Shown here: one piece after another, positions 1 to 64,000 of the stretch
How the letters are laid out: the number at the start of each line of letters is the position of its first letter
Position numbering within the stretch: position 1 is the stretch's first letter
Source: a virus
DNA length: 64,000 nucleotides
Virus record (IMG/VR): IMGVR_UViG_3300020045_011333
Coordinates: 32,001-96,000 of that record
Direction: 5' to 3' (one strand)
Program-made: the position numbers and the translations under genes
The notes under the pieces: generated by a model
What the model saw: the letters and a program-made list of their open reading frames with translations, nothing else
The model's database searches: none
Told to the model about the DNA's origin: nothing

Positions 1-101
1 ATCATAAGCGTCTTGATCTGGCTTATGCTCGGGCAGATGTATGGGATAAAAATTTGATTGTAGTGGATGAAACGAAATAATTCACAGAGAAGGAACTAGT
101 C

Positions 102-275
102 ATGCATACTGAAGCAACAATCCTCGCTTATATTGAAACTAATAAAAATGGTGTAAGCTTTTCTTACAAAGATTACGACAAGAAAATTTTGAATGCTCTT
201 GTGAAGTCTGGTAAAGTTATAAAGAGAAAATATTCAGTAAGAAATTACGATTATACGTCTTACAGACTGACATAA
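102..275 (+). CDS. Small basic hypothetical protein (57 aa, MHTEATILAY...), not in the ORF track
   Basis: ATG preceded by AAGGAA; open to TAA 273-275; followed by a terminator-like hairpin. Confidence 0.6.
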   Translation: MHTEATILAYIETNKNGVSFSYKDYDKKILNALVKSGKVIKRKYSVRNYDYTSYRLT

Positions 276-280
276 AAATT

Positions 281-303
281 AAGGAGGCGAAAGTCTTTTT
301 TTT
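281..303 (+). terminator. Probable intrinsic terminator
   Basis: AAGGAGGC-GAAA-GTCTTTTT (G:U-rich stem, GAAA loop) plus T-run, between convergent genes. Confidence 0.45.
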
Positions 304-346
304 ATTGTTCTAATTGAAAAGAGAATTAGTGGTCTGCCTGTCCCCG

Positions 347-703
347 TTAGGGGTTTTGTTCCGCAACTACAACGTTTACCGCCTCAACTTTTTTCTTATC
401 TTCTAATAGCTTCTCTGTGTCTTCATGTTCCGCGCCAATCACTTCATTCGTCATATCAGCGGCTTCTATAATCTTATCAAGCTTGAGGTGTAGCGCGATT
501 TCTCCACGTTTAGTAGATACTAGCACGGCAAGGCCAACAATCATTGTGAAGACAGATATGGAAACGTTAAGGATGGTTGAATCTAGCTGGAAGATTAGGG
601 CTAGAGCGGTTATGATGACTACAGCGATGAAAGAGATAGGCTTAGACATTAGGTCGGAAAAGGCGTTAACTGCTTTTTCTAAGTAGGAAGAGATGGTTTT
701 CAT
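347..703 (-). CDS. Low-affinity iron permease (Fet4-like) family membrane protein
   Basis: Two hydrophobic segments followed by RGEIALHLKLDKIIEA, matching the bacterial Fet4-family motif RDxxA(I/L)xxKLDELI. Confidence 0.6.
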   Translation of the reverse strand: MKTISSYLEKAVNAFSDLMSKPISFIAVVIITALALIFQLDSTILNVSISVFTMIVGLAVLVSTKRGEIALHLKLDKIIEAADMTNEVIGAEHEDTEKLLEDKKKVEAVNVVVAEQNP

Positions 704-1068
704 TTTTCGTCCTCAGGGCATTCCCAATACTCAGAATGATATTCAAAGAACCACCAATCTGTTTCACAACATCTCATCCAAGAACCTTCTGCCCCTTTAT
801 AGGGAGCTTCAATAAATGCAGCGGCTCTTATTTCTTTTGGATCTTCTAAGAGTTCTAGAGCAAGTTTATCAGATGGTAGAAAAGGTACTCTAATCATTTC
901 TACTAATTCAGTTAAAGTTACATCTTGATTAATATTTAGGTCATTATGGAAGCCAATATTGGCTTTTTTGTTTTCTAAATCAATACTATGTATTGCAATG
1001 GCATCGTTTCCATAAGGTACTTTAAACATTTTTGTTTTCTCCTGAAATATTTCTAACCGTTTTTCCAA
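700..1068 (-). CDS. Hypothetical protein (122 aa)
   Basis: ORF track; overlaps neighbours in operon fashion. Confidence 0.55.
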   Translation of the reverse strand: MEKRLEIFQEKTKMFKVPYGNDAIAIHSIDLENKKANIGFHNDLNINQDVTLTELVEMIRVPFLPSDKLALELLEDPKEIRAAAFIEAPYKGAEGSWMRCCETDWWFFEYHSEYWECPEDEK

Positions 1069-2125
1069 TCGTCTGTTCGGATAATTTAAATTTTGAAGCT
1101 AAAACTGTGTAAGTAACATCACCTTTAGCATATGCCTTTCTAATTTCATCATAAGTTTCATCATTTTCTACTTTCGCAAAAACATTATTTGATCCTGCAT
1201 TTCTTTTTACAGTATTTAACATATTTTGCTCACACTGTCGAAATTTATCTTGTTTTTTAGCATGATCCATGTTATATGTATGATCACAAGGTTCCAAATT
1301 AGATAATTCGTTATTTTTAGCGTTACCATCTATATGATTAATTAGCGGTGTCTCTGGCGATGGATATCCTTTAAAATACACATAAACTAATCTATGAGTG
1401 GACATGTGGTGAACTTTACCATTTAGAGATTTAGATACTCTAAAATACCTCTCTTTTTTACTTAAAGATGTACCTATAAAATTACCTGTAATGGTATTTA
1501 ATACTCTACCATCTTCAAATACTTTAAATTCTCCAGATTTAGCACAATTTAATATTACAGATTCACTTTCGTAATTAATTTTTGTATGTTTAGGAATAAT
1601 TACTTCTGGCATAGCTACATGTTTATAAGATTTACCTAAAACTGCTTGCATAATAGTTGATTTATTAGAATTAAATTTCTCGCAGAGTTTTTTATAAGAA
1701 TAATCTCCAGAGGCATAAATACAACGCATTTCCCATACCTGCTCATTAGTAAAATTACGGTTAGTATTTTTAGTTCCGCGAGCTACAGCGTGAGCATTAT
1801 TTTCTTGACTTGTAACTACTTCTAGATTATCAATATGATTATTAGTTCTATCACCATCTATGTGGTTAATCCATTGACGGTCTTCTGGTATAGGTCCATT
1901 ATACATTAAATAAACTAATCTATGAATAGGAAAGTTTCTGGGTTTTCCAAATTCTTTAAAATTATAAGTTACGTAATGATAACCATCTGGTTTAGGATTT
2001 TCACTTAAATACCTATTTAAAAGTTTACTAAAAACTTTACCTTCGCGAGTAACTTCATAAAGATTGGTATTACTAAATAATTCTAAAAATAATTTTTCTT
2101 TTTCTCTATTAACTGGCATTGACAT
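1022..2125 (-). CDS. Homing endonuclease with two tandem HNH domains
   Basis: Two H-R-L-V ... INHIDGxxxNNxxxNLE motifs (INHIDGDRTNNHIDNLE, INHIDGNAKNNELSNLE), each followed by an HTH-like segment. Confidence 0.85.
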   Translation of the reverse strand: MSMPVNREKEKLFLELFSNTNLYEVTREGKVFSKLLNRYLSENPKPDGYHYVTYNFKEFGKPRNFPIHRLVYLMYNGPIPEDRQWINHIDGDRTNNHIDNLEVVTSQENNAHAVARGTKNTNRNFTNEQVWEMRCIYASGDYSYKKLCEKFNSNKSTIMQAVLGKSYKHVAMPEVIIPKHTKINYESESVILNCAKSGEFKVFEDGRVLNTITGNFIGTSLSKKERYFRVSKSLNGKVHHMSTHRLVYVYFKGYPSPETPLINHIDGNAKNNELSNLEPCDHTYNMDHAKKQDKFRQCEQNMLNTVKRNAGSNNVFAKVENDETYDEIRKAYAKGDVTYTVLASKFKLSEQTIGKTVRNISGENKNV

Positions 2126-2189
2126 TTTTATTATTCTTCTTCATCATAATGTTTGTATTGTTGTATCGATACCGAGTGGTAACAACATA

Positions 2190-2218
2190 CGTATAACAGA
2201 AATTTTATAAAAAGTCAA
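2190..2218 (-). promoter_or_regulatory. Sigma70-type promoter for the HNH gene
   Basis: TTGACT-N17-TATACG on the minus strand. Confidence 0.5.
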
Positions 2219-2226
2219 GCTTTATT

Positions 2227-2388
2227 TTAATAATACATAAAATAAAAGCCCTCAGATTTCTCTAAGGGCTTGTAATTTCTTTTATACATCTTTTTAGACT
2301 TGATAACTCGTCTGCGATAAAGTTCGCTGGCTAGGTCTTTAGCCATTGGATTACGCCGTAACGGTTCCTGTTTGATTTTTTTGCTCAT
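2227..2388 (-). CDS. ArfA-like (alternative ribosome-rescue factor) small basic protein, 53 aa, not in the ORF track
   Basis: MSKKIKQEPLRRNPMAKDLASELYRRRVIKSKKMYKRNYKPLEKSEGFYFMYY; the core N-x5-L-x3-L-Y-R-x-R-V-x-K-x-K-K..Y-x-R aligns with the E. coli ArfA core as I recall it; overlaps the terL 3' end. Confidence 0.6.
   Translation of the reverse strand: MSKKIKQEPLRRNPMAKDLASELYRRRVIKSKKMYKRNYKPLEKSEGFYFMYY
2236..2271 (-). terminator. Intrinsic terminator located inside the ArfA-like ORF, before its stop codon
   Basis: AAGCCCTTAG-AGAAAT-CTGAGGGCTT (10-bp stem, one G:U) then TTATTTTAT on the minus strand. Confidence 0.75.
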
Positions 2389-4024
2389 GTTTCAATCTCT
2401 CTTCCTTTTCTTTATTTTTTCTCATCATTTCTTCTTCAATAGCTTTTTCTACAGCATTTCTACGCCATTCACTAGAAGGCGCGGACCCCGCGCCGTGGAG
2501 TTTTTGAGTGCCGCCTTTTCTAACCCTACCTCTAGCCCATTCTAAATATTGGCTTGTGGAATCCACAGCATCATCAAACTGGCCATTAGGAAAAGAAAGT
2601 ATTTCTTTTTCATAGTCTGCTACCCAATTAGCACGTTCTGGAATATGAATCAAGCCTGCTTCAAACATTGGTGCCACAGCGTCCATTCTAAATTCTTTAG
2701 AATTATTATTAGTAGAAATAGCTATAACAGGCGTAGTTGATCTACTTTGCTTTAATTGTATGTAACTTGTACCTGAACCTTTGTCTTCAACTAAAATTGC
2801 TGAAGCTCCCCAACGTTCGGCAGTTAAATCAACTTCTTTAATTAATTCTGGCAACTCTAATTTTTTTCTGACCATATCTAATAGGTAGTGATGCCCTGTA
2901 GCCGTTTCGGCCCAAGTAGTTAAAACACTAAAATCGTTGCGCTCTCCTTTTTTCTGCGCTGAGTCAACAGATAAAGTAATTCTTCTAATTTGAATAGTTT
3001 CATCTTTTCTTGGATCATTACTATATTTTTGAAACCATATTCCTCTAATTAAACCGCCTTCACCATCTAACGGCTCACCTTGATAGATAGCGCTGAATTG
3101 GTGAGTAGTCATAGAATTTCTAAGATTAATATAATGCTCTGCCGGGTAATAATCCCATACAGTTTCGTCAACTCCTTTTCTTCCAATAGGGTCGTTTTCA
3201 GGAATTCCGTCAGATAAAGCTTTTAGATTAAAATATTCATAAGGAATCATTTTTCCTTTTTTAGATTCTTCTAATAAGAATCCGATGAGATCATTTTCCG
3301 AAAATCTCGTATTTACGATCACAATAGGTGCTCTAGGAAGTAAGCGTGAGCTAAAATCTGCAAGGAACCAAGTTTTCGCGGTTTCTCTAACTTTTGGGTC
3401 TTGTGCATCATCCCAAGATGAATACAAATCGTCAATAGCACCTATTGATGCGCGAATTCCAGATATTCCGCTCCCGACGCCACGTGCCAAATACTCAGAT
3501 TTGTTAGTCATGGCCCACCGTGCACCGGCTCTAGCGTCAGCTAATAGAGCGCAATCTGGAAATATATCTTTGTATTCATCAGATGTAACATAAGCTTTAG
3601 TTTTTTTACCTAACTCACCTTCAGCAAATGTGGCATTATAACTAGCTTGAAGCCATTTTACCTTACGCCTTCCCATGGCCCAAACAGCGAATCTTCTTGA
3701 AGAGTATTCGGTTTTACCGGCTCCGGCACAAACGCTTAACGCGAGTCTTGGTATAATTCCTTCTTCTACAAGTTGCAATCTCTCACATATAATATGATGA
3801 TGGTAAGCAGGAGGTTCTTCCATATTTAAATATTCGGCAAAACAAGAATAATTATTAAAAGAGTTTTCTCTTAATTTATTTTTATATTCTGCTTCATAAT
3901 GCTCAATAAAACTTTGAATTCCAGCTAATTGTCCGTATGGATCGCTAGTCTTCGTCAACTCCGTTATAGCTGATATGTACTGGTTCGGAACTGGTTTCGG
4001 GAAGATTGATCGGAACGAGTCCAT
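2351..4024 (-). CDS. terL: Terminase large subunit (likely start at 4024, MDSF...; ORF-track start 4102)
   Basis: Walker A GAGKT, Walker B AIDD, IVNTRFSEND coupling motif, RNase H-like nuclease SVDSA...DFS, EDKGSG, DDAVDS; GGAGG SD before ATG 4024. Confidence 0.95.
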   Translation of the reverse strand: MDSFRSIFPKPVPNQYISAITELTKTSDPYGQLAGIQSFIEHYEAEYKNKLRENSFNNYSCFAEYLNMEEPPAYHHHIICERLQLVEEGIIPRLALSVCAGAGKTEYSSRRFAVWAMGRRKVKWLQASYNATFAEGELGKKTKAYVTSDEYKDIFPDCALLADARAGARWAMTNKSEYLARGVGSGISGIRASIGAIDDLYSSWDDAQDPKVRETAKTWFLADFSSRLLPRAPIVIVNTRFSENDLIGFLLEESKKGKMIPYEYFNLKALSDGIPENDPIGRKGVDETVWDYYPAEHYINLRNSMTTHQFSAIYQGEPLDGEGGLIRGIWFQKYSNDPRKDETIQIRRITLSVDSAQKKGERNDFSVLTTWAETATGHHYLLDMVRKKLELPELIKEVDLTAERWGASAILVEDKGSGTSYIQLKQSRSTTPVIAISTNNNSKEFRMDAVAPMFEAGLIHIPERANWVADYEKEILSFPNGQFDDAVDSTSQYLEWARGRVRKGGTQKLHGAGSAPSSEWRRNAVEKAIEEEMMRKNKEKEERLKHEQKNQTGTVTA

Positions 4025-4514
4025 CAATACTTCCTCCATTATTTTCAGATTTTTGATTGATGATCGAAATGAAAGTCTGGCTTCCCAAGTTAGATTTGTC
4101 ATTAGTAGGTAGCATCCTATTAGTAGTTTTTTCTTCCGGTTCGGGACGGACTTTGTTTATATCTGCCATATCTTTCAAAAGAATGGCTGCGTTTTTTAAA
4201 TCTTTTTCTTCTCTTGCAATGTTTAGAAAAGCAATGTATTCATTATTAATCCATTCCAAAGAAACAGCCGCGTCTTCAACTTTTTTCAAAGGTAAAGGCG
4301 GCGCAGTATCCATAGCACCTTTTTCAGCAGCTTTGATCTTCAACTCTTCAACTCGTGCCGCAACTGTAGGCTCACTCATTAGTTTAGAAGCATTAGCAGC
4401 GGCTGTACTATTCTTACAAGCATAGCCCGCCTCTTTATAAGCAGACATTTGAGTATAACCGGCTGCTATATATGTAGCAAATTTTTCTTGTTTTTCTATA
4501 CTAAGTCTAGCCAT
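3945..4514 (-). CDS. terS: Terminase small subunit
   Basis: N-terminal HTH KQEKFA...AYKEAGY...AAANASKL typical of TerS; directly upstream of and overlapping terL. Confidence 0.75.
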   Translation of the reverse strand: MARLSIEKQEKFATYIAAGYTQMSAYKEAGYACKNSTAAANASKLMSEPTVAARVEELKIKAAEKGAMDTAPPLPLKKVEDAAVSLEWINNEYIAFLNIAREEKDLKNAAILLKDMADINKVRPEPEEKTTNRMLPTNDKSNLGSQTFISIINQKSENNGGSIDGLVPINLPETSSEPVHISYNGVDED

Positions 4515-4782
4515 CGCAGTACTTCACCAAGTCATTGTTTTCCAAGTAACTGCAATACTCATTAGTATAATCCAGTTGTATTCTATATGTTTCTATTACT
4601 AGGAAGGTTGCATCATCTATTGCTTTGGATCTTCCAACAATTTCCGAGCTATGAGCATAAATCATTCTGGTATGTGCATTCCTGTGATTTTCATGCGCCA
4701 AGCTTAAATCCATAAGAATAGCTTTTATATCGGCTCGATATTTCTCAGGAAACCTATTAATATCTGTAATGATTAAAGTCAT
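4507..4782 (-). CDS. Hypothetical protein (91 aa)
   Basis: ORF track; abuts neighbours. Confidence 0.55.
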   Translation of the reverse strand: MTLIITDINRFPEKYRADIKAILMDLSLAHENHRNAHTRMIYAHSSEIVGRSKAIDDATFLVIETYRIQLDYTNEYCSYLENNDLVKYCDG

Positions 4783-5306
4783 GCTAAGTCGCCAATCAAT
4801 GTAAACTGTTTTTCTAACTTATAGCCTAGGTTGCAGAAGCCATAAAATGCAATCAAAACTGCTTCAGCGCGACCATCATCCATTTTCCTAGCCCAAGCCT
4901 TAGAACATTGTGGAAAATACTGAGACGCCCTGTAACGAGCCGCGTCTTTTTCTGCTGGGATTTTAAGTTCTGATTTCCATTTCTGAGGGCGAACTTGGGT
5001 AACAGGAACTCTTAATCCGGCACAACAGCCTAGAATAGCTCCGAATCTACTTCCGAATGAGAATGAGGATACTACACCTTCTCCGGGTCTTGCATTGACT
5101 TCTTCAACGTATAGGTGAAAAATTTTTTCATCATCTAATATATTAGCCATACCGGAATGATCTAAAACAGTTTTCTTTTTTACGCCTGTTTTAATTTCAA
5201 ATGTTGGCATATCAAAAATTTCTATGGTATAATTAACAGGATCAAGCTTAGCGAACGCTCCTTTAGCTCCGGGGTCTGCTCCGCAGATAATTGTACTTTC
5301 ACCCAT
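4779..5306 (-). CDS. RuvC-like Holliday junction resolvase
   Basis: GADPGAKGA, LYVEEV, SFSFG, PQKWK, DDGRAEAVLIA motifs of the phage RuvC-like family. Confidence 0.85.
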   Translation of the reverse strand: MGESTIICGADPGAKGAFAKLDPVNYTIEIFDMPTFEIKTGVKKKTVLDHSGMANILDDEKIFHLYVEEVNARPGEGVVSSFSFGSRFGAILGCCAGLRVPVTQVRPQKWKSELKIPAEKDAARYRASQYFPQCSKAWARKMDDGRAEAVLIAFYGFCNLGYKLEKQFTLIGDLA

Positions 5307-6012
5307 TTTTAAAACTTTCTAATAACGCAGGGTTGCCCCAAATCTCATCGATTTCAGCTTGACCTCTGATTTGAGATTCTACAGCGTCTTCTATATTTTT
5401 CTCATATGAGTAATGTTCATATTTACCATTGACATAAACTCTAACAACGTATAAGTTTTTAAGTTTAAACTCATACACGCCTTTGTGATTTGTTTCGCGC
5501 TCTTCGCTATTATTTTGGGCGCTGGCTTTAGTGATATAGGCGTGGAGGTTGTAATGGTTCAGTTGAGTTTCGGCCCAATTCACAGCATCTTTTTTATGTT
5601 TTTTACGAGTACCTTTATAAAGATGAGGGTAGTGCCAAATCTTTACGCCCCAATACTTTCCTTCTTTCCTAACTAGATAGTTTCCTAATCGCTTTGTATT
5701 GAGTGAGGAAGCGTATACCAGATTATCTCGGCTCAGGTTCTTCAGATTGCCGTCTATCGCTTCAATAGGCTCTTTGGGCCAATGACCATACATAAGGAGC
5801 CAAGCCAAGTGGTGTCCCTGAATATTAGTCCTATTAAAACAAGTTACCAGAGTATCTTTATCGGGGAAATCGGAGCGCTTCACAACTTTCCAACCACCAG
5901 CGCCATGATAGCGATAAATTTTACCCGTCTCTTCCTCGTAACGAAACTTGGTCTTTAGTATCCTAATATCGACATCGGGATACATGTTAGAAAAATTATA
6001 AACCCGGCCCAT
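5299..6012 (-). CDS. HNH/AP2-type endonuclease-like protein with degenerate HNH motif
   Basis: FRYEEETGKIY, HHLAWLLMYG..P, IEAIDGNLKNL (His replaced), two AP2-like C-terminal segments. Confidence 0.65.
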   Translation of the reverse strand: MGRVYNFSNMYPDVDIRILKTKFRYEEETGKIYRYHGAGGWKVVKRSDFPDKDTLVTCFNRTNIQGHHLAWLLMYGHWPKEPIEAIDGNLKNLSRDNLVYASSLNTKRLGNYLVRKEGKYWGVKIWHYPHLYKGTRKKHKKDAVNWAETQLNHYNLHAYITKASAQNNSEERETNHKGVYEFKLKNLYVVRVYVNGKYEHYSYEKNIEDAVESQIRGQAEIDEIWGNPALLESFKNG

Positions 6013-6214
6013 TATTTTCAGTCTTTTTTACGATATTAGAAAATTCTAATACATTGATTTTATCTTTTAAAAATTGAACTTCGACATAAAGGTCTTCGAC
6101 AATCTTTTTTAAAGTTTCAAGATTTCGATTAGACCTATTGATTTTGTTTTCCAAATCTTCTAGATCAGAAGAAACAGACTTATTATCTTCATAGCCGGAA
6201 GGAAAGGGAAGCAT
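5996..6214 (-). CDS. Hypothetical coiled-coil protein (72 aa)
   Basis: ORF track; heptad pattern. Confidence 0.5.
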   Translation of the reverse strand: MLPFPSGYEDNKSVSSDLEDLENKINRSNRNLETLKKIVEDLYVEVQFLKDKINVLEFSNIVKKTENNGPGL

Positions 6215-6450
6215 TAGTTATAATTCCTATATGTCCCGGTGCTATAAGGATGAAGAATATCTGCCAATTTATCAACAAGTTCATCGGTCCACAAATCATC
6301 TATGAACTTGATGTCACAGCCCATGACCTCTAACTGTGAGTCAACAAGATTCATAAAATCAACAACAATTTGATTGACTTCTTCATAGTCCATAACTTTA
6401 GTCATCAGAATTATTTCTATTGTAGTTTTCAATAACAGTATCTTGTTCAA
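6214..6450 (-). CDS. Hypothetical protein (78 aa)
   Basis: ORF track; 1-nt overlap with the next gene. Confidence 0.5.
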   Translation of the reverse strand: MNKILLLKTTIEIILMTKVMDYEEVNQIVVDFMNLVDSQLEVMGCDIKFIDDLWTDELVDKLADILHPYSTGTYRNYN

Positions 6451-6558
6451 TTAGTTCTTCGTTAAGCACGTCTACCACGCCCTCAAGACGTGTAATCTCA
6501 GTAATGAGAAGACGAATAATATCAGCTTCTGCTACTGCATTTTCTGGTAAAATAAATT

Positions 6559-7089
6559 TCATTTCTCTAATCCTTCGATTCGGGATTTGATTTCAGCAAG
6601 CTCTTCTTCTAATTCTCTATTTATGACTTCTAAATTACTAAGTTCTAGTTGGGTGAAGAAATGTTCATCGCTGATACTTCTAATGTGCTGGTTAGAATTA
6701 TTAATTTGAGCTTCTAATTGCTTAATTTTTAGTTTGAGTTCACTATTTTCTTCTTGTAGTTTACTAATTTCTAAATAATCTTTTTCATCTGATTGTGTAC
6801 CGTCATCTATTTTGGCTGTATCAAAAGTTCCTAGTTCAGCTTCTCTAAGTCCTAATTCGTAAGTCCCTAATGAGGTAGTTACTGATTCATCCGTTTCTTC
6901 TGTCATAGTTTTCTCGTTTCTACTGACTATTTTATAGCTCTGACTGACTGAATTACTAATTTCTACTATTTTATCTAAATAATTTTTATTTAAAGTTCTT
7001 AAGTACTGATTCTCTTTTTCTAATTGCTTTACTTCATAATTTAAACTATCTATTGTTCTATGGAGGTGTTCTTCATATATTTCGCCCAT
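6559..7089 (-). CDS. Acidic coiled-coil hypothetical protein (176 aa)
   Basis: ORF track; long heptad-like Glu/Leu/Lys stretches. Confidence 0.6.
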   Translation of the reverse strand: MGEIYEEHLHRTIDSLNYEVKQLEKENQYLRTLNKNYLDKIVEISNSVSQSYKIVSRNEKTMTEETDESVTTSLGTYELGLREAELGTFDTAKIDDGTQSDEKDYLEISKLQEENSELKLKIKQLEAQINNSNQHIRSISDEHFFTQLELSNLEVINRELEEELAEIKSRIEGLEK

Positions 7090-7270
7090 TTATAATTACT
7101 ACTTTCACTTTACTAGTTCTAAATTTTTCGGCGGGACCGTGCGTTAGCACGGTGTTACCTGTTCAACTACTTTTATCCAATAATTTCTAATTTACTATGT
7201 TCAAGTTTCTAATCCGTAATTACCCATCCTAGCATATGTTTTCTCGTTTGTCAAGTTTTATTTAATTTGG

Positions 7271-7489
7271 TTATGGATTAGCAGCGTTAAACTCATATTC
7301 TCTTTGAGAGATGATAGCTAAATTCTCGGTTAATATCTTATATTTAACCTGTTTAGGAATCGTGGTTCCATTTTTCATGAAATGCACTTCAATTTTCTTA
7401 TCATGAGCCGGGGAGTAAGCGAGGATATTGTAAATACCTACTGTGCCTGCGGGTAGGCTTTCATGGTCGTTTAGGAGTTGAACAAACAC
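7271..7489 (-). CDS. Hypothetical protein (72 aa)
   Basis: ORF track; AAGGAA upstream of a GTG start. Confidence 0.5.
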   Translation of the reverse strand: MFVQLLNDHESLPAGTVGIYNILAYSPAHDKKIEVHFMKNGTTIPKQVKYKILTENLAIISQREYEFNAANP

Positions 7490-7523
7490 TTTCTTTTTCC
7501 TTATTTATGAGAAAGAAATTTAA

Positions 7524-8366
7524 TTATCTCTTTCTGTTAGATTTAATTTCAATTGGGGATTTAAATTTAACTTTATTGTTTTCTGGCGTGATAACTATTT
7601 TTCTGATACGATTATTTACAAAATTATTATCTCCATAGAATTCACAATCTTGGAAATATGTGTTAAGTAAATAAGCACCTTCAAAATCACAGTCAGAAAA
7701 AGTGCAATAAAGAAATCTACACTTAGTGAAATTAGTAGATTCAAAGCTAGTATTCTTAAAATCACAATGGAGGAAAACAGACATACTTAGATTATCTTTA
7801 TCATAAGATTCACTCGTGTATTCTCGCTCTACTGACGCATCTTCTAATTTATATCCAGCGTTATAGAATATAGTTTTGAATTGTTTTCTTTTGAATTTTT
7901 CTTTCTCATTAGTTGTTTCGAAAAACTCCCCGGTCCAATAACAAACTGTTCTAAATTTATCTAATCTCTCGACAGGTTTTTTATGGCTTAATATTCTATG
8001 TTCGGCGCAGCAAAATTTTTGGTCATGGCGTGACTTTGTGAATTCTTCTAGGCATTCTTTATATTCACAAATACTAATTTTGTATTTTGACTTACGGCTT
8101 ACACGATTCGTGGCAGTCCTATGTCTTCTGCTATAAGCCATGGCGTGAGCGGGGCAGCAAAAATTAGCGGGCTTATAAATTTTCTCTCCCTGATTAATAG
8201 GTTTATCACATTCAGGCAGTTGACAAACTTCTGGTACGAATTTAAACTTACTCATCCTGTTATAATGAGCCGTCCTATGCTCGATGCAGCAAAACTTAGC
8301 ATTGCTTCGATCCGCGATGAAGTTTTTGGAGCATGGTGCGTATTGGCATTTTCTTGTAATCTGCAT
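7524..8366 (-). CDS. Protein with three Cys/His Zn-binding repeats and C-terminal pentapeptide repeats (likely start 8366, MQITRK)
   Basis: C-x4-C...FCC-x2-H three times; then FLHCD/FKNTS/FESTN/FTKCR/FLYCT/FSDCD/FEGAY pentapeptides; AGGA SD; the ORF-track start lies inside the promoter. Confidence 0.7.
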   Translation of the reverse strand: MQITRKCQYAPCSKNFIADRSNAKFCCIEHRTAHYNRMSKFKFVPEVCQLPECDKPINQGEKIYKPANFCCPAHAMAYSRRHRTATNRVSRKSKYKISICEYKECLEEFTKSRHDQKFCCAEHRILSHKKPVERLDKFRTVCYWTGEFFETTNEKEKFKRKQFKTIFYNAGYKLEDASVEREYTSESYDKDNLSMSVFLHCDFKNTSFESTNFTKCRFLYCTFSDCDFEGAYLLNTYFQDCEFYGDNNFVNNRIRKIVITPENNKVKFKSPIEIKSNRKR

Positions 8367-8398
8367 ATCAATTCCTATAAATTCTGTATCAGGAACGA

Positions 8399-8427
8399 AT
8401 TGTAACACTAGTTTCCAAATTTGTCAA
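8399..8427 (-). promoter_or_regulatory. Sigma70 promoter heading the minus-strand block
   Basis: TTGACA-N17-TACAAT on the minus strand. Confidence 0.75.
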
Positions 8428-8990
8428 GTATTTTTCTTATCATTTTGTATTTATCTTATAACTACTTGAAAACGCTCACTATTTTGATTGTACTCATCAA
8501 ACTAAACGTTAATTATTGTAACTCATAGATTTTTGTAAAAGTATCAGAAAAACCACCCCCTAATTTTTGAAGCGTCAAAATAGATAGGCATCAAAATATT
8601 GCTACAAAATGAACCAATTTTCTTTTTAAAACTTGTTGTTTATATCTAAGTTACTGAACAACATAGATAATTTCTTTAAAGATTGTCATATTAAATGTTA
8701 TATGTTTAGGTGCATTGAATCAGTTTTAAAAGTGTGTCGTTTTTCTTTTATCATTACAACTGAGTGTCTGCAATGAACTTTTAATTTTATTTATTCTTCT
8801 TTATTTATATAATAAAAACAATATCTTACTAATAATAAACTCTTTTTAAAAAGAAAATGGGTTCATTTGCTGGCAAACCAAAGTAGTACTTTTTACGGTA
8901 TTTTTGAAAATGCTTCAAGAAAAAGGTTGTAACAATTTTTATGACAACCTTTAAGAAAAACAACAGCACAGAAAAAACATTGAGTGTGAG

Positions 8991-9256
8991 TGAAAACGAG
9001 AACGAGAGTACCCCCCCCTCCCTAATAAATTAAAGAACGAGAGTACCTCCTAGTAGATGAAAACGAATGTCTTTTCTCTCTTCCGTTAAATGTAGGAGTT
9101 AAGGAATGTACACCCCTCCCTTAATAAACTAAAAACTAATGTCTGTCCCCAAATAAATTAAGAGATGAATGTCTGTCCCTTAATAAACTAAAAACTAATG
9201 TCTGTCCCCAAATAAATTAAGAGATGAATGTCTGTCCCCGTCAGGGGGGAGGGTAC
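8991..9256. repeat. Island of ~30-bp degenerate tandem repeats including an exact 59-bp duplication
   Basis: 9121-9179 repeated at 9180-9238; AATGTCTGTCCC four times; GAACGAGAGTACC twice; C8 and G6 runs at the ends. Confidence 0.9.
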
Positions 9257-9348
9257 AAAAATTTATTATCTTGAATCCTCATTTTTATATTGACGGGAAT
9301 TTCGAGACGCTGTAGTTTGAGTTTATTAAAGATGCAAAGGAGAACTTC

Positions 9349-9669
9349 ATGGAAAATTTTGATACAGCACTTGAAGCATTTATTGCTGGCGTGACACAGA
9401 TTCGTACTCTTCATATGACCTCCAATGGTTATGAGTCTTTCTTCAATCCTGTTGTAGCTTATACCACTGGCCCTAAATACATCAGGGTCTATGATGTGAA
9501 TATGGATGGTGAGGCTCGATCCGTGTATTGCTTCATTGATCGTACCAATGGTGATGTACTAAAAGCAGCGAGTTGGAAAATTCCTGCTAAACATGCTAGA
9601 GGTAATATTTTTGATGAGCATAACGGTTTGGCTCGTTGTAATGTAAATGGTCCTGAGTATCTGAGGTAG
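9349..9669 (+). CDS. Early hypothetical protein (106 aa); paralog of 15595-15924
   Basis: AAGGAG SD, TTGACG-N17-TAGTTT promoter; KYIRV...CFID..GDV.KAASWK.PAK..RGNI motif of a widespread phage family. Confidence 0.75.
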   Translation: MENFDTALEAFIAGVTQIRTLHMTSNGYESFFNPVVAYTTGPKYIRVYDVNMDGEARSVYCFIDRTNGDVLKAASWKIPAKHARGNIFDEHNGLARCNVNGPEYLR

Positions 9670-9802
9670 AAAAATAAAATTTAATTTTCCTTGAAAGAAT
9701 TTCAAGGAAGATTTGACAAGGGCCTAGGTTACTGGTAATCTTTTTATAGTTTCAAAACGAACTCATGCAAAAATTACATTAGTTCAAAAATAGGAGAACA
9801 TC

Positions 9803-10273
9803 ATGCCTCATTATCGTCCCACTCGCCCCGTAAAGCGCCTCACAACGAAGGAAGAGGTTCAAGTCGTCTTGGATCGCTATCATGCCGGAACTGAGCCAGT
9901 GACGCTTTATGGTGTGACACAGATGGGTTATGTAGAACCTTATGAACTAATCCCTAGCTCTAAGATTATTTATGAGCCATATGCTACTGGTGATGGAGGC
10001 ATTCATAAGGTTGATTGTCTTAAAACTTCTACCCTAGAAGGTGATAAGAAGTATCAGTGGGATTTCTTTCTGGAATCATTTGGTATCGTTGAAGATGCTT
10101 ATGCAACTGAGTTTGCTTTGTTTGAACATGAGGCAGACGCTTTGGCTTATTCAGAACTGTTGAAGGCTGATGAGCGCTACATAACTAGTGTTAAGGAGCA
10201 TTGGGCTATGTGTGACGAATTGTTTGAAGGGTTGGATTACGCATATGAATATGAATATGAGGAAAAGTTGTGA
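9803..10273 (+). CDS. Early hypothetical protein (156 aa)
   Basis: AGGAG SD; promoter TTGACA-N17-TAATCT at 9713-9741. Confidence 0.7.
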   Translation: MPHYRPTRPVKRLTTKEEVQVVLDRYHAGTEPVTLYGVTQMGYVEPYELIPSSKIIYEPYATGDGGIHKVDCLKTSTLEGDKKYQWDFFLESFGIVEDAYATEFALFEHEADALAYSELLKADERYITSVKEHWAMCDELFEGLDYAYEYEYEEKL

Positions 10274-10519
10274 TGAAAACTACAATCATGTATTGGGTTA
10301 AATTTGATCTTCCTCTCTATGTCAGATATCATCCTAAAGTAAATAATATTTCTATTGAGAACGAAGAGGGTTATGATCCTCACGGCCACAGCCCTTCATT
10401 TTGTTGCTGGATCGTTCCGGGAACTGTTGATCCTAATGAGGATTGAAAATTATTTATCTTGATCTCTGACTTTTTCTGTGATAAGAATCTGCTATAAAGA
10501 AACAATTAAGGAGAATATT

Positions 10520-10759
10520 ATGATTGCTAATAGATTGGTACTAACTGTTTTGTTTAAGAATGGAATTGAAAAGACTTATTCAGGCTCAGTTATTGAAGAT
10601 GATAAGCTTGATATAGTTCATAAGGAGCTACCCAATATTAAAAAATTTGTTGGTGATGTTTATAAAGAAGGCTCAACAGCAAACTTAGAGATTGGTGATA
10701 CCATTATTAATATTTCTGAAACTGTATCTATTAATTTTCGTATCGGATATAGTTACTAA
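10520..10759 (+). CDS. Early hypothetical protein
   Basis: AAGGAG SD before ATG 10520. Confidence 0.6.
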   Translation: MIANRLVLTVLFKNGIEKTYSGSVIEDDKLDIVHKELPNIKKFVGDVYKEGSTANLEIGDTIINISETVSINFRIGYSY

Positions 10760-10830
10760 AACTTTTATCTTGACTCCTCACTTTTTGTGGTGCATATTAG
10801 GTCAGATGTAAGAAATAAAAGGAGAAATAA

Positions 10831-11079
10831 TTGTCTTTCACTAACAAATCTGAGATGCATTTTAACACCTCAAATTATTTTCCTAACCTTGACCGGCACA
10901 AAAATTTCTGGTGCACCGCTAAGATTAATGAAGATGGTGAAACCTATCGTATTCACATGTGGGCCGATCATGTTCCTAGTGTTGATATTTCGAAGTGCAC
11001 CAGCCCGGCTTATGAAATTGTAATTCTATGGGATAATTGGAAATCTGAAGTTTCTAAGATTGTTGTTGACAAGGCTTAG
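10831..11079 (+). CDS. Early hypothetical protein (82 aa)
   Basis: AAGGAG SD, TTG start; TTGACT-N17-CATATT promoter. Confidence 0.55.
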   Translation: MSFTNKSEMHFNTSNYFPNLDRHKNFWCTAKINEDGETYRIHMWADHVPSVDISKCTSPAYEIVILWDNWKSEVSKIVVDKA

Positions 11080-11127
11080 TCAACTCTATAAGTTGAATGT
11101 ATTAAAGGTTTAAAAGGAGAACACCAA

Positions 11128-11328
11128 ATGCCAGTAGATCGCACGACTTACACAAATGGCTCAGGTCGTCACGCCTATGAAGTTGAAGTCTACCTTAATA
11201 AGGACGCGAGAAATGTTTCTGACTTCCGTCGCCTCACATTTGAGGTCCATGCCGTTAATCGCACCGTAGCGGCTGTCAGGCTAGAACGTGATGGGTATGA
11301 GGTATGTAGTGTGAATATGGTAGGGTGA
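11128..11328 (+). CDS. Early hypothetical protein (66 aa)
   Basis: AAGGAG SD; TTGACA-N17-TAAGTT promoter. Confidence 0.65.
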   Translation: MPVDRTTYTNGSGRHAYEVEVYLNKDARNVSDFRRLTFEVHAVNRTVAAVRLERDGYEVCSVNMVG

Positions 11329-11436
11329 AAACCCTAACGGGACAGACCACACCTATCATACCTATCATACCTCAATATAGAACAATACAACAATACAGAC
11401 CATCCAAACCCTCACCACCGCACCGTAGGAGATATC

Positions 11437-11598
11437 ATGAAAGTTGTTTATATAGTCGAGCAAGATTCTGGTTCATATGGGCGTTATGTTGCAGCAGTTT
11501 TCAGTGAAGAAGCTAAAGCAGTAGAATATTGTAAAAAGAAAAATGGTGGTTACGCTAGTTATTCATATGATGCAATGGTTGTTGATCAGGAGGGATAA
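11437..11598 (+). CDS. Early hypothetical protein (53 aa, MKVVYIVEQDSGSY...), not in the ORF track
   Basis: AGGAG SD; VY-V...VFS-EEKA-EY pattern also seen at 43286. Confidence 0.55.
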   Translation: MKVVYIVEQDSGSYGRYVAAVFSEEAKAVEYCKKKNGGYASYSYDAMVVDQEG

Positions 11599-11718
11599 AA
11601 TGTTTATATAAGCCCTTGACTCCAACCTAAATCTTTATTACATTTAAATCGTAGAGAAATCTTGAAGAAGATTATTTAACAAGGGCCTAGGTTGCCCAAA
11701 CAGAAAAGGAGAATTGTA

Positions 11719-11970
11719 ATGGCTCGTAAGGAATTGGCAAACAAGCATGGCATTGTGGATCAGATTAAGACTCTTATCACTAATCAGGATAAGGTCAAGT
11801 ATGCTGTCAAAATGGAATTGGTCCAACTAGGCTATGTCGCAGAGGCTGAACGTGTAAAGACTGTGGCCGTGGTTGAAGCTGGTCGTGGACGTAAGAAGAT
11901 TATTTATGCCCCAACTAATAAAGGCAAAACACTTATTGCTTTTTCCAAAAATTGGAAGACATCATCTTAA
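11719..11970 (+). CDS. Small winged-helix-like protein; paralog of 14733-14963
   Basis: AAGGAG SD; LVQLGYV...GRGRKKIIYAPTNKGK...SKNWK. Confidence 0.55.
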   Translation: MARKELANKHGIVDQIKTLITNQDKVKYAVKMELVQLGYVAEAERVKTVAVVEAGRGRKKIIYAPTNKGKTLIAFSKNWKTSS

Positions 11971-12095
11971 AGTTCATGATTCGTTCCAATAAAAATGATA
12001 AAAGAGTGAATATTTAAGTATATTCACTCTTTTCTTTATGGAAAAATATGATATAGTATCAGTGTAAATTAGTTTTTTGTAAAGGAGTATGTATC

Positions 12096-12284
12096 ATGTA
12101 TGAAATTGTAGATAAGGATAATGTAGTATATTCAGTTAATAGTTACTACACCGCAGAGATAGTTAGAGATAGCCTTGTTATGGTAGGTCGCGGACCAGTC
12201 AAGATCATAAAAGTAGGTGATAACTCTCACTGCAACAGAGAAAATTCAAAGTCGTTCTTCCTAGAAGAGAAGCTTAATTGTTGA
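12096..12284 (+). CDS. Early hypothetical protein (62 aa)
   Basis: AAGGAG SD. Confidence 0.55.
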   Translation: MYEIVDKDNVVYSVNSYYTAEIVRDSLVMVGRGPVKIIKVGDNSHCNRENSKSFFLEEKLNC

Positions 12285-12409
12285 AATAGTAGACCGGGGA
12301 CCCATTAAAAATTTAAGTGACGCCGGGAGGCTCCACAAAAAATTTAACAAGGGCCTAGTTCCACCACAACTTTTTCACGATTCCAAATTCAGCTTTTAAC
12401 AGGAGAAAA

Positions 12410-12652
12410 ATGATGATGAGGTACAATAAATATGTGGCTACTGCTTTTGTAACTAATCGTGTTGTTACGGCAGAGCCTTCCAGACAATTGGTAAATGCCG
12501 CTGTAAGCATGTTCAAGGATTATCCCCACATAGAGCATTGCTACGTCAGACGATGCCTTGTGGACCAAACCGGAGGCATTCTAAGCGACCCCCATTTCAA
12601 AGCATTGACCATACCAAAGAAATCAGTGCTTGACAAAATGAAAAGAGCATGA
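12410..12652 (+). CDS. Early hypothetical protein (80 aa)
   Basis: AGGAG SD. Confidence 0.6.
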   Translation: MMMRYNKYVATAFVTNRVVTAEPSRQLVNAAVSMFKDYPHIEHCYVRRCLVDQTGGILSDPHFKALTIPKKSVLDKMKRA

Positions 12653-12658
12653 TATAAG
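12630..12658 (+). promoter_or_regulatory. Sigma70-type promoter of the structured ncRNA
   Basis: TTGACA-N17-TATAAG. Confidence 0.55.
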
Positions 12659-12664
12659 CTTTTC

Positions 12665-13025
12665 ATTGATTGAGACGTAGCTCATGCCCCTGTTTGACAC
12701 AGCGACGGCATGAGCCACTGTTCGCGGTGATAGAGGTTCACGGACCGGAAGCTGATGAGGTCAACAGTCAGCATCATTCTAAGGGCATGTGGCTGGAACT
12801 TTCGTTTAAATTGGTACTCTGGCATACGGGTTCGAGTCCCGTTAGAGCAATTCAAAGGTTGTTAACCTTTGTAAGCAAGCCTTGTTGTAGCTGTGTCAGA
12901 GTTTAAATTACTAGATCAGTGATATTAGTTGTGTTTCATTTCCTTTTCACGACAAGTTATCACTGTTAAAAAAGTGCGCCACGTCTCTCAGTCCCTAGGC
13001 TGATTGAGGCAGGCGCACTTTTTTT
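12665..13025 (+). ncRNA. ~360-nt highly structured non-coding RNA with a tRNA T-arm module
   Basis: At least seven stems, including GCTCATGCC/GGCATGAGC, CACTG-TTCG-CGGTG, ACGGG-TTCGAGT-CCCGT, CAAAGGTT/AACCTTTG, CAGTGATA/TATCACTG; own promoter and terminator; no credible ORF. Confidence 0.7.
12968..13025. terminator. Bidirectional terminator closing the ncRNA
   Basis: AAAAAAGTGCGCC ... GGCGCACTTTTTT, 13-bp inverted repeat. Confidence 0.75.
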
Positions 13026-13178
13026 GTTTTTATCTTGAGTTTGCAATTTTTTTATCACGGGAGTCCATTTTTTATTTATCTTCAGAGTCCATTTTTTCTG
13101 GCACGTTGGCGCGAAAATTCTGGAATTTTATTTTAAATTAATTTTAAAAATTTTTCAAAAAATTTCTGGTGAGCGCTG

Positions 13179-13241
13179 GAACAAACCGTGAACATTAGTC
13201 ATGAGAACAAACCGTGAACGACTTTTGTTCCTGATTCGTTC
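13179..13241. promoter_or_regulatory. Three tandem alphaproteobacterial-type LexA boxes
   Basis: GAACAAACCGTGAAC at 13179 and 13205 (identical) and GTTCCTGATTCGTTC at 13227, all GAAC-N7-GAAC/GTTC-N7-GTTC. Confidence 0.65.
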
Positions 13242-13322
13242 CGTTTTAAAAATAAGGCAGGTTCGCCGTTCCCATTCTCGGCCCCGACCTTCGGTCTTTT
13301 GCGGCGTCTTTGAATTGTCCTT

Positions 13323-13351
13323 AGATTATCAAAAGTTTGATTCCATGTCAA
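13323..13351 (-). promoter_or_regulatory. Leftward sigma70 promoter (small-RNA unit A)
   Basis: TTGACA-N17-TAATCT on the minus strand. Confidence 0.65.
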
Positions 13352-13446
13352 CTGGAAAAATAATTTATTTTTATAAAAATTTAGGTTGACTCCGTTTCAT
13401 GACGTTATATATTGAGGATAACGAAAACGCAACGGAGTTAAACCAA

Positions 13447-13833
13447 ATGACTTTCAATTCTTCTATCAAAGAAGCTAAGGAACGCGGCGAATTAAGCCTT
13501 GCCCGTCGCATGGACGCTGAACGTCGAATCGCAAGCGCCATAGTTCGCCACGCGCTCAAAAACAACATGCAAGTTAGTATCAATGATGGCGAGGAATGGA
13601 CAGTTAAAAAGTCTGGAAATTATCGCGAAATTATGTCCGCATTGTATTCCACGGATGAGGATGTTATTCGTTTGAATAACGCAACGGATGGTTTTCCGCT
13701 GGGCAAATTCTTTCTGGTCTATGGTAATGACGGTTATGATGTAGTTTCCGACTATACCGTGACAGAAACAACGGATCATATTTGGGAAACTGTTATTAAG
13801 CCTCTTTCTGATTTGATCGAAATGGGTAAATAA
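13447..13833 (+). CDS. Early hypothetical protein
   Basis: GGAG SD before ATG 13447; NDGEEW...STDED..LVYGND..VVSDYT phage family pattern. Confidence 0.7.
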   Translation: MTFNSSIKEAKERGELSLARRMDAERRIASAIVRHALKNNMQVSINDGEEWTVKKSGNYREIMSALYSTDEDVIRLNNATDGFPLGKFFLVYGNDGYDVVSDYTVTETTDHIWETVIKPLSDLIEMGK

Positions 13834-13911
13834 TTTAAAAAATGGGTATTGACTAAATCCCCATTTCTTTTATGTTACTGGTAACGAAACGCAAACAAAA
13901 GGTTTTGCATC

Positions 13912-14196
13912 ATGACTGTCACGCTAGAAAAATCCTATCGCCGCTCGGTTAACGTCCTGCGGCCTAACAAGGCCCGTATGGCCGCGATTCATGCCGAATA
14001 TAGCCTTATCCATAGCGAGGCTGTTTTCACTGCTAATGCGATGCTATCGCTTGGCAATAAGACCGCAAGAGAACTGTATGAAGCGGCTTGCGCCATTCGA
14101 TCCGATAATGAAACGGAACTGGCAGAAGTGATTCGCGTTGTACTAATGGGATTGGCTCGAAAGGAAGATTATAAGAATAATAAAAATAAGTCTTGA
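13912..14196 (+). CDS. Early hypothetical protein (94 aa)
   Basis: Own promoter TTGACT-N16-TATGTT. Confidence 0.6.
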   Translation: MTVTLEKSYRRSVNVLRPNKARMAAIHAEYSLIHSEAVFTANAMLSLGNKTARELYEAACAIRSDNETELAEVIRVVLMGLARKEDYKNNKNKS

Positions 14197-14253
14197 CTTA
14201 ATCATTAAAATGTAAGAAAACAGGACTGCAAACAACAAATTGGAGCTTTAAAA

Positions 14254-14469
14254 ATGACAATGCTAGTTACTGGTTACAAGAGCAAGAAAGACCTTAAGGC
14301 TGCAATCGGCAAGCCGCTCAAGTATCGTGAAACGTCTATGTTTGGCGCGGAATACAAGCCTAATGGCAAGCTAACCGTCGCTCATCGCCCGCATATGACT
14401 CCAATTGGAGGACGGGAATTTTTCGCTCAAGTGACAATGGTTAACGGATTGATTGCAAAGGTGGAATAA
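14254..14469 (+). CDS. Conserved phage hypothetical protein (71 aa)
   Basis: GGAG SD; Y.SKK.LK..IG.PL.Y.ETS.FG.EY...FA.VTM..G.I.KV family pattern. Confidence 0.7.
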   Translation: MTMLVTGYKSKKDLKAAIGKPLKYRETSMFGAEYKPNGKLTVAHRPHMTPIGGREFFAQVTMVNGLIAKVE

Positions 14470-14484
14470 AATTATTAAATAATT

Positions 14485-14518
14485 AATAAGCCAGTTCTTT
14501 AATTAGAACTGGCTTATT
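14485..14518. terminator. Bidirectional terminator
   Basis: Perfect 14-bp inverted repeat AATAAGCCAGTTCT/AGAACTGGCTTATT. Confidence 0.75.
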
Positions 14519-14590
14519 TTCTTTTATCTAATAAATAAAAAATTTCGATCTCTAATTCTCCCCACCTCCGGCTTTCGCTTTCTTTGATGT
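14485..14590 (-). ncRNA. Candidate ~105-nt leftward small RNA (unit B) carrying GGAGGUG
   Basis: Minus-strand promoter TTGACC-N17-TAGAAT at 14597-14625, no ATG, ends in the 14485-14518 terminator. Confidence 0.5.
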
Positions 14591-14732
14591 AGCACCATTC
14601 TATAACATTCTTAAACTCTGGTCAACAACAAAATTCACCAAAATAATTTTATTTTATTACATTTTCCTCTTGTCAAACATTTTTAAATCATTAGATTGCA
14701 GTGAGAAACAAACAAACAAAGGAGTTTTCTAA

Positions 14733-14963
14733 ATGTCTCGCAAGCCAATCTTTTCCACAAACAAAGAAATTGCAACCGTTCTAAAAGCATTTGCCGCTGG
14801 CCAAACAGTGAGCTATGACCATAGACGACGACTCGTTGCAACTGGTCATATAGTTGCAACAAAATCTGAAACCCGAGAAATGCGCCGTGGACCGCGTACC
14901 ATTGTTTATGCATTGTCTGGTAAGGGCAAGGGATTGCTGAATCTTTCTAAAAATTGGAAATAA
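14733..14963 (+). CDS. Small winged-helix-like protein; paralog of 11719-11970
   Basis: AAGGAG SD; LVATGHI...RGPRTIVYALSGKGK...SKNWK. Confidence 0.6.
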   Translation: MSRKPIFSTNKEIATVLKAFAAGQTVSYDHRRRLVATGHIVATKSETREMRRGPRTIVYALSGKGKGLLNLSKNWK

Positions 14964-15004
14964 GAGTGGCTTTTTCAAACTCTTCACAAATAAGGATTAA
15001 TCGA

Positions 15005-15592
15005 ATGCCTGCTATCATTGAAACAACGGTTTATCAATTCAACGAATTGAGCGAACGCGCAAAAGACAATGCCCGTCAATGGTTCCGCGATGTTAGTGCA
15101 AATGATGACTGGTACGATTCAACCTTTGAAGATGTTAAGGAATGCGGCAAGCTAATTGGCATTACCATTGATAAAATCTATTTCAGAGGTTTTTGGTCGC
15201 AAGGTGACGGCGCTTGTTTTGAAGGCTCATATTCTTATGCTAAGGCCGCTCCCGCCACCATAGCGGCTTATACAGGCGGAAACGAAACGCTTGTGAGGAT
15301 TGCTAAGGAATTACTAGAAGTACAACGCAAGGCGTTCTATAGACTGACTGCAACTGTTAAGCATTCTGGCCGGTACTATCATGAATATTGCACTGATATT
15401 GACGTTTACAATAATGGTGAAATTGCTGATAACGTAACAGATGAAATTATTTCTACTCTGTTACGTGATTTTATGCGCTGGATTTACAGAGAATTAGAAA
15501 AGGCTTATAATGATTACATGAGCAACGAAACGGTTGACGATAATATTCGTTGTAATGAATATACGTTCGACATTAATGGAAAGAGGTTTTAA
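15005..15592 (+). CDS. Conserved protein of the plasmid/ICE family commonly annotated as antitoxin of a stability system (function unproven)
   Basis: IETTVY...ELSE.AK..AR.W, YFRGFWSQGDGACFEG.Y, HSGRYYHEY, LRDFMRWIYRELEK.Y motifs. Confidence 0.6.
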   Translation: MPAIIETTVYQFNELSERAKDNARQWFRDVSANDDWYDSTFEDVKECGKLIGITIDKIYFRGFWSQGDGACFEGSYSYAKAAPATIAAYTGGNETLVRIAKELLEVQRKAFYRLTATVKHSGRYYHEYCTDIDVYNNGEIADNVTDEIISTLLRDFMRWIYRELEKAYNDYMSNETVDDNIRCNEYTFDINGKRF

Positions 15593-15594
15593 TA

Positions 15595-15924
15595 ATGGAT
15601 AACTTTATAGAAAGATTAGAACAATATATTGAATCAATTGAATACTTAAGAAAAAAGTATTTTACTGATAAAAATTATTTACCTGATGAGGCTAATCCCA
15701 ATCTTTCCTATGAAGTTGAAAAGAAATGGGTAAAAATTTATAAAATAGATTCTGAAAATAATATTATAGGTGTTTTTGCCTTTGTCGAAATTGATACAGG
15801 AAATATATTCGAACGGGCAAATAATCCTAAAGCCCCAAGAAAAAACAAAATTAAAGGAAATATTTTCTCGGAAGAAAACGGATTGGAATCTGTTAAGAAA
15901 ACTAATCCTAATTATTTGATTTAA
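15595..15924 (+). CDS. Early hypothetical protein; paralog of 9349-9669
   Basis: KWVKI...FAFVE..TGNIF..A...AP.K...GNIF.E.NGL. Confidence 0.6.
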   Translation: MDNFIERLEQYIESIEYLRKKYFTDKNYLPDEANPNLSYEVEKKWVKIYKIDSENNIIGVFAFVEIDTGNIFERANNPKAPRKNKIKGNIFSEENGLESVKKTNPNYLI

Positions 15925-15986
15925 ACCTCTTGACTTAGATTACTAAAAGATTTAAGTTTGATCTATCGAAACAAAGGAATAGAAAA

Positions 15987-16175
15987 ATGGAAAAGCCTAA
16001 CCGTCTTTATAAAACAACTATTGTAATTTGGACTGATTTTCCTACCTCTTCTATAGGAATAGAAGACTTAGCAAGAGAAACACAAGTAGGTGATGCTTTT
16101 TGTGAATCAAGTGAGTGTGTAGAGATTTCAAATAAAAAGTATTTTCCTGAAACTGCATTTTTTGGGGATGAATAA
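15987..16175 (+). CDS. Early hypothetical protein (62 aa)
   Basis: Promoter TTGACT-N17-TAAGTT, ATCGAAAC leader, AAGGA SD. Confidence 0.65.
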   Translation: MEKPNRLYKTTIVIWTDFPTSSIGIEDLARETQVGDAFCESSECVEISNKKYFPETAFFGDE

Positions 16176-16239
16176 GTTTTTAAATTTCACCTACTGTTAT
16201 AGTAGGTGATTTTTAAATTCTTACAACGGAGTCAATCAA

Positions 16240-16578
16240 ATGCCTGCTAAAATCACATTCAATAAAGCAACTGTTAAAGGCCCTAAGCCTGCAACTGGTT
16301 ATGTCGCGCTCTTGCCAGTTGGTGACAAGACTGTTAAATTTGTGTTGCAGGATGATGCATTTGAAACGCCTTGTTTGACGCATTATGCTAGTGGGATCAT
16401 TACTATCCATAGCAATACCGTTGCGGCTCGAAAGCTTGCTAAATATGTCGCAAACCCTTATTCAACGCCTATGACTGATAGGCAGATTTGTGCCGAGATT
16501 TTGAACGAAATTGTTAATCAGCACGGCGCGGAAAAGATACTGGCAAAATTCGACGCTGCTAAGATAATTAACACTTGA
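16240..16578 (+). CDS. Early hypothetical protein (112 aa)
   Basis: GGAG SD. Confidence 0.65.
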   Translation: MPAKITFNKATVKGPKPATGYVALLPVGDKTVKFVLQDDAFETPCLTHYASGIITIHSNTVAARKLAKYVANPYSTPMTDRQICAEILNEIVNQHGAEKILAKFDAAKIINT

Positions 16579-16634
16579 CTTTGTGAGTCATTGGATTAAA
16601 TTAATAGCAATTGAAACAAAAAGGAACTGAGAAA

Positions 16635-16802
16635 ATGGAAAAGATGGAATTTTCTGAAGCGCTTGCAATCGTTCTAAATCTTGCGCAAGGCGCGGCTATG
16701 GATGAGAATGAAGCCGAAATTGACGAAATGCAAGACGAATATGTGCGACAACAAAACGCCTTGGATTCTGTTTATGCCTTTCTTTATCTTAAGAAAGATT
16801 AA
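16635..16802 (+). CDS. Small acidic early protein
   Basis: Own promoter; AAGGA SD. Confidence 0.55.
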   Translation: MEKMEFSEALAIVLNLAQGAAMDENEAEIDEMQDEYVRQQNALDSVYAFLYLKKD

Positions 16803-16876
16803 AATAACTCTTTACATGGCCTAACATGTAAGATAATGTTAGGCCATAGAAACAAACGCTTTAAGGAGCAAAACTA

Positions 16877-17098
16877 ATGACACTTTCCACCAATGCTGCT
16901 AAAAACAAAGATTTGCGGAACGTTGGTTCTGAAATGCAACATAGACACTTCGCCACGGTCGCAGGCATTATTAGGAACCTTAATGGTTCCATGTCTAAGG
17001 AGGATGTTAAGCTAGTCGCAGAACATTTCTCCGCTGATTTGAAGAACACTAACGCAAAGTTTGATAAGAAAAGGTTTCTTGCGGCTTGCGGTTTTTAA
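16877..17098 (+). CDS. Early hypothetical protein (73 aa)
   Basis: TTTACA-N17-TAATGT promoter; AAGGAG SD; HF..VA..I...F...N.KFD..RFL.ACG family pattern. Confidence 0.7.
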   Translation: MTLSTNAAKNKDLRNVGSEMQHRHFATVAGIIRNLNGSMSKEDVKLVAEHFSADLKNTNAKFDKKRFLAACGF

Positions 17099-17756
17099 AT
17101 CTTTACACAATGGAGTCTTAGTGATAAGACTCTATTAGTAAATTTTTAATGCTTTAAGGAGTTTAAGCAATGCAACTTTTAAGAGTAGTACACAAAGACT
17201 CTAGACCAATGCTATATTATATAGACGGTAAAAGAGTCGATAAGGATCGTTGGCATTTGGCATGGCAGTTTGCAAAATCCCGTGATTCTATGACAACTAA
17301 AGATAAAAATGGCAAGTTTTATCATTATACAAGCGTCCGTTAATCCTTTGTCAATCTTTACCTGCTATCCTCTTTATATCAGATAAACAATCAACTGAGG
17401 ATAACAGGACATGACGACGAAAATCAATCTTAAGACTGTAAAGCCCCTCACAACTGTTAACGACTTCGCAACTGGCATGCAATTTATTATTCTTTTCATG
17501 TCGATCGCTCTTGCCAGTCTAGCCGGTTTGGTTTATAGATATGACGCTATCTGCAACTCATTAGGGATTTAGAATAATGGCAATCTACATTCAACGAAAA
17601 GATAATCGTTATCTGGAAACGGTTGACGAATTCGAAACTCGTAAAGAGGCATTGACTAATCTAAAGGAATATCGCCTAAGCGATAATTCAGGGAATTATT
17701 ATTTGTCTAGCAGGGCTTGCCGCGATTGGAATAAGAAATAAAATAATTAATTGACA

Positions 17757-17813
17757 ATAGGGCTGCAAGGCCCTATTTTCTTTTTAACGCCTGCCGTGGG
17801 AACGGCAGGCCTG
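17757..17813 (+). terminator. Two adjacent hairpins (terminator-like)
   Basis: AATAGGG...CCCTATT and GCCTGCCGT-GGGA-ACGGCAGGC. Confidence 0.5.
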
Positions 17814-17923
17814 CCTGTTATTTATTTCAGAACAAAACATAAACATAATATTTTAAAAATTCTGGTTGACATATGTTTTGCAGGTCATTAGATTACAGAT
17901 ATCGAAACAAAGGAATCAAGCTA

Positions 17924-18214
17924 ATGGCAAACCGTTATGATGTAGAATACACAGATACATTTGGAGGCGAGGCGAATTATTCGTGGATTAATCGCAAAGT
18001 TGTAACCATGCCTGAATTGACACATTATGGATATGATGGCGGAACCAATTATTCCAAGGCTAATAAAGTATTTGAACGCGAACTAATGAAACGTGCTAAG
18101 GCTTCTATGGGTTTGACTAATGTTTCTGGAAAAACTTACTGGCATGGCGATATGTGCGAATTCCGCCCCTATGGTTCTGCAACTATTATGTTTATCACAT
18201 ATAAGGATGAATAA
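17924..18214 (+). CDS. Conserved phage hypothetical protein
   Basis: VEYTDTFGGEANYSW motif; promoter TTGACA-N17-TAGATT with ATCGAAAC leader. Confidence 0.7.
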   Translation: MANRYDVEYTDTFGGEANYSWINRKVVTMPELTHYGYDGGTNYSKANKVFERELMKRAKASMGLTNVSGKTYWHGDMCEFRPYGSATIMFITYKDE

Positions 18215-18520
18215 TATGTTTCCGGTTCAAAATCACACTCGCCTTATACAAGGTGACAAACGATTTGACGATCTTGTCAGACTGGCAACTCATAAGGCAA
18301 ATAAATTCCTTACCTGCAATCCGACAAGGCGAGCGTCAACCTTTATCATGCTGCAATGGTGCGGCAATGAATACAGAGCAAAAGCTAAATTTCGTTCTAA
18401 TCAAGGCACGAGTCACATTGCAACCGCTTTTGAAAGTGAATTGAAATAATTTTATAAATCCTGTTGACATAGGTCAAATAATTTTTTATGTTTGATCTAT
18501 CGAAACGGAGAACTGAGACA

Positions 18521-18760
18521 ATGAATATGACTCAAGAAAGCATTGAATATCGTAAAGCTTTCACTATGAAAGTAGAATCTGCTAAAACAACTGCAACAAA
18601 ATATAATGGTATGTCTTATAAGGCCATGGAAAATTTGATTGACGAAATAAAAGCTGACTATAAAGCGGGCAAGATAACTATTCAAGATTTAAATAATTGT
18701 CATGTATTTACAATGACAACTTATTATAAAAGTGCTGGCGATTGGCGAAAATTGCTTTGA
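18521..18760 (+). CDS. Early hypothetical protein
   Basis: TTGACA-N17-TATGTT promoter, ATCGAAAC leader, GGAG SD. Confidence 0.6.
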   Translation: MNMTQESIEYRKAFTMKVESAKTTATKYNGMSYKAMENLIDEIKADYKAGKITIQDLNNCHVFTMTTYYKSAGDWRKLL

Positions 18761-18829
18761 TAAGATTTAAGTTAATAGCCGCTTTGACACGGCTATATTC
18801 TTAAACTTATGATAAAAGGAACTGAGCAA

Positions 18830-19012
18830 ATGAAAATCCTTAAAGACACCTATGCTGTGTTTTGGACTCGTAAAGGCTGGAAACAAGCTTTCCATGCCGA
18901 TATTTGCGCAGCAACGCCTAATGAGGCTTATAGTCAATTTGCAGGCATGTTCCCTAGTGATATCGTTAGATCGATCCGCGATAAATCAGGAAAATTTTGT
19001 AAATTTAAATAA
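18830..19012 (+). CDS. Early hypothetical protein
   Basis: AAGGA SD. Confidence 0.55.
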   Translation: MKILKDTYAVFWTRKGWKQAFHADICAATPNEAYSQFAGMFPSDIVRSIRDKSGKFCKFK

Positions 19013-19074
19013 TTTGGTCTTGACCACGATGTAAGAAAAGAATAACTTGATTATATCGAAACGGGAATTAAGCT

Positions 19075-19383
19075 ATGAAAACCTTTCTTGAAATTAATGC
19101 TTCGGAATATCTGGCTTATCAGACTTCAAAAGAAATTGCAGACAAAGCTCAAACTCTTGAGGCATGGGATAAAGAGGATAAGTCATTTGCTTTCATGCTG
19201 GAAACTATCCGAAATGAAGCTGCAACGGCTTTGCATTATCGGGGCAAGGTATCGCAAGAGCAACATGAATCGGCGGATCAAAACGCCCTTGACACCTGCT
19301 ATGAAGCAGGAATTGATCCTGATAGCGATGCGGGAAAATTGATTTATTATCGTGTATATGTTCAAACTTTGCAGTTGATTTAA
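19075..19383 (+). CDS. Early hypothetical protein (102 aa)
   Basis: TTGACC-N17-TAACTT promoter, ATCGAAAC leader. Confidence 0.65.
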   Translation: MKTFLEINASEYLAYQTSKEIADKAQTLEAWDKEDKSFAFMLETIRNEAATALHYRGKVSQEQHESADQNALDTCYEAGIDPDSDAGKLIYYRVYVQTLQLI

Positions 19384-19406
19384 ACGCTTACAAAGGAGCT
19401 AAGCAA

Positions 19407-19691
19407 ATGCCCGCAAAGAAACTTTCCCGCACCATGCAGCTTGCCGAGGATTTGTTGCAATTCAAAGCAAGCGACATTTTGACTCTGGCAAAAGCTTACA
19501 AAGATATCAAAAAAGCTGACAAGCAAAGATATATGGCAAGCGGAGTCATTATCACTATTCAAAATTTGAGCGGAACTGTCATTGTTGAATCTGTTATGAT
19601 TTCCGATGGTTTGAGCGATGCAACAATTTCAGCGTTACAAGCTGACATTAAGGCAACATATGATTTTCGCCTGTTAATGAATAAAATCTGA
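19407..19691 (+). CDS. Early hypothetical protein (94 aa)
   Basis: AAGGAG SD. Confidence 0.65.
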   Translation: MPAKKLSRTMQLAEDLLQFKASDILTLAKAYKDIKKADKQRYMASGVIITIQNLSGTVIVESVMISDGLSDATISALQADIKATYDFRLLMNKI

Positions 19692-19953
19692 AATATTCAT
19701 ATAGGATAACGAACATGCTTAAAATGTTTATGATAATAGCAAGTCTTAACGGTTCGCAGGAACCTATTATTAGTGCTTTATATGAGGATGAATGTTCTAT
19801 TGCATTAGAAGCCATTAATGCAGCACAAGCTATGCAAAAAATAAAAACTGGAATAGAATTTTCCTGTAAAGATTATGAAGTTTTTACAAAATAAGTCTTG
19901 ACCATTATTTCAATCTTTTATAGATTATGGATATCGAAACGGGAAACAAAACA

Positions 19954-20166
19954 ATGACTGACAAGCTTATTTACTCTAATATCCTATCTGTCCTTAACGC
20001 CTTGCGCTGGACTGAAAACCGCGATGGCTTTTCCGCCACAGAGCGTGACAACGCATTGCGAGTCGTTCTTGGAATGCTTAACAAGGTATCCAAGCCTGAA
20101 AACTTCACTGTCTCCCGTTCGCTTGTTTTCAAGCTAATGAATGAAGCAAAAGCAAATCTGGCTTAA
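19954..20166 (+). CDS. Early hypothetical protein
   Basis: TTGACC-N17-TAGATT promoter, ATCGAAAC leader. Confidence 0.6.
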   Translation: MTDKLIYSNILSVLNALRWTENRDGFSATERDNALRVVLGMLNKVSKPENFTVSRSLVFKLMNEAKANLA

Positions 20167-20178
20167 GGAGCTAATACA

Positions 20179-20589
20179 ATGTCAAACCGTTGGAATTATT
20201 GTGGCGACGTAAATCTTGAATGTGGCGGATTCTTTTGGCGCGAAACTGACGACATTGAATCCGTTGAATGTATTGACATTATACCTTGCTCTGATGCCGG
20301 AGGCCCTGATAATAAATTTGTTATTGAGTTTGGTTACATTAATACTTTTGAGAATCTTTCTAAGCTTGAAAGTGCCTTAAATGTTATTGGGATGAATATT
20401 GAAAATGCATCTCGCTTTGATATTATTTATGCTTTTAAGGCTTATTCTGGAATTGATAGTCATTCTCATGTATGTGTACAAATTGGCAAGAATGAGGATG
20501 ATAATCCAAATGGCTGGAATCCAGTAGCAGACCACGTATTGCGTTCCAATGCCAAACTGAAAAACTTTGTTAGACGTGAATTTTTGTAA
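20179..20589 (+). CDS. Early hypothetical protein (136 aa)
   Basis: AAGGAG SD; W.Y.GDVNLE.GG.F pattern. Confidence 0.7.
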   Translation: MSNRWNYCGDVNLECGGFFWRETDDIESVECIDIIPCSDAGGPDNKFVIEFGYINTFENLSKLESALNVIGMNIENASRFDIIYAFKAYSGIDSHSHVCVQIGKNEDDNPNGWNPVADHVLRSNAKLKNFVRREFL

Positions 20590-20649
20590 AATAAACTATT
20601 GACTATGTAAGAAAACGGCTTTATATTTCTCATAGTCAAACAAAGGAAA

Positions 20650-20862
20650 ATGGAAATGGCTTACGAAATCGCAGTTTGGAGTAACAACATTCGCAAGGTT
20701 TTGAAAGTTGTTGATACTGTTTCTGAGGCTAAAACTCTCATTAATACAATGTTTACTGATGTGTTTATTGAGGAGGATTCGGAAAATCCAGATCATTTTG
20801 ATGTTTTTGCCTATGAAGGCGATATGTCTGAAGTATTCGTAATTGAACCTGTAAAAGGTTAA
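20650..20862 (+). CDS. Small acidic early protein (70 aa)
   Basis: TTGACT-N17-TATATT promoter; AAGGA SD. Confidence 0.6.
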   Translation: MEMAYEIAVWSNNIRKVLKVVDTVSEAKTLINTMFTDVFIEEDSENPDHFDVFAYEGDMSEVFVIEPVKG

Positions 20863-21082
20863 AATCAACCTATCAACAAAAGGAAAATCTAAAATGTCTG
20901 ACAATTCTAAGGACTGGAAACGCGACCGTGACATGGATCGCCGTAACAAGCAGGCTAAGCGGAATGTGTTTACATTCGTTGCGGCTGAAAAGCGGGAAGG
21001 CGTAGAAAAGCGTTATTATTAGCACTTAGGTTAAGAGCGACCCTGTTTCGCTCTTTTCCTAAACGCTAAGGAGTCTGAGACG

Positions 21083-21316
21083 ATGAAAATTGATTATATC
21101 TTGTCTGCAACTGGCAATGCTATCATGCCTAGAATCGATCATATTTTCCATTCGAATGATGAATTGTATGTAAAGAGGCAAGCCGAAACTATTTGCCTTG
21201 CGCTATCTAAAGCGGGTTATTTTAGTTTCAATCTATATAATGTTTCTGCCTGCACACATTTTCATGTTGCAACATTCACGGTTGAGCAACCGGAACCGAT
21301 TATTTTTGTAAAATAA
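21083..21316 (+). CDS. Early hypothetical protein (77 aa)
   Basis: AAGGAG SD. Confidence 0.6.
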   Translation: MKIDYILSATGNAIMPRIDHIFHSNDELYVKRQAETICLALSKAGYFSFNLYNVSACTHFHVATFTVEQPEPIIFVK

Positions 21317-21397
21317 TTGAAAATATCGCTTGCGTTTCGTGATAGATGAATATATAAATTAATCATCGAAACGGAGCGCAAACAAGGGAATACGAAA

Positions 21398-21754
21398 ATG
21401 TCCACATACAACATTAAGCTTAAGGTTTGGACTAACGCAACAACAGGCGAAACTCGCATTTATGTTGATGGTAAGTATGTGGAATATAGGAATGTTTTGT
21501 CTCATGCCAATCTGTATCTTAAAGCAGATGAAAATGGCGCTATTATTTGGAACAACTCTTTCAAATGTAATTACAACACTATAACGGCTGCTGAGATGAA
21601 TCGCCTTGCATTTGGAGAACTGATAAAGGCTTTGAACGGCTGGAATGATAATTCTAACATTTCTTTTGCTGAGTTGTTGGAACGTGTCACGGCTTGCCAG
21701 ACTAAGGGCGGAAACTTTTCATTCAGGCAATATGAAAAGAAATATTTTAACTAA
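21398..21754 (+). CDS. Early hypothetical protein (118 aa)
   Basis: TTGCGT-N17-TATAAA promoter, ATCGAAAC leader. Confidence 0.65.
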   Translation: MSTYNIKLKVWTNATTGETRIYVDGKYVEYRNVLSHANLYLKADENGAIIWNNSFKCNYNTITAAEMNRLAFGELIKALNGWNDNSNISFAELLERVTACQTKGGNFSFRQYEKKYFN

Positions 21755-21796
21755 AATAAAGCCTCCTAACGCGGCTTTTTTCTTGTTCAATAATTC

Positions 21797-21884
21797 AAAG
21801 TCAACCATTTTGATCAGTTTTAACCAAAATGATTAGTTTTAACCAGTAAAGTCAACCATTTTGATTACTTTCAATCAATATGAT
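21797..21884. repeat. Iteron-like direct repeats in a 740-bp non-coding region
   Basis: AAAGTCAACCATTTTGAT at 21797 and 21848; AGTTTTAACCA at 21816 and 21835; four AA(C/T)CA-WWW-TGAT cores. Confidence 0.75.
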
Positions 21885-22501
21885 TTAATTGCGCCATTTT
21901 TAATTTTTAAAAAATTAAACTAAAAATAATCAAAAAACGATCAAATTTTTCCAGCATCTTCCCACCTTGGAAAATTGCACCGCTAAATAGTTGATTTTTA
22001 GAAGATTTTACCCCTAACGGGGTCACAACCCATGATATATAGGCAATATATCCTCAATATTTAATTAAATTTAGCTAATAAAACCATTAAAAATATTATC
22101 ATATAAGGATATCTTAATATGATTATTTAAAAGTTTGCTACCATGACAAATCCCCTCCTGACGAGCAGATCAATAAATAAATTTTTAATTATTGCACGTG
22201 CAATAAATGCCTGTGACTCAAATGTAAGAAAACGAAAAACTGTTTACCCGGCTAACAACAATCGATTGATTATTTTCCTAATTAGAAAATGCTAATGTAT
22301 AAGTCATTGATATCATTACGTTTATTTTCTTACTTTTACAATGTAAGATTCTGAAACATTCATGACTTGTTTGCTACCTTGTAATGACAGGAACAAAAAA
22401 CCTCAAAATAGCCTGTATTTGGTTGAATTTTTTAAAGATTCAGGGTTTACATCTGGCTCGAAAGGTTTATATTAAACTTATAGAAACAAGGAAACACGGC
22501 A

Positions 22502-22723
22502 ATGATGACGATTGAAACCGCGATTGAAGTTTGCAAGAAAATGCGCGCTACTCCTTTTAATCTTCAAACTGAAGCTTTGCGCGCCGAATTCAAAATCGCT
22601 TCGGAAGTTCGCCACAATCATTCGATGGAAAATGATGCTTCTTATCGTCGCGGTTTTAGGCAAGCTTATAATGGCTTGGCCGTTGGAACCGGCAGACTCG
22701 ATCTAGTTGGAAAGCATGGTTAA
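22502..22723 (+). CDS. Early hypothetical protein (73 aa)
   Basis: TTTACA-N16-TATATT promoter, ATAGAAAC leader, AAGGA SD. Confidence 0.6.
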   Translation: MMTIETAIEVCKKMRATPFNLQTEALRAEFKIASEVRHNHSMENDASYRRGFRQAYNGLAVGTGRLDLVGKHG

Positions 22724-23010
22724 TTGTGTTTAGATTAGTGGCGCTGAGCAAAGCGCCACATTTCTAAATGCATAGGGCATTTAATTAAGAGGAGCTAAAA
22801 CAATGCCTAAGTTCGCAGTAACTCAAATTCAGACTCGCCATGTAATTTATACCATTGAGGCAGAATCGGAGGAGCAAGCAATTGAAAGCTTGAACAATTC
22901 TTTTGATGCTATGAATGATTTTGACGGAGTCGTGGAATGGTCCGGCGATGCTGAGACTATTGCCGAAGAAATCGAAGAATAAAATATCTTTCAACTGAGG
23001 AAAAACAGCA

Positions 23011-23484
23011 ATGACTCATATTCACAATGAACTGGCTCAAGAAATCGTTTCGGCAATTGGTGAGACTCGATTTGAACTAAAGACTTATTCTAGCTCAAAA
23101 GCTAATGCGCAAGCCAATCTTAACGGCAGGACGCATTATGTTGATGACGATACATTGAAATACTTTCATTCAAAGATTGCTTATTCTAACGATTATGAGA
23201 ATGGAACTATTTTCGCTTTGGTGGAATCTTGCGCCGCTGACATGGATAACCGCAATCGTGGATTCCGTTTCGTTGTCTTTGATCTATTCGGAACCGTAAT
23301 AGAGAGGCGCAAGAGCAGTGATTTGTTCTCAACTAAGGATAAAGCCAGAAAAGCGCTTAACACCTTCTTTGAAGACTTTGACGCCTTGGAACACTATAAG
23401 CAAGCCATGGCGGAACGCGCCGAACGGCTGGCAAATGATTCAAAACGCCTTGCGGCTCAAGTTGCCAGAATGGGAGGAGAATGA
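23011..23484 (+). CDS. Early hypothetical protein (157 aa)
   Basis: GAGGA SD; NAQ.NL.GRTHYVDDDTL..F.S.I family pattern. Confidence 0.7.
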   Translation: MTHIHNELAQEIVSAIGETRFELKTYSSSKANAQANLNGRTHYVDDDTLKYFHSKIAYSNDYENGTIFALVESCAADMDNRNRGFRFVVFDLFGTVIERRKSSDLFSTKDKARKALNTFFEDFDALEHYKQAMAERAERLANDSKRLAAQVARMGGE

Positions 23485-23733
23485 ATTTGTGGGCGTTTGT
23501 TGGGTTTCTTGCGTCATGCCTTATGCTATGGCTTATTTTCCCGCTATAGCGGGCCGCTAGGAAGCGTTTCCGGGTTAAACCGTGTCGCACTAGCCGAAAT
23601 GATGAATCGCGTTGTATGGGGCTTAAATCAGGTTTTATGAAATGCGATTTATTTTCTGTTTTCTTACATTTTCTTGTTGACGAATCTTTTTAAAGATTCT
23701 ATAAATTAATCATCGAAACAAGGAAACGAACAA

Positions 23734-23985
23734 ATGGAATTTAACGGCGCAATCCTCACTCGTAACAATGAATTTAACGTTCGCGTTGAAATGTATAACA
23801 CGTTGATGGAAAAGGAAGTTTATTCTGTATTGTTTGACGATGAAAAAAATGAAATTCTTAATCGCGTTTCAGTCCGTCGCGGTCAAGATAAAAAAGGCGG
23901 TTGGAAATGGGGAACGTTGAATAACAATGCTCATTCCGGCCAAATTCGCCGCGTTGTTTCCTTGGTTAAGCAATCGGGGATTTAA
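23734..23985 (+). CDS. Early hypothetical protein (83 aa)
   Basis: TTGACG-N17-TATAAA promoter, ATCGAAAC leader. Confidence 0.65.
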   Translation: MEFNGAILTRNNEFNVRVEMYNTLMEKEVYSVLFDDEKNEILNRVSVRRGQDKKGGWKWGTLNNNAHSGQIRRVVSLVKQSGI

Positions 23986-24066
23986 TCCCCCCCCCCTAAC
24001 GGGGTCCACTATTAGCCTAGCGTCCTGCTAGGCCCTGCCCTCTCTCACACAAAGGCCCTATGTACC

Positions 24067-24297
24067 ATGGAAAAGCTTATCCTAATCCTTATCCTCAATG
24101 CCCCTAACGGGGATATACAGGCCACACGCTATGCCATAGCAGACCGCCCTACATGCGAAGCTAAGGCGGCATGGTACAATGACCCATCCCATAACCCTAT
24201 CGCGTACCATGACGCCCTAGGCCCTATCTATAGGCACAATGCAATGTGTGTCAGTGCTGCTGCTGCTAATAGACTGGTAGTTGTAAAGGATAATTAG
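24067..24297 (+). CDS. Small protein with hydrophobic N-terminus (76 aa)
   Basis: ORF track; N-terminal LILILIL; similar N-terminus to 24613. Confidence 0.5.
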   Translation: MEKLILILILNAPNGDIQATRYAIADRPTCEAKAAWYNDPSHNPIAYHDALGPIYRHNAMCVSAAAANRLVVVKDN

Positions 24298-24378
24298 TGC
24301 AACTATGTACGATTGTTATTGATCTATTGTTTAATCTATTATAGATTATAGATAGGTACACACATAAAGGAACTAGTC

Positions 24379-24555
24379 ATGCTACTCACCTTCATTCCTT
24401 CGATCCTCTGCCTTGCTCTTGCGTTGCAAGCCGGTATGCGTGGCGAACGTTATGCCAGAACCAACGAAACACTAGCCGCTGTTACACTATTGGCTGTGCC
24501 TATGTGGTGCGCCATGGCTGTAATGGTGGGACTCTCTGGTCTTCTCATTCATTAA
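24379..24555 (+). CDS. Small two-TM membrane protein (58 aa), not in the ORF track
   Basis: AAGGAA SD; MLLTFIPSILCLALALQ...AAVTLLAVPMWCAMAVMVGLSGLLIH. Confidence 0.55.
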   Translation: MLLTFIPSILCLALALQAGMRGERYARTNETLAAVTLLAVPMWCAMAVMVGLSGLLIH

Positions 24556-24612
24556 ACAATAGATATAGGCTATGCGCTAGACGCATAGGCCACGGCATAG
24601 GACAACGGAACA

Positions 24613-24804
24613 ATGATTAAATCAATCGCTCTTATCCTTATCATTTGGAACCCTGTTAATGATACTGAGTCGGAAATGGTATATGGAACATATACATTAG
24701 AAGAATGTTTAATAAAAGAATATGAAATAAATAAAGAAGACAGCATTATAAATAAAAAATTAAAAAGAAATAAATTAGAATTGAATGCGACATTGTGTGA
24801 GTGA
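24613..24804 (+). CDS. Small protein with hydrophobic N-terminus (63 aa)
   Basis: ORF track. Confidence 0.45.
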   Translation: MIKSIALILIIWNPVNDTESEMVYGTYTLEECLIKEYEINKEDSIINKKLKRNKLELNATLCE

Positions 24805-24851
24805 GTCGTTATGTAGTGAAGTCTAATACAATGTTTAGTTGAATTAATTGG

Positions 24852-25004
24852 AGGGACCCGTCCGGGGGGTATACCCGTGGGGGTTGTATTCCGCCTTCCT
24901 ACTGTCGTAATAGTACAATACAAGTTGTAAAAATTTTTTCACCCTAACTACCCCCCCCCCTCTTTACTACCCTTACCCTCAAAAAAATTTTTCACACTAA
25001 CTAC
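24852..25004. repeat. G/C-run and short direct-repeat island at the end of the early block
   Basis: G6 and G5 runs, C10 at 24951-24960, AAAATTTTT(T)CAC(C/A)CTAACTAC twice. Confidence 0.65.
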
Positions 25005-25133
25005 GTTGATATTTGTATCAGCGAAGTTTAACTAAGTTCTTCCATTGGCTTAACAACAAAAAACTTGACTTTTTAATATTTTAAAGTATAATATTCCCTT
25101 ATCTTTGAAAAATTAATATTGTGAAACTTTTAC

Positions 25134-27539
25134 ATGGCCATATCCCCAAAAGACATACGCTTCAACCCGGCGACAGGAAAAATAATTCTTCCGGGACAAC
25201 CGTTGGGAGCAACTAATCAAGTTAATAGCAATCGTGTGGCAAGACATTCATCTCCGTCACATAAAAATGCTGTTTCAACTGCTCCGATCCCAGAACATAA
25301 TTATTCTGTTGGCGATGTAGGTTTACCAAATACACCTTATGATGGCATGACTTTAGCTTATTTCGAGGGTTTTGATCAACCTTTGGCTGATCTTGTTATG
25401 GCCCCACATAAGCCCCGTGGTAAATATTTAACCAGTCAAACTTATCGTCCCGGTTCTCGACAACCTAGTGGACAGTTAACTATTGCCTATGACAGTGACC
25501 CCTATAATACAGGTCCAAACGATAACAATCGTGGTGTGCCTATCGGATCAGATAATATTTCAATTTCTAATTCAGTATTAAAATTAGGCGCTCGCTATGG
25601 AACGGCCCAAGAACGTACTCTGTATAACAGAGAACTTGTTGCATCTTGTTTAATGAGCGATTTTGCGGTTAATGCCTATCCCGGCATAGCAGGATCTCAA
25701 GATATTATTATTGAATGGTATATGCGAAGTGTTCCTAATGGGCCTAATTTAGTAGGCTCACATAGTGATTTTTGGACCTCCCCTATGGAGCCTCCTGCCA
25801 ACTCTTCACCCAAGCAAGATATCAATTTTGAAAATGACACCATGAACCAAGTTCTTGGTGGAATCGGACTTGATCCCGGAAGTCCCGGTGGTTTTTCGCC
25901 TAATAATAAATGGACTGATTTCGGTAGCTGGCATCGTATTAGTTTTCTTTTAAATAAAGATACCCAAGCTGGTGTAAAAGTATATCGAGACGGAGTTCTC
26001 TGGGATACTGGACGTTTTAACGGTGGTCTTGGTGATGCAGCTATTCGTTTACTTATTACGGCTCACGTTGTAACTGAAGAAACTATATTATCAGAATGGA
26101 TTAATGGAGTTACTTACGCTCTTGAAATTGATGATTTCAGAGTTTGGAATAGACCAAGTGCTAAAAGATATAAACCTTTAGTTACTATGCCTGATGTTAA
26201 CATTAACTTTGGTTCTAGCACAACTATAACACTTCCTCCTGCTATTAGTATTTGGGGAGAAGTACCAACTGTTGAATACGTACAACAAATTCAAGTTGAG
26301 GTTAATGAACCGGGGGGTGCTGATAACGTATCCTATGGGACTAAATCTAACCCATTCCCTACCGGTGTATCTTACAATGCTGGTACTAGAACTATTACTG
26401 TAGCACCTACTAGCGCTAAAGCCGGACGTATGGCCTTCGTGGTTCACGCCAGAACCGCTGGAAGTGTGTGTGAGCCTCTTAGATTTAATGTTAACGTGGG
26501 GCCGGTTATCAATTTTAGAGCTATTAGCTTTGTACCCGGAATTGCTGGAACATATGAGGTATATTCTAAAGTTGACTGCGGCGTATTAGTAACTGATGGG
26601 GTAAATAAAACTAAAGTAATTAGTTTTACAGAACTGCCAAGTGGCTTTAGCTATAATGATACAACTGGTTATTTATCTTGGGACACTACTGCCACTGATC
26701 CGGCAAATGCGACTATCAATGCTACGAATTCTATAGGTCAAACTACCTCTGGAACAATTAATATTACATTAGGATCTGTACCTATTAACGGCGAAGATAT
26801 AGTATTGACTAATGCTATTAATTCTATGACTGTCTCACCAACTCAAGCAAGACGTGTTTTACTTAATACGTTTATTTCTGGACTTCGCAGTGATGGGGTA
26901 TTGACTAAACTTGATTGGTTAACCTTATTTGCGGCCCATGATAGTCAAGCAGGTTTGATTAATATGATCCAGCCTACAAAAAATTGGACTACAGTTGGGG
27001 GTATTGTGGCGTTTACTTCAGATCGTGGATATGCCGGTGATGGGGTAGCTTCTTATATGTCAATGAATGAAACTGTTACAGCCGCAAGTAATATGGCGTC
27101 TCAAAATAATTCCACCATCGGTATTTGGTGTAATCAACAAAATGGAGCAACTGGATTACTCCCACATTTCTCTGAATTAATTGCCGGTTCCAGATTTGAT
27201 ATTAGAGCCAGAGGAACTTCTGGTAATGAGACTTTCAAATGTGCTGATGGAACGGGAGATGTACTTAGAGCTAGTACTCTAACTCGTGTAGGACATAGAT
27301 CAGCATCTAGAACTGATGCAGCCGTCAAAAAGGGTTATTTTAACGGTTCATTAACAGCTACTTTAACCACAGCTTCTACAGGTGGAGGTGCAGCAAACGG
27401 ATGTATTGCTAAAGCCAGCACTACTTATTGTGCTGATAGATTCGCAGCATTTTATAGTGGTACAGGACTAACTGATGCTGAACAAACCGCTATGCATAAT
27501 AGATTAAATACGTATTTAACGGCAATCGGTGCAAATTAA
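25134..27539 (+). CDS. Putative virion carbohydrate-binding protein (GH16/ConA-like, Ig-like and C-terminal lectin-like domains)
   Basis: 801 aa; IIIEWYM...DFWT...DINFE...WHRISF...VYRDG jelly-roll pattern; Thr-rich Ig-like repeats; own sigma70 promoter. Confidence 0.55.
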   Translation: MAISPKDIRFNPATGKIILPGQPLGATNQVNSNRVARHSSPSHKNAVSTAPIPEHNYSVGDVGLPNTPYDGMTLAYFEGFDQPLADLVMAPHKPRGKYLTSQTYRPGSRQPSGQLTIAYDSDPYNTGPNDNNRGVPIGSDNISISNSVLKLGARYGTAQERTLYNRELVASCLMSDFAVNAYPGIAGSQDIIIEWYMRSVPNGPNLVGSHSDFWTSPMEPPANSSPKQDINFENDTMNQVLGGIGLDPGSPGGFSPNNKWTDFGSWHRISFLLNKDTQAGVKVYRDGVLWDTGRFNGGLGDAAIRLLITAHVVTEETILSEWINGVTYALEIDDFRVWNRPSAKRYKPLVTMPDVNINFGSSTTITLPPAISIWGEVPTVEYVQQIQVEVNEPGGADNVSYGTKSNPFPTGVSYNAGTRTITVAPTSAKAGRMAFVVHARTAGSVCEPLRFNVNVGPVINFRAISFVPGIAGTYEVYSKVDCGVLVTDGVNKTKVISFTELPSGFSYNDTTGYLSWDTTATDPANATINATNSIGQTTSGTINITLGSVPINGEDIVLTNAINSMTVSPTQARRVLLNTFISGLRSDGVLTKLDWLTLFAAHDSQAGLINMIQPTKNWTTVGGIVAFTSDRGYAGDGVASYMSMNETVTAASNMASQNNSTIGIWCNQQNGATGLLPHFSELIAGSRFDIRARGTSGNETFKCADGTGDVLRASTLTRVGHRSASRTDAAVKKGYFNGSLTATLTTASTGGGAANGCIAKASTTYCADRFAAFYSGTGLTDAEQTAMHNRLNTYLTAIGAN

Positions 27540-27606
27540 AAATTAACTCTCTTGACATTTATTATTTTGTATGATATTATATTTAATATCAAGAGAGATT
27601 TTTAAA

Positions 27607-27834
27607 ATGAATGATATAAACATCATTACCCCGCCCCGAGATGGAACTTGGATTATTTTATTGGGAGGATATGGTATCACAGATACTGGTGGTGATCATG
27701 ATTGTCAAAAACATCCTGTCATAGCTAAATATCAAATAGATGAAGAAAGTGCTTCTTTTGGAAATGGGTTTATGCTTTTTGGGACGGAGATTGGTATAGT
27801 ACTTACAAAAATCCTACACATTGGATTCCATTAA
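27607..27834 (+). CDS. Hypothetical protein
   Basis: PRDGTWIIL pattern; ATG 27607. Confidence 0.45.
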   Translation: MNDINIITPPRDGTWIILLGGYGITDTGGDHDCQKHPVIAKYQIDEESASFGNGFMLFGTEIGIVLTKILHIGFH

Positions 27835-28518
27835 ATGCTTAAAATAATTTTAGGAATTTTAATTGGTGCTTTTTCTTTTGGGCTAGTAGCACAAACTACA
27901 CTTAATATTAGTCCAAATTATAATAAAATGATGAGTTCGGTTGTAAAAATTCAAAGTATTAACACCACTGGCTCCGGTTTTATCTCTGATTCAGGATATA
28001 TTATTTCTGCGGCCCATGTCTTTGAAGAAAAAGATAAAAGGTTTATAGGAAGAACAAAAGACGGTAAGAAATTTGATATAGAAATTGTTAAATTGAATAA
28101 AGAAAAAGATATTGCAATTCTTAGAGCTATCAATTTCGAAGTAAATATTACTAACTCTGCTAAACTTTCTTGTAAGCCTGTTAAAATTGGAGAGGATCTT
28201 ATTTCTATAGGAAATCCTTTATTCTTAAATTTTGTAACCACTTTTGGTAAAGTGGCAGGACTAAGAAGAATAGATATTGATAAAAGTGATATTGTAATTA
28301 CTGATCTTAGCTTACTCCCCGGAATGAGTGGTGGCCCTGTATATAATAAACAAGGGGAAGTAGTAGGGATTAATGATTCAGTTTTAAGTTCTCCAGTAGG
28401 TATGGGTATTGATACAGAATCTATAGGACTATTTAAAGAAATTTTATCTTTATCTGGAATTTCTGTTATTGTTTCTGGTGAAGCAATATGTGATGAATTG
28501 AAATTAGTAAAGAAATAA
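27835..28518 (+). CDS. Trypsin-like serine protease (S1/HtrA-like protease domain, no PDZ) with N-terminal signal/TM
   Basis: GSGF...SAAHV (His), DIAIL (Asp), PGMSGGPV (Ser) triad. Confidence 0.9.
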   Translation: MLKIILGILIGAFSFGLVAQTTLNISPNYNKMMSSVVKIQSINTTGSGFISDSGYIISAAHVFEEKDKRFIGRTKDGKKFDIEIVKLNKEKDIAILRAINFEVNITNSAKLSCKPVKIGEDLISIGNPLFLNFVTTFGKVAGLRRIDIDKSDIVITDLSLLPGMSGGPVYNKQGEVVGINDSVLSSPVGMGIDTESIGLFKEILSLSGISVIVSGEAICDELKLVKK

Positions 28519-28602
28519 TGTCCAAAAGTTAAAAAACTTGACTTTTTTAAAAAACTAAAGTATAATCCCGATTAACTCAAACTTAATCGGGATTTTTTAT
28601 TT

Positions 28603-29010
28603 ATGACTCTACAATATTCTGTTGCGGTCCGCAACGCCAGACTTGACGTTGTTGAGACTACTATTGGCGCAAGTGCCGTCCTTAAAATTAGAACTGGCGC
28701 ACAGCCTGCTAACGTAGGAACCGCTGATAGCGGAACAGTGTTAGCAACGGTACAACTACCATCTGATTGGATGGCTGCTGCCTCTGGTGGAACAAAATCT
28801 AAATCAGGCACTTGGGAAGATACAAGCGCGGATGCCACTGGTACAGCGGCCCATTTTCGCATCTATGCAAGTGATGGTACAACGGCTCACGCCCAAGGCT
28901 CAGTAACTTTAACTGGCGGCGGAGGAGATATGACTGTTGATAGCGTCAATTTCACTTCTGGTCAAAGTTTTGTTGTATCTTCATTTACTTTAACCAGTGG
29001 AAATGCATAA
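28603..29010 (+). CDS. Virion structural protein (fibre-associated), 135 aa
   Basis: RNARLD...LKIRTG.QP...GTVLA...A.ATGTA..FRI...GSV...GGD pattern common in phage structural modules; own TTGACT/TATAAT promoter. Confidence 0.6.
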   Translation: MTLQYSVAVRNARLDVVETTIGASAVLKIRTGAQPANVGTADSGTVLATVQLPSDWMAAASGGTKSKSGTWEDTSADATGTAAHFRIYASDGTTAHAQGSVTLTGGGGDMTVDSVNFTSGQSFVVSSFTLTSGNA

Positions 29011-29017
29011 CATTTAA

Positions 29018-30565
29018 ATGACTGTAGTATTTCTCACCAATGGTACTACATCTTGGACCGTCCCGGCAGGCGTAACGTCTATCAAGGCGGAATGCCTTGG
29101 CGCGGGTGGTAATGCCGCAAGTGGTAACAGATCGGGTGGTGCTGGTGGTGCTTACTCTTGTGAGCCAATACTTACTGTTACTCCCGGCGAAATTCTTACA
29201 GTACAAATACCACTACAAACTGCTTCAACTTTTTCTGCAACAGGCGAAGCCTTTATTAAGAGAGGCAGCACTACTCTTGTTTTAGCAAAGTCCGCAACTG
29301 GTCCTACAACCAATGCAACTATTGCTATGGGTGGACAAGCCTCAGAAGGCGTCGGATTAATAAAATATTCCGGTGGTAATTCAGGTGGTGGACCTGATGG
29401 CACCGCTATTGTTTCCGGTGCAAGATCGGGGGGAGGCGCGGCGGCAGGCCCAAATGGAAATGGTGGAAATGGAGGTTCTGCCGCTGGCTCTGGATATGGT
29501 GCAGGCGGCGGCGGCGCTAATGGAGGAGGCCATGCCCCTAACGCCTCTGGCTCAAGCAGTGTAGGTGGAACAGGACCAACAGGAAGTGCTGGCGGTGCTA
29601 TTAGTTCAAATAGTCCCGGCACCAACGGTTCTGGAGGAGGAGGCGGACCTAGCGGTCTAAGTGGTACGAACTCTCACAATGCTGAATGGGATTCTACTCA
29701 CGGATGTGGTTCTGGTTCAGGTTCAAGAAGGTCATCTGGTGATGTCAATGCTTCTGGATGCTATGGCGGCGGATCTGGCGGCTTAGCATCAGGAAGTGGA
29801 TTTGGCGATCCCGGCTTAATTGTTATTACATATAGTGATTCTCCCACCGGAATTACTTCTAATGCTTCTATAACTGAAAATAATGACACTGTTTCTTCTC
29901 AGACTAATTTAAAAATTTCAGCTAATTTCAATTTTTTAGAAGATAATGACACTGTTGGCTCAATTACTGTTATCAGTGTAACTGCTACTTCTAATATTTT
30001 AGAATCTTCTGACACTTCTATAAGTACTAGCAATTTAAAAATTATTTCTATTTTTAATGTGTTAGAAGCTGATGATACCGTTTTAAGCTCTTCTCTAATT
30101 AAGATAAACTCTAATCTCAATTTAACAGAAGCTGATGACACTCTTAATTCTACAGGTAGCTCCACTACTGTAATAGTAACTATAGCTAATCTTAATTTAA
30201 CAGAAGAGAATGATACAACTAATTCTACCGTAAAACTAATAATAAATTCCAATACTTCTATTACAGAAGAAGAAGATACTATTACTAGTTTTAGTAAAAT
30301 TGGTATTAGTGCTTATTTTAATATTAACGAAGATAGTGATACTATCGCCTCTAATATTAGCCTTAAATTAATAGCTAATTTATTTGTTAATGAAGGAAAT
30401 GATACATTAATAGCTATTGGGCTATCTAATTACATTGTACCGGAAACACCATTATCCAGAACAACTTTTACAATATTTGAAAATAGATTAATTCAAGTAA
30501 CTTTTGAAAATAGAATTATCCACGTCACACCAGAACAACGAATTGTGAGAGCCACAAATGCTTAA
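29018..30565 (+). CDS. Glycine-rich fibre-like protein with nine E-x-x-D-T repeats
   Basis: SWTVPAGVTSI.AECLGAGG Gly-rich domain; ~21-aa repeats ENNDT, EDNDT, ESSDT, EADDT x2, EENDT, EEEDT, EDSDT, EGNDT. Confidence 0.7.
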   Translation: MTVVFLTNGTTSWTVPAGVTSIKAECLGAGGNAASGNRSGGAGGAYSCEPILTVTPGEILTVQIPLQTASTFSATGEAFIKRGSTTLVLAKSATGPTTNATIAMGGQASEGVGLIKYSGGNSGGGPDGTAIVSGARSGGGAAAGPNGNGGNGGSAAGSGYGAGGGGANGGGHAPNASGSSSVGGTGPTGSAGGAISSNSPGTNGSGGGGGPSGLSGTNSHNAEWDSTHGCGSGSGSRRSSGDVNASGCYGGGSGGLASGSGFGDPGLIVITYSDSPTGITSNASITENNDTVSSQTNLKISANFNFLEDNDTVGSITVISVTATSNILESSDTSISTSNLKIISIFNVLEADDTVLSSSLIKINSNLNLTEADDTLNSTGSSTTVIVTIANLNLTEENDTTNSTVKLIINSNTSITEEEDTITSFSKIGISAYFNINEDSDTIASNISLKLIANLFVNEGNDTLIAIGLSNYIVPETPLSRTTFTIFENRLIQVTFENRIIHVTPEQRIVRATNA

Positions 30566-30830
30566 ATGGCCCAATAAAGACCCCGATGAAGTTTTAGATT
30601 ACAAAATAGATTGGACTCCTCGTTTAGACGGTGACACTATTGTTACATCTATTTTTATTGTTACACCATCTGATATTGTTGTAGATTCTAGTTTTAATAC
30701 TACAACAGAATCTACGATCTGGTTATCCGGCGGTATTTTAAATAAAGAGTACTCAATAACTAATAGAATAGTTACTACCGATGGAAGAACCATGGATCAG
30801 ACTGTAAAACTATCTATTCGTCAGAAGTAA
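30558..30830 (+). CDS. Phage fibre/tail adaptor-type small protein
   Basis: KDPDEVLDY..DW...L.GDTI..S...WLSGG....Y.ITNRI.T..GRT motif. Confidence 0.7.
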   Translation: MLKWPNKDPDEVLDYKIDWTPRLDGDTIVTSIFIVTPSDIVVDSSFNTTTESTIWLSGGILNKEYSITNRIVTTDGRTMDQTVKLSIRQK

Positions 30831-30929
30831 TATTTACTTTGTCGTACCAAATACATAAAACTTGACTTTTTAAAAAAGTTATGATAGAATAAGTTTCTTT
30901 ATTTAATCTTAAATTGCGAGATAATTACT

Positions 30930-31193
30930 ATGGCCGCTTCAAAAGCTTATACAATTACTAATACATGGCAGTTAGTGGCTAGTAATGCTACTGAAATATT
31001 CATTTATGCTAATAAATCTTATAATTTGGATTTATACATAGGAACAACAGCCCCGAGCGAATCTACCGCCGATTTTGTTCCTGTAGAGGCAATAAGCAAT
31101 TTTAGCGCGTCTTCTTTAGTATCAGCTTCTGATAAAGTTTATATAAGATGTGCATCCTCCGTTCCAGTCGTTGTAAAAGTTCTTACGGCGTAA
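30930..31193 (+). CDS. Small beta-rich hypothetical virion protein (87 aa)
   Basis: ORF track; own promoter. Confidence 0.55.
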   Translation: MAASKAYTITNTWQLVASNATEIFIYANKSYNLDLYIGTTAPSESTADFVPVEAISNFSASSLVSASDKVYIRCASSVPVVVKVLTA

Positions 31194-31198
31194 ATAGA

Positions 31199-33802
31199 AT
31201 GCCATTTAATTACTCTCATTTTAATGATAAAAACACACGTTCCTTTTTGAATAATTTTTATTCAAAATTAGGGACTACCACCTTTAATATGTCAAAATAT
31301 ATAACAAACCCACAAGGAGGCATCACGCCTCCACCAGTTGTTACATATTACGTTGATCCATCTGGTTCAGATACAAATGATGGGTTAACTCAAGCTACGG
31401 CTTGGCAAACAATTAGTAAAGTTAATAATAGTACGATCCCTGCGGGCGCTCATGTACTATTTAAAGGCGGAGCATCTTTCACAGGAGAGCTTTCACTTGT
31501 CTCTGGAAAGCATTTTGGAACCGTTTCAGGCCAGCCTACGGTATTTGGTAGTTATGGTGTTGGGAAAGCGACAATTCTTGCTGATTCTAATGCCGCAAAT
31601 GGTATTTCGGCATATAATCCTCAGCATTTAACGATACAAGACATCATCTGCATAGGAACTGGAACCACAGTTAGTAATTCTACAGGAGTTAAGGTAGAAA
31701 GTAATATTGGAGGTGGTATAAAGCATTCAGGCGTTTCATTACTACGATTAGAGGTTTCTCAATTTGGTATTGATGGTATTTCCGCGTATAGCACACATCC
31801 GACTGAAGTTTCAGGATTTAACGGCCTACTGATCGATGGATGTGTGGCGCACGACAACACTGGAAATACAATCACCAATTATGGATGCGGCATTACTATC
31901 CAAGGTAAGTACGGACTTCTTACTTATCCTATTGCTCACACAGCACCAATTGTTAGAAATTGTATCGCTTACAATAATACTGGTAAGCTAGGTCTAGGGA
32001 ATGGTAGTGGAAATGGCATCATGATTGCTCAGTGCGAAAATGCATTGATCGAATGGTGTCAGGCATACAATAATGGAGCAAATAATAACTTCCCCGGAAG
32101 TGGTCCGGTTGGTATTTGGTTCTACGATAATTGGAATTCGGTTATCCAATTTTGTGAGAGCCATCACAACTTAACTCAGTCCGGGGACGGTGGTGGGTTT
32201 GACATCGATGGTGGTTGTCAAAATTGCACGATCCAGTATTGCTATTCACATGATAACGGTGGTCCCGGATATATGCTTTATCACTTCACTGATCCGGGCT
32301 ATATGTTACCATTTTTTGGAAATGTTTTACGTTATAATATTACTGAAAATGATAACACCTATTCTTCACAAACATTTAAAGGTTCAATAAACATTGGAAC
32401 CGCATCCACGACTGAGACAGCACCAAATTGTCACGTCTATGGGAACACAATCTATCAAAGCATAGCTTCTAAAGCCGGTATTTACTTTATTTCCAATCAG
32501 AATATGTTCACTAACGGAAGAATATCCAATAATATTATTTATGTAACCGGTGCTTCTTCTAAATTTATTGATAGTTTTTCAACTACTAATCCGGTAATGA
32601 CCTTTACAGGCAACCTGTATTATTCTGGCGCACAACCTGTATCAATAAAGTGGGGAGCTACAACTTATGATTCTATAGCCGCATGGAGGGCTGCTCGTAC
32701 CACTCAAGAAACTATCGCCGGAATAGATACGTCTGTCAGTGGTGATCCCTTGTTTCAAGGTACTTTACCTATTGGAACAATCGGCGGCTTTAATACCACA
32801 CTTCTTGCGCCGTATAGGACTCAAACAACGTCACCAACTATTAATGCCGGTAAAGACTTACTAGCACTCTCCGGTATCAATATGGGAAGCAGCGACTTGT
32901 TTGGAAACAGCATTCCACGCGGCTCGGTATATGACATAGGAGTTTTTGATGCAGTTGGAACACCCATAACACCTCCGTCGAATACTACTGCCCCTTCAGT
33001 ATCTGGACTTCTTACTCAAGGCTCAATACTTACAACAACTTTAGGGACATGGACCAATTCCCCAACAACCTATTACTTCCAGTGGAAAAGAAATGGAACC
33101 TCTATCTCAGGTGCTAAGTCGTCAACGTACACTACCGTGCTTGCTGATGTAGGTGCAATGATATCTTGTGACGTAACGGCAGCAAACAAAGGGGGAGCCG
33201 CAACACAATCTAGTAATAGTATCGGTCCAGTAGTGATACCAGCTAGTTTTGTGTTTACTGATAATTTTAATCGAGCTAATGATGCTTCTTCTCTCATTAT
33301 TGGAAACTCAGCGTGGACTACTTCTGGCGGATCAAGTACTTCAGCAAGAGTTACTAGTAACCAACTTCAAGTTCTTACGACTGAAGGAGGGTATTTAACT
33401 CCCGATCTTTTATCAGCAAATCATGCCGTACAAGCTCTCGTAGTAGCTGCTGCTGCCACAACTGGTCCATTTTTAGCAGTTAGAATGGTGGATCAAAATA
33501 ATTTTGTGGGAATTAGATTTAGTACATCAACCGGTGGTGTTCAATTGTGGCAGCGGGTTGAGGGTACTTTAACTCAAATTGGTTCTGCGACAATAGCAAC
33601 CGGAGCGGGCCATACAATTAGAGTGGAAGTGTACGATGATAAGGTTCAAGTACTTAGGAATGGTGTAGTTATTATTGCGCCATATACATTAATTGGCCTA
33701 GGTGCTGGTATAACTAAGGCCGGTATTATCGCCCGCACAACCGCTATAAATCCTTGGATTGATGATTTCCATGCTGAAAATATATTATCTCTTACAGTAT
33801 AA
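31199..33802 (+). CDS. Right-handed parallel beta-helix protein (putative depolymerase) with Ig-like and lectin-like C-terminal domains
   Basis: YYVDPSGSDTNDG..ATAWQTI.KVN start; repeated I..C...N/DN..G beta-helix turns; P.NT.AP.VSG...G..LT...GTW...Y.FQW.RNG Ig module. Confidence 0.8.
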   Translation: MPFNYSHFNDKNTRSFLNNFYSKLGTTTFNMSKYITNPQGGITPPPVVTYYVDPSGSDTNDGLTQATAWQTISKVNNSTIPAGAHVLFKGGASFTGELSLVSGKHFGTVSGQPTVFGSYGVGKATILADSNAANGISAYNPQHLTIQDIICIGTGTTVSNSTGVKVESNIGGGIKHSGVSLLRLEVSQFGIDGISAYSTHPTEVSGFNGLLIDGCVAHDNTGNTITNYGCGITIQGKYGLLTYPIAHTAPIVRNCIAYNNTGKLGLGNGSGNGIMIAQCENALIEWCQAYNNGANNNFPGSGPVGIWFYDNWNSVIQFCESHHNLTQSGDGGGFDIDGGCQNCTIQYCYSHDNGGPGYMLYHFTDPGYMLPFFGNVLRYNITENDNTYSSQTFKGSINIGTASTTETAPNCHVYGNTIYQSIASKAGIYFISNQNMFTNGRISNNIIYVTGASSKFIDSFSTTNPVMTFTGNLYYSGAQPVSIKWGATTYDSIAAWRAARTTQETIAGIDTSVSGDPLFQGTLPIGTIGGFNTTLLAPYRTQTTSPTINAGKDLLALSGINMGSSDLFGNSIPRGSVYDIGVFDAVGTPITPPSNTTAPSVSGLLTQGSILTTTLGTWTNSPTTYYFQWKRNGTSISGAKSSTYTTVLADVGAMISCDVTAANKGGAATQSSNSIGPVVIPASFVFTDNFNRANDASSLIIGNSAWTTSGGSSTSARVTSNQLQVLTTEGGYLTPDLLSANHAVQALVVAAAATTGPFLAVRMVDQNNFVGIRFSTSTGGVQLWQRVEGTLTQIGSATIATGAGHTIRVEVYDDKVQVLRNGVVIIAPYTLIGLGAGITKAGIIARTTAINPWIDDFHAENILSLTV

Positions 33803-33897
33803 TATAAATTAAGTTCAATTTAATAAAAACTTGACTTTATCAAAAAATAGTGTTATAGTTATTCTATAACACTATTTTTTATTTTATAGGTATTTGA

Positions 33898-35772
33898 ATG
33901 GCCACTACAACAGAACTTCAAGCTAAAATTGATAAACTTTCAGTCAATATGGATAGGCTGAATCTAATCACAAATGGCAATTCTACTACTGAAGTAGCTA
34001 TTGATAGTGGAACTGTACCTAGTATTGCTAAATTCATAGCCGGTATTCAAGCTCAAGTAAATGCTGCCATTTCAGCCGGAAGTGTTTCCAAGGCTGGTGA
34101 CACAATGGGCGGCGACCTATACATTTCAAAAGTTAATCCTACATTAATATTAAGAAAAACATCCACAAGTGGACAAGTGAATAGGATTATAGGACAAACT
34201 AATACTGTAAGTAGATGGCTTGTAGATATTGGGGATGCCACCACTGAATCCGGTACAAATGTAGGCTCTGATTTAAGTATCCATAGATTAGACAATGCAG
34301 GTACTTATGCGGGTACGCCGTTTCAAATTGAGCGTTCCACCGGAATTACTAAAACCAACGAAGGTTTTAAGTGGATCAGGTGTATCCTTCTTCCTCAAGG
34401 AACTAATTTTGATACCGTATTAGAATCAGGTACGTATGATTGTTCTTCACCTCTTAACGGGCCTTATACCTCAACAGGTTGGTTTTATTTAGAAGTAATT
34501 CGTCATTCGGGTGGTACTGATTGGGCTATTCAAAAGGCAACGGCTTTAACTGATGCCTCTGGACATATTAACACATGGATTAGAAGAAGAACTTCAACTA
34601 CATGGAGTGCTTGGAAACCTTTATCTGGATTTGTTACCCCCGAACATTACGGCGCATTAGGTGATGGTAATAATAATGATACAACAGCCGTAACTTATGC
34701 TTTAAGATCAGGGTTCCCGGTAAATCTTCTTGGATTGTATAGAATTAATAATAATATTATTTTTGGTGATAACTATTCTGGAGGGGCAACAGATTACATA
34801 CAAGGGGCTGGAAAACGTCATTTTATTTTAGACGGGCAATATGCTAGACTAGATTGGGTAATAAATACTCCGGTAGGCGCTCAAGGGAGAATGCTAGTAG
34901 CAAAAGATATTGTTTTAGTGGGTAATGCTTCCAACCATGATTGGGGGGCATTAAATCTATCTACCACTGGAGGATCAAGCTCAACTTCCAAAACTTTCGA
35001 TTTAAGGAATATTATTACTGAAGGGTATAATGTAGATACCACCGCTCCACTTCATGGCATAACTTTAGCTAATATGAGAAATGGTATTTTGGATGGCTGT
35101 AAGCATCAAGGTAATCGAGCCAATGCTTCTGGAAGCCGAACTGGTATTGGAGTCTATGCACTAGGTACTGGTGATCCGGGAAGTTTTCATATTAATAACC
35201 AACATGCTTATTTTTGCTCTAAAGGCATAGAAATTCAACAAACCAATGAAAGAATTTCAATTACAGACTGCCGAATGGATTATGTTGATAATGGAATTAG
35301 AGTAGCATTAGATGAAAACCCCATAGATGGGGACAACATGGGTAAACCTACAACAATTATTAACGGAGGATTTATTAGACCTCATAGTGTGGGAGTAACT
35401 TTAGAAAGGGCTTGGAGTTGGAAAGTGACCAATGTAGATTTTCATACCCAAAGCTCAAATAGTTTCTTTGTAGGCATTGCGTCATCCATTTCCTCAACTC
35501 AAAGTCAACAAGGGTGGATCGATGGCTGCTCGTTTAGAGACTTATCTACGGCAGGCGGTGTATCTTCTAATACGACAAGAGGTATTTATTTACAAGGCCA
35601 CACTACAGGCAACGTAACTACTAGAATTGGTATGAACTTTTTTATTCTTTTAACAACTGGTATTTATTTAGATACACAAGTGAGAAGCGTAAGATATTCT
35701 GCCGCCGCAGTTTATGAAGGTGTAGTAACACCTGTGGCTAATTTTGGTGGCGGAACAAACACGTCTTATTAA
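33898..35772 (+). CDS. Tail fibre/spike 1 (N-terminal anchor, knob-like domain, pectate-lyase-like beta-helix)
   Basis: FDT.LESG.Y...W.YLEV...W..W knob pattern; VTPEHYGALGDG..NDT.A beta-helix start. Confidence 0.8.
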   Translation: MATTTELQAKIDKLSVNMDRLNLITNGNSTTEVAIDSGTVPSIAKFIAGIQAQVNAAISAGSVSKAGDTMGGDLYISKVNPTLILRKTSTSGQVNRIIGQTNTVSRWLVDIGDATTESGTNVGSDLSIHRLDNAGTYAGTPFQIERSTGITKTNEGFKWIRCILLPQGTNFDTVLESGTYDCSSPLNGPYTSTGWFYLEVIRHSGGTDWAIQKATALTDASGHINTWIRRRTSTTWSAWKPLSGFVTPEHYGALGDGNNNDTTAVTYALRSGFPVNLLGLYRINNNIIFGDNYSGGATDYIQGAGKRHFILDGQYARLDWVINTPVGAQGRMLVAKDIVLVGNASNHDWGALNLSTTGGSSSTSKTFDLRNIITEGYNVDTTAPLHGITLANMRNGILDGCKHQGNRANASGSRTGIGVYALGTGDPGSFHINNQHAYFCSKGIEIQQTNERISITDCRMDYVDNGIRVALDENPIDGDNMGKPTTIINGGFIRPHSVGVTLERAWSWKVTNVDFHTQSSNSFFVGIASSISSTQSQQGWIDGCSFRDLSTAGGVSSNTTRGIYLQGHTTGNVTTRIGMNFFILLTTGIYLDTQVRSVRYSAAAVYEGVVTPVANFGGGTNTSY

Positions 35773-35844
35773 TTTAATAAAATCCTTGACATTTAAAATT
35801 TCATATGATATAAAGGCCTCATTGATTAACGTCACGAGGCCTTT

Positions 35845-36084
35845 ATGTTTTTAACAGTCTATGTCACAGAGTGGGACGAACCTTCTCGTCGCCACGTATT
35901 AAATTTATTAGATCAACCACATAAAGTGATTGACATTGACAAAAATCCTGATATAGCTGAGACTCAAAAGATTAAGGCTGTACCGACGACGCAGATTTAC
36001 GATAAAGACGGCGTATTATTAGCAACCAAAATTGGTGCCGCAACTAAATCAATTATAGAAGAGTGGATCAGAGAATGTCAATAA
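35845..36084 (+). CDS. Thioredoxin-fold protein lacking the CxxC cysteines (WDEPS)
   Basis: TEWDEPSR in place of xxWCGPCK; IDIDKNPDIA...IKAVPT...G Trx signature. Confidence 0.7.
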   Translation: MFLTVYVTEWDEPSRRHVLNLLDQPHKVIDIDKNPDIAETQKIKAVPTTQIYDKDGVLLATKIGAATKSIIEEWIRECQ

Positions 36085-36404
36085 TTAGCTTGAAAGAAAG
36101 AAGCAAACTAATCATAGCCTTTCGTATTATAGAATTTGGAAATTTTTTAGAAATTAAAGATTTTTTATCTGAATTCTATAATGGAAGTTTTTGTTTATTA
36201 ATTTATTTAAGAGAGACTTTGAAAAATACAAATGACATTGTAAATAGAGTTAAAGAAGATAAAATATTATTAACTACTGATTCTTCCGAACATGAAATTA
36301 AGTTTGGAAATGTTATTGTAATAGAAGATAACAAAATTAATATTTTTGATACAATCCATGACATGAACGAAAAATATGTTGAAATAAAGAAAAATAACAC
36401 TTGA
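36063..36404 (+). CDS. Hypothetical protein
   Basis: ORF track. Confidence 0.45.
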   Translation: MDQRMSIISLKERSKLIIAFRIIEFGNFLEIKDFLSEFYNGSFCLLIYLRETLKNTNDIVNRVKEDKILLTTDSSEHEIKFGNVIVIEDNKINIFDTIHDMNEKYVEIKKNNT

Positions 36405-36447
36405 CATTTCAAAAACAATGTGTTATAGTTATAGTCCAACTAAATAT

Positions 36448-36524
36448 TGCGGGGTAGAGCAGTCTGGTAGCTCGTCTGCCTCATAAGCAGAAGGTCACAG
36501 GTTCAAATCCTGTCCCCGCAACCA
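36448..36524 (+). tRNA. tRNA-Met (CAT), initiator-like body
   Basis: Cloverleaf TGCGGGG/CCCCGCA, loop CTCATAA, TTCAAAT, CCA; U1:A72 paired and no triple G:C in the anticodon stem. Confidence 0.9.
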
Positions 36525-36601
36525 TAACTATATAAAGAAATAAAATACAATTATGAATTGTTACCAACCCTTCAGTAATATAACCAATCATTACGATAAG
36601 A

Positions 36602-36739
36602 ATGAATAAAATAACAATTTTATTCATAATAGGGTATATCGTAATGTTAGCAGGATTTTTAAGTTCTGCTATTTTTTTGCCTATAAGTTTATTCATTATA
36701 ATGACAGCCGTTTGGCTCAGTGAGAAAGAGGACGATTAA
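36602..36739 (+). CDS. Small hydrophobic membrane protein (45 aa), not in the ORF track
   Basis: MNKITILFIIGYIVMLAGFLSSAIFLPISLFIIMTAVWLSEKEDD. Confidence 0.4.
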   Translation: MNKITILFIIGYIVMLAGFLSSAIFLPISLFIIMTAVWLSEKEDD

Positions 36740-36888
36740 TCATGGTTGAAACTAAAATTATTAAATCTTCTACAGGCGAGAAGTATGTAGCCGTTTTTAT
36801 TGATGGAAAAGAAATCTTACCGGCACAAGATAAAAAGTCTTGACAATTCATAATAACAATGATATAGTTATGATCTGAAATAAAGTTA

Positions 36889-36962
36889 CGATGGGTAGTT
36901 TAATTTAAGAGAACAGTTCCGTTGAGGAAAAAATGCTGGCGAGTCACCAGCCCCGTTGACCA
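36889..36962 (+). pseudogene. Degenerate tRNA-like element (UUG at best)
   Basis: 7-bp acceptor, 4-bp D stem, GCTGG/CCAGC T stem with non-canonical loop CGAGTCA, ACCA end; short anticodon arm. Confidence 0.6.
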
Positions 36963-36970
36963 AATAAAAT

Positions 36971-37046
36971 GTCAGTATAGCTCAGTCGGTAGAGCAAACG
37001 CTTGATAAGCGTTAGGCCAGAGGTTCAAGTCCTTTTACTGATACCA
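36971..37046 (+). tRNA. tRNA-Ile (GAT)
   Basis: Canonical cloverleaf, loop TTGATAA, CCA. Confidence 0.95.
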
Positions 37047-37087
37047 AAAAGTGGAGGAGAAAATAAAGCATTAAAGAAAGATTTAAA

Positions 37088-37222
37088 ATGCTAAAATTTC
37101 TCAACAAGTGGAATAAACGACGAAATACTGTTAATGAACTAAGTCGAATGTCTGACAGGGAACTGAGTGATATCGGTATTAGTCGTTTAAATATTAAAGA
37201 AGTAGCTAGAGATTTAATTTAG
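37088..37222 (+). CDS. DUF1127 (YjiS-like) small protein, 44 aa, not in the ORF track
   Basis: W.KRR.T..ELSRMSDRELSDIGISR..I signature; GGAGG upstream. Confidence 0.8.
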   Translation: MLKFLNKWNKRRNTVNELSRMSDRELSDIGISRLNIKEVARDLI

Positions 37223-37237
37223 ATTTTTTAGTTATAA

Positions 37238-37314
37238 CAGGGTGTAGCTCAACTTGGTGGAGCGCAAGCTTTGGAAGCTTGAGGTTATCTGTTCAATTCA
37301 GATCATCCTGACCA
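37238..37314 (+). tRNA. tRNA-Pro (TGG)
   Basis: Cloverleaf, loop TTTGGAA, CCA. Confidence 0.9.
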
Positions 37315-37341
37315 ATTAACATAACAAAAGGAATACCATAC

Positions 37342-37503
37342 ATGCTAGGCACAATTTTAATTATTGTTCTAATTCTTCTATTGATTGGAGCTATCCCCGG
37401 AAGTCCCGTAAATTATGGTTTTGGTAATGGACTAAATGGTGGTCTTGGTATTGTTCTGGTAATTCTAATTATCCTTGCGTTAACTGGCACAATTCATATT
37501 TAA
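37342..37503 (+). CDS. DUF3309-like small membrane protein, 53 aa, not in the ORF track
   Basis: MLGTILIIVLILLLIGAIP....GGLGIVLVILIILALTG; AAGGA SD. Confidence 0.75.
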   Translation: MLGTILIIVLILLLIGAIPGSPVNYGFGNGLNGGLGIVLVILIILALTGTIHI

Positions 37504-37508
37504 ACAAA

Positions 37509-37583
37509 GCACCTAGAGCAAGTAGGACATGCAGGGACTTCTAAACTCCTGAAAAGTCGGCTCGATACCGACTAGGTGCACCA
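37509..37583 (+). tRNA. tRNA with ambiguous anticodon: CTA (amber suppressor) in the best-pairing register, TCT (Arg) in the alternative
   Basis: GCACCTA/TAGGTGC acceptor, GTCGG/CCGAC T stem, CCA; anticodon arm GGGAC-TTCTAAA-CTCCT. Confidence 0.75.
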
Positions 37584-37727
37584 AATTACTATTCTCATAA
37601 TAGAGGAAATATAAATGGTCGACGAAACGTAGGTATACAAGTTCTCCTCTTATATCAGAGATGGCCCTTCTTAATATCATTTATTAAGATTTAAATCATC
37701 ATCAAAATATAATCGGAGAATACCTAA

Positions 37728-38054
37728 ATGTCTATCGAACTTAAAATTAAATCAAAACATCTTACTGAAGAAGCAAAAATTATTCGTTTCGAGGAAAGAA
37801 AACAAAAAGCTAGAAATAAAGAATTATTTTGGTCCTTAAGAAGCCACAGAACATGGGAAGTAAGGAATGAAAATAGAGCTACGTTTTTAGCCCGTGCTTA
37901 TTTAGCTGGAAAATCTTATAAATCTATTGAACATAAAGTTCATGATATTTGGAAGTTGAAAGCTTACATTTTACCAAGAACTTTAGTAATGGTAAATAAA
38001 TACGGAACTATAAAATTAACTAAAGATGATTTAATTAATTGGATCAGTGAATAA
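37728..38054 (+). CDS. Conserved basic phage protein (108 aa)
   Basis: LKIK.K.L.EEA.IIR.EE...HR...VRNE.RAT.LA.A...G..Y..IE family pattern; GGAG SD. Confidence 0.65.
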   Translation: MSIELKIKSKHLTEEAKIIRFEERKQKARNKELFWSLRSHRTWEVRNENRATFLARAYLAGKSYKSIEHKVHDIWKLKAYILPRTLVMVNKYGTIKLTKDDLINWISE

Positions 38055-38061
38055 ATAAAAT

Positions 38062-38128
38062 TAAGGTTTCCTCTTCCTGATGCTTTGAGGAATTAAATTA
38101 AGTGAGTGTGACACTTAGGCCTTGACCA
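38062..38128 (+). ncRNA. CCA-ended tRNA-like element with only two internal hairpins
   Basis: TAAGGTT/GGCCTTG (3 G:U) acceptor-like stem, TAAGTG/CACTTA arm with 7-nt loop, ACCA, 2 nt before tRNA-Thr. Confidence 0.35.
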
Positions 38129-38130
38129 AT

Positions 38131-38207
38131 GCCGATTTAACTCAGTTCGGTAGAGTAGCTGATTTGTAATCAGTTTGTCAGGGGTTCAAATCCTCTAATC
38201 GGCTCCA
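38131..38207 (+). tRNA. tRNA-Thr (TGT)
   Basis: Cloverleaf, loop TTTGTAA, CCA. Confidence 0.95.
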
Positions 38208-38208
38208 T

Positions 38209-38283
38209 GCTCTCTTCGTCTAGTGGCTAGGATAGGACGCTTTCATCGTCCAGAAGACGGATCGAAACCGTCAGAGAGTACCA
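38209..38283 (+). tRNA. tRNA-Glu (TTC)
   Basis: Cloverleaf, loop CTTTCAT, T-loop ATCGAAA, CCA. Confidence 0.9.
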
Positions 38284-38329
38284 TTACTAAAACCATATTA
38301 ATAAATAATAACAAAAAGAATAATATTAA

Positions 38330-40504
38330 ATGGCACTTACCTCCGCTCAAGTTAAAGCTAAAATTGATAAACTTTCAGTCAATATGGATAGGCTGGATCA
38401 GATTGTCAATGGTAGTGATACAGCTACTGTAGTAACAGACAATTCTATTGTCCCTTCTGTAGCTAAATTTTTTAAAACTTTAGAAGATGCTGGTGGTAGT
38501 GGTGCTGGCGGATATTATTTACCTGAGAAATATGGAGCGACGGGTAATGATCCCGTTCACGACGACTATCCGGGTATAAGAGCAGCTATGGATGCAGCAT
38601 TAGCTGCTGGCGGCGGCTCTATTTATTTTTACCCAGAAAAGACTTATTATCTTTCTCAAACTTTAGAAGTTGATCCTTCTAGGCTTACTATTATTGGTAA
38701 CAGTGCAAGGTGGGATTTTAGACTCAAGAATTTTATTGATCCTGCTACTATTGGAGAGTCCGTTAACAATCCTGATTTTAATGGACAAACCGGCTGGTCC
38801 ACAAGCCCATTTAATGGTAATACGATTACTTATGGATCGTCCACTGTTTCAGCACCTAATGTAGCTTCTGAAGGCGCTACTATTGGCACATATTCTGAAT
38901 TTGGACAACAAATGACGATGCAGCCGGGGAAAATGTACCGAGTTACGTTGCAAGTCGATAGTATTGATACGATTACTGTGGGTATTAACACTAGCAGGTC
39001 TGTAGGGGTCAGTTTCAGACAGTATGGGATAGGTAATGGTGGTTCAGATGGCACTTTAAGATGGGCCTCAAACACTAATACAGAATATAGTACTACTAAG
39101 ACTTGGGTTTGGGATGTATTAAATAATTTTACTAATCCGTATCTAACTGTTCAATCTAATAACGGATTTGTGATAACTAGAATTTCTGTTAAAGAATTAC
39201 CTAATAATACAATGGTATTAATGAGAGTACCACCAAGCGGACAACTTAGAGGACATAATTTCCACTCTATTTATAATTTAAAAATTAGAGGTAAATCTGG
39301 TACAAGTCTATATTCGGATGGGATAGTATTTGATACACCAACTAGCGGATTTGCTTCTCGTGTAAATATCTATAATCTTGATCTTTCCGAAAATGTGGGC
39401 CGAGGGTTTATTTTTCAAAACCGTGCCTACCTTATGAATTTTTATAGCTGCCGAGTCGTATGTTCTGTATCGTGCGTAGATACTCTTAGAGGATCTGCTG
39501 ACGCGGGAGAAAACATTAATTTCTTCGGAGGAAATTTAGGAGGAGGATTGGTTGGGATTACGTCCAGAAATATGGATATTAGATGCCATGGCATGTCTAT
39601 TGATTTTTCTCGCCAATGGATTGTTTCTAGGGGTGGTGTTGTTGAACTTATTGGTTGCCACTTAGAAAATTCTGATTTTGAAACTGATCAAACCGCTACG
39701 GATAATCAGTATCGAATTGACGTAGATGGTGGAACTGTTCTGATTGATGGTGGTTATGTACTAAACGGAGGAACCACAGCCAATCTAGTTAATGCTCTCG
39801 CTCCTTTTAGATGCACCAATGGCACTATTAGAATAAGGAATGCCGCTTATTATGGATTAAATGGCTCGCTAGGAAAAATCTCCGTAGGCGATGGTAAAGT
39901 GGAAATGTTTAAATGTCATAACACTTCTGGCCCAACAGCCACAATAATTGCTGACAATTCTAATGAAGTACCACCTATCGAAGGTACTGTTGTCCCGTTC
40001 GATATACCAGTTACATCAGGCACAACGATATTATCAGTAGCTATGAGTACGGAGCAAGCCAGAACTGGTACTTCATCTATTAAAATTCTGAAAAGTGGGC
40101 TTGGACCGGGCGTAGCTGCAACTGCTTATCTACTATTCCCTTGCGGTGCTTATCGTGGTTTTGGTATGGAAGCGTGGTGGAAAGTTCCTATTACTTCGGG
40201 ATTAACTAATCCATTTCCTGTATTTTTACAAACGGGGTGGTGTAGAGCGGTTAGAGGAACTGACGGTGCATTTAAAATTGTTAAAACAACTTTGGTTTCT
40301 GATTTACCATTAACAAATATTGATCCTACTATTGATAATCCTTGGACTAGAGTAGGCTCAATGACAACACGTCTGGATGGTAGCTCGTCTCATGATGGCG
40401 AAGCCCCACCTTGGGCTACCCATGCTTTTATGAATGTGGCTATGGTTCAAGCGCCTAATGGTGCAGCAATCTACTTTGACGATGTTCACTTTAATCAATA
40501 TTAA
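38330..40504 (+). CDS. Tailspike 2 (shared N-terminal anchor, pectate-lyase-like beta-helix, carbohydrate-binding insertions), inside the tRNA array
   Basis: N-terminus nearly identical to 33898; YLPEKYGATG....DD...I.AA..A..A.GGG.IYF motif. Confidence 0.8.
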   Translation: MALTSAQVKAKIDKLSVNMDRLDQIVNGSDTATVVTDNSIVPSVAKFFKTLEDAGGSGAGGYYLPEKYGATGNDPVHDDYPGIRAAMDAALAAGGGSIYFYPEKTYYLSQTLEVDPSRLTIIGNSARWDFRLKNFIDPATIGESVNNPDFNGQTGWSTSPFNGNTITYGSSTVSAPNVASEGATIGTYSEFGQQMTMQPGKMYRVTLQVDSIDTITVGINTSRSVGVSFRQYGIGNGGSDGTLRWASNTNTEYSTTKTWVWDVLNNFTNPYLTVQSNNGFVITRISVKELPNNTMVLMRVPPSGQLRGHNFHSIYNLKIRGKSGTSLYSDGIVFDTPTSGFASRVNIYNLDLSENVGRGFIFQNRAYLMNFYSCRVVCSVSCVDTLRGSADAGENINFFGGNLGGGLVGITSRNMDIRCHGMSIDFSRQWIVSRGGVVELIGCHLENSDFETDQTATDNQYRIDVDGGTVLIDGGYVLNGGTTANLVNALAPFRCTNGTIRIRNAAYYGLNGSLGKISVGDGKVEMFKCHNTSGPTATIIADNSNEVPPIEGTVVPFDIPVTSGTTILSVAMSTEQARTGTSSIKILKSGLGPGVAATAYLLFPCGAYRGFGMEAWWKVPITSGLTNPFPVFLQTGWCRAVRGTDGAFKIVKTTLVSDLPLTNIDPTIDNPWTRVGSMTTRLDGSSSHDGEAPPWATHAFMNVAMVQAPNGAAIYFDDVHFNQY

Positions 40505-40510
40505 TAAAAT

Positions 40511-40585
40511 GCGGGTTTAGCTCAGAGGTAGAGCGTCTGATTTCCAATCAGAATGTCGCGAGTTCGATCCTCGCAATCCGCTCCA
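40511..40585 (+). tRNA. tRNA-Gly (TCC)
   Basis: Cloverleaf, loop TTTCCAA, CCA. Confidence 0.95.
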
Positions 40586-40602
40586 AAATTTAAAGGTGTT
40601 AA

Positions 40603-40845
40603 ATGGCGCATTTTATAAATAAACTAGTTGACAACGATGGTACTTTATGGTATCAGTACCATCGTAGAGCTACTGGAAGAATGTATGAGAGTCGCACGGT
40701 GTGGGGCGAAGATATTGGACAAGCTAGAGTCTTTACCACAGAAAGTGCTGCCAAGAGAAGTTCTAATGAAGAACGTTCAGAAGTAGTAGAAGTAGAAATT
40801 AAAATAATTAGTAACAATAGCTCAGTTGGTAGAGCGCCTGATTGA
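40603..40845 (+). CDS. Hypothetical protein (80 aa); 3' end overlaps tRNA-Phe
   Basis: AAGG SD; ORF track. Confidence 0.5.
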   Translation: MAHFINKLVDNDGTLWYQYHRRATGRMYESRTVWGEDIGQARVFTTESAAKRSSNEERSEVVEVEIKIISNNSSVGRAPD

Positions 40846-40886
40846 AGCTCAGGAAGTCCGTGGTTCGAATCCTCGTTGTTACACCA
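40811..40886 (+). tRNA. tRNA-Phe (GAA)
   Basis: Cloverleaf, loop TTGAAGC, CCA. Confidence 0.95.
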
Positions 40887-40891
40887 AATAA

Positions 40892-40967
40892 GCGGCGGTA
40901 GTTTATACGGTAAAACCTAGGTCTCCAAAACCTAAGAAGCAGGTTCGAGTTCCTGAACGTCGTGCCA
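40892..40967 (+). tRNA. tRNA-Trp (CCA)
   Basis: Cloverleaf, loop CTCCAAA, G73-CCA. Confidence 0.85.
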
Positions 40968-40994
40968 AAAATTATAAAGTAAAAGGAAAAATTA

Positions 40995-41204
40995 ATGCAG
41001 AAGTCAACAGATAAACTAGGCCAACATCCTATGGACCGTCGAGTAAATGGTCGGATGAAAATTCTACGAATTAAGAATGAAGATGGCACTGTAACTAAAA
41101 CTCGTATGGAAGTTCCATATGCTCGTCCTCGTTTTGAGCGTTATGAACCTTTTGTAAATCTAGGTAAGAAGTATCCCTTTGGCTCTAAGAAACAAGGTTT
41201 CTAA
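40995..41204 (+). CDS. Small basic hypothetical protein (69 aa)
   Basis: AAGGA SD. Confidence 0.6.
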   Translation: MQKSTDKLGQHPMDRRVNGRMKILRIKNEDGTVTKTRMEVPYARPRFERYEPFVNLGKKYPFGSKKQGF

Positions 41205-41392
41205 TGGTTGAAGTTCTTTTAATTTCTCGTATTATTCTATTAGTGCTATTTCCTTTAATTTTATGGCACTTGCATACTATTAAACTTTGGTCTTTTGATA
41301 AATTATTAGCTGTGCTAGTTTATAGCTTTTTAGGTCTTGACTTTGCTGCTAATGCATATAGAGTAGCATCTTACGTTATAGGAATTTTATAA
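41204..41392 (+). CDS. Small two-TM membrane protein (62 aa)
   Basis: Two hydrophobic helices; coupled to the upstream ORF. Confidence 0.55.
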   Translation: MVEVLLISRIILLVLFPLILWHLHTIKLWSFDKLLAVLVYSFLGLDFAANAYRVASYVIGIL

Positions 41393-41773
41393 ATGGAATA
41401 TTGGGGCAAACATTTGCTTATTGATGCAAAGGCAGGATCAATTCCAGCTATTTCATCTAAAGAACATATTGCTAAATTCGTAGATGATCTTGTAATTGAG
41501 ATTGATATGATTAAGTACGGACCTCTTTGGATCGAGCGTTTTGCTACACACGATCCGGTTAAGTCCGGCATCTCATTTGTACAAATGATTGAAACAAGTA
41601 ATATTACAGGCCATCTAGTTGACGCTGATGGGGATTTCTATATTGATATTTTTTCATGTAAAGATTATAAAGTAGACGATGTTCTAGATTTGGTGCAAGA
41701 ATATTTTAATCCTAAGAGTGTTTCTTATAAAGTTGTTAATCGTGACGCTAAGTTAGAGCCACTGATTATTTGA
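41393..41773 (+). CDS. speD: S-adenosylmethionine decarboxylase proenzyme-like (pyruvoyl-dependent)
   Basis: WGKHLLID, G.S.VQMIETSNITGH self-cleavage region, YIDIFSCK. Confidence 0.85.
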   Translation: MEYWGKHLLIDAKAGSIPAISSKEHIAKFVDDLVIEIDMIKYGPLWIERFATHDPVKSGISFVQMIETSNITGHLVDADGDFYIDIFSCKDYKVDDVLDLVQEYFNPKSVSYKVVNRDAKLEPLII

Positions 41774-41777
41774 ATAT

Positions 41778-41869
41778 GGAAGGTGATTGTGCTAGGTAGC
41801 ATACACGGTTTTGAAAACCGTTGGAACGTAGCGATACGTTTGGAGTTCGATACTGCCCGCCTTCTTCCA
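41778..41869 (+). tRNA. tRNA-Ser (TGA), atypical
   Basis: Long variable arm AACGTA-GCGA-TACGTT, loop TTTGAAA, CCA; irregular T stem and U73. Confidence 0.75.
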
Positions 41870-41901
41870 TTATAATTTTAAAAAGAAAGAGAGATTACCC
41901 G

Positions 41902-42507
41902 ATGAAATCTTATTTACTTATTGACCGTTCCGGCTCCATGGCCAGTCGTTGGGCCGAAACTATTGGCGCTGTTAATGCATATGTCGAAGAACTAGCAAAA
42001 GATAAAGCTGGTAAGAAGGCTGATATTACTGTAGCTGTTTTTGATAGTGCCGCACCATTTGAACTTATTCGTGAAGATGTAAAAGTTTCTGAGTGGAAGC
42101 CTATTGCTCTTAATGAAGTTAGTCCACGCGGATCAACTCCTCTGTTTGACGCAGTGGGAACTTTAGTTCAAAAAGTTAAGGCCGCTTCTCCTAAGAAAGC
42201 TGCTGTGATTATTCTAACAGACGGTATGGAAAATTGTAGCAGAGAAATTAAAAAGGAAACTGCTAAAATTCTGCTTGACGAACTTCGTGCCAAGAATTAT
42301 GATGTTTCCTTCATCGGTGCCGACTTTGATGCATTTAGTCAGAGTAGTGGTTTAGGAAATGGTTATGGTAATACTATCATTATGAATGCTGGTAATTATG
42401 AAAAGGCATTTAGAGGTTTGGCTACTAAGTCTGCGAGTTATGCCGCAACTGGTTTAGTAGCTGAGTTTACGGATCAAGAGCGTAGTGCAGCCGTAGGTAA
42501 GAAGTAA
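41902..42507 (+). CDS. von Willebrand factor type A domain protein
   Basis: LLIDRSGSM (DxSxS MIDAS), PRGSTPLFDAVG, ILTDGMEN; the ORF-track start lies inside the tRNA. Confidence 0.85.
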   Translation: MKSYLLIDRSGSMASRWAETIGAVNAYVEELAKDKAGKKADITVAVFDSAAPFELIREDVKVSEWKPIALNEVSPRGSTPLFDAVGTLVQKVKAASPKKAAVIILTDGMENCSREIKKETAKILLDELRAKNYDVSFIGADFDAFSQSSGLGNGYGNTIIMNAGNYEKAFRGLATKSASYAATGLVAEFTDQERSAAVGKK

Positions 42508-42514
42508 AATAGAA

Positions 42515-42589
42515 GACTAGGAGGCAGAAGGGTTATGCGTTGGACTGCAAATCCGATATGTGGGAGTTCGAACCTCTCTCTAGTCTCCA
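42515..42589 (+). tRNA. tRNA-Cys (GCA)
   Basis: Cloverleaf, loop CTGCAAA, U73-CCA. Confidence 0.9.
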
Positions 42590-42593
42590 AAAA

Positions 42594-42680
42594 CGAGAAT
42601 GAAGCAGTCGGGTGATTGCAATGGTTTGCTAAACCAATTGGGCCGCAAGGTTTGGGGATCAAGACCTCCGTTCTCGGCCA
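42594..42680 (+). tRNA. tRNA-Ser (GCT)
   Basis: Long variable arm, loop TTGCTAA, G73-CCA. Confidence 0.85.
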
Positions 42681-42733
42681 TTATAATTTAGTATTTGACA
42701 GGTATTAAATTAAAAATAAATGAAGTGTTAAGT

Positions 42734-42809
42734 TCTCTACAATCCAAGCTTGGTGCATGGACGTGCCTGTTAAGCACTGATTAGCTCAGTTCGATTCTGA
42801 GGTAGAGAG
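42734..42809 (+). tRNA. tRNA-Asn (GTT), no encoded CCA, acceptor helix extended by flanking inverted repeat
   Basis: Loop CTGTTAA, G73; flanked by GAAGTGTTAAG/CTTAACACTTC. Confidence 0.8.
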
Positions 42810-42825
42810 CTTAACACTTCTAAAT

Positions 42826-42911
42826 GGGTCTGCGGCAAAGCAGGAGAGTTGCGCCAGACTGTAAATCTGGTCCATAATGGTGAGTAGGCTCGATACCTTC
42901 CAGACCCACCA
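42826..42911 (+). tRNA. tRNA-Tyr (GTA)
   Basis: Long variable arm, loop CTGTAAA, T-loop CTCGATA, A73-CCA. Confidence 0.9.
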
Positions 42912-42928
42912 AATTAAATTTACTTAGG

Positions 42929-43000
42929 TGGCTGGTCGTCTAATGGTAAGACGCTAGATTTTGGTTCTGGATATTGGAGGTTCAAGTCCTCCCCGGCCAT
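42929..43000 (+). tRNA. tRNA-Gln (TTG), no encoded CCA
   Basis: Cloverleaf with U1:A72, loop TTTTGGT. Confidence 0.85.
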
Positions 43001-43012
43001 CTAAATAAATTT

Positions 43013-43088
43013 CCGTGATTAGCTTAACTGGTTAAAGCGCGAGTCTGTGGAACTCGTAAACCGAGTTCAAGTCTCGGGTCACGGTCCA
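43013..43088 (+). tRNA. tRNA-His (GTG), no G-1
   Basis: Cloverleaf, loop CTGTGGA, CCA; the -1 base is T. Confidence 0.9.
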
Positions 43089-43104
43089 TAATAAAATTTT
43101 ATAA

Positions 43105-43176
43105 GCTCGCTTCGCCAAGTGGTAAGGCATTAGGTTTACATCCTAACATACGGAGGTTCAAATCCTTCAGCGAGTA
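43105..43176 (+). tRNA. tRNA-Val (TAC), no encoded CCA
   Basis: Cloverleaf, loop TTTACAT, A73; 3-bp GCC/GGC D stem. Confidence 0.8.
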
Positions 43177-43177
43177 C

Positions 43178-43260
43178 GCGGGTATGATGAAATGGTAGCC
43201 TTGCGAGTTTTAGAAACTCGTGCCTCGTGCGTGGGGGTTCGAATCCCTCTACCCGCACCA
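43178..43260 (+). tRNA. tRNA-Leu (TAG)
   Basis: Variable arm, loop TTTAGAA, A73-CCA. Confidence 0.9.
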
Positions 43261-43285
43261 TTCAATACAAACTAGGAATATTAAA

Positions 43286-43462
43286 TTGCCTGAATTAAAT
43301 TACATCTATATCGTTGAAGGTTTTCGTCAATACGGAGATAGTTGGATTGAAGATATTTTTGACAGTGAAGAAAAAGCGTCCAATTATATTAAAAGTAAAA
43401 CGGATAATCTTGGCGAAGATGATGATTTGATCTTGACAATAAAAATATATATGGTAAAGTAG
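43286..43462 (+). CDS. Small acidic hypothetical protein (TTG start)
   Basis: AGGA SD; IYIV...IFDSEEKA..YI pattern. Confidence 0.5.
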   Translation: MPELNYIYIVEGFRQYGDSWIEDIFDSEEKASNYIKSKTDNLGEDDDLILTIKIYMVK

Positions 43463-43478
43463 CCTTACAAAAATAAAA

Positions 43479-43505
43479 ATAGCCGGGATTATTAATCCCG
43501 GCTAT
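43479..43505 (+). terminator. Terminator ending the tRNA region
   Basis: ATAGCCGGGATT-ATT-AATCCCGGCTAT perfect inverted repeat plus T-rich tail. Confidence 0.7.
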
Positions 43506-43529
43506 TACTTTTTATATTAGGAGAAAAAT

Positions 43530-44579
43530 TTGTATTATACAATTTATAAAATTACTAATTTATTAAATGGTAAAATTTATATTGGTCAGCATAAAACAAA
43601 GAATCTATATGATGGGTATTTAGGCTCTGGAAAAACTTTAAATAAAGCTTTAAATAAACATGGTATAAACAATTTTAAAAAAGAATATTTATTTGTTTTT
43701 GATAATTTCGAAGAAATGAATAATAAAGAAAAAGAATTGGTTAATGAAGAATTTATTAAAAGAAAAGATACTTATAATATAACCTTAGGAGGAGCTTATG
43801 GATATTTTGTTATTAATCCAGAAACAAATGAACTTGATAGTATTTTTAATTTAACGGAATTTATTGAAAATAGAAAGTTAAACTGTATTGAAAAATTTGG
43901 TGTATCCGAACCTGCTTGGAGTTTAGAGTGTGCAGAAAAAGCTAAACAAACTTCATTAAAAAGATATGGCAAAGAATATTATTCACAAACAGAAGAATAT
44001 TTAGAACGTAGAAGAACTACCTCCTTAGAGAAGTATGGATTTACCTCTCACATGATGAATTCTGCTGTATTACAGCAAAGAATAAATACTGGACTAGAAA
44101 AATATGGTGTAGAATACTACATGCAAACTGAAGAAGCGAAACAAATAGCATCTAAAAAACAAATTGAGATTATGTCAGACCCTGTAAAGAAAAAAGAAAT
44201 ATTAACTAAAGTTAAAAACACTAATTTAGAAAAATATGGTGTTGACCACATCTTTAAAGCAGAAAAATTTATAGAAAAAAGAAGAGAAACTAAGAAAAAT
44301 AACAGGCAACAAAAAATAAAGGATGACCCTAATTACCATAGGATTTTAATTAGTAATGGCTTAGAATATAAACGAGTGGATTACGATACAGAAATCCCAG
44401 AAGGCTGGTTTAGAGGTAGAACTAAAGAAAATGATGTACCCATAGAAAAGGTTTATGAGCTTAGAGAAGAATATAGTAAAGGAGGAATTAGCCAAGCCAA
44501 TCTAGCCAAAAAACACGGCGTAAATTTGAGTCAAGTAAAATACATTATTTATAAATCAGATAAGTACAAAAATATATAA
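43530..44579 (+). CDS. GIY-YIG (Seg-like) homing endonuclease with KYGV-type repeats
   Basis: YTIYKITN..NGKIYIGQH......Y.GSG; repeated (S/T/N)LEKYGV.. units; AGGAG SD. Confidence 0.85.
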   Translation: MYYTIYKITNLLNGKIYIGQHKTKNLYDGYLGSGKTLNKALNKHGINNFKKEYLFVFDNFEEMNNKEKELVNEEFIKRKDTYNITLGGAYGYFVINPETNELDSIFNLTEFIENRKLNCIEKFGVSEPAWSLECAEKAKQTSLKRYGKEYYSQTEEYLERRRTTSLEKYGFTSHMMNSAVLQQRINTGLEKYGVEYYMQTEEAKQIASKKQIEIMSDPVKKKEILTKVKNTNLEKYGVDHIFKAEKFIEKRRETKKNNRQQKIKDDPNYHRILISNGLEYKRVDYDTEIPEGWFRGRTKENDVPIEKVYELREEYSKGGISQANLAKKHGVNLSQVKYIIYKSDKYKNI

Positions 44580-44666
44580 TTATTTTATGTATTATTAAAA
44601 TAATACTTGACATTTAATTTTTTATATGATATAGTTCATACATAAATTAAAAATGTAAGAAAATCA

Positions 44667-46283
44667 ATGGCGATTAACGATAAAAATTTACATGTAGTCA
44701 CGGCTGTTGGACAAGAATCAGTACAAAAGCATCCAGAGTATGCGTTTTGGCAAGAATATTGGTCCTTACTTAGAGATTCCATGCTAGGCGAAATAGCTAT
44801 TAAGGATAAGGGTACAGCATACCTCCCGCAAATGCAAGCTCAGAATTCTGAAGAATACTACGCCTTTAAGCAAAGAGCGTACTATTATTCAATGACACAA
44901 AGAACTTCAAATGGTTTAGTTGGAACTATTTTTAGACGTGATCCAAAAGTTAAAGATTTACCTCCACAATTTAAAAAATCCATCAAAAATATCTCTAAAG
45001 ATAATACATCTTTAAACACTTTTATCCGCGACACGGCCAATCAAATTTTTGATGTGGGCCGCGTCGGTGTTTTATTAGATATGGATAAAGATGGTAGTGG
45101 TACTCCTTTTTTCGTAAATTATATTGCAGAAAATATTATCGACTGGTCAGTAATTGAGAGAAATGGTCGTTACATACTTAAAGAAGTTCTACTTAGAGAA
45201 ATTGAAGAAGATAGGGATAGTCAAGCATTTCAACTTAGGACCACCTCTCTTAGGTATAAAGCTGTTTATCGTAAATTAAGTTTAGATGATGATGGAGTGT
45301 ATCGTCAATATATTTACAGAACTAAATTTTTTAATTATTCCTTAGTAACTGATGAAGAACCAGAAGTTGTTGAACCAAAGCGTTTAGGTGTTCCTTTTAA
45401 TTTTATTCCTTTTGTTTTCTTCGGGACATTAAGCAATAATCCACAAGTTGAAAAACCCCCTCTTCTAGACATTGCTCTAATGAACATTAGTCATTATCAG
45501 AGCGTAGCTCAACTAGAGCATGGCCGTTTTAATACCGCCCTTCCTGTTTATTATACCCACGTTAAAAGCGCCAGTGAAAAAGGCGGTGATTATGTTATTG
45601 GCCCTAATGTCGTTTGGGAGGTTGAAACTGAGAGGAGTCCTGGAATCATTGAATACAATGGGCAAGGCCTTATTTTCTTGGAACGTGCGCTAGAAGAAAA
45701 AGAAGCTAATATTTCTGCCATGGGCGGAAGAATGCTCGGAACTAAAACCACTGCTGTGGCAGAGTCAGATAATTTAGTCAAATTAAAAGAGAAAAACGAG
45801 ATATCCCTTCTTCTTAATGTAGTTACTGTTTTAAATGATGGATTTACCCAACTTCTTCTTTGGTGGATGTATTGGCAAAATGAAGATATTGACGAGTTAG
45901 AAACTAAAGTAGAACTTAGTAGAGACTTTCTATTTAAGGAAATTGATGCAAGGGAATTCCGCGCCTTTACCATGATGTATCAAGAAGGAATTATTCCAAT
46001 CGATACTATGTTTGAAATTCTACAAAAGACAGATATCATTGCTGAGGAAATGACTATTGAAGATTTCAAAACAATGTTAGAATCAGCTAATCAGTTTCCT
46101 AACAATCCTGATTTTGAGGCCCGTAAACTTGGCTATCCTAACGCTCAATCTAGAATTGATGCAGAAGAAGGCGAAAAAGAACGCACCAGCGCTGCATCCC
46201 AACTTCAACTGACACAGAGCTTTACGGCTCAACAGAATAAAATTAGCAGTACAACAAATGCCACAAAAACAAAACAAATTTGA
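44667..46283 (+). CDS. Portal protein (DUF4055 type)
   Basis: 538 aa; HPEY...GE..IK..G..YLP....Y..F..RA.YY..T.RT..GL.G..F; IPFVF.G....P....PPLLDIA..N..HYQ..A. Confidence 0.9.
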   Translation: MAINDKNLHVVTAVGQESVQKHPEYAFWQEYWSLLRDSMLGEIAIKDKGTAYLPQMQAQNSEEYYAFKQRAYYYSMTQRTSNGLVGTIFRRDPKVKDLPPQFKKSIKNISKDNTSLNTFIRDTANQIFDVGRVGVLLDMDKDGSGTPFFVNYIAENIIDWSVIERNGRYILKEVLLREIEEDRDSQAFQLRTTSLRYKAVYRKLSLDDDGVYRQYIYRTKFFNYSLVTDEEPEVVEPKRLGVPFNFIPFVFFGTLSNNPQVEKPPLLDIALMNISHYQSVAQLEHGRFNTALPVYYTHVKSASEKGGDYVIGPNVVWEVETERSPGIIEYNGQGLIFLERALEEKEANISAMGGRMLGTKTTAVAESDNLVKLKEKNEISLLLNVVTVLNDGFTQLLLWWMYWQNEDIDELETKVELSRDFLFKEIDAREFRAFTMMYQEGIIPIDTMFEILQKTDIIAEEMTIEDFKTMLESANQFPNNPDFEARKLGYPNAQSRIDAEEGEKERTSAASQLQLTQSFTAQQNKISSTTNATKTKQI

Positions 46284-46431
46284 CAATAATGAATTTGAGG
46301 ATGGTCACAATATTGATGACCTACTTAAAGAATTTGAATTAAATCTACCAGACGAGGACGATGCGTTTTTTGGTATTGAATTAGAAAGTTTGGAAGAATA
46401 CTTGGAAAAAAGTAAAATAAAAAAGAAATAA
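46258..46431 (+). CDS. Small acidic protein (57 aa), not in the ORF track
   Basis: MPQKQNKFDNNEFEDGHNIDDLLKEFE...; overlaps the portal stop. Confidence 0.4.
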   Translation: MPQKQNKFDNNEFEDGHNIDDLLKEFELNLPDEDDAFFGIELESLEEYLEKSKIKKK

Positions 46432-46494
46432 AAATGGATAAAGAAATAAATTCTTGACTTTTTTATATTTTTACTATATAATGAGAAACATAAA

Positions 46495-46638
46495 ATGAAA
46501 CAAAGTGGTATCGCTGAAATACAGACTGATAAAGATACTGAAGAGTCCTATATCGTGGTGCGAGTTGGACCTTTCAAAGATCGAAGATCAGCACAACGTA
46601 AACTCACTGAGTTAGTTAATAGTCCCGACCAAGCTTAA
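46495..46638 (+). CDS. 47-aa protein resembling half a SPOR domain, not in the ORF track
   Basis: SYIVVRVGPFKDRRSAQRKLTEL matches the Y.V.VGPF....A....L SPOR half-repeat; TTGACT/TATAAT promoter upstream. Confidence 0.4.
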   Translation: MKQSGIAEIQTDKDTEESYIVVRVGPFKDRRSAQRKLTELVNSPDQA

Positions 46639-46788
46639 CTTATTAAAGTAGAACTTAGTAAGTTATACAAAAATCTAATTCCAAGGTGGGATTAGTAAGG
46701 AATACAGAGTAGACCTTTTATTTTAAATACTTAAATCTTTATAAAAATAGAATTTTTAAAAGATAATATACATCGGAGATGTAGTACT

Positions 46789-47565
46789 ATGGCAGAGATG
46801 CTTTTTGATACCCTAGATCAGCTTCCAGAGGAACTGAGAGAATTTGGTAAAGCTCGCGATGACGGCAAAGTAGTTGTTAATCTCGTTCCTAAAGTAAGAG
46901 TAGATGAATTCCGTGAAAAGAATATTGCACTTGCAAAGGACAATGAAACATTTACAGCCCGTTTAGCCAAACTTAGCAAACATGTAGGGGAAGATGAAGA
47001 CAAGTTCGTCAACGAACTAACTGAACTTCGCAAGACGAAGCAATTAGTAGAAGATGGCAAGCTTGCTGAATCTGGTAAAGTTGAAGAAGTTCTAGCCGAA
47101 CGTACTAAGAAGATGCGTGAAAATTACGAAGAAGAGCTTCGCAAGCTAGCTGGTGAATCTTCAGAATGGAAGCGAAATTTCAGTGATGTTACTGAGCAGC
47201 TTAAAGGTGTTCAGATTGATAATTATATTAGGGCAGCTATCCATGATGCAAAATCTGGTGCACGTCCTGAAGCTGAAAATCATATTCTTCTAGAAGCTCG
47301 TAAAGTTTTTAAAATAGATGGTGATAAAATCATTCCTAAGAATGGTGATGCTACTATTTTCGGATCAGACGGCGCAAGCCCAATGTCTCCGTTAGAGTGG
47401 ATGAAGTCTTTGCAAAAGAATCTTCCTTACCTCTTTAAAGAATCCAACGGCGGCGGTGCTAACGGTGGTGGTCTTGCTGGATACGGTAATATGACTAAAG
47501 ACGATATTAATAACTTGAGCGCACTTCAAAAGCTTGAGCTTGCTAATAGAAATCTAAAGAAATAA
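46789..47565 (+). CDS. Capsid scaffolding protein
   Basis: Coiled-coil, position between portal and MCP, C-terminal P.LF..S.GGGA.GG. Confidence 0.8.
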   Translation: MAEMLFDTLDQLPEELREFGKARDDGKVVVNLVPKVRVDEFREKNIALAKDNETFTARLAKLSKHVGEDEDKFVNELTELRKTKQLVEDGKLAESGKVEEVLAERTKKMRENYEEELRKLAGESSEWKRNFSDVTEQLKGVQIDNYIRAAIHDAKSGARPEAENHILLEARKVFKIDGDKIIPKNGDATIFGSDGASPMSPLEWMKSLQKNLPYLFKESNGGGANGGGLAGYGNMTKDDINNLSALQKLELANRNLKK

Positions 47566-47705
47566 AACTTTAAAAGTCCTGCTAGGCATGAATATACTCC
47601 TCGGTATGGCTGTGTCGGGGAAAATCTTTAGGGAACTTTCCCCATAAAAATTTCAGCCCAAGAAACTTTAATTAAAAACACTAATGCCTAGCAAGGAGAA
47701 TTCCC

Positions 47706-48638
47706 ATGGCACTGACTCTATTAGAGGCAAATAAACTTAATGACGGCGATATCAAGCGTTCTGCTATTGTAGAAATGTTTGCAATGAATGCCGACCTACT
47801 TCGCGTTATGCCTTTCGAGGACATTCCGGGTGGTAGCTATTCCTACACTGAAGAGCATAAGCTTCCGGGTATTGGTTTCCGTGGCGTAAACGAAGGCTAC
47901 AGCGAGTCTGTCGGCGTTCTAAACCCACGCACTGAAGCCCTCCGCATCGCTGGTGGTGATCTTGACGTAGACAAGTTCCTTATCCAGACACGTGGCGCTA
48001 ATGTTCGCACTCAGCACGAAGCAATGAAAGTTAAGGCTCTTTCACTCGGCATCATGAACAAAATGATCAACGGTGACTCTGAGCTTAACCAAGCTGAAGA
48101 ATTTGACGGTCTTCGCAAGCGTATTACTGGCGCTCAGCTTATTCCTGCCAATGGAACAGCACCTTCTGCCAACTCTCCTCTATCTCTTGAAGCACTAGAA
48201 TCAGCTATCGACGCTGTTGATGGTCCTACCCATCTTCTAATGTCAAAAACAATGAGAAGCAAGCTTTCAACTGCAATGCGTACTAGCATCGGTGGCGATT
48301 TCGCTACTGAAGTAGACACATTCGGTCAGCGCGTTTCTTACTTTAATGGTCTTCCGATCCTTATTGCTGATTTTGACGAAGCTGGTCAAAGCATGATGGG
48401 CTTCAATGAAGCTGGTCCTGCTGGCGGAACAAGCTCCGGTTCTATCTATGTACTTTCAATTGGCCCCGGCAAGATCAGTGGCATTCAGAACGGCTTCATT
48501 GACGTTCGCGATCTTGGTGAACTTGAAAGCAAGCCTGTATTCCGTACTCGTGTAGAATGGTATGTAGGTATGGTCGTTGAACATGGTCGCGCTGCGGCTC
48601 GTGTTTGGGGCATCACTAACGGTGCAGTTACTGTTTAA
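47706..48638 (+). CDS. Major capsid protein (HK97 fold)
   Basis: MALTLLEA.K...IVE.F....LL..MPF..I.G..Y.Y..E..LP...FR..NE; NGD.....FDGL.KR; AAGGAG SD. Confidence 0.92.
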   Translation: MALTLLEANKLNDGDIKRSAIVEMFAMNADLLRVMPFEDIPGGSYSYTEEHKLPGIGFRGVNEGYSESVGVLNPRTEALRIAGGDLDVDKFLIQTRGANVRTQHEAMKVKALSLGIMNKMINGDSELNQAEEFDGLRKRITGAQLIPANGTAPSANSPLSLEALESAIDAVDGPTHLLMSKTMRSKLSTAMRTSIGGDFATEVDTFGQRVSYFNGLPILIADFDEAGQSMMGFNEAGPAGGTSSGSIYVLSIGPGKISGIQNGFIDVRDLGELESKPVFRTRVEWYVGMVVEHGRAAARVWGITNGAVTV

Positions 48639-48656
48639 TATCAACTGAAACAAACA

Positions 48657-48687
48657 TTGTCAAGTCAGAATTTATCTGACTTGACAA
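48657..48687 (+). terminator. Hairpin after the major capsid gene
   Basis: TTGTCAAGTCAGA/TCTGACTTGACAA 13-bp inverted repeat. Confidence 0.6.
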
Positions 48688-48720
48688 AATTTAAACAAAA
48701 GACCATTAAGGATTAATAAA

Positions 48721-49164
48721 ATGGCTAATATGAATTCAAAGGTTAAGTTTCAGCTTGATAAAGACCCTTCAGTAACGCTTCGCGCCGCTGCTGCTGCTCC
48801 TATCACTGCTACAACTTCCGAAACTGGACTAAGCCTAAACAACGGCACTGCTTACTGGAACACTGGTATTACTCCGCTTCAAAACGCGGCTGTTAATATT
48901 ATTGTTAAGGCAATTGACCGCACCACGGCTGACGAAACCTACGCCTTCACTGTAGAAGTATCCAACCTAATCGGTGGAACTTACGTTGAAGTAGCTCGTC
49001 TAACCGGCGTTACTACAATTGGTGCTTATACCATCAATCTAGACTTTGACACGATCAAGAAAGCCAACCCAACGGCTGCTTTCATTCGTATCACTGCTAC
49101 GCTTGCTGGTACGACTCCTATCCTCGATTATGACGCTTATCTAGCACCTATCGTTGGAGCTTAA
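48721..49164 (+). CDS. Capsid decoration/cement-like protein
   Basis: 147 aa, beta-rich, directly after MCP. Confidence 0.55.
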   Translation: MANMNSKVKFQLDKDPSVTLRAAAAAPITATTSETGLSLNNGTAYWNTGITPLQNAAVNIIVKAIDRTTADETYAFTVEVSNLIGGTYVEVARLTGVTTIGAYTINLDFDTIKKANPTAAFIRITATLAGTTPILDYDAYLAPIVGA

Positions 49165-49232
49165 TCTTAGATTAAGTAAATAATTCCTCCCTTATTAAGG
49201 GAGGAATTTAACCCTAACAATGGAGAGAAGAC

Positions 49233-49856
49233 ATGTCTGATCTAATTAAAGTATATTCTCCTTCTGGCGAAGTTTTTGAGAATTCCCCTGCTAATGCTCG
49301 TGACCTTGTTGTCAATGCTGGCTGGACCTATGAAAAACTTAACAAAGCCGAACGCGAAGAGAAGAAAGCTGAAGATGATCTAGCTAAGGCTAAAATCGTT
49401 GGAATGCTTGCCGAACAACACGCTCGCACTGAACCTGAAGTTGTTCTGAAGGCACCTGATGCTTTCTTTGACGATGGTACTCTTTCCACTGGTGTGGAGA
49501 ACAAGGGTAACTTAGTAACCCAATCTATCTATGACGTAGCCGCTACTCAACCAGAAGCTAACGATGAAAAAGCCCTCAACACCAACGATCTAGTTGAAGC
49601 TGAGCAGCAATTTGCTGAAGGTAAAGATGATGGCGTAGAGCGTAGTGCTGACGGCAAAGCCGAAGTCATTGAAGAAATCAAAGACCAAGAAAAGCGTGAG
49701 TACATTGAAGTACAAGGCAAAGATATTGATAACAATGTCGAAATTGCTGACCTAATTGATAGTGAAAAAGATAAAGACGCAATTGTTAAGGCAGAAGATG
49801 ATTCTACCGAAGATGATGAGCCAAAAATCAAGCGCGGGCGCGCTAAGAAATCCTAA
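49233..49856 (+). CDS. Acidic hypothetical protein (207 aa)
   Basis: GGAG SD; C-terminal KRGRAKK basic tail. Confidence 0.65.
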   Translation: MSDLIKVYSPSGEVFENSPANARDLVVNAGWTYEKLNKAEREEKKAEDDLAKAKIVGMLAEQHARTEPEVVLKAPDAFFDDGTLSTGVENKGNLVTQSIYDVAATQPEANDEKALNTNDLVEAEQQFAEGKDDGVERSADGKAEVIEEIKDQEKREYIEVQGKDIDNNVEIADLIDSEKDKDAIVKAEDDSTEDDEPKIKRGRAKKS

Positions 49857-49905
49857 TAAAAAATAATAAATAAATTTCACCTACCTATAGAGTGGTGAAC
49901 AACTC

Positions 49906-49935
49906 AAAGCCACATCTAAAAATGTGGCTTTTTTG
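49906..49935 (+). terminator. Intrinsic terminator
   Basis: AAAGCCACAT-CTAAAA-ATGTGGCTTT followed by TTT. Confidence 0.7.
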
Positions 49936-49954
49936 TTAAGGAGTGCGGCCAACC

Positions 49955-50170
49955 ATGCCTGATAATGATGGTGATATTTTTAAAGAAGAAGAATTAGTCA
50001 CTGTCAAAATGAGGCTAAAAGATTATCGCCGTATGATGGCAATGATTGAACGTGATGAATCAATGTCCGTTGTTGGCAAACATATTAAAACAGTTCTTCT
50101 TTGGGCTTCTGGCGTATTAGCTGCTTGGCTTTTTCTATGGGATTTTGTTAAAGATAGATTAATGGGCTAA
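49955..50170 (+). CDS. Small protein with C-terminal TM segment
   Basis: AAGGAG SD; VLLWASGVLAAWLFLW. Confidence 0.5.
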   Translation: MPDNDGDIFKEEELVTVKMRLKDYRRMMAMIERDESMSVVGKHIKTVLLWASGVLAAWLFLWDFVKDRLMG

Positions 50171-50299
50171 TTTAATAGTTGACTTTTTAATAGTATGTGT
50201 TATAATTCTTCATTATTAATTAGGAATGAAAGTATGGGTTAATAAAAGTTTTTAGGTTTAAACCAATTGTAATGAAATTAATTTAAGGTAAACTTATCT

Positions 50300-51031
50300 G
50301 TGATAACACATCAAAATCCCCCTTCTTTAACTAAGTCTGAAAAGCGCCGTGTAAGAAAAGATGTAAAAGAGACTAGAACAGAACATAAAATTAAAAGACC
50401 TTTAACACCTAAAACTGAAACCCAAAAATACTATTTAGAATGCCTTGATAACAACAGTCAAGTTTTTGCTTATGGCGGCGCAGGGACAGGGAAAACTTAC
50501 ATAGCCTCCCGGTACGCCATCAGAAAACTTGTAGAAAATAAGTATGAAAAACTTATCATTGCAAGACCTACTGTGGCTAACCGCCGACATGAATTAGGTT
50601 TCCTACCCGGAAATCTAGAAGCCAAGCTAAGGCCTTGGTTAGTTCCAATTCTTTCTTCTTTTGCTGATGAAGTTTCACCGTCAGACATAGATCGCCTTAA
50701 AAATTTAGGAAAGATTGAGTTTTTAAGTTTTGAACACATGCGCGGAAGAACATTTAATGATTCTGTCATTATTCTAGATGAAGCACAGAATTGTAGTTAT
50801 TCAGATTTGAAATTGTTCTTAACTAGAATTGGTGAAAATAGTTTGACTATTGTTAATGGCGATATTGATCAAATTGATATTTCAGACAGTGGATTAGAAA
50901 AAGTAATTGATCTAATCTACGATTACGATCTTGATGTGGATGTTGTAGAATTTACAGAAGAAGATGTCGTCCGATCTAAAGAAGCAAAAGTTTGGGTAAC
51001 GGCGTTTAATAGAGAAAAGAATAAGGATTAA
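50300..51031 (+). CDS. phoH: PhoH-family ATPase
   Basis: GGAGTGKT, RPTV, LGFLPGNLEAK..PW, MRGRTF, ILDEAQN, TRIGE, GD..Q.D. Confidence 0.95.
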   Translation: MITHQNPPSLTKSEKRRVRKDVKETRTEHKIKRPLTPKTETQKYYLECLDNNSQVFAYGGAGTGKTYIASRYAIRKLVENKYEKLIIARPTVANRRHELGFLPGNLEAKLRPWLVPILSSFADEVSPSDIDRLKNLGKIEFLSFEHMRGRTFNDSVIILDEAQNCSYSDLKLFLTRIGENSLTIVNGDIDQIDISDSGLEKVIDLIYDYDLDVDVVEFTEEDVVRSKEAKVWVTAFNREKNKD

Positions 51032-51036
51032 TGTAG

Positions 51037-51552
51037 ATGGCGTTTAGTTTTGTTGTCGAAGATGGTACAGGATTACCGAACGCCACCTCTTATGTATCAT
51101 TAGAAGAAGCTAATGATATTCTTATTACTAACATACATAATACAGCATGGGACGCGCTAGATGATACTCAAAAAGAGTATCTTCTAGCTTGGTCCACTAG
51201 CTTATTAGATACTAAAGCAGAGTGGGATGGTTATAAGACTTACTCTACTTCTGCTCTTCGTTGGCCTAGGAAATACGTTATTAATCGTGATAATTTATGT
51301 CTGCCTAGTGACGAAATTCCACTGCAATTAAAACAAGCTACGGCTCAATACGCAAGATACTTAGTAGAACAAGACAGAACCGTCGAGCAAGAAACTGCCG
51401 GAATAACTGAAATTGTTGTTGACGTAATTGAATTGAAGTTTGATTCAAGTTATCGATTAGCCACAATACCTAGTTATATTAATGACTTAGTTTATGGAAT
51501 TGGAAGACTCAAAGGTGGAACGACTACAGTAGCTAAACTTCGTAGGAGTTAA
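51037..51552 (+). CDS. Head-tail adaptor (DnaT-like domain family)
   Basis: VEDGTGL.NA.SYVS.EEA...G......L.WPR...IP..LK.A. Confidence 0.8.
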   Translation: MAFSFVVEDGTGLPNATSYVSLEEANDILITNIHNTAWDALDDTQKEYLLAWSTSLLDTKAEWDGYKTYSTSALRWPRKYVINRDNLCLPSDEIPLQLKQATAQYARYLVEQDRTVEQETAGITEIVVDVIELKFDSSYRLATIPSYINDLVYGIGRLKGGTTTVAKLRRS

Positions 51553-51554
51553 GT

Positions 51555-51926
51555 ATGGCTTTAAAAGGTTCTTTAAATAATCTTGTATCTTCCGCTATGA
51601 AAATTATAGGTGATATCCCTATTCAAATTACTTATGTCTCCAAAGGCTCTAATCCCGTTTACGATACAGTAAATGATATTGAAATTTCCACTGATTCCCA
51701 AGTTGTTGTCAGAACAGTTAAAGCAAGGTATAAAGCCGAAGAAATAAATGATTCAATTATTGTTTCTAAAGATGCTAAATTTATTATTGCTAACAAGGAT
51801 CTAAACGGAATAATCCCTAAAGAAAATGATTATTTTTTAGATGATCACAGCGAACGTTGGACTGTAAGAATAGTAGGTGGAGTACCCGGCGAAAGTGTCT
51901 GGATACTCCATTGTCGTAAGGCTTAA
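51555..51926 (+). CDS. Head closure/stopper protein
   Basis: Size and position after the adaptor; terminal W.LH.R. Confidence 0.65.
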   Translation: MALKGSLNNLVSSAMKIIGDIPIQITYVSKGSNPVYDTVNDIEISTDSQVVVRTVKARYKAEEINDSIIVSKDAKFIIANKDLNGIIPKENDYFLDDHSERWTVRIVGGVPGESVWILHCRKA

Positions 51927-52416
51927 AACTGTGACCTTTAAATCTAATATACCACAGTTTAAAAAGGATATCAATGACTATTTTCCTAAGTGGAAAAAAG
52001 AATTCGCCAAACGACTAAATAATATTTCTCGCTATAGCCATAAACAATTAATGTCCAAAACCCCGGTTTATGAGGGAACAACTGTTAGAAATTATATTTT
52101 AACAATGAATACACCTTCTAGCACGACTTATAGTCCTATTGGCTCAGGACCCACGGGGCAAACAAACGCAATGCCGTTAGGTTCCGAACCTCGACGCCCT
52201 GCTAACGAAGCGGCTGCGGCAGAGAGTTTAAATAATTTAAAGATTGACGTTAATAATCCTTTTGTCAGAATTTTTATAAGCAACAATTCAGATAGTGTGG
52301 CGGGGCTTGAAGTAGGGGCATTGCCCGGAACGCCCCTTCAATCTCGTAGTCCTAATGGTATGTTTGGCATCACTATGGAACAATTACTAAGTAAATTAAA
52401 CAGTGGAAGTATTTAA
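51877..52416 (+). CDS. Neck/tail completion protein (HK97 gp10-like position)
   Basis: TPV..G.....Y...N...Y...LE.G pattern and synteny; true start uncertain. Confidence 0.6.
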   Translation: MEYPAKVSGYSIVVRLKTVTFKSNIPQFKKDINDYFPKWKKEFAKRLNNISRYSHKQLMSKTPVYEGTTVRNYILTMNTPSSTTYSPIGSGPTGQTNAMPLGSEPRRPANEAAAAESLNNLKIDVNNPFVRIFISNNSDSVAGLEVGALPGTPLQSRSPNGMFGITMEQLLSKLNSGSI

Positions 52417-52847
52417 TGTCAGCATTAGATGAAGTACGACAAGCCATTACTACCAAATTATCTACATCAGGATTTCATTCCACGTTTCCTAATGTATCTA
52501 TTGCCATGCCTAACCAACCATTTACCGCTCCAACTGATAAAACTTATGTTAGGCTTTCTATTATTCATGGTGACTCAATCCAAGCTCAACTCTCCACAAC
52601 AAACGAAGTAGATCGCCATGTAGGCATACTTCAGTTTGATGTGGTTGTTCCGCTAGATGTTGGAACAAAAAATCAAAACGATGTAGCAGATTATTTAGGT
52701 AAAATCTTCAGACGATCAAGCCTTGTTACCCCTACAGCCGGTACTTTAATTTTTAAAACCCCCAATAATTTAGTAGTAGGACAAGAACGTGGGGCAGATA
52801 GAATAGTTGTTAGGCTTCCTTTTAGAAGAGACGAGCAGTTAAATTAA
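52416..52847 (+). CDS. Tail terminator protein (DUF4128-like)
   Basis: PN.PF.P...YVRL.I..G......G..QFDV.VP...GT. Confidence 0.75.
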   Translation: MSALDEVRQAITTKLSTSGFHSTFPNVSIAMPNQPFTAPTDKTYVRLSIIHGDSIQAQLSTTNEVDRHVGILQFDVVVPLDVGTKNQNDVADYLGKIFRRSSLVTPTAGTLIFKTPNNLVVGQERGADRIVVRLPFRRDEQLN

Positions 52848-52962
52848 TGTACAAACAATAATTTACTTGACTTTTTTAAATAAATGTAGTATTATGTGGA
52901 AATAATCAAAAGTTAAATGGGCCACTTAAGAAGCCCTATTATAATAATTTGGAGACATTAAA

Positions 52963-54807
52963 GTGGCTAACTTTGCAGACAGCAATCGTGCTGGCATTAA
53001 ACTTATTCAAGAGAATAACCTTACTTGGGGCGTAACACCTACCACAGGTAAAACACGCAATATTCGTATCACTTCTTCTTCCCTAGTTGCTGAAAAAGAG
53101 ACAGTTGTTTCTGATGAACTTCGTTCTGATCGTATGGTTAGTTCTGTTGTGGAAGTTTCGGCACAAACTACTGGTGATATTAACTACGAATTTAGTGCTG
53201 GTTCCCATGATATTCTCATGCAAGCCTTCCTTTTAGGACTTTGGACTCGTCCTATGGAATTTGATTATTTCAAGGGTAACGTCGCTTGGGGAACTACGAG
53301 CCGAATCGACCTTTCAGGTGGTGATTACAGAGACTACTTTACTGTTGGCCGTAGAATTAAAACTACAGGCTTTACAAATCCATCTAATAACAAATATAAT
53401 GAAATTGCCTCTATGGCATTTACGGGTGGTGTTACACAAATTACAGTGACCACAACTAATGCTGTAGTTGAAGCTGCTTCTGCCTTCACGAAAGTACAAG
53501 ATGCTAACGATGTTATTATTCTTAACAGTACTGCTATTCGTTTCGGAACTACTGGCGCTTCAACAATTGACTCAAATGGTACTAACGCCTTTGCCGCTGC
53601 CATCACTGCCGGTAATCTTGTTGCGGGCCAGAACATCTATGTAGACAATGGATCTGGCCGCGAAACTGGCTCTTACTCCTTTGCTACTAATGCTAGTGAT
53701 AATGATACTTTCACTATAAGTGATGGTATCAATTCTGTTATCTTTGAATTAGATGCAGGTACTGGCGTGATTCCAGGAAATCAAAGCGTAGCTCTGGGAG
53801 GAACCGGTACACTTACTGCTACTAATCTAGCTGCTGCTATTAATACGGCTCGTGTTGACGGGCGTCTTCAAGTTAAAGCTGTTGCCGCCACAACTACTGT
53901 TACTATTACTAATCTTCGTCGCGGCGGTGGATCACTTACTAAAGTTTCCGTAAACGGAACTGTAACAAACTTCACTGGCGGTATTGCAGGTTCTGGCGGC
54001 TTCTTCAAGATCGTTGCGGTAGCTGATGACGTGCTAACTGTATCACCTGCGCCAACAACTGATGCAAATGCTGGCGCTGCTGCTGTAACTATTAAAGGTT
54101 CAATGCTGCGCAATCCTGACGGAACGGGAACTCTACCACATCAGCAAATTGTGGCTCAAAGTTTTACGGCTGAAACTGGATTTGCTGACGTTAATCAGTA
54201 TTTCACTCACAATGGCTTACGTGTTGGTTCGTTCTCTATGGATGTTTCAACCGGCGCTATTGTTACCGGAACTTATGCTTTCGAAGGTAAAGAAACAAAG
54301 AGACTATTAACGGGTACTACTTTCTTAGGAGCAACTCCGTTTACGCCACTTAAAACTACTGCTACTGAAGTCATGAATTCTACAACGAATGTTGGATTAA
54401 TTGAAAAAGATGGTGTAGAACTAAGTTCTGCACTTCAATCAATTGCTCTTGAAGGTGATGCAACGCTTCGTCAACAACCAGCCGTAGGTTCTAAGTTCGC
54501 TCGTGGTATCGGTACTGGTCGTTTTAATCTAACTGGTACTGTTACAGCTTATTTTGAAAATGGCGCTCTTTACGATGACTTCATTACCCATGATACGGCC
54601 TCTCTAGCTTTTCGCTTTACTGATATTGATGGCAATACTTATAAGTATACTCTACCAGCGGTTAAGTTTACTAGTGATGCTATTGCACCTTCAGGCATTG
54701 ACCAAGATGTTGTTGAACCTCTTGAATTCACAGCGTTCCGCGATGGGACAACCGGCACTATGTTCCAGATCGATAGATGGAGCGACATTAAGAACGTCTC
54801 TGCTTAA
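52963..54807 (+). CDS. Tail tube protein (Phage_tube_2-like) with internal insertions
   Basis: E.TWGVTP...R.TS..L.......S.E.RSDR...GDIN.EFS; C-terminal G.F..TG.V..YF. Confidence 0.85.
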   Translation: MANFADSNRAGIKLIQENNLTWGVTPTTGKTRNIRITSSSLVAEKETVVSDELRSDRMVSSVVEVSAQTTGDINYEFSAGSHDILMQAFLLGLWTRPMEFDYFKGNVAWGTTSRIDLSGGDYRDYFTVGRRIKTTGFTNPSNNKYNEIASMAFTGGVTQITVTTTNAVVEAASAFTKVQDANDVIILNSTAIRFGTTGASTIDSNGTNAFAAAITAGNLVAGQNIYVDNGSGRETGSYSFATNASDNDTFTISDGINSVIFELDAGTGVIPGNQSVALGGTGTLTATNLAAAINTARVDGRLQVKAVAATTTVTITNLRRGGGSLTKVSVNGTVTNFTGGIAGSGGFFKIVAVADDVLTVSPAPTTDANAGAAAVTIKGSMLRNPDGTGTLPHQQIVAQSFTAETGFADVNQYFTHNGLRVGSFSMDVSTGAIVTGTYAFEGKETKRLLTGTTFLGATPFTPLKTTATEVMNSTTNVGLIEKDGVELSSALQSIALEGDATLRQQPAVGSKFARGIGTGRFNLTGTVTAYFENGALYDDFITHDTASLAFRFTDIDGNTYKYTLPAVKFTSDAIAPSGIDQDVVEPLEFTAFRDGTTGTMFQIDRWSDIKNVSA

Positions 54808-54927
54808 AAATTTAAAGTCTCAAAGACTTTGATATAAGATGGCGGTGGTGTCGGGCTGCTGCCATTTTTATTTAAACGACTAAATCCCGACATAATAACT
54901 TTAACTTTAACAGGAAATCCCGATAAA

Positions 54928-55326
54928 ATGAAATTCTCTACTTTTGCTACCGACATTGAATCCGAAGAAAATGGTAAGTGGTTTGAACTTGGTGAAGGCG
55001 CTAAAATCAAACTTCGTTCATTCCAAAGCGAGCGTTCACAGAAAGTTCGTGAATCCTTAGAAGCTCCTTACCTAGCACTTAAGCGTTCTGGTAAAGGCAT
55101 TCCTCAGGGCGAACAAGAAACTCTTCTAATTAGGCAGATGGCTCAAGCTATTATTGCTGATTGGGAAGGCTTCACTGATGAGGACGATGAAGTAATCCCG
55201 TTCTCTCAAAAAGCTGCCGAAGAAAAACTTACTACTTATCGCGAATTCCGCAACCTCGTAGCACGTCTCGTAACTGACGATGACGCTTATAAAGCTGAAG
55301 CTAAAGAGGAAGCAGAAAAAAACTAA
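54928..55326 (+). CDS. Tail assembly chaperone (gpG-like)
   Basis: FATD...E..G.W.....G..IK.R; IIADWEG; ends at A-AAA-AAC-TAA. Confidence 0.85.
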   Translation: MKFSTFATDIESEENGKWFELGEGAKIKLRSFQSERSQKVRESLEAPYLALKRSGKGIPQGEQETLLIRQMAQAIIADWEGFTDEDDEVIPFSQKAAEEKLTTYREFRNLVARLVTDDDAYKAEAKEEAEKN

Positions 55327-55718
55327 CTGATCACCTTCAGTATTTTCTAAAGCCTACCAGTCATAAAATCTCTAAGAAAGATTCTGAATGGGTTAAAAAG
55401 CTTAAGGAAGAAAGAGGTGAACAAGTTCTCGACGGCGAAAAAGAAGAAGGGCCTAAACTTTTTGAAGATTTACTGTGGGTTTGGCAAGGCTTCCTTGTCC
55501 TTTCAAATTCACGATCTGTAGGAATGGGAGGCCCACTTCATATTACTTTTTCTGAAATCAATCATTATTGTCAAATTTATAGGATTGATGGGTATAAGAA
55601 AAAGACAGATTTTACTGACTTTGTTAAACTTTTAGATGTTCTCTGGATCGAAGATTATTACGAAAAAGAAAATAAAAGAAGAGACGCAGAGAAACGTAAA
55701 AGTAATAATAAAAAATAA
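55317..55718 (+). CDS. Tail assembly chaperone -1 frameshift extension (gpGT-like)
   Basis: Slippery heptamer A AAA AAC at 55317-55323; -1 frame open from there to TAA 55718 (includes track ORF 55524-55718). Confidence 0.8.
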   Translation, partial: KKLTDHLQYFLKPTSHKISKKDSEWVKKLKEERGEQVLDGEKEEGPKLFEDLLWVWQGFLVLSNSRSVGMGGPLHITFSEINHYCQIYRIDGYKKKTDFTDFVKLLDVLWIEDYYEKENKRRDAEKRKSNNKK

Positions 55719-55729
55719 GAGATATATTA

Positions 55730-58700
55730 ATGGCTGATACATTTTCCTTGCGCTTCGAAATTGACGCCTCCCGCGCCGAAGCGGGAGCTAAGAAATTCGT
55801 ATCAGCCATCGCTTCTGTCAATAAATCTCTTGACGCTATGGATGCAAAGGCTAAAGCTGCTTTTGACAAACTCATGGCTGGTGGCTCTTCTGGAGGCGAT
55901 TTCACTAAGCTTGCTAAAGACCTTGGTAGATTAAATAGTGTAAATATAAATCCTGCTGCCGTCAAGAGTATTAATAGCATTGGAACAGCTTTCAAAAATC
56001 TGAAGGCCCCGAGCCAAGCCTCCATCAAAAACATCACATCATTTGCTAACACCATCCCCGGCCTGCTAAACAGTTTTAATGTTAGCGGGAACTTTGCTGA
56101 TTCTTTAAATAAGATTAGTTCGGCAATGGGAGGATTTAAAGTTCCTAGCCAAGGTAAAGTTGATGCTTTGAAAAGCTTTGGCACGGCGATTCAGCAAATT
56201 GCTCCTTCACTTCGCATCGCAGGAAATTTCGCAGGGATTGCTAAACTAGGAGAGGTCTTAGGAGGCTTTAAAGCCCCATCTGAGAAGGCTGTTAGTAATA
56301 TGAGAGCATTCTTCAATGCTCTGAACAACAGCGCTGCAAAGGCTTCTATAAGCGGAGGTTTGGTTAATGGTATTGTTAACCTAAGTGGTGCTATGGCTGG
56401 CATGAAATCACCTAGCGCTGGAAGTGTTAAAAACTTGAGAGATATGTTTGCTGCACTAGCTACGTTTAAGCCAGTAGGTGGAACAGGTTCTATTAGCCAA
56501 ATTACACAAGCCTTCGCTAATTTCAAAGGCCCAACTGCGGCACAAACAAAAAATCTTCGTGAATTCGTAACTATGCTAGGAACTTTAAAAGTTCCAGCTA
56601 ACGCGGCTCAGATTGCGCATTACCTTGAGTTGATAGGTGCTGCGGCCACTCGTGCCAATGCTTCGATGCATAATTTCCGAAATACTCTTGGCGGTTTAGG
56701 TGGAGCGGGTGGAGGATTTAATAGTTCTGCTGCTAGCATGACTACTAATCTTCGTGGCTTAGAAAACGCTTTTAGCGGAACGTTCCAAGCCGCATCTGTA
56801 TTTCGCACCATGATTGGTTCTATTACTTTAGGTACTTTATCTAAGTCTATTTATGATGCTAACACGGCTTTCCAAGCTTTTAAAAGTACAATGAGTGCTG
56901 CTACTGGTGGAGATATTCAAAAAACTGGCGAAGAGATGCGTTATACTGAAGATATGGCTAATAGGCTTGGTCAACGCATTCAGGACATTCAAGAATCTTA
57001 CGCTAGCTTCTCAATTTCAGCTAACCTAGCGGGTGTATCTCAAGATCAAACTAGAAAAATATTTGAAGCAACTGTAACTGCTATGACAGTACTACATCGT
57101 AGTTCTGATCGTACTAAGCTTGCTTTACTGGCTCTTGAACAGATGATGTCAAAAGGAACTATAAGTTCAGAAGAATTACGTAGACAGTTAGGTGAGCAAC
57201 TCCCAGGAAGTGTTAACTTAATGGCTCGCGCATTGGGTGTAGGTACTGATGAGCTTCAGAATATGCTTAAAGCTGGCTCTGTTCTATCTGCTGATGCTCT
57301 TCCTAAATTTGCGGAAGAAATACAAAGAACTTTCGGTGGTTCTTTAGAAGCTGCTCTGAATAACGCGGTTTCACAGTTTAATCTTCTTTATAACGCAGTT
57401 TATAGTCTTCAAATTGTGATGGGCCAAAGCGGAGCTATGCAAGCTTTAGCAGGAGCTTTTGAAAAAGTTAAGGATGCTATATCAGCACCAGAATTTGTAA
57501 CTTTCTCTTCACAATTTGGCGAACGTACAGCAAAAGTAATTACTGTTTTAGGCGATTCATTTGCTTACTTAGTTAAAAATATCGATACAGTTGTTTTTGC
57601 TTTAAAACTTCTATTAGCTTATAAAATAGGAGGATTTATTCAAGCTTTGTTAGGGGGTTTTGTAAGCTTAAGAGGAGCTTTAGTTGCTGGTGCGGCTGGT
57701 TTAACAGCGTTCAGAGCAGCATTAGCTGGAACCGTACCATTAGCTGTGGCTGCTAGAACTGCTATTGTAGGTTTATCCGCTGGCTCTATAGCTCTAACAG
57801 CTTTGAGTGGACCATTAGGTGCCGTGATATTTGGATTAGGTGTATTAGCAACTGCTTGGTTTACTTCGGGTGAAAAAGCAGAAGAATTTAATACAGTAGT
57901 AGATCAATCTAAAGCTTCTCTGGATAGGTATAAAGATTCTGTTGCAGAATATTCAACAATGCAAATTGTTAATGAACAGCAAAAAGTTAAACAAGCTATG
58001 TTGGATAGTCAACAAGTTGCTGCTAAAGCTGCTGCTGAAGTACAAAAATTGTCTGCTTCAAACGGTAGAGGTGCGGGTGGAGGATCTGAATTTACTGGTG
58101 TATTGAAACAATTTAGAGAAGTAGAAAAAGTTGTAAAAGCAACCGGTGGAAGCTACGCCGACTTTGCTAGACAATTAGCAGAAACACATTTTGCTACAGC
58201 CGAAGCCCAAAATTTTGCTAAGGCTATTATTGGTATGGCGGGCGCTCAAGACCAATCTTCAAGAACAACTGAATACGGAAATCAAAAATTACAAATATTG
58301 GATGGCACATTTAAAAGTATGAATTCTGCTAACGCCGTTACGCAAATGAATAATGTTGCTAGCGCTGCATCCGGCATGGCTGAAGCTGTAGTTTCTGCTG
58401 CAAATAAAGTTGTTGAAGCTAATGCAGCAATGAATCTCTCAAATGCGCAACAAACAATGTCTAAAGAATTTGTTGATATTTATAAACAAAATAAAGAAGC
58501 TTTAGCTAGCATTGATTCTTCGGAAAATAGTATTTCTGATAAATTAATGCTTCGTACAGACCAGAATTTAGCTTATAAAAAATCTTACGATGCAATAACT
58601 GCTTATGCAAATGAATTAGCAGGCATTCATAAAAAAATGGAAGGCCAAAAAGGCGCTCAAGAAATTATTGAAAAAATGGGTGACGCGGCGAGCGCTGCTC

Positions 58701-60010
58701 AACAAAAAATTGCTGATGCAAGAAAAGAATTAGAAAAGTTTAATAAAAATTCTGAGGGAATGGACCCCAATAGAAGAGCAAACGCGCAGGCTCAACTACA
58801 AGAAAAAATTAAAGAAGCCGAAGAAGCCGCTAAACCAAAAGTAACTACAGGCGGCGGCGGCGGCGTAACTAAAAACTATGATTCTGACACTAAAGCTTTA
58901 ATCCTTTATAAAAAAGAAGTAGGTGATTTAGATAAAAGATTGAAAAATCATACTATTACTTTAGATGCTTATAATCTAGAAATGGAAAAAATTAAAACGA
59001 AATATGCCGGGACTTCAGTTGCGGCAGAAGGCCTTGTTGCGAGTTATGAAAAACTTAATGCTGAATTAATGCCAATGTCTACAGCTTCTGATGAATTTGC
59101 TAAAAAATTACAGATTCTAAATGATGCTAAAGAGGCTGGTATTGTAAAAGGTGATCAGTACACAGAAATGTTATTGCGTCTTCGTAAAGCATATTCTGAT
59201 TCTGGATCAGGTGGTTCTGGAAATTCATGGATTGATGGTATCAACAAGGGCTTAACTGATCTTACCAAAACTTCTGATGACTTCGTTAATGATGTTGCTG
59301 GTGCTGTGACTAATGCTTTCAACGGTCTTGAGGATGCGTTAACAGAATGGGTTACGACCGGGAAAATGGACTTTAAAAGCTTAGCTTCTAGTATTCTAAG
59401 TGATGTAGCAAGAATTGTTATCCGTTACACTATTATTCAACCTATCATCCAAGCTCTTTCAAGTATAATGGGAAGTATGGGCCTTGGGGGAAGCATTGGG
59501 GGAAGTGCTGGTGGAATATCAGGGGGAGCTTCATCGGGTGTTAATATATTTAGCGCTAAAGGAAATGCATTTAATTCAGGAAAATTAGTACCTTTTGCTA
59601 AAGGGGGCTTGACAAACGGTGGAAACAGTGGTATAGTAAATGCTCCAACTTTATTTGAAATGTCAGGAAGTAAAACTGGCATGATGGGAGAAGCGGGACC
59701 AGAAGGCATTTTACCTCTTAAAAGAAATTCTAAAGGTGAATTGGGTGTCTCTGCTAGTGGTTCGGTTCAAGCCGCTTCTTCTAATGTTTTAGTTCAACCA
59801 AAAGTTAATGTTAGCGTCATCAATAATGGCGGCAATAGTGAAGCTACGGTTCAATCTAAGCAGAATTCAGACGGTTCACTTGATATCAACGTAATCCTAG
59901 ACCAAATGAAAGCGGCTGTTGCCGGTGACATTTCCAAAGGCGGTACTGGTTTAAACAAAGCTTTTGAAAGCCGTTACGGAGCTAATCCCGCCGTAGGTAA
60001 TAAGAGATAA
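55730..60010 (+). CDS. Tape measure protein
   Basis: 1426 aa, Ala/Gly-rich helical; tape_meas-type QMMSKG...EELR.QLGE..PG segment; C-terminal GEAGPE.I.PL. Confidence 0.95.
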   Translation: MADTFSLRFEIDASRAEAGAKKFVSAIASVNKSLDAMDAKAKAAFDKLMAGGSSGGDFTKLAKDLGRLNSVNINPAAVKSINSIGTAFKNLKAPSQASIKNITSFANTIPGLLNSFNVSGNFADSLNKISSAMGGFKVPSQGKVDALKSFGTAIQQIAPSLRIAGNFAGIAKLGEVLGGFKAPSEKAVSNMRAFFNALNNSAAKASISGGLVNGIVNLSGAMAGMKSPSAGSVKNLRDMFAALATFKPVGGTGSISQITQAFANFKGPTAAQTKNLREFVTMLGTLKVPANAAQIAHYLELIGAAATRANASMHNFRNTLGGLGGAGGGFNSSAASMTTNLRGLENAFSGTFQAASVFRTMIGSITLGTLSKSIYDANTAFQAFKSTMSAATGGDIQKTGEEMRYTEDMANRLGQRIQDIQESYASFSISANLAGVSQDQTRKIFEATVTAMTVLHRSSDRTKLALLALEQMMSKGTISSEELRRQLGEQLPGSVNLMARALGVGTDELQNMLKAGSVLSADALPKFAEEIQRTFGGSLEAALNNAVSQFNLLYNAVYSLQIVMGQSGAMQALAGAFEKVKDAISAPEFVTFSSQFGERTAKVITVLGDSFAYLVKNIDTVVFALKLLLAYKIGGFIQALLGGFVSLRGALVAGAAGLTAFRAALAGTVPLAVAARTAIVGLSAGSIALTALSGPLGAVIFGLGVLATAWFTSGEKAEEFNTVVDQSKASLDRYKDSVAEYSTMQIVNEQQKVKQAMLDSQQVAAKAAAEVQKLSASNGRGAGGGSEFTGVLKQFREVEKVVKATGGSYADFARQLAETHFATAEAQNFAKAIIGMAGAQDQSSRTTEYGNQKLQILDGTFKSMNSANAVTQMNNVASAASGMAEAVVSAANKVVEANAAMNLSNAQQTMSKEFVDIYKQNKEALASIDSSENSISDKLMLRTDQNLAYKKSYDAITAYANELAGIHKKMEGQKGAQEIIEKMGDAASAAQQKIADARKELEKFNKNSEGMDPNRRANAQAQLQEKIKEAEEAAKPKVTTGGGGGVTKNYDSDTKALILYKKEVGDLDKRLKNHTITLDAYNLEMEKIKTKYAGTSVAAEGLVASYEKLNAELMPMSTASDEFAKKLQILNDAKEAGIVKGDQYTEMLLRLRKAYSDSGSGGSGNSWIDGINKGLTDLTKTSDDFVNDVAGAVTNAFNGLEDALTEWVTTGKMDFKSLASSILSDVARIVIRYTIIQPIIQALSSIMGSMGLGGSIGGSAGGISGGASSGVNIFSAKGNAFNSGKLVPFAKGGLTNGGNSGIVNAPTLFEMSGSKTGMMGEAGPEGILPLKRNSKGELGVSASGSVQAASSNVLVQPKVNVSVINNGGNSEATVQSKQNSDGSLDINVILDQMKAAVAGDISKGGTGLNKAFESRYGANPAVGNKR

Positions 60011-60013
60011 TAA

Positions 60014-60499
60014 ATGGCAGAAATTTGGCCCGAAGCATTAAATTACGTTCTGGATCGCGGTAGTTTTTCTATCGAGGAACAGGACGTGGCTCGCTCTGAT
60101 TTTGATGATGGACCAGCTTTAGTCAGAACTAGATTTACTAATACTACGACTATGTATAATGGAACAATTACTTTAACTGATTCTGAATTCAATTTGTTTA
60201 GAGGATTCTACAAAAATGCCCTAGCTTCAGGATCAAGATGGTTTTCCATTCCGCTTTGGGAAGGTACTGATTATTCAGTTCATAAAGTTAGATTTAAAGA
60301 ACCTTATCAGATTAGGGACGAAGGTTGGAATCAGTATACCTTAGGAATTAAATTAGAGGTAAGGGATTACGCCACATATTCAATTTTTGCCTCTTATTTA
60401 ATTGGATTATACGGAGTAGATTTTGTTATAAATGAAATGGCTGATCCGCTTCAAATTATTATAAACATTGATTATCCACAAGTAATGATGAATTATTAA
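60014..60499 (+). CDS. Distal tail protein (lambda gpM-like)
   Basis: R..FD.GP...R...T; F..FY...L..GS.WF; position after TMP. Confidence 0.7.
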   Translation: MAEIWPEALNYVLDRGSFSIEEQDVARSDFDDGPALVRTRFTNTTTMYNGTITLTDSEFNLFRGFYKNALASGSRWFSIPLWEGTDYSVHKVRFKEPYQIRDEGWNQYTLGIKLEVRDYATYSIFASYLIGLYGVDFVINEMADPLQIIINIDYPQVMMNY

Positions 60500-61077
60500 T
60501 GACAACATCTGATGATATTTGGGGTCAAGCGATTCAAGAAGCTTATGCTAGCGCCCCCCTAGAAGAAGTAATATTATATACATTAGAACTACGTCACCCC
60601 TCATTTGTGAATGAAGATGACGTAGTGCAACCTATTAGGTTAGTCCGAGATTATGGGGAACTTTTAGAAGAAGGTGAGCCTGATATTTACGGCTGGAATC
60701 TAACTTTAGAGAACGAAGCTCCGCTAAATGGAGGAGAGCTTGTTAAATTTGTCTCTATGATGTTTGACTTTGAACTTCCGGCCCAACAAGAGGGATCGCT
60801 CCCAAGTATTGAAATTAAAATTGATAATATCACTAGAGAAGTCTCTAAATATTTAGATGATTCAGTGGAATTAAATTCTCCAATTGAATTAACATATAGA
60901 GAATTTTTGATGACCGAACCTAATGAACCACAATTTGTTCTTAATGGAATGACGATTCAATCAGTTAAATCAAACATAACTAGCGTTACAGCTACTGCTA
61001 GTTTTGCCGATTTTGTTAATAGAAATTTTCCATCGAAACTTTATCGCCCCCAAGACTTCAGAGGCTTGATTAAATAA
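60499..61077 (+). CDS. DUF1833 minor tail protein
   Basis: AI.EAYASAP....I..TLEL.HP.F; F...LP.....P...I.IDN. Confidence 0.8.
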   Translation: MTTSDDIWGQAIQEAYASAPLEEVILYTLELRHPSFVNEDDVVQPIRLVRDYGELLEEGEPDIYGWNLTLENEAPLNGGELVKFVSMMFDFELPAQQEGSLPSIEIKIDNITREVSKYLDDSVELNSPIELTYREFLMTEPNEPQFVLNGMTIQSVKSNITSVTATASFADFVNRNFPSKLYRPQDFRGLIK

Positions 61078-61490
61078 TGATTGACATTGTTGAGGTAGTA
61101 GAGAACGTTCTTGGTGTTAGGTATGAGTCTGGGTCAATGGGACCGAAGACTTTTGATTGTTGGGGATTAGTTAGATATATTCAGAGAGAAGGTTTTGGTC
61201 GCGATCTTCAAAGCATTGTTCCTCCTTCGGAAAATGTAAGAGAATTAATTAAATTTATAAGAGCGCATCCTGAACACAAGAACTGGAAAAAGTCGGATGT
61301 CCCGGTGCATGGTGGTTTAGTTGAAATGTCAAATTCAACACATCCGCATCACATCGGCGTTTATTTGGATATTGATGGGGGTGGGATAGTCCATTGCTCC
61401 GTAGCTGGCGTAACTTTTGATCCTGTGATTGCTTTGACGTGTTCCGGTTGGAGAAGTTTAATATACTACGAGTACGTTAAGAATGATTGA
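61077..61490 (+). CDS. NlpC/P60 tail-tip protein (lambda gpK-like)
   Basis: FDCWGLV (Cys), HHIGVY, IVHC. Confidence 0.85.
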   Translation: MIDIVEVVENVLGVRYESGSMGPKTFDCWGLVRYIQREGFGRDLQSIVPPSENVRELIKFIRAHPEHKNWKKSDVPVHGGLVEMSNSTHPHHIGVYLDIDGGGIVHCSVAGVTFDPVIALTCSGWRSLIYYEYVKND

Positions 61491-64000
61491 ATATAATTCC
61501 CTAATTGGCAATTTTAAAAAAATAGACTACCATTGCGGTGAAACTTATTACGAAGTTGCTGATAGATTAGGTGCGCCTTATAATTCCCAACCAATTGTAT
61601 GTATAAGAAATGGTGAACCGGTCCTAAGAAAAGATTGGGACAAGCCGCTAGGAATGGCTAAAGATCAAATAAGCTTTGTTCAAATTCCTCGCGGCGGGGG
61701 CAGCGGAATGTTGAAAAATATTCTTAGAACTATCGCGTTGATTGCGCTCGCTGTAGCCGTCCCTTATTTAGGGATACCAGCAATGCTAGGCGTTGGAGCA
61801 GGCATTGGAGCTAACTTAATTAATGCCGGTATTATCTTAGCTGGTACATTTCTTATAAATGCTTTCATGACACCTAAAGCACCAGCTTTATCAAATAATA
61901 CTTCTTTGGAAGCTAGTCCCACTTACAGTTTAGGTGCCTCAGGCAATCAAGCGCGTCTATTAAACCCCATCCCAAGGCTTTATGGCACTCATATTTTATA
62001 TCCAGATTTTGCTTCACAACCTTATCAAAGTTATGAGAATAACGAACAATACCTATATCAGTTATTCTGTTTAGGGGTAGGCGAATATGACCTTAAATCT
62101 ATTAGTATTGCCGAAACAGAATTATGGAATAGTACGTCTGGCATAAGTGGATCATTTAACGATGTGGAGTTAGAAATAATTCCTCCCGGTAATAGTGTTA
62201 CTTTGTTTCCTTCTAATGTCATAAGTTCGGCTGAAGTTTCTGGACAAGAACTTCGCAATGAACCTGCCCTTGTGTCTGTAACTATTTCGGGTAATAGAGT
62301 GACTTTCACTGAGAGTCTATTCAAGGTCGAGTACTTGGCTCCCGGCGATAAAATGCTGATTGTATATCCAGACAACACTCCTATTGGTGTGTTTACTATA
62401 ACAGACTTAGATGTTGTAGGAAAAATGTGGATTGAATTTAATACCATATTTCCAACTCAGTCAACTCCTGTAGTAAGAGGTTTTATTCTTGATGGATGGG
62501 TAGGCCCATTCGTAGCCAATCCAAGTAATAGAGCTACGAATCAATTAAAAATTGATGTGGTACTTCCTCGTGGTTTATTTTATGCTAACGACGAAGGAGG
62601 ATATAACAACGACTCTTTGAGTTATATAGTGCAAATTAGGCCTATAAATAATTTAGGTGTGCCACTTAGTGATTACGTTACTGTGTTAACAGAAACAATT
62701 ACTCTAGCCACGCCCACACCTCAAAGATTCACAAAAACTATTGACGTTTCACTAGGACGTTATGAAGTTAGAATGCAAAGAACTGACGGTAAGGAACACG
62801 ATTCTAGATATGGTAATGATCTTAATTGGCAGTCCCTAAGAGCCTTCATCCCCGATGATAATACATATGAAGATGTAACTCTTCTAGCTATGAAAATTAG
62901 AGCCTCAAATCAGCTTAGCAGTCAAAGCTCTACTCAAGTTAATACAGTACAGACCGCTAAAATTCCGGTTTGGAATGGCTCTACTTGGTCAGGCCCTCAA
63001 GCGACTGCAAGTCCTGCTTGGGCGGCTGCGGATGTATTAAGAAATACTGTATATGGCGCTGGTATGGCTGATGAGAGTATTGATCTAGCCAAGCTATTAG
63101 ATTTAGATGCTACTTATACAGCTAGAGGAGACAAGTTTAACGGTGTATTTGATACTACGCAAACTCTTTGGGAAGCTTTAAGCTCTGTATTAGCTTCGGT
63201 AAGAACGCAACCTATATTAGTTGCTGGTGTAGTTACGTTTGTCAGGGATCAGCCTAGATCACTGGCTAGAACTGTTATTACTCCTCAATCTATTCTTAAA
63301 AATTCATTCGAAACAACTCATATTCAAAAAGGCGCTGATAGTGCTGATGATGTTATTGTAGAATTTTTAGATGAAAATACATGGGAAGAGACAGAAGTTC
63401 AGTGTACTCTACCGGGATCAACTTCCTCACAACCAGCTAGAATTAAGATTTTTGGTGTAACCAATATATCTCAAGCTTGGCGCGAAGGTATGTATTATGC
63501 AGCTTCCAATTCATACAGACGAGTTTTAGCTACTGTTTCTACTGAATGTGACGGCAGATTACTTTTAAAAGGTGATCCGGTTATTGTTAGCCATGATATG
63601 CTGCAATGGTCACAAAGTGGGTATGTCATGGACTATCTCTCATTAGAAAAATCTTTGATTGTGGATCGGCCAGTAATTTTTGATGATACTAATCAAAACT
63701 ATATCTCTCTGAGAAGAAAAGATGGGAAAGAATTTGGTCCTATCGAGGTGTCTTCGAACGGGTATGAGAACGAGATAGTTTTAGATTCTGCTTCACTCAA
63801 TGCTGCGGAAATATCTCTGGGACTGACTTTAGCTGAAGTATTATCTATTGATGATGAAGCTAAACGTACAACATTTATCATGTATGATAGTGAAAGGTAC
63901 AAGAAGAAATTTCTTGTCGTAGGCTCCACTATGAGAGACATGAATAAAGTTGACCTTTCTTTAGCTATTGATGATCCAAGAGTTTATAGTGCAGATACTG
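61483..64000 (+). CDS. Tail tip/host-specificity protein (fused gpI/gpJ-like), truncated by the window end
   Basis: Open frame from ATG 61483; PTYSL...NQAR...PIP..YG....PD; later AWREG motif. Confidence 0.85.
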   Translation, partial: MIEYNSLIGNFKKIDYHCGETYYEVADRLGAPYNSQPIVCIRNGEPVLRKDWDKPLGMAKDQISFVQIPRGGGSGMLKNILRTIALIALAVAVPYLGIPAMLGVGAGIGANLINAGIILAGTFLINAFMTPKAPALSNNTSLEASPTYSLGASGNQARLLNPIPRLYGTHILYPDFASQPYQSYENNEQYLYQLFCLGVGEYDLKSISIAETELWNSTSGISGSFNDVELEIIPPGNSVTLFPSNVISSAEVSGQELRNEPALVSVTISGNRVTFTESLFKVEYLAPGDKMLIVYPDNTPIGVFTITDLDVVGKMWIEFNTIFPTQSTPVVRGFILDGWVGPFVANPSNRATNQLKIDVVLPRGLFYANDEGGYNNDSLSYIVQIRPINNLGVPLSDYVTVLTETITLATPTPQRFTKTIDVSLGRYEVRMQRTDGKEHDSRYGNDLNWQSLRAFIPDDNTYEDVTLLAMKIRASNQLSSQSSTQVNTVQTAKIPVWNGSTWSGPQATASPAWAAADVLRNTVYGAGMADESIDLAKLLDLDATYTARGDKFNGVFDTTQTLWEALSSVLASVRTQPILVAGVVTFVRDQPRSLARTVITPQSILKNSFETTHIQKGADSADDVIVEFLDENTWEETEVQCTLPGSTSSQPARIKIFGVTNISQAWREGMYYAASNSYRRVLATVSTECDGRLLLKGDPVIVSHDMLQWSQSGYVMDYLSLEKSLIVDRPVIFDDTNQNYISLRRKDGKEFGPIEVSSNGYENEIVLDSASLNAAEISLGLTLAEVLSIDDEAKRTTFIMYDSERYKKKFLVVGSTMRDMNKVDLSLAIDDPRVYSADT

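Follow-up and report, generated by a model that had tools for sequence, protein, structure and literature searches.

The DNA studied here is a stretch of 64,000 nucleotides (hereafter the window) from a phage with a 185-kb genome, direct terminal repeats and at least 14 tRNA genes. Near the beginning of the window, the minus strand carries a packaging unit with terS and terL, followed by a short ArfA-like ORF which begins inside terL and passes through a hairpin before it reaches its stop codon. The features of this locus are the following.

3945-4514, minus strand: terS (small terminase), first gene of the terS-terL unit; Terminase_2, E 1.2e-4, under the Pfam cut-off
2351-4039, minus strand: terL (large terminase); Terminase_6C, E 1e-12
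2397-2407, minus strand: purine-rich Shine-Dalgarno-like tract (AAGGAAGAGAG) inside terL, 8-19 nt upstream of the ATG of the ORF
2227-2388, minus strand: ArfA-like ORF, 53 codons to TAA, translated from the window
2246-2271, minus strand: hairpin inside the ORF, 11-bp stem with a GAAA loop, codons K40-F48
2236-2245, minus strand: T-rich tract that follows the stem; the usual 7-9 nt rule places the expected RNA 3' end here
2227-2229, minus strand: in-frame TAA, starting 17 nt after the last paired base of the stem
1022-2125, minus strand: next gene beyond the putative terminator, an HNH endonuclease containing two HNH_3 domains

The terL frame is open from 4102 and likely starts at 4039 or 4024, and its last 38 nt are shared with the ArfA-like ORF, the ATG of which is found 38 nt upstream of the stop codon of terL (2353-2351). 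In the small ORF the conserved core, N13-K40 (NPMAKDLASELYRRRVIKSKKMYKRNYK), has its first residue right at this terL stop, and by position the ORF is the last cistron of the packaging unit. A 53-aa ORF at 2388-2227 starting inside the end of terL had been reported in a preliminary description of this DNA; its translation is exactly as quoted there, and the observation as a whole, namely the ORF, its overlap with terL and its internal hairpin, is confirmed. The sequence of a start signal of its own is also present in the Shine-Dalgarno-like tract, and we infer that this signal is used in translation.

As for the phage, the window TerL is 39% identical to that of Sphingobium phage Lacusarx, the nearest TerL proteins come from phages of Sphingomonadales and Rhodobacterales, and the GC content is 37%. 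The overlap between terS and terL (3945-4102, minus strand) amounts to about 80-95 nt, according to whether terL starts at 4039 or 4024, and the HNH endonuclease (1022-2125, minus strand) also has a C-terminal HTH. Further into the window, a cluster of 14 tRNA genes at 36448-43260 (plus strand) includes those for Met, Ile, Pro, Thr, Glu, Gly, Phe, Trp, Cys, Asn, Gln, His, Val and Leu. Within this cluster, Rfam finds a tRNA-Sec at 41778-41865 (plus strand) with 48.7 bits against a threshold of 47, ARAGORN calls no tRNA there, and the element may be a long-arm tRNA or a suppressor. A 360-nt structured RNA at 12.3-13.3 kb gave no Rfam match at E<=1.

Gene status and family of the small ORF

When the family profile was built without the window sequence, the ORF scored 49 bits (E 2.5e-14, 1205 frames of the window), whereas the runner-up frame in the same leave-one-out search reached 6.8 bits, and among these 1205 frames the ORF is the sole match to the family profile. 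In PHROGs it matches phrog_20887 (38.8 bits, E 1.4e-9), the entry for the family, whose function is given as unknown. The family consensus reads KRNPxAKxLRxPxYRKRVVKSKKxYxRK; A16, S31, K32, K33, Y35 and R37 (window numbering) are invariant in 30 sequences, and all these columns are present in the window ORF. Both the profile match and the core NP.A..L....[YF]R..V[IV]KSKK.Y.R place it in the phrog_20887 family, which is called GKG-less below by comparison with ArfA.

A word-based homologue search with the window ORF found no relatives, blastn of the ORF region against a phage collection gave no match, and viral contigs scanned for a peptide pattern of the ORF alone gave zero confirmed relatives, but alignment-based scans did succeed and located 13 loci among bacterial genomes, along with 23 on IMG/VR contigs. 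By tblastn, the 53 residues matched annotated 46-aa 'hypothetical' genes in the Sinorhizobium phages phiN3, phiM12, phiM7 and phiM19 (best E 5e-4) and, more weakly, Rhizobium and Agrobacterium phages. The bacterial loci lie mostly in alphaproteobacterial MAGs (HIMB59-type, MarineAlpha5, Pelagibacteraceae, Stellaceae and Acetobacter sp. CAG:977), and a family match occurs in 19 of 301 sampled genomes of the class holding genome G001. An exhaustive profile search of 1.84 billion representatives recovered 1110 metagenomic clusters, almost all of them unnamed, at an E<=1e-3 threshold; the 150 best ones listed are 33-101 aa long. Among ten clusters whose names were checked, a single one is annotated with a function, as 'stalled ribosome alternative rescue factor ArfA'. 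NCBIfam has no match for the 7 family members tested. The family occurs in alphaproteobacteria and their phages, and, as judged by its sequence, the window ORF is a true gene of the phage, encoding a small basic peptide, because of the leave-one-out score of the ORF set against that of the runner-up, the phrog_20887 match, the annotated genes of phiN3 and phiM12 and the 1110 clusters.

Several neighbourhoods of family members were also recorded. In phiN3 and phiM12 (L001, L034) the gene is grouped with a tRNA nucleotidyltransferase, a methyltransferase and a RelA/SpoT-family gene, a block which looks like a translation and stress module. The copy in Agrobacterium phage OLIVR5 (record positions 97832-97978; L033:1501-1647) is unannotated and is overlapped by two annotated minus-strand 'hypothetical' ORFs, gp165c and gp166c, of which gp165c may be a mis-call. 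Around L041, L048 and L049, Pfam scans found AbrB-type transporter, CoA-transferase, AraC regulator and DUF389 genes. The HIMB59-type, MarineAlpha5 and Pelagibacteraceae loci (L040, L045, L051) have the same ORF layout in all three, with a 576-622-aa ORF, a 38-42-aa ArfA-like gene with an ordinary stop, and convergent ORFs of 79 and 329 aa; in L040 the flanking ORFs encode a family-A DNA polymerase of short length (about 585 aa, without the 5'-3' exonuclease domain), a glutaredoxin and a ribonucleotide reductase (RNR) small subunit. These SAR11/HIMB59-type copies may be phage-derived, though they lie on contigs of up to 706 kb.

Relationship to ArfA

ArfA (YhdL; Pfam PF03889; PDB 5MGP, 5MDV, 5U4I, 5H5U and 7OJ0) is a small basic peptide of beta- and gammaproteobacteria which is ordered only on the ribosome. 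Its genes are held to be confined to gamma- and some betaproteobacteria, and a survey in 2024 found arfA in 0 of 2376 alphaproteobacterial genomes (PMC11633108).

The preliminary description had aligned the ORF, without the GKG residues, to the core of E. coli ArfA, and had pointed to the Pfam ArfA model as a check. The model itself (cut-off 25.5 bits) gave no match for the window ORF at E<=10, nor anywhere in the 185-kb phage genome, and the gene is outside the ArfA family as Pfam defines it. In phmmer the window ORF alone had no match in the PDB, and ArfA was likewise missing from the PDB matches of a first profile with 6 members. The relationship appears with the 30-member family profile, which, against 177,635 PDB sequences, matched six E. 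coli ArfA sequences with E values from 4e-4 to 1.4e-3, the next match following at E 5.3. The resulting HMMER alignment covers 33 of 38 positions with one three-residue GKG insertion in ArfA and reproduces the earlier alignment; ArfA chains are the only significant PDB matches of the profile. Sub-threshold matches to Pfam ArfA occur in 13 of the 30 family members, with a best E of 8.9e-4. One relative, P0084, which IMG names ArfA, scores 43.3 bits with the Pfam model, above the cut-off; it is 65% identical to the core of the window ORF over 23 residues, bears GKGS and ends in KSKKGKGSYTRKGK. A word-based homologue search with P0084 returned P0084 alone.

At the level of residues, the window ORF and ArfA share an alignable core (N..I...L..P.[FY]R.RV.K.KK...Y.RK). 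The window residues R26-R27-V28-I29 align to ArfA Q27-E30, the beta-strand that recruits RF2 (PMC8012679), so that an equivalent of this strand is kept in the alignment; at least 70% of the 30 members agree in the R-V-V/I columns, and the family reads R/K-R-V-V/I here. The KGKGS motif is not present in the window ORF, which has SKK-MY where ArfA has NKKGKGSY, and this gap is family-wide; the residues of the motif are individually non-essential in ArfA (PMC6299226). At the place of the KH motif shared by ArfA and BrfA, the window ORF has K40-P41, while some family members, among them L046, L081 and several other entries, do have KH. Further differences are the N-terminal motif (NAIEA in ArfA, NPxAK in the window ORF) and the long hydrophobic tail of ArfA, which the full-length window form does without. 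Unlike ArfA, the window gene is phage-borne and attached to the end of a terminase operon, and its relatives are mainly alphaproteobacterial. From these sequence comparisons we conclude that the window gene is an ArfA homologue belonging to a GKG-less branch.

Genes closer to the classical type were seen as well. PF03889 was found in 1 of 81 sampled genomes of one class, plus a single-genome order. In one bacterial genome, a bona fide ArfA gene (L081:140-256, Pfam 39 bits) ends 7 nt before a tRNA-His gene (263-335). Two loci from the class of G001 (L094 and L097) have ArfA-type genes with a GKG-type insert and a KH motif (KPKKGKGSFKRKKK; KAKKGKTAYRRRPKHP); this class is alphaproteobacterial, and the published survey had no arfA there.

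It might be asked whether there is a gene in its own right here at all, since a frame open by chance across the terL terminator, or a basic DNA-binding protein that assists packaging without a role in translation, would also be short, lysine-rich, overlapping with terL and situated in an AT-rich spacer, and since the gene adjoins terminase genes in four phages. The family signal, however, is strong and specific; the non-basic residues N, P, A, L, Y, V and S are conserved too; homologues occur in bacterial genomes far from any terminase; the rhizobiophage copies stand beside tRNA nucleotidyltransferase and RelA/SpoT genes; and the only structural relatives found are ArfA chains. For these reasons we rejected both the chance ORF and the packaging protein, which we regard as very improbable.

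Hairpin, T-rich tract and stop codon

The stem of the hairpin at 2271-2246 contains 5 G-C pairs and one G-U pair and is followed by TTATTTTATG. Its folding energy is -17.0 kcal/mol, the z-score of the region is -4.2 with 0 of 200 shuffles folding as well, and in a consensus scan it is the only terminator-like minus-strand site in positions 1-6000. By its sequence, the hairpin is the probable intrinsic-terminator stem of the terS-terL transcription unit, and the earlier statement that the ORF runs through a strong intrinsic terminator agrees with this. Read together with the paired TT at 2247-2246, the T-rich tract has the sequence TTTTATTTTATG, which codes for F48-Y49-F50-M51. If termination takes place 7-9 nt beyond the stem, the message would end about 8-12 nt before the TAA, close to the 7-10 nt estimated before, and the TAA at 2229-2227 would be reached only by read-through transcripts.

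The window ORF thus has, at the sequence level, the feature known from ArfA of a stem-loop or terminator inside the ORF that leaves the mRNA without a stop. Its predicted non-stop product has about 48-51 aa, of which about 14-16 residues come after the conserved Tyr; in E. coli ArfA 13-16 residues follow Y39, and the mature protein has 52-55 aa (PMC6299226), so that a mature length near 50 aa would be common to both. Because the TAA is near the stem and the read-through protein of 53 aa differs by just 3-5 residues, non-stop control here may be leaky, and leakier than in E. coli.

Related phages with the same linkage to terL

Two phages with close TerL proteins have the gene at the same place. 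On a 119.6-kb IMG/VR contig (L054) whose TerL is 62% identical to that of the window, the gene starts with GTG, overlaps the end of terL by 71 nt and encodes a peptide 47% identical to the window peptide; a Shine-Dalgarno-like tract, AAAGGGA, lies in the same place as in the window, and a 13-bp hairpin inside the frame is followed by the stop 36 nt later. On an ENA contig (L107) with a TerL 58% identical, the gene overlaps terL by 26 nt behind AAGGAG and contains an 11-bp hairpin followed by TCTTTTTGTTTT, with the stop about 45 nt past the stem; an HNH endonuclease gene comes after the ArfA-like gene. The hairpins of the three phages have no common sequence. The terL linkage is shown by these sequences to be conserved, and the expectation that related phages would keep the frame, coupled to the terminase and with its internal hairpin, was borne out. 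Among TerL relatives at about 30% identity (L003-L029), the gene is absent within the stretches examined. It was also seen that the HNH gene adjoining the unit in L107 (972-1898, minus strand), which is similar to that of the window, is there on the opposite strand.

Comparison with known systems

Among named families ArfA is the closest relative, and arfA and brfA come closest in design. In the literature searched, the sole mention of a phage ArfA is a one-line annotation, which makes no reference to non-stop control, of gp30 of the Pelagibacter phage HTVC027P in a paper of 2025, which also reports the transcript as abundant early and late in infection (PMC12753301). This gene is likewise phage-borne and terminase-adjacent, being directly upstream of terS, and it shares the core NPVAKE..PKYK..I.K.KK with the window ORF. 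It differs in keeping a G-R-G-S insert (KPKKGRGSFKR), in a sub-threshold Pfam ArfA score of 20 bits where the window ORF has none, and in its 24-residue N-terminal extension and ordinary stop; on reading the sequence by eye, no hairpin was seen in the gp30 frame.

The gp277-type 46-aa genes of the Sinorhizobium phages phiN3, phiM12, phiM7 and phiM19 (phrog_20887) belong to the same GKG-less family as the window ORF and have, as in the window, a terminator hairpin and T-tract before the stop; they stand alone beside tRNA nucleotidyltransferase, methyltransferase and RelA/SpoT genes, whereas the window gene is joined to terL. A further relative may be DUF7230 (PF23876), an uncharacterised alphaproteobacterial family which was not mentioned in the literature searched. 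It has in common with the GKG-less family the start RRNP[IV]AK.L and the end Y.RK..KH, and differs in that the V-[IV]-K-S-K-K block is missing. Sub-threshold matches to it occur in 17 of the 30 family members, reaching at most about 20 bits (gathering threshold 27), with none for the window ORF or elsewhere in the phage genome; one DUF7230 member, L084, has a hairpin inside its ORF too. BrfA (YqkK) of B. subtilis is of like design, with a rho-independent terminator before the stop, is repressed by trans-translation and RF2-dependent, and is regarded as independently evolved (PMC8012679). The BrfA chain is not among the PDB matches of the family profile at E<=10.

Conservation of the hairpin before the stop

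A perfect stem of 8-16 bp lies wholly inside the frame in 21 of 34 distinct family members. These stems begin 6-29 nt after the conserved Tyr codon, the stop follows 13-210 nt past their 3' end, and their sequences fall into at least a dozen unrelated classes. As a background, 1.9% of long ORFs from the same sequences contain a perfect stem of at least 10 bp within their last 100 nt, compared with 10 of about 19 family clades (binomial P about 4e-13, the clades being grouped by eye). In the KGRSIRPF clade, which comprises 8 contigs, the DNA is conserved, with mostly third-position changes, between the start codon and the hairpin's 3' arm, and directly after that arm the sequences are unrelated; the conserved unit therefore ends at the hairpin and not at the stop. 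The hairpin of L067 shows paired changes in its two arms, G>A and C>T. The internal hairpin is present in every relative that has cellular neighbours or lies on a bacterial MAG contig (L041, L043, L046, L048 and L049/50).

In the remaining 13 of the 34 members the frame contains no hairpin, and in most of them, among these the 38-aa SAR11/HIMB59-type copies, the basic tail is directly followed by an ordinary stop. Together with the ordinary stop of HTVC027P gp30, this means that non-stop control is not obligatory for the family. As regards the family at large, the hairpin-before-stop design is shown from sequence to be conserved, in accordance with the proposal that homologues would keep a terminator before the stop.

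These data bear on the possibility that the window gene belongs to the same protein family but is free of non-stop control, in which case the hairpin would be a mere terminator of the terL unit, enough transcripts would contain the TAA, and the peptide would be an ordinary ArfA-like rescue factor made constitutively late in infection. Such a reading fits the short distance of 17 nt between stem and stop, with full-length protein gaining 3-5 residues, and the normal stops in HTVC027P gp30, the SAR11/HIMB59-type copies and other relatives; a terminator is moreover required at this place in any case, since the HNH gene that comes next belongs to a new unit. It accounts poorly for the presence in 21 of 34 relatives of an in-frame hairpin, unrelated in sequence and at such variable distances from the stop, for conservation which ends at the hairpin, and for the more remote stops of L054 and L107. 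We consider it unlikely, although it is the strongest of the competing explanations.

Proposed mechanism

Our preferred interpretation, to which we give a probability of roughly 0.6, is that the window gene encodes an ArfA-superfamily peptide made from a non-stop message as the last cistron of the terS-terL late unit. The gene would be transcribed with this unit, and its translation would begin at a start codon of its own within the last part of terL. As the terminator of the unit lies inside the frame, most transcripts would end within 2245-2236, about 8-12 nt before the TAA, as suggested by the 7-9 nt rule and by comparison with relatives, and ribosomes would stall at the message's 3' end. 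As long as host tmRNA-SmpB has spare capacity, the peptide would be tagged and degraded, by analogy with arfA and brfA, whose messages are truncated at an internal stem-loop or terminator and which are repressed by trans-translation (PMC8012679). Once trans-translation is saturated, the peptide of about 48-51 aa would probably be released and accumulate. Its basic tail (SKK-x-Y-x-R...) would then, as in ArfA, enter the empty mRNA channel of non-stop ribosomes, and the R-R-V-I segment would recruit RF2, leading to release of the peptide and freeing of the ribosome. No RF-1 domain protein is encoded in the phage genome and no tmRNA was found in the window; with no release-factor domain in the phage, the mechanism would therefore depend on the RF2 of the host. 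In this scheme we infer the position of the 3' end, control by tmRNA, use of RF2, rescue activity and benefit to the phage. The three sequence features on which the earlier interpretation drew, which are likeness to ArfA, a terminator before the stop and retention of the frame in related phages, support it at the level of comparative sequence analysis.

The step involving RF2 admits of another explanation, in which the peptide docks in the empty mRNA channel like ArfA and there competes with SmpB-tmRNA, sparing phage proteins from tagging, recruits RF1 like ArfT, or parks ribosomes. The basic tail is the best-conserved part of the peptide, the GKG loop and the KH motif are missing, the tails of ArfA, SmpB and ArfB share the channel, and ArfT works with RF1 or RF2 (PMC6299226), all of which would be compatible with such a role. 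Against it, the segment aligned to ArfA Q27-E30, the RF2-recruiting strand (PMC8012679), is also among the most conserved parts (R/K-R-V-V/I), homologues among ordinary cellular genes fit a housekeeping role in rescue, and the KGKGS residues are individually not essential in ArfA (PMC6299226). We hold this explanation to be improbable, less so than a chance frame or a packaging accessory and more so than constitutive expression of an ordinary rescue factor.

Implications

Reviews have expected that further small rescue factors would be hard to find by sequence (PMC8012679). The window gene belongs to a GKG-less branch which is large, with over 1000 sequence clusters, has no name, and occurs in alphaproteobacteria and many of their phages, and this branch ties ArfA to the uncharacterised DUF7230. 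Standard annotation misses such genes, as seen in the unannotated OLIVR5 copy and in others given as 'hypothetical'.

A more far-reaching and tentative suggestion, which we think possible but on balance doubtful, is that ArfA-like peptides from self-truncating messages are a common, as yet unrecognised tool of phages in many lineages, and that the gene gauges the trans-translation capacity of the host. Infection, or a host defence that cuts RNA, would flood the cell with broken messages and exhaust tmRNA, and the peptide would escape tagging; it might then free ribosomes for late protein synthesis or block the tmRNA tagging of phage proteins. A single RNA element would in that case both end the packaging operon and set the switch. 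If the proposed mechanism is true, phages carry a back-up ribosome rescue of their own in which the non-stop-mRNA control of bacteria is retained, and the strain that infection puts on host trans-translation, as well as the way phages cope with RNA-cutting defences, would be opened to simple genetics.

Follow-up and report, generated by a model that had tools for sequence, protein, structure and literature searches.

Two leftward transcription units, here called A and B, lie in the rightward early gene block of an uncultured phage, and comparison with related phages indicates that they are paralogous. We give roughly even chances to the reading in which they are functional genes for short non-coding RNAs ("sibling" sRNAs), forming the leftward arm of two-way early cassettes. 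A functional leftward transcript is favored because the promoter, the transcribed block, the hairpin, and the terminator are all conserved and the units are placed back-to-back with rightward promoters. Taken as far as sequence can go, the units would constitute a new candidate family of phage sRNAs with a narrow distribution. An earlier note on this DNA, made from its letters, had proposed a small paralogous family of leftward promoter-plus-short-transcript units; the comparisons described below support that proposal, and the reading frames of the units are in keeping with a non-coding character.

The window, by which we mean the whole stretch of 64,000 nucleotides that was analyzed, comprises bases 32001-96000 of an IMG/VR record (IMGVR_UViG_3300020045_011333) of 184,940 bp with 36.5% G+C. 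Terminase genes occupy the minus strand at 2351-4514 of the window, and a long block of small rightward genes, most of which have their own sigma-70-type promoter, starts at ~9.3 kb. Units A and B occupy two gene-free gaps of this block, at ~12670-13446 and 14470-14732. A rightward early promoter stands back-to-back with every unit, in the window, in its relatives, and in a more distant contig, L229. The predicted transcripts overlap no coding sequence: B would end at 14485, the convergent gene stops at 14469, 16 nt beyond, and A faces non-coding DNA only. The main features are the following.

13351-13323, minus strand: promoter of unit A (TTGACA, 17 nt, TAATCT), read from the sequence.
13256-13316, minus strand: conserved transcribed block of unit A, from alignments of A units.
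13227-13255, minus strand: 3' module of unit A, from alignments, with a T-run (13255-13248), AAAAC, and a GAAC-N7-GAAC box (13241-13227).
13179-13219, minus strand: two identical 15-mer GTTC-N7-GTTC boxes downstream of unit A, from sequence comparison.
13386-13413, plus strand: rightward early promoter back-to-back with unit A, predicted to drive the gene starting at 13447.
14625-14597, minus strand: promoter of unit B (TTGACC, 17 nt, TAGAAT), scoring 10/12 in a consensus scan.
14537-14590, minus strand: conserved transcribed block of unit B, from alignments of B units.
14485-14518, minus strand: two-way intrinsic terminator with a 14-bp stem, predicted to end the unit B RNA as well as the rightward operon that ends at 14469.
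14670-14697, plus strand: rightward early promoter back-to-back with unit B, predicted to drive the 76-aa gene at 14733.
17797-17839, plus strand: module C, a promoter-less copy of the 3' module (core, T-run, and degenerate GAAC box), found by nhmmer (E = 0.0013).

Inside the window alone, the likeness of A and B is only suggestive (p ~0.01-0.02). Local alignment of the 61 nt that follow the two -10 boxes gave a score of 20, which was reached by 80 of 5,000 shuffles and by 5 of 492 comparisons with segments that follow other promoter-like sites of the genome; when the units were searched by blastn against all 185 kb of it, no further copies came up and A was not matched with B. BLAST searches against plasmids and phages found no close relatives. 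Relatives were identified through the 195-aa neighbor (15005-15592), which led to four IMG/VR records representing three phages, L054, L055, and L103 (L053 is the same as L103), with protein identities of 57-67%. At the DNA level, unit A is 76-80% identical between the window and these relatives, the adjacent 71-aa gene is 70-75% identical, and unit B aligns in part; against L054, unit A reaches ~80% identity over 177 nt and the 71-aa gene 75%, the other flanks being unalignable. Both units are syntenic in the three phages, except for unit B in L055, where a leftward HNH endonuclease gene sits at its place; L055 is also without the T-run of unit A. The units of this clade consist, in order, of an A+T-rich upstream stretch, TTGACT, an unrelated 17-nt spacer, TAnnnT, 9 nt, TCAAAGA (TCAAGGA once), a variable G+C-rich stretch, a G-rich core, a T-run, and then AAAACGGAAC.

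Reciprocal profile searches of a 1.2-Mb database joined the two sets of units. A profile built from the four A units alone aligned end to end with the B units of L103 and L054 (E = 5e-7 and 2e-4, respectively), and a profile built from the three B units alone matched the A units at E values of 3e-4 to 6e-3. Because the profiles match in both directions, we take A and B to be true paralogues that are older than the split of these phages; unit B of the window is the most decayed copy. The homology of the two purine-rich leaders that the earlier note had described, at coordinates that proved correct, is thus marginal in the window and significant through the profiles, and the units are kept at the homologous loci of the three relatives.

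The earlier note had described two near-consensus minus-strand promoters, and both lie where it placed them. The description suits promoter B, which is the second-best site of the 6-kb region in the consensus scan, but it flatters promoter A, in which the -10 element has only 3/6 consensus matches (T1, A2, and T6) and which was therefore not listed by the scan. The word TCAAAGA occupies 13313-13307 in A and 14587-14581 in B, with exactly 9 nt between it and the -10 element in both units, as had been noted, and the predicted start sites lie near 13316 for A and at 14590-14588 for B. The orthologues of promoter A in L054, L055, and L103 have TTGACT, a 17-nt spacer of other sequence, and TATTCT or TAATCT; those of promoter B have TTGACT, 17 nt, and TAAATT. 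Common to all 11 units of five genomes are a -35 element TTGACn, a spacer of 17-18 nt, a -10 element TAnnnT, exactly 9 nt, the word (T/G)TCARRGA, and a G-rich block of 55-70 nt, while the spacers are unrelated in sequence and held in length. Judged by hexamers and both spacings that are fixed in 11 units amid varying spacers, the leftward promoter is selected as a promoter. In units A and B, as in the four copies of L229, the conserved sequence sets in no more than ~3 nt from the predicted start. A second conserved leftward promoter is present at 13158-13130, downstream of unit A. Two further ideas about these promoters were dropped: CcrM methylation, with GANTC in 6/7 clade spacers and 4/4 L229 spacers, because GANTC is neither depleted in the genomes nor clustered at the units, and a single-strand (Frpo-type) promoter, the units being without a long inverted repeat.

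Within the transcribed part, the 26-nt core of unit A (13281-13256) is identical in the three relatives and differs at two bases in the window. The G-rich core of unit B (14569-14544) includes GGAGGTG at 14569-14563 and is followed by a T-run at 14542-14537; the three B units share an unchanged stretch of 15 nt, and across all copies the invariant stretches measure 15 nt for B and 24 nt for A. Unit A has a hairpin at 13296-13286, with 4 bp and a GAA or GGA loop, that is paired in all four A units and shows compensatory changes in two of its four pairs, with slid controls falling to 25-38% paired. The covariation value was matched by 36 of 500 shuffles, and with no more than about three independent lineages such statistics are weak. 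Analogous GC-GAA(A)-GC hairpins are found in the B units. Apart from the 4-bp hairpin and the terminator of B, neither RNAalifold nor RNAfold produced a consistent fold, and fold energies compared with shuffles indicated no excess stability (z of -1.5 to +1.0), the value of -3.96 for B of the window coming from its terminator.

The earlier suggestion that unit B ends after about 105 nt in a terminator is borne out by the sequence: from the promoter, the run is ~105-106 nt to the two-way hairpin, the 14-bp stem of which is perfect and covaries among three genomes. Unit B would accordingly specify an RNA of about 105 nt. Terminator scans called none at the 3' module of unit A, where there is only a weak hairpin with a T-run, and because of this the A RNA may read on. 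The A transcript is predicted to be either ~65-70 nt, if it ends at the weak hairpin and T-run, or ~350 nt, if it passes through the GAAC boxes to a two-way hairpin at 13024-12968, which lies beyond these boxes, the promoter at 13158-13130, and a repeat region.

If the units are sRNA genes, host sigma-70 RNA polymerase would transcribe them leftward from the two-way early promoter cassettes, and the weakly structured G/A-rich tract would be the working part, binding a partner early in infection; this partner could be an RNA-binding protein, the 30S subunit, or a C/U-rich RNA. We regard this guessed mechanism as doubtful. The decoy roles proposed earlier, directed at the 30S anti-Shine-Dalgarno (SD) sequence, at CU-rich sRNAs, or at Hfq/Csr, are neither supported nor refuted by the analysis. 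SD-like and GGA words are indeed present (GGAGGUG in B, GAGAAUGGGA in unit A of the window, and GAGGAUGGGA in the A orthologues), but they are to be expected in any G/A-rich tract; a perfect SD is confined to the B units. Each unit has 2-5 GGA words in this tract, most of which are left unpaired, and not in loops, in minimum free energy folds that are like those of shuffles.

Searches for families and targets were consistently negative, which, like the fold energies and the missing canonical terminator of A, weighs against a classical sRNA that acts through its structure or through base pairing. With Rfam 15, nothing but tRNAs reached the gathering score in the window, the best match in 12500-14800 being GibS at 23 bits against a cutoff of 115, and L054, L055, L103, and L229 gave no match at E ≤ 0.1; CsrB/Rsm models were included and did not match. 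In RNAduplex, the units paired with the neighboring 360-nt ncRNA no better than shuffled controls did, and an ungapped complementarity scan of four phage genomes found no conserved site, only self-antisense matches and the inverted module C. A scan for targets by k-mers gave mostly noise from A+T-rich sequence. G-quadruplex potential, judged by eye, was inconsistent across the units. The idea that the core common to A and C is an RNA anti-CRISPR, a solitary mimic of a CRISPR repeat, was set aside: its pattern gave 45 single matches in 185,579 genomes, about the chance level, none of them repeated within a contig and none extending past the pattern.

The family extends beyond the clade to one contig. 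Within 4 kb, L229 (52% G+C) has four units that are built in the same way, with TTGACn, 17-18 nt, TAATCT or TAGAGT, 9 nt, GTCAGGA, and a G-rich block. This block, of ~62 nt, is nearly identical across the four copies, and the spacers and downstream DNA diverge. The word ATCGAAAC, which opens rightward early transcripts in the window phage, is present in L229 too, and because of this common word we take L229 to be a distant member of the same phage group. The 185-kb genome holds two full units and one partial copy, module C, located after the two terminators of a rightward operon and before an early promoter at 17866; clearer copies of module C are found at 6983-7036 of L054 and 7520-7572 of L055. 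Profile searches of the phage's own genome and of the full records of its relatives revealed no further full copies. Across ~370 loci (130 around homologues of the 128-aa and 195-aa neighbors, 80 metagenomic, 118 with GAAC boxes, and 45 bacterial), nhmmer matched only the four records of the relatives and L229, and no new lineages were added when IMG/VR was scanned for exact patterns of the A and B cores and of the L229 block; a pattern match in L132 lies inside a gene and is due to chance. The family is therefore narrow, with five genomes. The two-way cassettes, the T-run with its GAAC module, module C, and the weak terminator of A are observations that go beyond the earlier note.

An alternative is that leftward transcription itself matters rather than the RNA. 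The units would then be cis-acting control modules, each with a strong promoter that points away from its rightward partner and fires into a T-run and protein-bound GAAC boxes; the putative binder, a phage protein or an alphaproteobacterial-type LexA of the host, would serve as a barrier or roadblock, and the effect could be insulation of the early cassettes, supply of negative supercoils to the rightward promoter, or a switch between short and long RNA set by box occupancy. We judge this unlikely, although several features of the units fit it. GAAC-N7-GAAC is an alphaproteobacterial LexA-type motif (PMC9578287, PMC4211646). The clade units end in a T-run and one such box, and the two GTTC boxes downstream of unit A are the remnant of a phased array of ~12 half-sites in the relatives, the window having an ~80-nt deletion. 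Boxes or arrays also follow the block in two or three of the four L229 copies, one of which has a T-run as well. The rightward promoter at the back of every unit, the recurrence of core, T-run, and box without a promoter just upstream of another early promoter (module C), and the wide spread of phased GAAC arrays in phage contigs (101 clusters in 118 loci) fit cis-acting modules in the same way. Because module C stands alone without a promoter, a role at the DNA level, as a protein site or a roadblock, is conceivable; module C fits such a role at least as well as it fits the sRNA reading, against which the missing canonical terminator of A and the loss from L055 of unit B and of the T-run of A must also be counted.

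The conservation of the transcribed block speaks against cis-acting modules, since a by-product RNA needs no invariant blocks of 15-26 nt that begin at the transcription start. Moreover, the box is decayed and effectively lost in unit B of the window, one L229 copy is boxless, and the motif is that of alphaproteobacteria, a group to which the host may not belong. Unit A does read into an array like those of other uncultured phages; however, such arrays are far more widespread than the units, and L229 is the only other lineage, and the only one of the 101 clusters, in which a unit-type promoter reads into an array. Annotation of ten neighboring proteins with Pfam and PHROG returned only families without an assigned function, so the neighborhood offers no candidate box-binding protein.

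It is also imaginable, at a low probability, that each unit senses whether a host or phage protein is bound to the DNA and adjusts early RNA output accordingly, as a roadblock-gated RNA switch. With the boxes occupied, a short G-rich RNA would be released at the T-run and would soak up the 30S subunit or a CsrA-like reader of GGA or SD words; with the boxes empty, for example, after SOS induction, a long antisense RNA would run across the structured ncRNA and early genes.

A further alternative, to which we attach comparably little weight, holds that the units are recombination and regulatory boundaries, kept for the shuffling of early genes and giving a functionless transcript. It takes as its model the PeSLs (promoter-early stem-loops), which have been described as mobile regulatory cassettes of T4-type phages (PMC2839356). 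The units share with PeSLs a conserved intergenic sigma-70-type promoter and stem-loop amid small shuffled early genes, and non-coding blocks that are better conserved than the neighboring genes. Gene content beside the units varies among the relatives while the units stay: in G002 and G001 the homologue of the 128-aa gene lies at a distance of 9-24 kb, none of the three relatives has a homologue of the 94-aa gene, the sole match of the 76-aa gene there is to the copy of its 92-aa paralogue rather than to a counterpart of its own, and the HNH endonuclease gene of L055 stands in the place of B. In addition, A and C are inverted copies that bound ~4.5 kb. Recombination, however, depends on long and identical substrates and would not call for a conserved promoter geometry with variable spacers, and A and B are too diverged to recombine, because blastn misses them. 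PeSL promoters point in the direction of the genes, and PeSLs number in the dozens, whereas the units lie on the opposite strand with only two or three copies per genome, and in the units a transcribed block of 55-70 nt is conserved in addition to the promoter and hairpin.

That the units are leaders for micro-ORFs, of 9-13 codons starting MGTANLP in A and 19-28 codons starting MRDGIF in B, is highly improbable. After either promoter there is no ORF of at least 30 aa except 13199-13351, which starts on the TTG of the -35 element, in line with the earlier statement that no credible ORF follows. The same note had drawn attention to a perfect SD without a start codon in B; this holds for the window, where GGAGGTG is followed by ATT, but not for L054 and L103, in which an ATG follows 7 nt later, at ideal spacing, and opens ORFs of 19-28 codons. 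An ATG also lies within the invariant core of every A unit. Nevertheless, T-runs of different length throw the B reading frames apart after 6-7 codons, the homologous DNA of A and B would give unrelated peptides, and the L229 units have no start codon at that position; for these reasons, and because of the ATT in the window, coding by the units is unlikely. Synonymous changes are almost absent from the A core, a pattern that indicates constraint at the nucleotide level.

Transcription-primed origins of replication are known from ColE1 (RNA II), T7, and T4 (oriF/oriG), and it is scarcely credible that the units are of this kind, with the G-rich RNA forming an R-loop at the T/A-rich tract and the GAAC repeats serving as iterons: they do have a strong promoter, a G-rich non-template strand (B and L229) followed by a T/A-run, and, adjoining unit A, a phased repeat array and a 45-bp stretch of almost pure A+T, but cumulative GC skew tracks gene orientation with no turning point near 13-15 kb, the A units are not G-skewed, four units in 4 kb of L229 would be odd for origins, and no replication genes lie nearby.

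To our knowledge, the small RNAs made by virulent phages have been little explored, and hardly any of them has an assigned function. The units would add a candidate sRNA family with an unusually clear promoter-plus-transcript signature, sibling copies within a genome, and a constant position in two-way cassettes, with a link to the widespread GAAC arrays. As defined, clonable fragments of ~250 bp each, they open the question of whether early leftward RNAs, or leftward transcription into boxed arrays, tune the first minutes of infection. Virulent phages commonly have antisense and short RNAs that begin at start sites of their own, and antisense and intergenic small RNAs of Pseudomonas phages have been catalogued by ONT-cappable-seq (PMC10914365). 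The unit transcripts would resemble such RNAs in being short, made from a host-type promoter, and directed against an early operon, with B ending at an intrinsic terminator. The OOP RNA of lambda is the classic phage antisense RNA, and SOS-type boxes occur at lambda pO, as they do near unit A. A sigma-70 promoter of its own together with an intrinsic terminator is found for B, whereas A has only the weak hairpin and T-run. Unlike OOP, the units overlap no 3' end of a convergent gene, and their boxes lie downstream of the start rather than over the promoter. They further differ from OOP and other phage sRNAs in being paralogues with a shared 5' word and G-rich core, and they show no kinship to them in sequence or in Rfam.

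CsrB, RsmY, and RsmZ are sRNAs that act as protein sponges, with many GGA words in hairpin loops. The units differ from them in having far fewer motifs than CsrB, in GGA words that are not predicted to lie in loops, and in matching none of the corresponding Rfam models. They share with these RNAs a predicted non-coding, purine-rich character, 2-5 GGA words, and the presence of sibling copies, and some of their GGA words resemble the CsrA consensus (AGGAUG in the A orthologues).

Two genes lying next to unit A, one of the paralogous leftward promoter and short-transcript units A and B, do not keep their place among three related IMG/VR phages (L054, L055 and L103). The 128-aa and 94-aa genes that follow unit A (window 13447-14196) are not at that position in any of these relatives. 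Two of them have a homologue of the 128-aa gene 9-24 kb from it; none was found in the third, and the 94-aa gene is absent from the relatives. This displacement and absence show that gene cassettes have been shuffled around conserved noncoding blocks. Other features of the units and their surroundings are as follows.

Window 11692-11970: 92-aa small basic protein ending ...SKNWK
Window 14733-14963: 76-aa small basic protein ending ...SKNWK
Window 13158-13130, minus strand: second leftward promoter (TTGAAA, 17 nt, TAAAAT), conserved in the relatives
Window 13225-13281, minus strand: 3' module of unit A (core, T-run and GAAC-N7-GAAC box)
Window 17797-17839, plus strand: module C, a promoter-less copy of that module
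L055 3295-3852, minus strand (leftward): HNH_3 endonuclease gene (Pfam E value, 1e-13)
L229 5700-9792, leftward: four near-identical units on a distant contig

After the second promoter, located downstream of unit A, come two or three repeats of the GGACTC-N3-GTGATAAA type and then a two-way hairpin (13024-12968), and this whole arrangement (13024-13158, minus strand) is kept in the relatives. The GAAC array of the three relatives comprises ~12 half-sites and one inverted box, adjoining a 45-bp A+T stretch; the window's array has an ~80-nt deletion (window 13220-13230 versus L054 2620-2740) of a stretch that all three retain. At least 119 contigs in IMG/VR contain the exact 15-mer GTTCACGGTTTGTTC (window 13179-13241). 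The matches listed (L217-L334) include 101 clusters with two or more GAAC-N7-GAAC boxes, which are frequently spaced in strict 11-bp phase. Of the listed loci, 25 also carry a homologue of the window phage's large terminase, so the arrays are often found within ~10 kb of packaging genes.

The two small basic proteins are paralogues, one on each side of the region, and only the 92-aa protein is present in the relatives. Neither has a Pfam match; both are candidates for binding the repeat DNA nearby. In L055, the unit B position is occupied by the HNH_3 gene, which has its own TTGACT promoter and is likely a homing-endonuclease insertion that replaced unit B.

On L229 (9.8 kb, 52% G+C), every one of the four units lies upstream of an early gene that runs rightward. 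One of these genes encodes a DUF932 protein, and the window phage's start word, ATCGAAAC, also occurs at the rightward promoters.

Recombination, inversion or simply a shared function may account for the inverted copies formed by unit A's 3' module and module C. The two bound ~4.5 kb, and in L054 and L055 their identity is 85-89% over 53 nt.
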